Source: a phage. From it: a DNA stretch of 12,385 bases. The notes below the pieces were generated by a model. That model made no database searches. It was not told where the DNA came from and worked only from the letters and a program-made list of their open reading frames with translations. The stretch lies in sequence record PZ049721.1; one strand, written 5' to 3'. Both the position numbers and the translations under genes were made by a program. This document shows, one piece after another, positions 1 to 12,385 of this stretch (position 1 is its first letter; each line of letters opens with the position of its first letter).

Positions 1-431
1 TCACTTTCATTTTTTTTATTTATATTTGATTTCTTTTGACCTTCTTTAAGTTGTTCTAATGCTTCTGCTAATCTGTTTGGTACTGGTAATCCTAAAGCTG
101 TACAGTTTTCTAAGATACTGATACCTTCATTAGCTATATAAAAATAACAAATTAATGTTCTGAAAATCCAAGTACTATCATTTATTAATCTATCTAGTAA
201 TACAGCTACTATTAAAACTATAAGTATTACTGATTTCTTAGCTATCCCCTTAAATCCAGTATTAGAACTAAGCTTATCTGTTACATATCCTCTTAATAAT
301 CCTGTTAAGTAATCTATTAGCATAAATGCAACTAATACGCTTAATGCTATATCCCATCCCCCAAATAACCATGTAAGTAAAGTTCCAACAATTGCTGTTA
401 GTCCGCTTAGTCTTTCATCGTATATATTCAT
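1..431 (-). CDS. Holin, Phage_holin_4_1 (TcdE-like) family; 3'-partial, C-terminus runs off the window start
   Basis: ATG at 431-429 with AGGAGG SD 5 nt upstream (+ strand 437-442). Hand translation: MNIYDERLSGLTAIVGTLLTWLFGGWDIALSVLVAFMLIDYLTGLLRGYVTDKLSSNTGFKGIAKKSVILIVLIVAVLLDRLINDSTWIFRTLICYFYIANEGISILENCTALGLPVPNRLAEALEQLKEGQKKSNINKKNES... Three hydrophobic helices plus the NEGISILEN..LGLPVP..L motif recalled from TcdE/phage holins. Not in ORF track because there is no stop codon inside the window. Confidence 0.8.
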   Translation of the reverse strand, partial: MNIYDERLSGLTAIVGTLLTWLFGGWDIALSVLVAFMLIDYLTGLLRGYVTDKLSSNTGFKGIAKKSVILIVLIVAVLLDRLINDSTWIFRTLICYFYIANEGISILENCTALGLPVPNRLAEALEQLKEGQKKSNINKKNES

Positions 432-451
432 CTATTCCTCCTAAGTTATTA

Positions 452-480
452 TTAAAAAAGAACCTACTTTTGTAGGTCCT
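452..480 (-). terminator. Putative rho-independent terminator between 57-aa ORF and holin
   Basis: On minus strand: GGACCUAC-AAAA-GUAGGUUC (8-bp stem, one G-U pair; + strand 460-479) followed by U6 (+ strand A-tract 454-459). The 57-aa ORF stop codon (464-466) lies inside the stem. Confidence 0.5.
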
Positions 481-637
481 TAACTATTAGATTTTCATAA
501 CCTTTTTCTGTAAGAATTTCATTAACTTCATTTTGATATTTACTCCAATAAGAATCTGGAACAACTACTCTATATGGTAATCCTCCATTTTCCTCACCTT
601 TTATAATTTGGTCTGCTAAATATTTTGCACTGCTCAT
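464..637 (-). CDS. Hypothetical small protein (57 aa), not in supplied ORF track
   Basis: ATG 637-635 preceded by GGAGG SD with 9-nt spacer (minus: taGGAGGaataataatATG). Hand translation: MSSAKYLADQIIKGEENGGLPYRVVVPDSYWSKYQNEVNEILTEKGYENLIVKDLQK, stop TAG 466-464. Same strand and tight spacing as the operon. No recognisable family motif. Confidence 0.5.
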   Translation of the reverse strand: MSSAKYLADQIIKGEENGGLPYRVVVPDSYWSKYQNEVNEILTEKGYENLIVKDLQK

Positions 638-657
638 ATTATTATTCCTCCTATGAT

Positions 658-846
658 TTATATATTTTGTGACATGTTTTGCATTACTAATTCATTTACA
701 ATGTTTTGAGTTGAATCTACTTGCTCTTTTAAATCAGTATTTTCATTTCCTAGTCTTTGCATTTCTATTGCTATTGGTGCAAATACATGAGGGCAATTCT
801 TTGCTAGAAAGTCTATTGCTTCCTCTAAAGTCATAGTATTATTCAT
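658..846 (-). CDS. Hypothetical small acidic protein (62 aa); track ORF 658..879 trimmed to the SD-supported ATG
   Basis: Track ORF begins at GTG 879 directly abutting the upstream stop with no SD. The in-frame ATG at 846-844 has a strong SD (minus: aaaGGAGAtgtttttATG). Product: MNNTMTLEEAIDFLAKNCPHVFAPIAIEMQRLGNENTDLKEQVDSTQNIVNELVMQNMSQNI. No TM segment and no family recognised. Confidence 0.5.
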   Translation of the reverse strand: MNNTMTLEEAIDFLAKNCPHVFAPIAIEMQRLGNENTDLKEQVDSTQNIVNELVMQNMSQNI

Positions 847-879
847 AAAAACATCTCCTTTTTTGTATAAAAATAACAC

Positions 880-3321
880 CTACATTTGAGGTGCTTCTAA
901 TCTATCTAATCTTAATTTTGTATCTAATGTATTAAGTGCTACTGCAAAATTAGCTACATTAGTTTTATATACTTGATCTTGTAACTGTTTAATTTGATCT
1001 TGTATTGATTTTACTAAACTAGGTAAACTAGATGTTATTTTAAAGCTTGCAGGTGGAGCTATTACTCCAGAAAGTATTAACCATAAAGTTTCGTTATCAA
1101 AACTTTCTAATTCTAGTGGATTAACTTCATAAGTCTCACTTAAATTTTTTTCATATAAAAAATTAATATTATTATTAGTTAAATAAGTTTTCAATTGTTC
1201 AACAGTAGTTGCCTTTAATTTAGATAAACTTAAAACAACTCTTTGCATAGTATCATGTATTGCTATTCCCTCAACATCGTTCTTTATTAAATCGGCAATA
1301 CTATAAACTTTTAATTTATCACATAAACACTTTCCATTTTTCTTAAATAAGTTAGAATCTAATATAAATAAAGTTGTTTCTGCTCTTGAGGTACTGATAA
1401 TAAAGTTTTCAATCCCAACTAATGACATAATATCTATATTGCGAGTAAAAATATTATTTTCAATAGTATCGCAACTATTCAAGTCAATTCCTCTTAACTC
1501 TGTAACTGGCTTCCAATTTCCATCTGTATCTCTAAATAAAATTGGTTTTTTATCTTGTCTAAATGGCTTGTTTTTATTTTCGGGTAAACCTAGAAAAACG
1601 TTGCTTGCATCTTTGTAAATCCTAAATTTCACATATTCAGCATTTTTAGGTGGTGCAAATAACTCAACACTCGGTTTATCATAAATAACACTTATAAAGT
1701 TTTTATTTATATCATAAAAACATATCATAGCGTGTTTATCAAAAGATGTACCAGAATTACAATCAAATAATAAACTGTTAGATTTTGATGAATCTATTTT
1801 TATAAAATTAACCGTTCTTTTATAATCTGTTCCTGTTGTTGTATTTCCATTTGTTGAATTTAATCCACCTAATTCAAACACCCCGTCAAATAAATTTGCA
1901 TTATAATCTTTTGATAAAACTTCTATTTCACTTCCATTTCCAACTGATGTGATCCCGTAGAGGTTTAGGTTATTGTTCTGTGTAACATCACCAGTAAATA
2001 GACCAACATTATTAACTTTTATTGAACAAGTACACTTCGAACATGCAATACCTAACTCGATTTTAGCTATTGTCTTACCAACTTGCGATATGATTTTATT
2101 AGTTTTAACATATATCTTACCTGTTTCGTTTAAAACCTGTAAACCTGTTATATAAGCATCGGTACCATCAGTGAATGTTACTTTAGGCTGTGCATAAACT
2201 GTTCCTGTTGAACCCTCTTGTGACACAAACTTAGTTACATCTACATCATAATAAATGGTAAAATTATCTCCATGCACAAAAGATGTTCCAAACTCTCTTA
2301 ATGCAATATATGACCCACTTACCGTTGTATAATCTTCCCTAACCCAAGGAAGTTTAACAGTAGGTGATACTAGATTAATTATACTCTTACCACTTAGTTT
2401 TAAATCCTTCACAACTCCATTTTGAGTGTTTTTGCAAACTAAATAATTCTGTCCATTTGGCAACTCATAAGCAAAGTCTTGGCTTTCTTTCATATTATTC
2501 ATATCAACAACAAAATCTTTTAAAGACTTATCACCTACAATTAAATCAGATTTAAGTCTTTGCTCTAAAGTATCATGAACAACTCCGTTAGCATCTTTTC
2601 TAGCTTCCTTAACTTCTAAATCTTTAGTTCCAGCTGCTATAGCTCTATTAACATCAGTTATCTTTTCATCTGTCTTTGATACCATATTATCTATAGCAGT
2701 GTTAGTTTCAACCTTCATATTAACTATAGAATTACCAACTTGTTTAATCATTTCTGTTTTAGCAGTTTCAACTTCTTCTATCTTAGTATTTGCATTGCTA
2801 GTAGCTATATCTGCTTCATTAGCTGATCTATATGCATTATCAATAGCATCTGTTACATCAGTAATCATTGAATTGGCTTTGTTGAGTGCTAAATTAGCTT
2901 TGCTTGATGCTTCATTTGTACTATTTATAAGTTCTATAAGTATGGGATAATTTGTTTCAGCTTCTACACCATTTCCAGTAGTTAATCCCTGCCATATATC
3001 ATACATAACTGGAGGTGATTGAGCTACTCCACCATCTGCCCTATTAACTAATACTTCAAGTTTGTTAGTTCCAACTACCAATGAATTTGAAGGGAATACT
3101 ATATCTATTATCCCATTTTTAGCATCTACTAACTTACCAAATCCGCTTATTTCAATAGAATCTTTAGTAGTAAATGTGCAAGCAATACTACCCCCGGTAA
3201 AATCATCAGATCCACCAGTAACAAGTTTGCATCTCAAAGTATTATTTGTACTCAAATTACCCTGGTTAAAATAAATTATATCTTTATATAACCAAGGCTT
3301 AGTAAAATCTATTGTAAACAT
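880..3321 (-). CDS. Baseplate upper protein (BppU)-like tail fibre / putative receptor-binding protein, 813 aa
   Basis: ATG 3321 with SD aGGAAGTAGGTG and 5-nt spacer. N-terminal ~115 aa (MFTIDFTKPWLYKDIIYFNQGN...FTGGSI...DAKNGIIDIVFPSN...) fits my recollection of the BppU N-terminal domain. It is followed by an Ala/Asn/Thr-rich heptad-like linker (res ~130-250), a large Ser/Thr/Asn/Gly-rich beta-type region, and a C-terminal helical segment (SLVKSIQDQIKQLQDQV...). Position is directly downstream of Tal. Confidence 0.6.
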   Translation of the reverse strand: MFTIDFTKPWLYKDIIYFNQGNLSTNNTLRCKLVTGGSDDFTGGSIACTFTTKDSIEISGFGKLVDAKNGIIDIVFPSNSLVVGTNKLEVLVNRADGGVAQSPPVMYDIWQGLTTGNGVEAETNYPILIELINSTNEASSKANLALNKANSMITDVTDAIDNAYRSANEADIATSNANTKIEEVETAKTEMIKQVGNSIVNMKVETNTAIDNMVSKTDEKITDVNRAIAAGTKDLEVKEARKDANGVVHDTLEQRLKSDLIVGDKSLKDFVVDMNNMKESQDFAYELPNGQNYLVCKNTQNGVVKDLKLSGKSIINLVSPTVKLPWVREDYTTVSGSYIALREFGTSFVHGDNFTIYYDVDVTKFVSQEGSTGTVYAQPKVTFTDGTDAYITGLQVLNETGKIYVKTNKIISQVGKTIAKIELGIACSKCTCSIKVNNVGLFTGDVTQNNNLNLYGITSVGNGSEIEVLSKDYNANLFDGVFELGGLNSTNGNTTTGTDYKRTVNFIKIDSSKSNSLLFDCNSGTSFDKHAMICFYDINKNFISVIYDKPSVELFAPPKNAEYVKFRIYKDASNVFLGLPENKNKPFRQDKKPILFRDTDGNWKPVTELRGIDLNSCDTIENNIFTRNIDIMSLVGIENFIISTSRAETTLFILDSNLFKKNGKCLCDKLKVYSIADLIKNDVEGIAIHDTMQRVVLSLSKLKATTVEQLKTYLTNNNINFLYEKNLSETYEVNPLELESFDNETLWLILSGVIAPPASFKITSSLPSLVKSIQDQIKQLQDQVYKTNVANFAVALNTLDTKLRLDRLEAPQM

Positions 3322-3336
3322 ATATACACCTACTTC

Positions 3337-3471
3337 CTAATTGTAAGAATTTCCTGTTATCTTTGTATAATCTAGCTCATCGATTTTATTCAACATTACA
3401 AATTCTCTAACATCATCATCGTTATAAAATCCATCTATATAATTATCTTTTATAAAAACAAACCAATCCAT
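3337..3471 (-). CDS. XkdX-like small phage protein (44 aa), not in supplied ORF track
   Basis: ATG 3471-3469 lies 1 nt after the Tal stop (TAG 3475-3473) with SD-like GAAGGTAGGTG upstream. Hand translation: MDWFVFIKDNYIDGFYNDDDVREFVMLNKIDELDYTKITGNSYN, stop TAG 3339-3337 abutting the SD of the next gene. The W...Y..G.Y....V......KI....Y.KITG..Y pattern matches what I recall of the XkdX family (PF09693); assignment is from memory. Confidence 0.5.
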   Translation of the reverse strand: MDWFVFIKDNYIDGFYNDDDVREFVMLNKIDELDYTKITGNSYN

Positions 3472-3472
3472 A

Positions 3473-6400
3473 CTAAACACCTACCTTCGCAACTTCTAAA
3501 GCTAACATAGCTAAATTCTTTTTAGTTTCAATTAATTCTTTATCTTTTATAGCAATCTCTTTAGCCAAATCAGCATTAATTTGTTTTAATTTAATATTTT
3601 CCTCAAAACTATTTATAGTAGCTTCATTTGTATTTACTTTTATTATGTCATTTTCATCTATCATTGCAAAGCTAGTAGCTAATAGTCTATCTTTAAAAGC
3701 ATAATTAGATTGCAATGCTTGGTATACATTTGCATCATATATATTCCTACCTCCAAAATTCCAGTCGGCCTTATTCCAAACAAAGTCTGATGCAGAAATC
3801 CACAATGTTTCAGATACGTTTCCGAAAGAATCAGAAACTCCTATTCTAGTACCTCCTCCTCCATTTGCTGGTTGACCTCCAAGCTCCAAAAGGTTTCCAT
3901 CTCCCTTTACCAAACATCCATTACCTTTTGCAAACTTTATAGCATAAGCATTTTCAACTGACATATTAACCATATCTATTCCGCTTCTACATCTAATACG
4001 CTTAACATCTATATTTCTTTGACACGTTATATCTCCCCAAACTTCTATATCTTGAGTAACATGCAAGTTATTGTCTATATGTAAATTGTTATGAACATAT
4101 AAAGGGTACTTATTTATATGAGTTCCTTTCAATTGGTCGTCATGGTCGTAAAAATTAACCCTCAAGTAAGAAGTTGCATTATTAATATATTCAGTATCAT
4201 CTATAGCATTTGGCTGATGAGATATATCAAAAAATGCACAGTGCTTGGAAGTTGAAATTGCATTACCAAATATTTTAGAATAATCACTATTTCTAGTAGC
4301 TCCTATAAAAGACAGAAAGTTACCATCATCAAAGTTGTAAGTACAAATTTGTGATTTATCTATAGCTAATTTTCTAACTCCAAGAGGTGTTAAAAACTCT
4401 AATGCATCAGCTCCCCATCTGCTTTTATACTCATTGTTATAGGTTTGTTCTATTCCCTTGCCATTGAATTTCATATTAGTAACGTACATTTCATCAGAAG
4501 CAGGAACCCATTTTCCAGCTATGTTAGACTTAAAACACCTTAATTCGTTCACGTAACAATGCGCATACGGATACTTATCACTATCAACCCCATTATAACT
4601 AGCATATATGTAAAACTTCATCCAGTTAGCACCGCTTGGAACATCTACAGTATGATTTACAGCGCCTCTAACAACATCTAATTTAATTACATCTTTTCTT
4701 ATATCTGGATAAACTCCAAAACCTTCATATTTCTTAGAATAAAAGTGTATTTCGCAATACGTTTCCATAGCTCTCTCAAAAGAATAATCAAATGCTAAAG
4801 TATGTTTTTCTCCGCCTACAACTTTAATATTAGATGTTTGAAAACCTCCAGCACTTCCATAGTTAGAAACTGTAAATTGTAGATTAGGTTTTCCTTTAAA
4901 TAAAACTACATTGGGGCTACCAGTGTGCCCACCAGTATACATGTAATCTGTAGAATTAGTGCATTTGGAGTTTAAAATCTCATTAGTTCCTCCAGTTTGA
5001 GAAAAATTCATATTTATAAAATTGTTATTAGCTTCAAATTGAGATTTAGTTATAACATCTTCCTCTTTACCATCAATCATCATTTTAAAAACACTAGGCA
5101 TTAAGGTCATTCTTCCCCAGCTATCGATGTCAAATACACGCTTTCCGTTGCCATCTATAACAGAAGCTCCTTTTAGTTCTACCCAGTTAGCCTTTATAAT
5201 TCCAGCTTCCATGTAATCAGCTGAGAATATATTAGCAACCAAGTTTCCAACTCCTAGAGTAGAGAAATATTCTTCGAAATCATCTGATTTTTTAGTAGTA
5301 ACAGTTACTTGAGTACTAAACTCTGTACGATTTCCATGTGTATTTTTAGCGCAGACTCTAAAATACCAAGTTTCTGCAGGTTTAGCTTGGAATAAATGAG
5401 AACTAGATTGACCACTATGTATTAAATCAAATATATTAGGGGTAAAATCTTTAGTTTTAGAAGCGTATAATTCATAAGTGTAATAAACTTTATCTTCGAA
5501 AGTCCAACTCAAATCAACACTTCCCCAACCCTTTACAGTAGCGGTTAGAATAGGTGTATTAGGTAAGCTATCAGGAAAATCTCCTATATTACCGTCAGCA
5601 CCATCTTTACCAGGTGCCCCATCCTTTCCAGGAGGTCCTTGAGTTCCGCCACCGCCTATAATGTCACCTAAAGTTGTTCTGGGCTCACCAAGTTCCATGC
5701 TTTCGTATCGTTCTTTTACGAAGTCATATTTATACTTAATAACCTTAGCTTTAGTATCTACATTAAATCTTTTATCAATGATTCTAGCCGTAGCACATAA
5801 GCTTATCTTATCATTAGTACCTTCATATCCAACACATTTGGATAAAGGTATAAATTTAATTGTATAATTGCTTTTAGGTATATCTCTTTTGTTAATCTTA
5901 AATTCATCCTCACATAACTTATCAAGTTTCTCAACCGTAGGTATTTCACCATTTTTAAACTTGTCAGAGTAATCACGTCTACCCTCTATATTTATATAAG
6001 GATGTGCAAAATTTTCTATATAAGGGCTATCTATCCAGTTACTTTTAACTATAGTTTCTTTCCCACCCTCGGGAGTATATTTAGCAAAACCACCAACTCT
6101 AGTTTCGAGATCTGTTAAATCTCTTTCAAGTACAAAGTCAGTTAAGTTTTTACCGAACTCAATAGTCACCTCGTTATCATGACCTCTTTTATTAAGCACA
6201 TGAATATTAGTTCCATCCCTTAATATTTCAGCACCATTCCCGTAAGTGTCTATAATACTTCCTTCTTTACCAGCTATAGCATTAAGTATATTAACATTAT
6301 CTATCTTATAATTTTGAGCGTTAATAATGTCAGAATATCCTCGATAATGAGTTGAAAAGTGTGAGTTTCTAAATAAAGTATTTAAAGCATATTCACAACT

Positions 6401-6718
6401 AGCATTTTCTAAGTTTACATTTTCAACGTGATCATTGGCTAAGTCAAAACTTTCATGCCTTGCAAATACTGATATAACATTCTTCATAAGTAGTTTAGTA
6501 TCATATATCCTAAACTTTTGTAAGTTTTGTTCATCGTTCGGCTTAACCTCTATCATATTTTCATTTATTAACAAATCTGATAAAGGGTAATTATTCGGAT
6601 AATCGAAAGAAAGTTCAAATATCCCGTTTCTTTCTTCCTCTACATATCCACTATCTATAATATCAACTAATTCACCAAGCTTTACTTTTCCAGTCTTGTC
6701 ATACAGTATAGGTATCAC
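3473..6718 (-). CDS. Tail tip protein Tal-like (phage minor structural protein / Prophage_tail N-terminal domain), 1081 aa, with collagen-like and FN3-like modules
   Basis: GTG start 6718 overlapping the Dit stop (GTGA) with GGAGGTG SD 5 nt upstream. N-terminus MIPILYDKTGKVKLGEL...EERNGIFELSFDYP is typical of Gram-positive siphophage Tal N-termini. Residues 355-379 GGGGTQGPPGKDGAPGKDGADGNIG are Gly-X-Y repeats; residues ~383-475 show an FN3-type pattern (P..P..L.....S..LSW....Y.Y......T.YFRV.A.N..G). Large beta-rich C-terminal half ending in a short helical/coiled segment. Sits directly after TMP and Dit. Confidence 0.7.
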   Translation of the reverse strand: MIPILYDKTGKVKLGELVDIIDSGYVEEERNGIFELSFDYPNNYPLSDLLINENMIEVKPNDEQNLQKFRIYDTKLLMKNVISVFARHESFDLANDHVENVNLENASCEYALNTLFRNSHFSTHYRGYSDIINAQNYKIDNVNILNAIAGKEGSIIDTYGNGAEILRDGTNIHVLNKRGHDNEVTIEFGKNLTDFVLERDLTDLETRVGGFAKYTPEGGKETIVKSNWIDSPYIENFAHPYINIEGRRDYSDKFKNGEIPTVEKLDKLCEDEFKINKRDIPKSNYTIKFIPLSKCVGYEGTNDKISLCATARIIDKRFNVDTKAKVIKYKYDFVKERYESMELGEPRTTLGDIIGGGGTQGPPGKDGAPGKDGADGNIGDFPDSLPNTPILTATVKGWGSVDLSWTFEDKVYYTYELYASKTKDFTPNIFDLIHSGQSSSHLFQAKPAETWYFRVCAKNTHGNRTEFSTQVTVTTKKSDDFEEYFSTLGVGNLVANIFSADYMEAGIIKANWVELKGASVIDGNGKRVFDIDSWGRMTLMPSVFKMMIDGKEEDVITKSQFEANNNFINMNFSQTGGTNEILNSKCTNSTDYMYTGGHTGSPNVVLFKGKPNLQFTVSNYGSAGGFQTSNIKVVGGEKHTLAFDYSFERAMETYCEIHFYSKKYEGFGVYPDIRKDVIKLDVVRGAVNHTVDVPSGANWMKFYIYASYNGVDSDKYPYAHCYVNELRCFKSNIAGKWVPASDEMYVTNMKFNGKGIEQTYNNEYKSRWGADALEFLTPLGVRKLAIDKSQICTYNFDDGNFLSFIGATRNSDYSKIFGNAISTSKHCAFFDISHQPNAIDDTEYINNATSYLRVNFYDHDDQLKGTHINKYPLYVHNNLHIDNNLHVTQDIEVWGDITCQRNIDVKRIRCRSGIDMVNMSVENAYAIKFAKGNGCLVKGDGNLLELGGQPANGGGGTRIGVSDSFGNVSETLWISASDFVWNKADWNFGGRNIYDANVYQALQSNYAFKDRLLATSFAMIDENDIIKVNTNEATINSFEENIKLKQINADLAKEIAIKDKELIETKKNLAMLALEVAKVGV

Positions 6719-7125
6719 TTAACCACCTCCATACAACTAAACTTAAAGCTTACATCAAATATTCCCTTAAGTCTTTCTTCCATAGCGACTCCACCAACTA
6801 CGATAGCTTCATATTCAGTTTTATCGTTACTAAACTTTAAAGGTTTGTACTTAACTTCACCAACAAGCCAATCATTAAATTTATCACACATCACACTAGG
6901 ATCAACCCCATCACAAATCAGATAACCTTTTACATTTACATCCTTGCTTTTTCTTCTCTTATTATCAACTAATAAATCTCCATCTCTACCCATAACTTCC
7001 ACTAATTCAAAATCATTCTCGAAAGATTTTAAGTTATCAGCTTCAAAAGCAAAATTAAAAAAAGTGCTAGAAGTAGCACCATATATAAAACTATCTAATT
7101 CAGTTATATTTTTATACCATTGCAC
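6715..7125 (-). CDS. Distal tail protein (Dit)-like, short form (136 aa; N-terminal ring domain only)
   Basis: GTG start 7125 with perfect AGGAGGTG SD (7-nt spacer) encoded in the last TMP codons. Motifs ...EVMGRDG... and ...WLVGEVKYKPLKFSNDKTEYEAIVVG... resemble the conserved PGRDG and L.F.D.P..Y.A blocks I recall from Dit N-domains. Lies between TMP and Tal. Far shorter than the usual ~250 aa. Confidence 0.5.
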   Translation of the reverse strand: MQWYKNITELDSFIYGATSSTFFNFAFEADNLKSFENDFELVEVMGRDGDLLVDNKRRKSKDVNVKGYLICDGVDPSVMCDKFNDWLVGEVKYKPLKFSNDKTEYEAIVVGGVAMEERLKGIFDVSFKFSCMEVVK

Positions 7126-7127
7126 TA

Positions 7128-12385: not shown

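Follow-up and report, generated by a model that had tools for sequence, protein, structure and literature searches.

Positions 1-431 of the minus strand very probably encode a holin, which belongs to the lysis cassette of a siphovirus-type prophage from Paraclostridium (Peptostreptococcaceae). The gene is truncated, with the final 10 nt up to and including the stop codon missing, by the edge of the window, i.e. the whole 12,385-nt stretch of phage DNA that was analysed (sequence record PZ049721.1). RefSeq already lists the holin, both its family and the way it acts are textbook knowledge, and the find is a correct but ordinary one.

The holin gene at the window edge

When the minus strand is read from position 431 to position 3, 143 codons follow each other with no stop and the frame runs off the window edge. 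The translation is MNIYDERLSG...NEGISILENCTALGLPVPNRLAEALEQLKEGQKKSNINKKNES, and the remaining two minus-strand frames of 1-431 are packed with stops. The sequence-only reading of this DNA had claimed that a stopless ORF at the edge was missed by the ORF track, and this was correct: the frame is absent from the ORF list because the listing tool omits ORFs running off the end of the source. Genes truncated by a window edge are invisible to the ORF track, yet they are recognisable.

1-431, minus strand: holin gene, codons 1-143 of 146 and two bases of codon 144
432-442, minus strand: signals for translation initiation of the holin, as seen in the sequence itself

The start codon is unambiguous. 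The ATG at 429-431 is preceded at a distance of 5 nt by the Shine-Dalgarno sequence AGGAGG (437-442, minus strand), and an in-frame TAG at 432-434, also read from the sequence, abuts the ATG on its 5' side, so that an N-terminal extension of the holin is impossible. A dual-start or antiholin motif was considered and rejected, as there is one N-terminal methionine with a stop directly upstream; the next methionine, and the only other one in the protein, is residue 37. The part that lies beyond the window, 10 nt in all, consists of the rest of codons 144-146, which read EEI or EEM in the relatives with an identical holin, and the stop codon.

Family membership and shape of the protein

The profile comparisons proposed with the sequence-only reading were carried out, and both scores were well above the curated cut-offs with coverage of the whole model. 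The holin matched PF05105 (Phage_holin_4_1) with E=1.2e-42 and 145.1 bits (cut-off 22.2) over model positions 2-116 of 116, and TIGR01593 (holin_tox_secr, with the full name 'toxin secretion/phage lysis holin' in NCBIfam) with E=1.1e-34 and 119.2 bits (cut-off 40.2) over positions 3-125 of 128. It also matched phrog_199, 'holin' in the lysis category of PHROG, with E=1e-28. The score against the NCBIfam model NF035928 (holin_1), 40 bits, was under the curated cut-off of 150 bits.

The motif quoted earlier as the mark of the family, NEGISILEN..LGLPVP, was found at residues 101-109 and 113-118, and this region is the most conserved part of the family. The holin was aligned with 81 distinct family members, drawn from 80 genome loci and TcdE. 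The core motif Y-F-Y-I-x-N-E-x-x-S-I-L-E-N ... G-L-P-x-P is present in the holin at residues 96-118, and the motif YFYIANEGISILEN...LGLPxP is common to the holin and the 81 relatives. Almost invariant in the alignment are the stretch Y96-F-Y-I-A-N-E-G-x-S-x-L-E-N109, G114 and P118; residues N101, E102, S105, E108, N109, G114 and P118 are each common to 79-81 of the 81 relatives, TcdE included.

The protein has a holin-like shape: it is small (146 aa in the relatives; ~130-160 aa would be expected for the family) and has hydrophobic segments, a positively charged loop and a charged C-terminus. Hydropathy analysis gave three strongly hydrophobic segments (residues ~8-26, 28-46 and 67-83) and a fourth at ~88-112, which is weaker, amphipathic and highly conserved. 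The loop at 46-66 is rich in lysine (5 K/R and 1 D), and residues 120-146 form a highly charged tail with 6 K/R and 6 D/E. Three hydrophobic helices had been described from the letters alone. The three strong segments agree with this, but given the weaker fourth one the number of membrane spans is either three or four; scans with the Kyte-Doolittle scale and with a position-independent Hessa scale were compatible with both. A single-sequence AlphaFold model placed helices at 3-23, 28-54, 61-85, 87-102, 105-112 and 119-142 with low confidence (pLDDT 53, pTM 0.26), and it was taken as a weak hint on helix boundaries only. A search of the PDB gave no meaningful relative of the holin, the best match having E=0.23.

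Gene context

Every sizeable gene of the window is on the minus strand, and the holin stands at the end of the late or structural block, which runs through tail tube, tape measure, Dit, Tal, fibre and two small genes. From this follow the orientation of the late region of the prophage and the way in which it ends: structural genes, two small genes, holin and, going by the relatives, endolysin.

10985-12282, minus strand: connector-like small proteins
3473-10985, minus strand: siphovirus-type tail module (Pfam PF10145 and PF06605, and PHROG)
10446-10985, minus strand: tail tube (PHROG)
9740-10376, minus strand: two overlapping chaperone-like ORFs (ORF list; PHROG)
7128-9740, minus strand: tape measure (PF10145; PHROG)
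6715-7125, minus strand: Dit (PHROG)
3473-6718, minus strand: Prophage_tail/Tal protein (PF06605; PHROG)
880-3321, minus strand: tail fibre of 813 aa, the gene that closes the structural block ahead of the lysis region (phrog_6782 'tail fiber protein', E=5.7e-48)
658-846, minus strand: 62-aa protein with no function assigned (ATG at 846 with an AAGGAGA site)
464-637, minus strand: soluble 57-aa protein between tail fibre and holin, identical and in the same place in the related loci L001-L003

The ORF list starts the 62-aa gene from a GTG (658-879), and the ATG at 846 fits the 62-aa call in the relatives. The 62-aa protein had no family match and no hydrophobic segment. The 57-aa protein, likewise with no hydrophobic segment, weakly matched phrog_8908, to which no function is assigned. 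The possibility that either gene encodes an XhlA/BhlA-like lysis accessory protein or a second holin was rejected, because hydrophobic segments and family matches were lacking.

Directly upstream of the tape measure, ORFs of 142 and 82 aa (9740-10376, minus strand) overlap by 41 nt and match phrog_6280 and phrog_6541. This layout is the usual one for a tail assembly chaperone pair made by -1 frameshifting, and the two ORFs are putatively such a pair.

No genes other than those of tail, connector-like and lysis type are present in the window, and the prophage regions of the relatives are mosaic and adjoin host ABC-transporter genes. It could thus be asked if the holin belongs to a defective prophage or an F-type tailocin, in which case lysis would free tail particles or nothing infectious. 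We consider this very unlikely. The contig L086, which is 95.9 % identical to the far 1.8 kb of the window and encodes an identical 82-aa protein, continues upstream with genes for a scaffold protein (PF06810) and an HK97-type major capsid protein (PF05065), so that a head module accompanies the tail. The element is therefore probably not a tailocin, and even if it were one, or were defective, the molecular role of the holin would remain lysis. Judged by its genes and those of L086, the element is a siphovirus-type prophage with a head module and not a toxin locus. The earlier view that the context is one of plain phage lysis and not of toxin export was borne out by the tail genes upstream of the holin and by the capsid and scaffold genes in L086.

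Related loci and mosaic variants

An exact look-up of the neighbouring 57-aa protein gave three loci, L001-L003, which come from the NCBI assemblies GCA_006782905.1 and CP032452.1 (a 3.64-Mb chromosome) and from one sequencing-run assembly. L001 and L003 are Paraclostridium bifermentans assemblies and L002 is the sequencing-run assembly; a fourth locus, L006, is from a Paraclostridium metagenome-assembled genome (MAG). The holins of all four are 146 aa long and identical to the part in the window (143/143 residues), and those of L001-L003 end in ...NES-EEI or -EEM followed by the stop. The RefSeq entry is WP_150885863.1 / QEZ67985.1, 'phage holin family protein' of P. bifermentans, 146 aa, and its cluster mates are from P. 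sordellii and Paraclostridium MAGs. One IMG copy of the 146-aa holin is named 'toxin secretion/phage lysis holin'. In a scan of species-representative genomes, 100 % identity was found in a Paraclostridium MAG and 86 % in Paraclostridium tenue (L007), while the remaining matches, at 69 % identity or less, were from Clostridium and related Firmicutes.

Among isolated phages the closest holins are those of phiCT453A and phiCT453B (C. tetani), vB_CpeS-CP51 (C. perfringens), phiCTP1 (C. tyrobutyricum) and the Terrisporobacter phage TPELB_ph1, which belong to the same family and are 57-63 % identical over ~90 % of the length. In all of these an amidase or endolysin gene comes next, either directly or past one small ORF; CP51 has such an extra small ORF between holin and lysin. 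The hosts and backbones of these phages differ from those of the window, and phiCT453A has baseplate J/XkdT-type genes (baseplate J, XkdU-like) and not a Dit/Tal tail tip.

The P. bifermentans loci have the gene order of the window, i.e. tail fibre, 62-aa gene, 57-aa gene and holin, followed by the amidase, and their DNA is 96-98 % identical to it across the last 1.1 kb. Positions 1133-2373 and 3336-5044 of the window, parts of the tail fibre and of the C-terminal region of Tal, have no nucleotide match in L001. As the fibre and the C-terminal part of Tal differ from those of L001, the window and L001 are distinct mosaic variants within one prophage group, and the window can be assigned to a group of Paraclostridium siphovirus-type prophages. 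The best genome locus was L006, ~96 % identical to the window and mosaic as well.

In the tail fibre the region with no match in L001 and L003, which are otherwise 91-99 % identical, is the distal part, and in the 1081-aa Tal protein it is the C-terminal half; both are likely to be swapped receptor-binding modules. Between the Tal gene and the first start codon of the tail fibre lie ~150 nt (3322-3472), the sole content of which is a 47-aa ORF (3337-3480), whereas in L001 and L003 the Tal and tail-fibre genes abut. The gap could be a recombination scar, or result from a different N-terminus of the fibre or from a sequencing frameshift.

Positions 1-3400 had no megablast match in the phage collection. 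An exact 40-mer of the holin was absent from viral contigs, an exact 42-mer from the window-specific part of the tail fibre was absent from metagenome contigs, and exact-protein look-ups gave no record for the 813-aa fibre and the 870-aa tape measure.

The predicted endolysin gene next to the holin

In all four loci with an identical holin (L001, L002, L003 and L006), a gene for an N-acetylmuramoyl-L-alanine amidase of the Amidase_3 type begins 1-3 nt past the holin stop codon, which agrees with the earlier proposal that the holin marks the start of a lysis cassette. The amidase has 270 aa in L001 and L003 and begins 1 nt after the holin stop; that of L006 has 263 aa with the same spacing. The Amidase_3 match of these three has E~1e-43, and the L006 protein was also found to have an SH3_3 domain. 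L002 has instead a 234-aa protein with Amidase_3 and SPOR domains, 2-3 nt after the holin stop. P. tenue (L007) has, 50 nt downstream of the holin, a 260-aa protein homologous to the L001/L006 amidase with 54 % identity. The amidases of the relatives are full-length (Amidase_3 model matched over positions 1-173 of 174), and the lysins of L001 and L002 fall in PHROG endolysin families.

A similar arrangement was seen in the wider family. At 69 loci from other genomes, the first sizeable ORF after a related holin was classified; these ORFs comprised 39 Amidase_3, 13 Amidase_2, 9 Glyco_hydro_25, 3 Glucosaminidase and 2 Phage_lysozyme proteins and one each with CHAP, VanY and helicase domains, so that up to 68 of the 69 have a peptidoglycan-hydrolase domain. 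Annotated phage genomes also have the holin first and the lysin next, in the same order as the Paraclostridium loci. We infer from these relatives that an endolysin gene is present next to the holin in the genome from which the window comes.

1-4, minus strand: GTGA, beginning of the junction stretch GTGAGGAGAT, compared at the junctions of L001, L002, L003 and L006

In the relatives, GTGAGGAGAT serves twice, as coding sequence for the final residues of the holin and as the source of the AGGAG ribosome-binding site for the endolysin. Their holin gene ends in GTG AGG AGA T, which contains the AGGAG site of the amidase, and the window ends within that site; the ATG of the endolysin in the relatives is 12-13 nt past the window edge. 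In the relatives, the endolysin begins 1-3 nt past the stop and its ribosome-binding site lies within the last codons of the holin; the two genes probably share a transcript and have linked translation. A start of the endolysin at an upstream ATG, which corresponds to positions 10-8 of the minus strand and is used in the annotation of L003, was regarded as unlikely and rejected, because this ATG lacks a Shine-Dalgarno sequence and does not share the reading frame of the L002 amidase.

Amidases of the L001 type and the L002 type share only 28 % identity. Between L001 and L002 (positions 10640-10700 in both), near-identity gives way abruptly to unrelated DNA over the final 4 nt of the holin gene, from offset 437 of its 441 nt onward. 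By this comparison, alternative endolysin modules are joined exactly at the holin stop, which is thus a precise junction for module exchange. With two amidase modules behind identical holins, the lysin that follows the window may be of either type. Knowing exactly where alternative endolysins are exchanged, namely at the stop codon of the holin, is a mildly useful by-product of the present analysis.

Outside the window, the lysis cassette of related prophages is followed by cargo genes with PADLOC matches to defence systems. A protein of 826 or 788 aa (L001 14540-17020 and L002 14123-16489) matches mad8 with E=6e-9 to 4e-15, and a 424-aa protein (L001 17266-18540) matches PDC-M62B with E=5e-61.

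Comparison with TcdE

TcdE is a toxin-export holin and gives the TC family 1.E.19 its name. The TcdE sequence was confirmed by exact look-up (TCDE_CLODI, 166 aa, Clostridioides difficile), and the holin is 26 % identical to it over 140 residues (pairwise E=6e-8). The likeness comprises the same Pfam and TIGRFAM family, the core E-S-x-S-I-L-x-N...C-G-L-P-V-P and a charged C-terminal tail. The designation 'TcdE-family holin' given from the sequence alone thus holds as a label of the broad Pfam/TIGRFAM family, but TcdE itself is a distant member of it.

TcdE is predicted to be a multi-span class I holin with three spans (PMC3369941). It has an N-terminal extension of 24-26 residues with three start codons (M1/M25/M27), which is thought to be a toxin-related adaptation (PMC6200909), and its gene sits between toxin genes and is paired with TcdL, the remnant of a degraded endolysin (PMC6200909; also PMC3369941). 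The holin of the window has none of these, neither the extension nor toxin neighbours nor a degraded lysin partner, and no toxin gene was found within 10 kb downstream of the holin in L001-L003.

It is conceivable that the protein was co-opted as a non-lytic export holin like TcdE, TcsE or TpeE, through which Paraclostridium would release some cargo, such as a large toxin. Such holins belong to the same family, the very name of TIGR01593 includes toxin secretion, and holin-dependent non-lytic secretion has been documented (PMC3369941, PMC9527704); the genus is also close to P. sordellii, whose TcsE exports TcsL (PMC8878733). The identity to TcdE is, however, far below the 57-63 % shared with holins of isolated phages, and the stop codon in frame upstream of the start, with the other methionine only at residue 37, makes an extension or alternative starts impossible. 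The neighbours are tail genes and not toxin genes, and the relatives have kept a full-length amidase of catalytic type in place of a TcdL-like remnant. We regard an export function as extremely improbable. On the compared sequences and gene neighbourhoods, the protein is assigned to the broad family named after TcdE and is not an export holin of the TcdE type.

Terminator-like hairpins upstream of the holin

Two terminator-like hairpins followed by T-runs were found in the last 1.2 kb, compared to 0.2 expected from shuffling.

452-481, minus strand: stronger hairpin, its stem-loop at 458-481 with a 10-bp stem and an AAAA loop, then TTTTTT
875-895, minus strand: weaker hairpin after the tail-fibre gene (-7.8 kcal/mol, z=-2.2)

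The stronger hairpin has a folding energy of -12.8 kcal/mol (z=-3.5). It shares sequence with the stop codon of the 57-aa gene and is located directly upstream of the ribosome-binding site of the holin. No equivalent hairpin was found upstream of the P. tenue holin, and a scan for sigma-70-like promoters between the structural genes and the holin gave no convincing candidate. The hairpins may set the lysis genes apart from the structural operon in transcription. If they are functional, expression of the lysis genes from the tail operon needs read-through or antitermination, or these genes need a separate promoter. That a cassette insulated in this way would follow its own expression schedule, even without full induction, and would serve non-phage release as with holins of the TcdE type, is in our view highly improbable.

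Proposed mechanism of lysis

From established canonical holin-endolysin lysis we infer the steps described here, including, by analogy, the membrane topology, the hole formation and the lysis timing of the holin. The small membrane protein would be made late in infection, after the tail genes, and would build up harmlessly in the cytoplasmic membrane by means of its three or four hydrophobic helices, the lysine-rich loop (46-66) and the charged C-terminal tail facing the cytoplasm. On reaching a critical concentration, the holin would oligomerise into membrane lesions, which would collapse the membrane potential and let the signal-less cytoplasmic endolysin reach the peptidoglycan. Going by the relatives, this endolysin would be an N-acetylmuramoyl-L-alanine amidase of the Amidase_3 type with an SH3_3 or SPOR wall-binding domain. 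The cell would then burst and the virions be released.

A second truncated frame at the far edge

A further frame, VDELKAIAKEKGLEGYSSLTKTELIKLIEG*, is truncated by the opposite edge of the window (12291-12383, minus strand) and matches the Pfam family Rho_N with 34.3 bits (cut-off 24.9). In L086 (2476-2608) the same frame is open for 44 codons with no start codon; relative to the major capsid gene, the 3' end of which reads ACA CCC TAA, it is in the +1 frame. This looks like a candidate for +1 programmed frameshifting at the CCC-stop, by which a Rho_N/SAP-like tail would be added to some of the capsid subunits. The Listeria phage PSA offers a comparable case. The possible capsid frameshift is the other mildly useful by-product of the analysis.

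Follow-up and report, generated by a model that had tools for sequence, protein, structure and literature searches.

The two small genes that lie between the tail fibre gene and the holin gene in the phage sequence PZ049721.1 are best explained as the last two genes of a tail-fibre morphogenesis module, not as cargo. Comparisons with related phage loci indicate that these genes, hereafter called ORF A and ORF B, are probably a divergent version of a two-gene module that is widespread among Firmicutes phages. We describe below the features of the 12,385-nucleotide stretch of DNA that was analyzed (the window) and of the related loci on which this explanation is based.

Gene organization of the window

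All long ORFs of the window are located on the minus strand. The DNA comes from a siphovirus-type Paraclostridium prophage, since the protein clusters homologous to ORF A and ORF B that have named sources derive from Paraclostridium bifermentans and P. ghonii. The ORF listing includes a tape-measure protein (9740..7128), a 136-aa protein (7125..6715), and a 1081-aa Tal-type protein with a Prophage_tail domain (6718..3473). The C-terminus of this Tal/fibre protein forms a coiled-coil helix (...NLAMLALEVAKVGV) whose final residues before the stop codon are ...LALEVAKVGV. Its stop codon is overlapped by a 47-aa ORF (3480..3337) of the XkdX family (TIGR01669, 38.2 bits versus a cut-off of 28.2, E = 8.6e-10). 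Tal and the XkdX-family ORF thereby combine a large, helix-ended tail protein with a small helical ORF downstream, and they are the second such case in the window. Locus L014 has a 47-aa ORF in the equivalent place.

The 813-aa tail fibre gene comes next (3321..880; phrog_6782), with its stop codon TAG at 882..880 and a conserved C-terminal module encoded by positions 883..1131. Between this gene and the holin gene are a hairpin with a T run (hairpin 1, 875..895), ORF A (846..658), ORF B (637..464), and a second hairpin with a U6 tract that resembles an intrinsic terminator (hairpin 2, 452..481). The holin gene (1..431) continues past the window end. It has an SD at 442..437 and an ATG at 431, its product matches Phage_holin_4_1 (PF05105, E = 1.2e-42), and its matches at the DNA level are holin genes of Clostridium phages. 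An Rfam search of the whole window returned 0 families.

The first-pass annotation of this region had described a 62-aa acidic ORF and a 57-aa ORF, both with good SD sites, and a hairpin-U6 structure just before the holin SD. All of these are indeed present, and the hairpin is the top-ranked site in our terminator scan (see below). The XkdX-family ORF at 3480..3337 and the hairpin at 895..875 were both absent from that annotation. On the opposite strand, antisense to ORF A, there is a 55-aa ORF with a GTG start codon (669..836, plus strand). It lacks homologues and other support, and the AT-rich coding strand most likely gave rise to it incidentally.

ORF A and ORF B are conserved genes

ORF A extends from ATG 846 to the stop codon TAA at 660..658, is preceded by the SD sequence AAGGAG at 860..855, and encodes a protein with a net charge of about -6. 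We consider ATG 846 to be the likely start codon because the alternative GTG 879, which would yield a 73-aa version of the protein, is located within hairpin 1 and lacks an SD. In locus L001, the homologue starts at a Met equivalent to residue 5 of ORF A. ORF B extends from ATG 637 to the stop codon TAG at 466..464, and its SD sequence is AGGAGG at 652..647.

Homologues of ORF A form 35 protein clusters and those of ORF B form 23, and the members of all these clusters are 55-63 aa long. Across 11 related loci, the pN/pS values are 0.27 for ORF A and 0.19 for ORF B, compared to 0.65-2.0 for shifted frames of the same DNA that were used as controls. ORF A and ORF B are genuine conserved genes under purifying selection. 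AF2 models computed from the family alignments predict that ORF A has a helix (residues 7-17) joined to a second, longer helix (residues 19-61; pLDDT 92) and that ORF B folds as a four-helix mini-bundle (pLDDT 88.7). Inspection of these models revealed no membrane segment in either protein.

The two halves of ORF A have distinct characteristics. Its N-terminal half (LEEAIDFLAKNCPHVFAPIA) is almost invariant and lineage-specific, whereas its C-terminal half is an amphipathic helix. In a comparison with P0052, the N-terminal halves are identical at 28/29 positions versus about 10/33 for the C-terminal halves, as in a mosaic. An exhaustive search of 1.84 billion representatives with the ORF A HMM found only 3 clusters below 1e-10. 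ORF A proteins with the C-terminus ...MSQNI are paired with the long form of ORF B, and those ending in ...GG[MVL] are paired with the short form. The linkage of the two halves of ORF A to their neighbors could result from recombination blocks and physical adjacency instead of from contacts between the proteins. In locus L009, a C-to-T change around position 3650 introduces a stop codon three codons early in the ORF A homologue (giving the end ...MQSMS), and therefore the last three residues of ORF A seem dispensable.

ORF B is a distant member of the phrog_8908 family

According to the first-pass annotation, neither protein belongs to a recognizable family. This holds for Pfam, NCBIfam, and PADLOC, which provided no match to ORF A or ORF B, but not for the PHROG families, where ORF B can be assigned to phrog_8908 and the helix of ORF A corresponds to the partner motif of this family. 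The same annotation had seen no sign of a defence or toxin function, in agreement with PADLOC, where no defence model matched at E values up to 1. Searches of 50,697 phage genomes by tblastn with ORF A and ORF B yielded nothing meaningful, and PDB sequence profiles gave nothing below an E value of 0.03.

The PHROG family phrog_8908 comprises phage proteins of about 45-50 aa whose function is uncharacterised. Residues 4-52 of ORF B match profile positions 2-44 of 49 (E = 1.6e-4). Furthermore, in loci L002 and L005 the ORF A homologue is followed by a 48-49-aa protein that matches phrog_8908 at 1e-18, and ORF B aligns with these shorter proteins over its full length, two insertions apart. The pattern M..YLAxQII...Y..V....K.E.D..L.EKG.E.LI is common to ORF B and the family over the whole length, and the alignments of the two (A3 and A4) have 8-12 invariant columns. 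As is true for phrog_8908 genes, ORF B directly precedes the lysis cassette and is located after a gene for a protein with a partner-helix end. Unlike the family, ORF B is longer and carries the insertions GEENGG and PD.YW. These similarities show that ORF B is a distant member of phrog_8908, in the form of a divergent long variant.

A profile made from the ORF B family produced 474 matches in Paraclostridium, Bacillus, Anoxybacillus, and Geobacillus, and every one of these proteins is labeled "hypothetical." The ORF B-like proteins of loci L024 (4233..4523) and L025 (1106..1351) have a C-terminal extension of 35-50 aa with repeated PM[ST]DL[TE]P...KE motifs, which are absent from the 45-aa core family.

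Several other assignments were considered and rejected. ORF B has no match to the XkdX models PF09693 and TIGR01669 at E values up to 1, and hhalign comparisons of the ORF B family with two XkdX proteins gave E values of 0.22 and 0.39. ORF A was not accepted as an XkdW protein (PF09636), given that it has no Pfam match and has only its C-terminal helix in common with W-like ORFs. Likewise, hhalign rejected a relationship between the N-terminal half of ORF A and ORF B-like proteins, between the fibre C-terminus and ORF A, and between the partner-helix profile (see below) and the C-terminus of either the fibre or Tal. 

The CD1375-like family (PF23792) does not match ORF B itself. Its best E value with the ORF B family is 0.011, which is sub-threshold, and 7/42 family members match below the 27-bit gathering score.

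A two-gene module in Firmicutes phages

A scan of IMG/VR with a profile of the short form of ORF B identified 79 loci, and the upstream region was examined for the 65 that are distinct. In 62 of these 65 loci, the ORF just upstream of the ORF B-like gene ends with QxALDDLILGG, which in its more general form is ...[LM]xQxALD[DE]L[IL]LGG[M] directly before the stop codon. The distance between this stop codon and the ATG of the downstream gene is -4 to +3 nt. Such spacing points to a translationally coupled two-gene module, composed of a helix-ended protein and a protein of ~45 aa, that is kept across phages of Bacillaceae and Clostridia.

Residues 30-56 of ORF A match the partner-helix profile with an hhalign probability of 94.8% (E = 5.2e-8). 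Locus L097 from IMG/VR encodes an ORF A-type protein with the canonical end ...ALNELIFNTMNGGL. It is on these matches, together with the placement of ORF B in phrog_8908, that the two genes of the window appear to represent a divergent version of the module. Coupling is looser in the window, where ORF B does not overlap ORF A as phrog_8908 genes overlap their upstream neighbors, but instead is separated from it by a gap of about 20 nt and has its own SD.

The gene pair is linked to the fibre C-terminus

We gathered 16 distinct related loci by exact-protein look-ups and then aligned them, and scans of IMG/VR and GTDB genomes for the fibre C-terminus found only 3 loci. The gene pair is present in 16/16 related loci at identical spacing. 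Specifically, the fibre stop codon is followed by 34 nt, ORF A, 20-21 nt, ORF B, about 32 nt, and the next gene. The surroundings of the pair are far more variable. The fibre body ranges from 700 to 1180 aa, and the tail is mostly of the sipho type (Prophage_tail) but is of the myo type (Baseplate_J, Mu Gp48) in L001, which is a P. ghonii plasmid. Furthermore, three different holin genes are found after the pair (a 95-aa type, a 101-aa type, and Phage_holin_4_1), and homology between loci on this side stops exactly at the holin start codon.

What remains constant alongside the pair is the end of the fibre, namely its C-terminal 65-85 residues (...ITSSLPNFVKELSNQIKQLQEQVYKTNVANFAVALNTLDTKLRLDRLEAPQM), which are kept in 14-16 loci and constitute the C-terminal module (YEVNP...ITSSLP...QIKQLQDQVYKTNVANFAVALNTLDTKLRLDRLEAPQM). 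Because this fibre C-terminus is constant while the fibre body, tail type, and holin type change, the pair belongs genetically with the fibre C-terminus and not with the lysis cassette.

Two loci with distant ORF A relatives, L024 (P0156) and L025 (P0157), provide another connection to the fibre. Their gene order is a BppU_N fibre, a W-like ORF of 102 or 81 aa (81 aa in L025), an ORF A-like gene, an ORF B-like gene, and a gene encoding a membrane protein of 60 aa. In L025, the W-like ORF has a C-terminus (e.g., ...RIEELNKQLAENNMSNLVIGLNLLDLKIKS...) that is homologous to the final helix of the window's fibre (hhalign 92.8%, E = 3.9e-7), and the corresponding region of the L024 protein also matches this fibre helix (hhalign E = 1e-3). 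A protein that is separate and small in these two loci is thus fused onto the fibre in the window, as results from a gene fusion or fission event. By the Rosetta-stone argument, such an event implies that small proteins of this kind interact with the fibre, either as partners or by acting on it.

Some related loci have additional sequences near the pair. In L015-L018, where ORF B ends with EDIK, a 345-nt insert (4169..4512) is located between ORF B and the holin gene. This insert contains a structured A-run/T-run element and may encode a hydrophobic peptide of about 28 aa (MILKFEIEIKNKVFLHFLLSILFWFLYF) that is preceded by an SD. Locus L005 carries a gene for a 157-aa multi-pass membrane protein (6421..6894) between the ORF B-like gene and the holin gene, as well as a SocA_Panacea-domain gene (9279..9761) downstream of the lysin gene. 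Both genes of L005 are candidates for true cargo or for defence genes located at the end of the prophage.

Hairpins flanking the pair and expression of the holin

The gene pair is flanked by two hairpin-T sites. Hairpin 2 (AAGGACCUAC-AAAA-GUAGGUUCUU, 481..458, with the U run extending to about 452-454) has a 10-bp stem that includes 4 G-C pairs, a 4-nt loop, and a U6 run, and its orientation agrees with that of the operon. Its 3' arm includes the ORF B stop codon TAG (466..464), and the structure is located 20 nt ahead of the holin SD. The hairpin is the best of 8 sites found by the terminator scan of the window, compared to 3.8 +/- 2.0 for shuffled sequences. The stem energy is about -12.8 kcal/mol, and the fold of the surrounding 76 nt has a z-score of -1.85. 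Thus, hairpin 2 has the sequence characteristics of an intrinsic terminator, which are a G+C-containing stem-loop and a U tract that follows it directly.

Similar structures recur in other phages. In L001 and L097, a different hairpin (GGGACU-UAAAU-AGUCCU plus U5-6) is present at the equivalent place and holds the ORF B stop codon, and both of its arms have thus changed with pairing kept. Among the IMG/VR loci, 30/67 (i.e., fewer than half) have a hairpin and T tract within -20..+100 nt of the stop codon of the ORF B-like gene, where the background on the same strand is 0.06 per 120 nt. Clear examples are found in D6E, PfNC7401, and Sam46. The hairpin marks a recurrent boundary between structural and lysis modules, so that ORF A and ORF B are the final genes of the structural unit.

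Wherever ORF B ends with VKDLQK, the hairpin-U6-SD block is identical and is located ahead of three different holins. The identical block (429..460) is joined to these three holin types with divergence from the start codon onward, and the holin start codon is therefore a sharply defined module-exchange junction.

Only 32 nt separate the ORF B stop codon from the holin ATG in the window, and a promoter scan revealed no sigma-70-like site in the region of about 640 nt between position 1073 and the holin start. Given this short gap and the lack of a promoter-like site upstream, it seems that the holin must be transcribed by read-through. If so, hairpin 2 would be only a partial terminator or attenuator, or else late transcription would resist termination. 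It is plausible that the hairpin gates holin expression, since there is no room for a promoter after it and boundary hairpins are found in unrelated phages. We propose that the structural transcription unit may be closed by hairpin 2, which would act as an intrinsic terminator or attenuator. With holin transcription dependent on read-through, it would lower the dosage of the lysis genes relative to that of the structural genes.

Hairpin 1 (AGCACCU...AGGUGUU followed by AUUUUUA) holds the fibre stop codon TAG (882..880) in its 3' arm and is weak, with an energy of -7.8 kcal/mol. Its 16-mer TAGGTGTTATTTTTAT is invariant in 16/16 related loci, including the most divergent, and the changes in the 5' arm preserve pairing. 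This element may act in attenuation, in processing or stability, or as a junction for recombination. Further terminator-like hairpins are located on the coding strand of the co-directional late operon at 10407..10430, 12230..12250, and 7063..7080. The presence of such hairpins within the operon suggests graded attenuation or a function as mRNA-stability elements.

Proposed function and alternative explanations

From the linkage of the pair to the fibre C-terminus, the gene fusion or fission event, and analogues in the literature, we lean toward the view that ORF A and ORF B work together in fibre assembly or as fibre accessories. This view agrees with the suggestion in the first-pass annotation that one of the two proteins may be a fibre chaperone. 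In the mechanism that we envision, ORF B would bind the C-terminal helix of ORF A, and the N-terminal half of ORF A would work with the helical C-terminal module of the fibre. The pair would thereby assist in folding, trimerising, or capping the trimeric fibre at its distal end. Its action might be transient, like that of T4 gp57A/gp38 and C. difficile PtsN, or the two proteins might be minor virion-associated components.

A related but somewhat unlikely explanation is that ORF A and ORF B are small structural subunits that are kept at the fibre tip, where they would serve as a helical cap or adaptor that aids receptor binding, rather than transient chaperones. The equivalent proteins gp69 and gp70 of phiCD508 are detected in purified virions by mass spectrometry (PMC11948020), and a related helix module is covalently part of both the fibre and Tal in the window. 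However, ORF A and ORF B greatly exceed the fibre body in conservation, and this would not be expected of parts that contact a receptor.

Regulation of lysis must also be considered because the pair is directly upstream of the holin gene. In Bacillus phage Sam46, the mutations that change turbid plaques to clear plaques occur only in the C-terminal coiled-coil helix of the XkdW-like protein, and the clear-plaque mutants lyse their hosts faster with an unchanged adsorption constant (PMC8190038). By analogy, these mutations may point as much to a lysis function as to a fibre function. Regardless, we consider it unlikely that the pair controls holin timing or has an antiholin-like or checkpoint role. 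The pair is constant while the holin type changes, and the junction is exactly at the holin start codon. Moreover, in the window and in many unrelated phages, a terminator-like hairpin stands between the pair and the lysis genes. The two proteins also lack membrane segments, and in relatives the helix module that precedes them is fused to structural proteins of the fibre.

We also note a more speculative possibility, which we regard as quite doubtful. The various pairs of a helix-ended protein and a small helical protein (fibre C-terminus/ORF A/ORF B, W-like/phrog_8908, and XkdW/XkdX) might form a daisy chain at fibre ends that both assembles fibres and reports their completion to the lysis machinery. 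If true, this arrangement would explain the invariable position of these genes at the tail/lysis boundary as well as the clear-plaque mutations of Sam46 in the partner helix.

The first-pass annotation had also suggested an accessory or moron slot, to be judged by presence or absence of the genes across related prophages. The slot between tail and lysis modules is a known moron site, the pair is bracketed by two hairpin-T sites, and neither protein has a Pfam family. Nevertheless, it is highly improbable that the pair is cargo for lysogenic conversion, defence, or toxicity, because it occurs in every relative (16/16) at fixed spacing, has no sigma-70-like promoter of its own and no PADLOC matches, and is under purifying selection similar to that of the adjoining structural gene (as judged by pN/pS). 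In addition, the pair corresponds to a wider module that is conserved in phages of Bacillaceae and Clostridia, where its translation is coupled to that of the tail gene upstream.

The proper assembly of engineered phages and tailocins with swapped fibres depends on the small genes located after receptor-binding genes. Because the module travels with a constant fibre C-terminus in this lineage, a useful rule for fibre swaps in Paraclostridium, Clostridia, and Bacillus phages would be not to separate ORF A and ORF B from each other or from the C-terminal module of the fibre. Small putative chaperone genes located after RBP genes are of an already known kind. A useful outcome of the analysis is the signature of a large unannotated module without a Pfam family, in which a QxALDDLILGG helix is followed by a coupled gene for a protein of ~45 aa, and also the fixed association of this module with a constant fibre C-terminus in the Paraclostridium lineage.

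Comparison with known systems

The T4 protein gp57A, which acts with gp38, is small, acidic, and all-helical, and it is needed to fold trimeric fibres (cited in PMC9615553). ORF A is of similar size and is predicted to form a coiled coil, and we regard this likeness as a functional analogy only.

Closer parallels in gene order are found in phages of Firmicutes. The PBSX element of B. subtilis has the order xkdV-xkdW-xkdX (PMC6834076). In phiCD27, the corresponding orders are gp26-gp27-gp28 and gp29-gp30-gp31(XkdX), and in Sam46 (locus L105) the order is gp24-gp25(XkdW-like)-gp26("putative chaperone"). As in the window, the XkdW/XkdX genes and gp25/gp26 of Sam46 are part of a series composed of a fibre, a small protein with a coiled-coil end, a very small helical protein, a terminator, and lysis genes (PMC6834076, PMC8190038). 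ORF A differs from the W-like ORFs in being shorter (theirs are 81-171 aa) and in sharing only the C-terminal helix with them.

The PtsN/PtsO proteins (RtbN/RtbO) of C. difficile phages and diffocins are encoded by two short genes directly after the RBP gene ptsM, which is the same arrangement as in the window. Among the systems with this gene order, only these C. difficile versions come with experimental evidence. The addition of ptsN and ptsO increases Avidocin activity (PMC4453579), and PtsHN10N lowers RBP aggregation without co-eluting with the RBP (PMC9615553). The phiCD508 proteins gp69 and gp70 that are found in virions are likewise called putative chaperones (PMC11948020).

Sequence similarity between these proteins and those of the window is limited to short stretches. 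ORF A aligns with phiCD27 gp30 (hhalign E = 9.5e-4) through the C-termini ...QVDSTQNIVNELVMQNMSQNI and ...KVNSTEQTIADLTFQLMSNGVI, respectively, and ORF B aligns with phiCD27 gp28 (hhalign E = 2e-3) through the N-termini KYLADQIIKGEENGGLPY and RILAERILNGGLNP, respectively. Overall, the alignments of PtsN/PtsO with ORF A/ORF B cover 14-25 columns and are weak (E of about 1e-3), and PtsN/PtsO differ from ORF A/ORF B in belonging to other PHROG families (1626/1243/3834). Because the similarity to PtsN/PtsO is this short and weak and ORF B is not an XkdX protein, the relation of the pair to XkdW/XkdX and PtsN/PtsO is probably one of positional and functional likeness and not of family membership. 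Nevertheless, the module described here offers a defined target for working out the function of XkdW/XkdX-type proteins.
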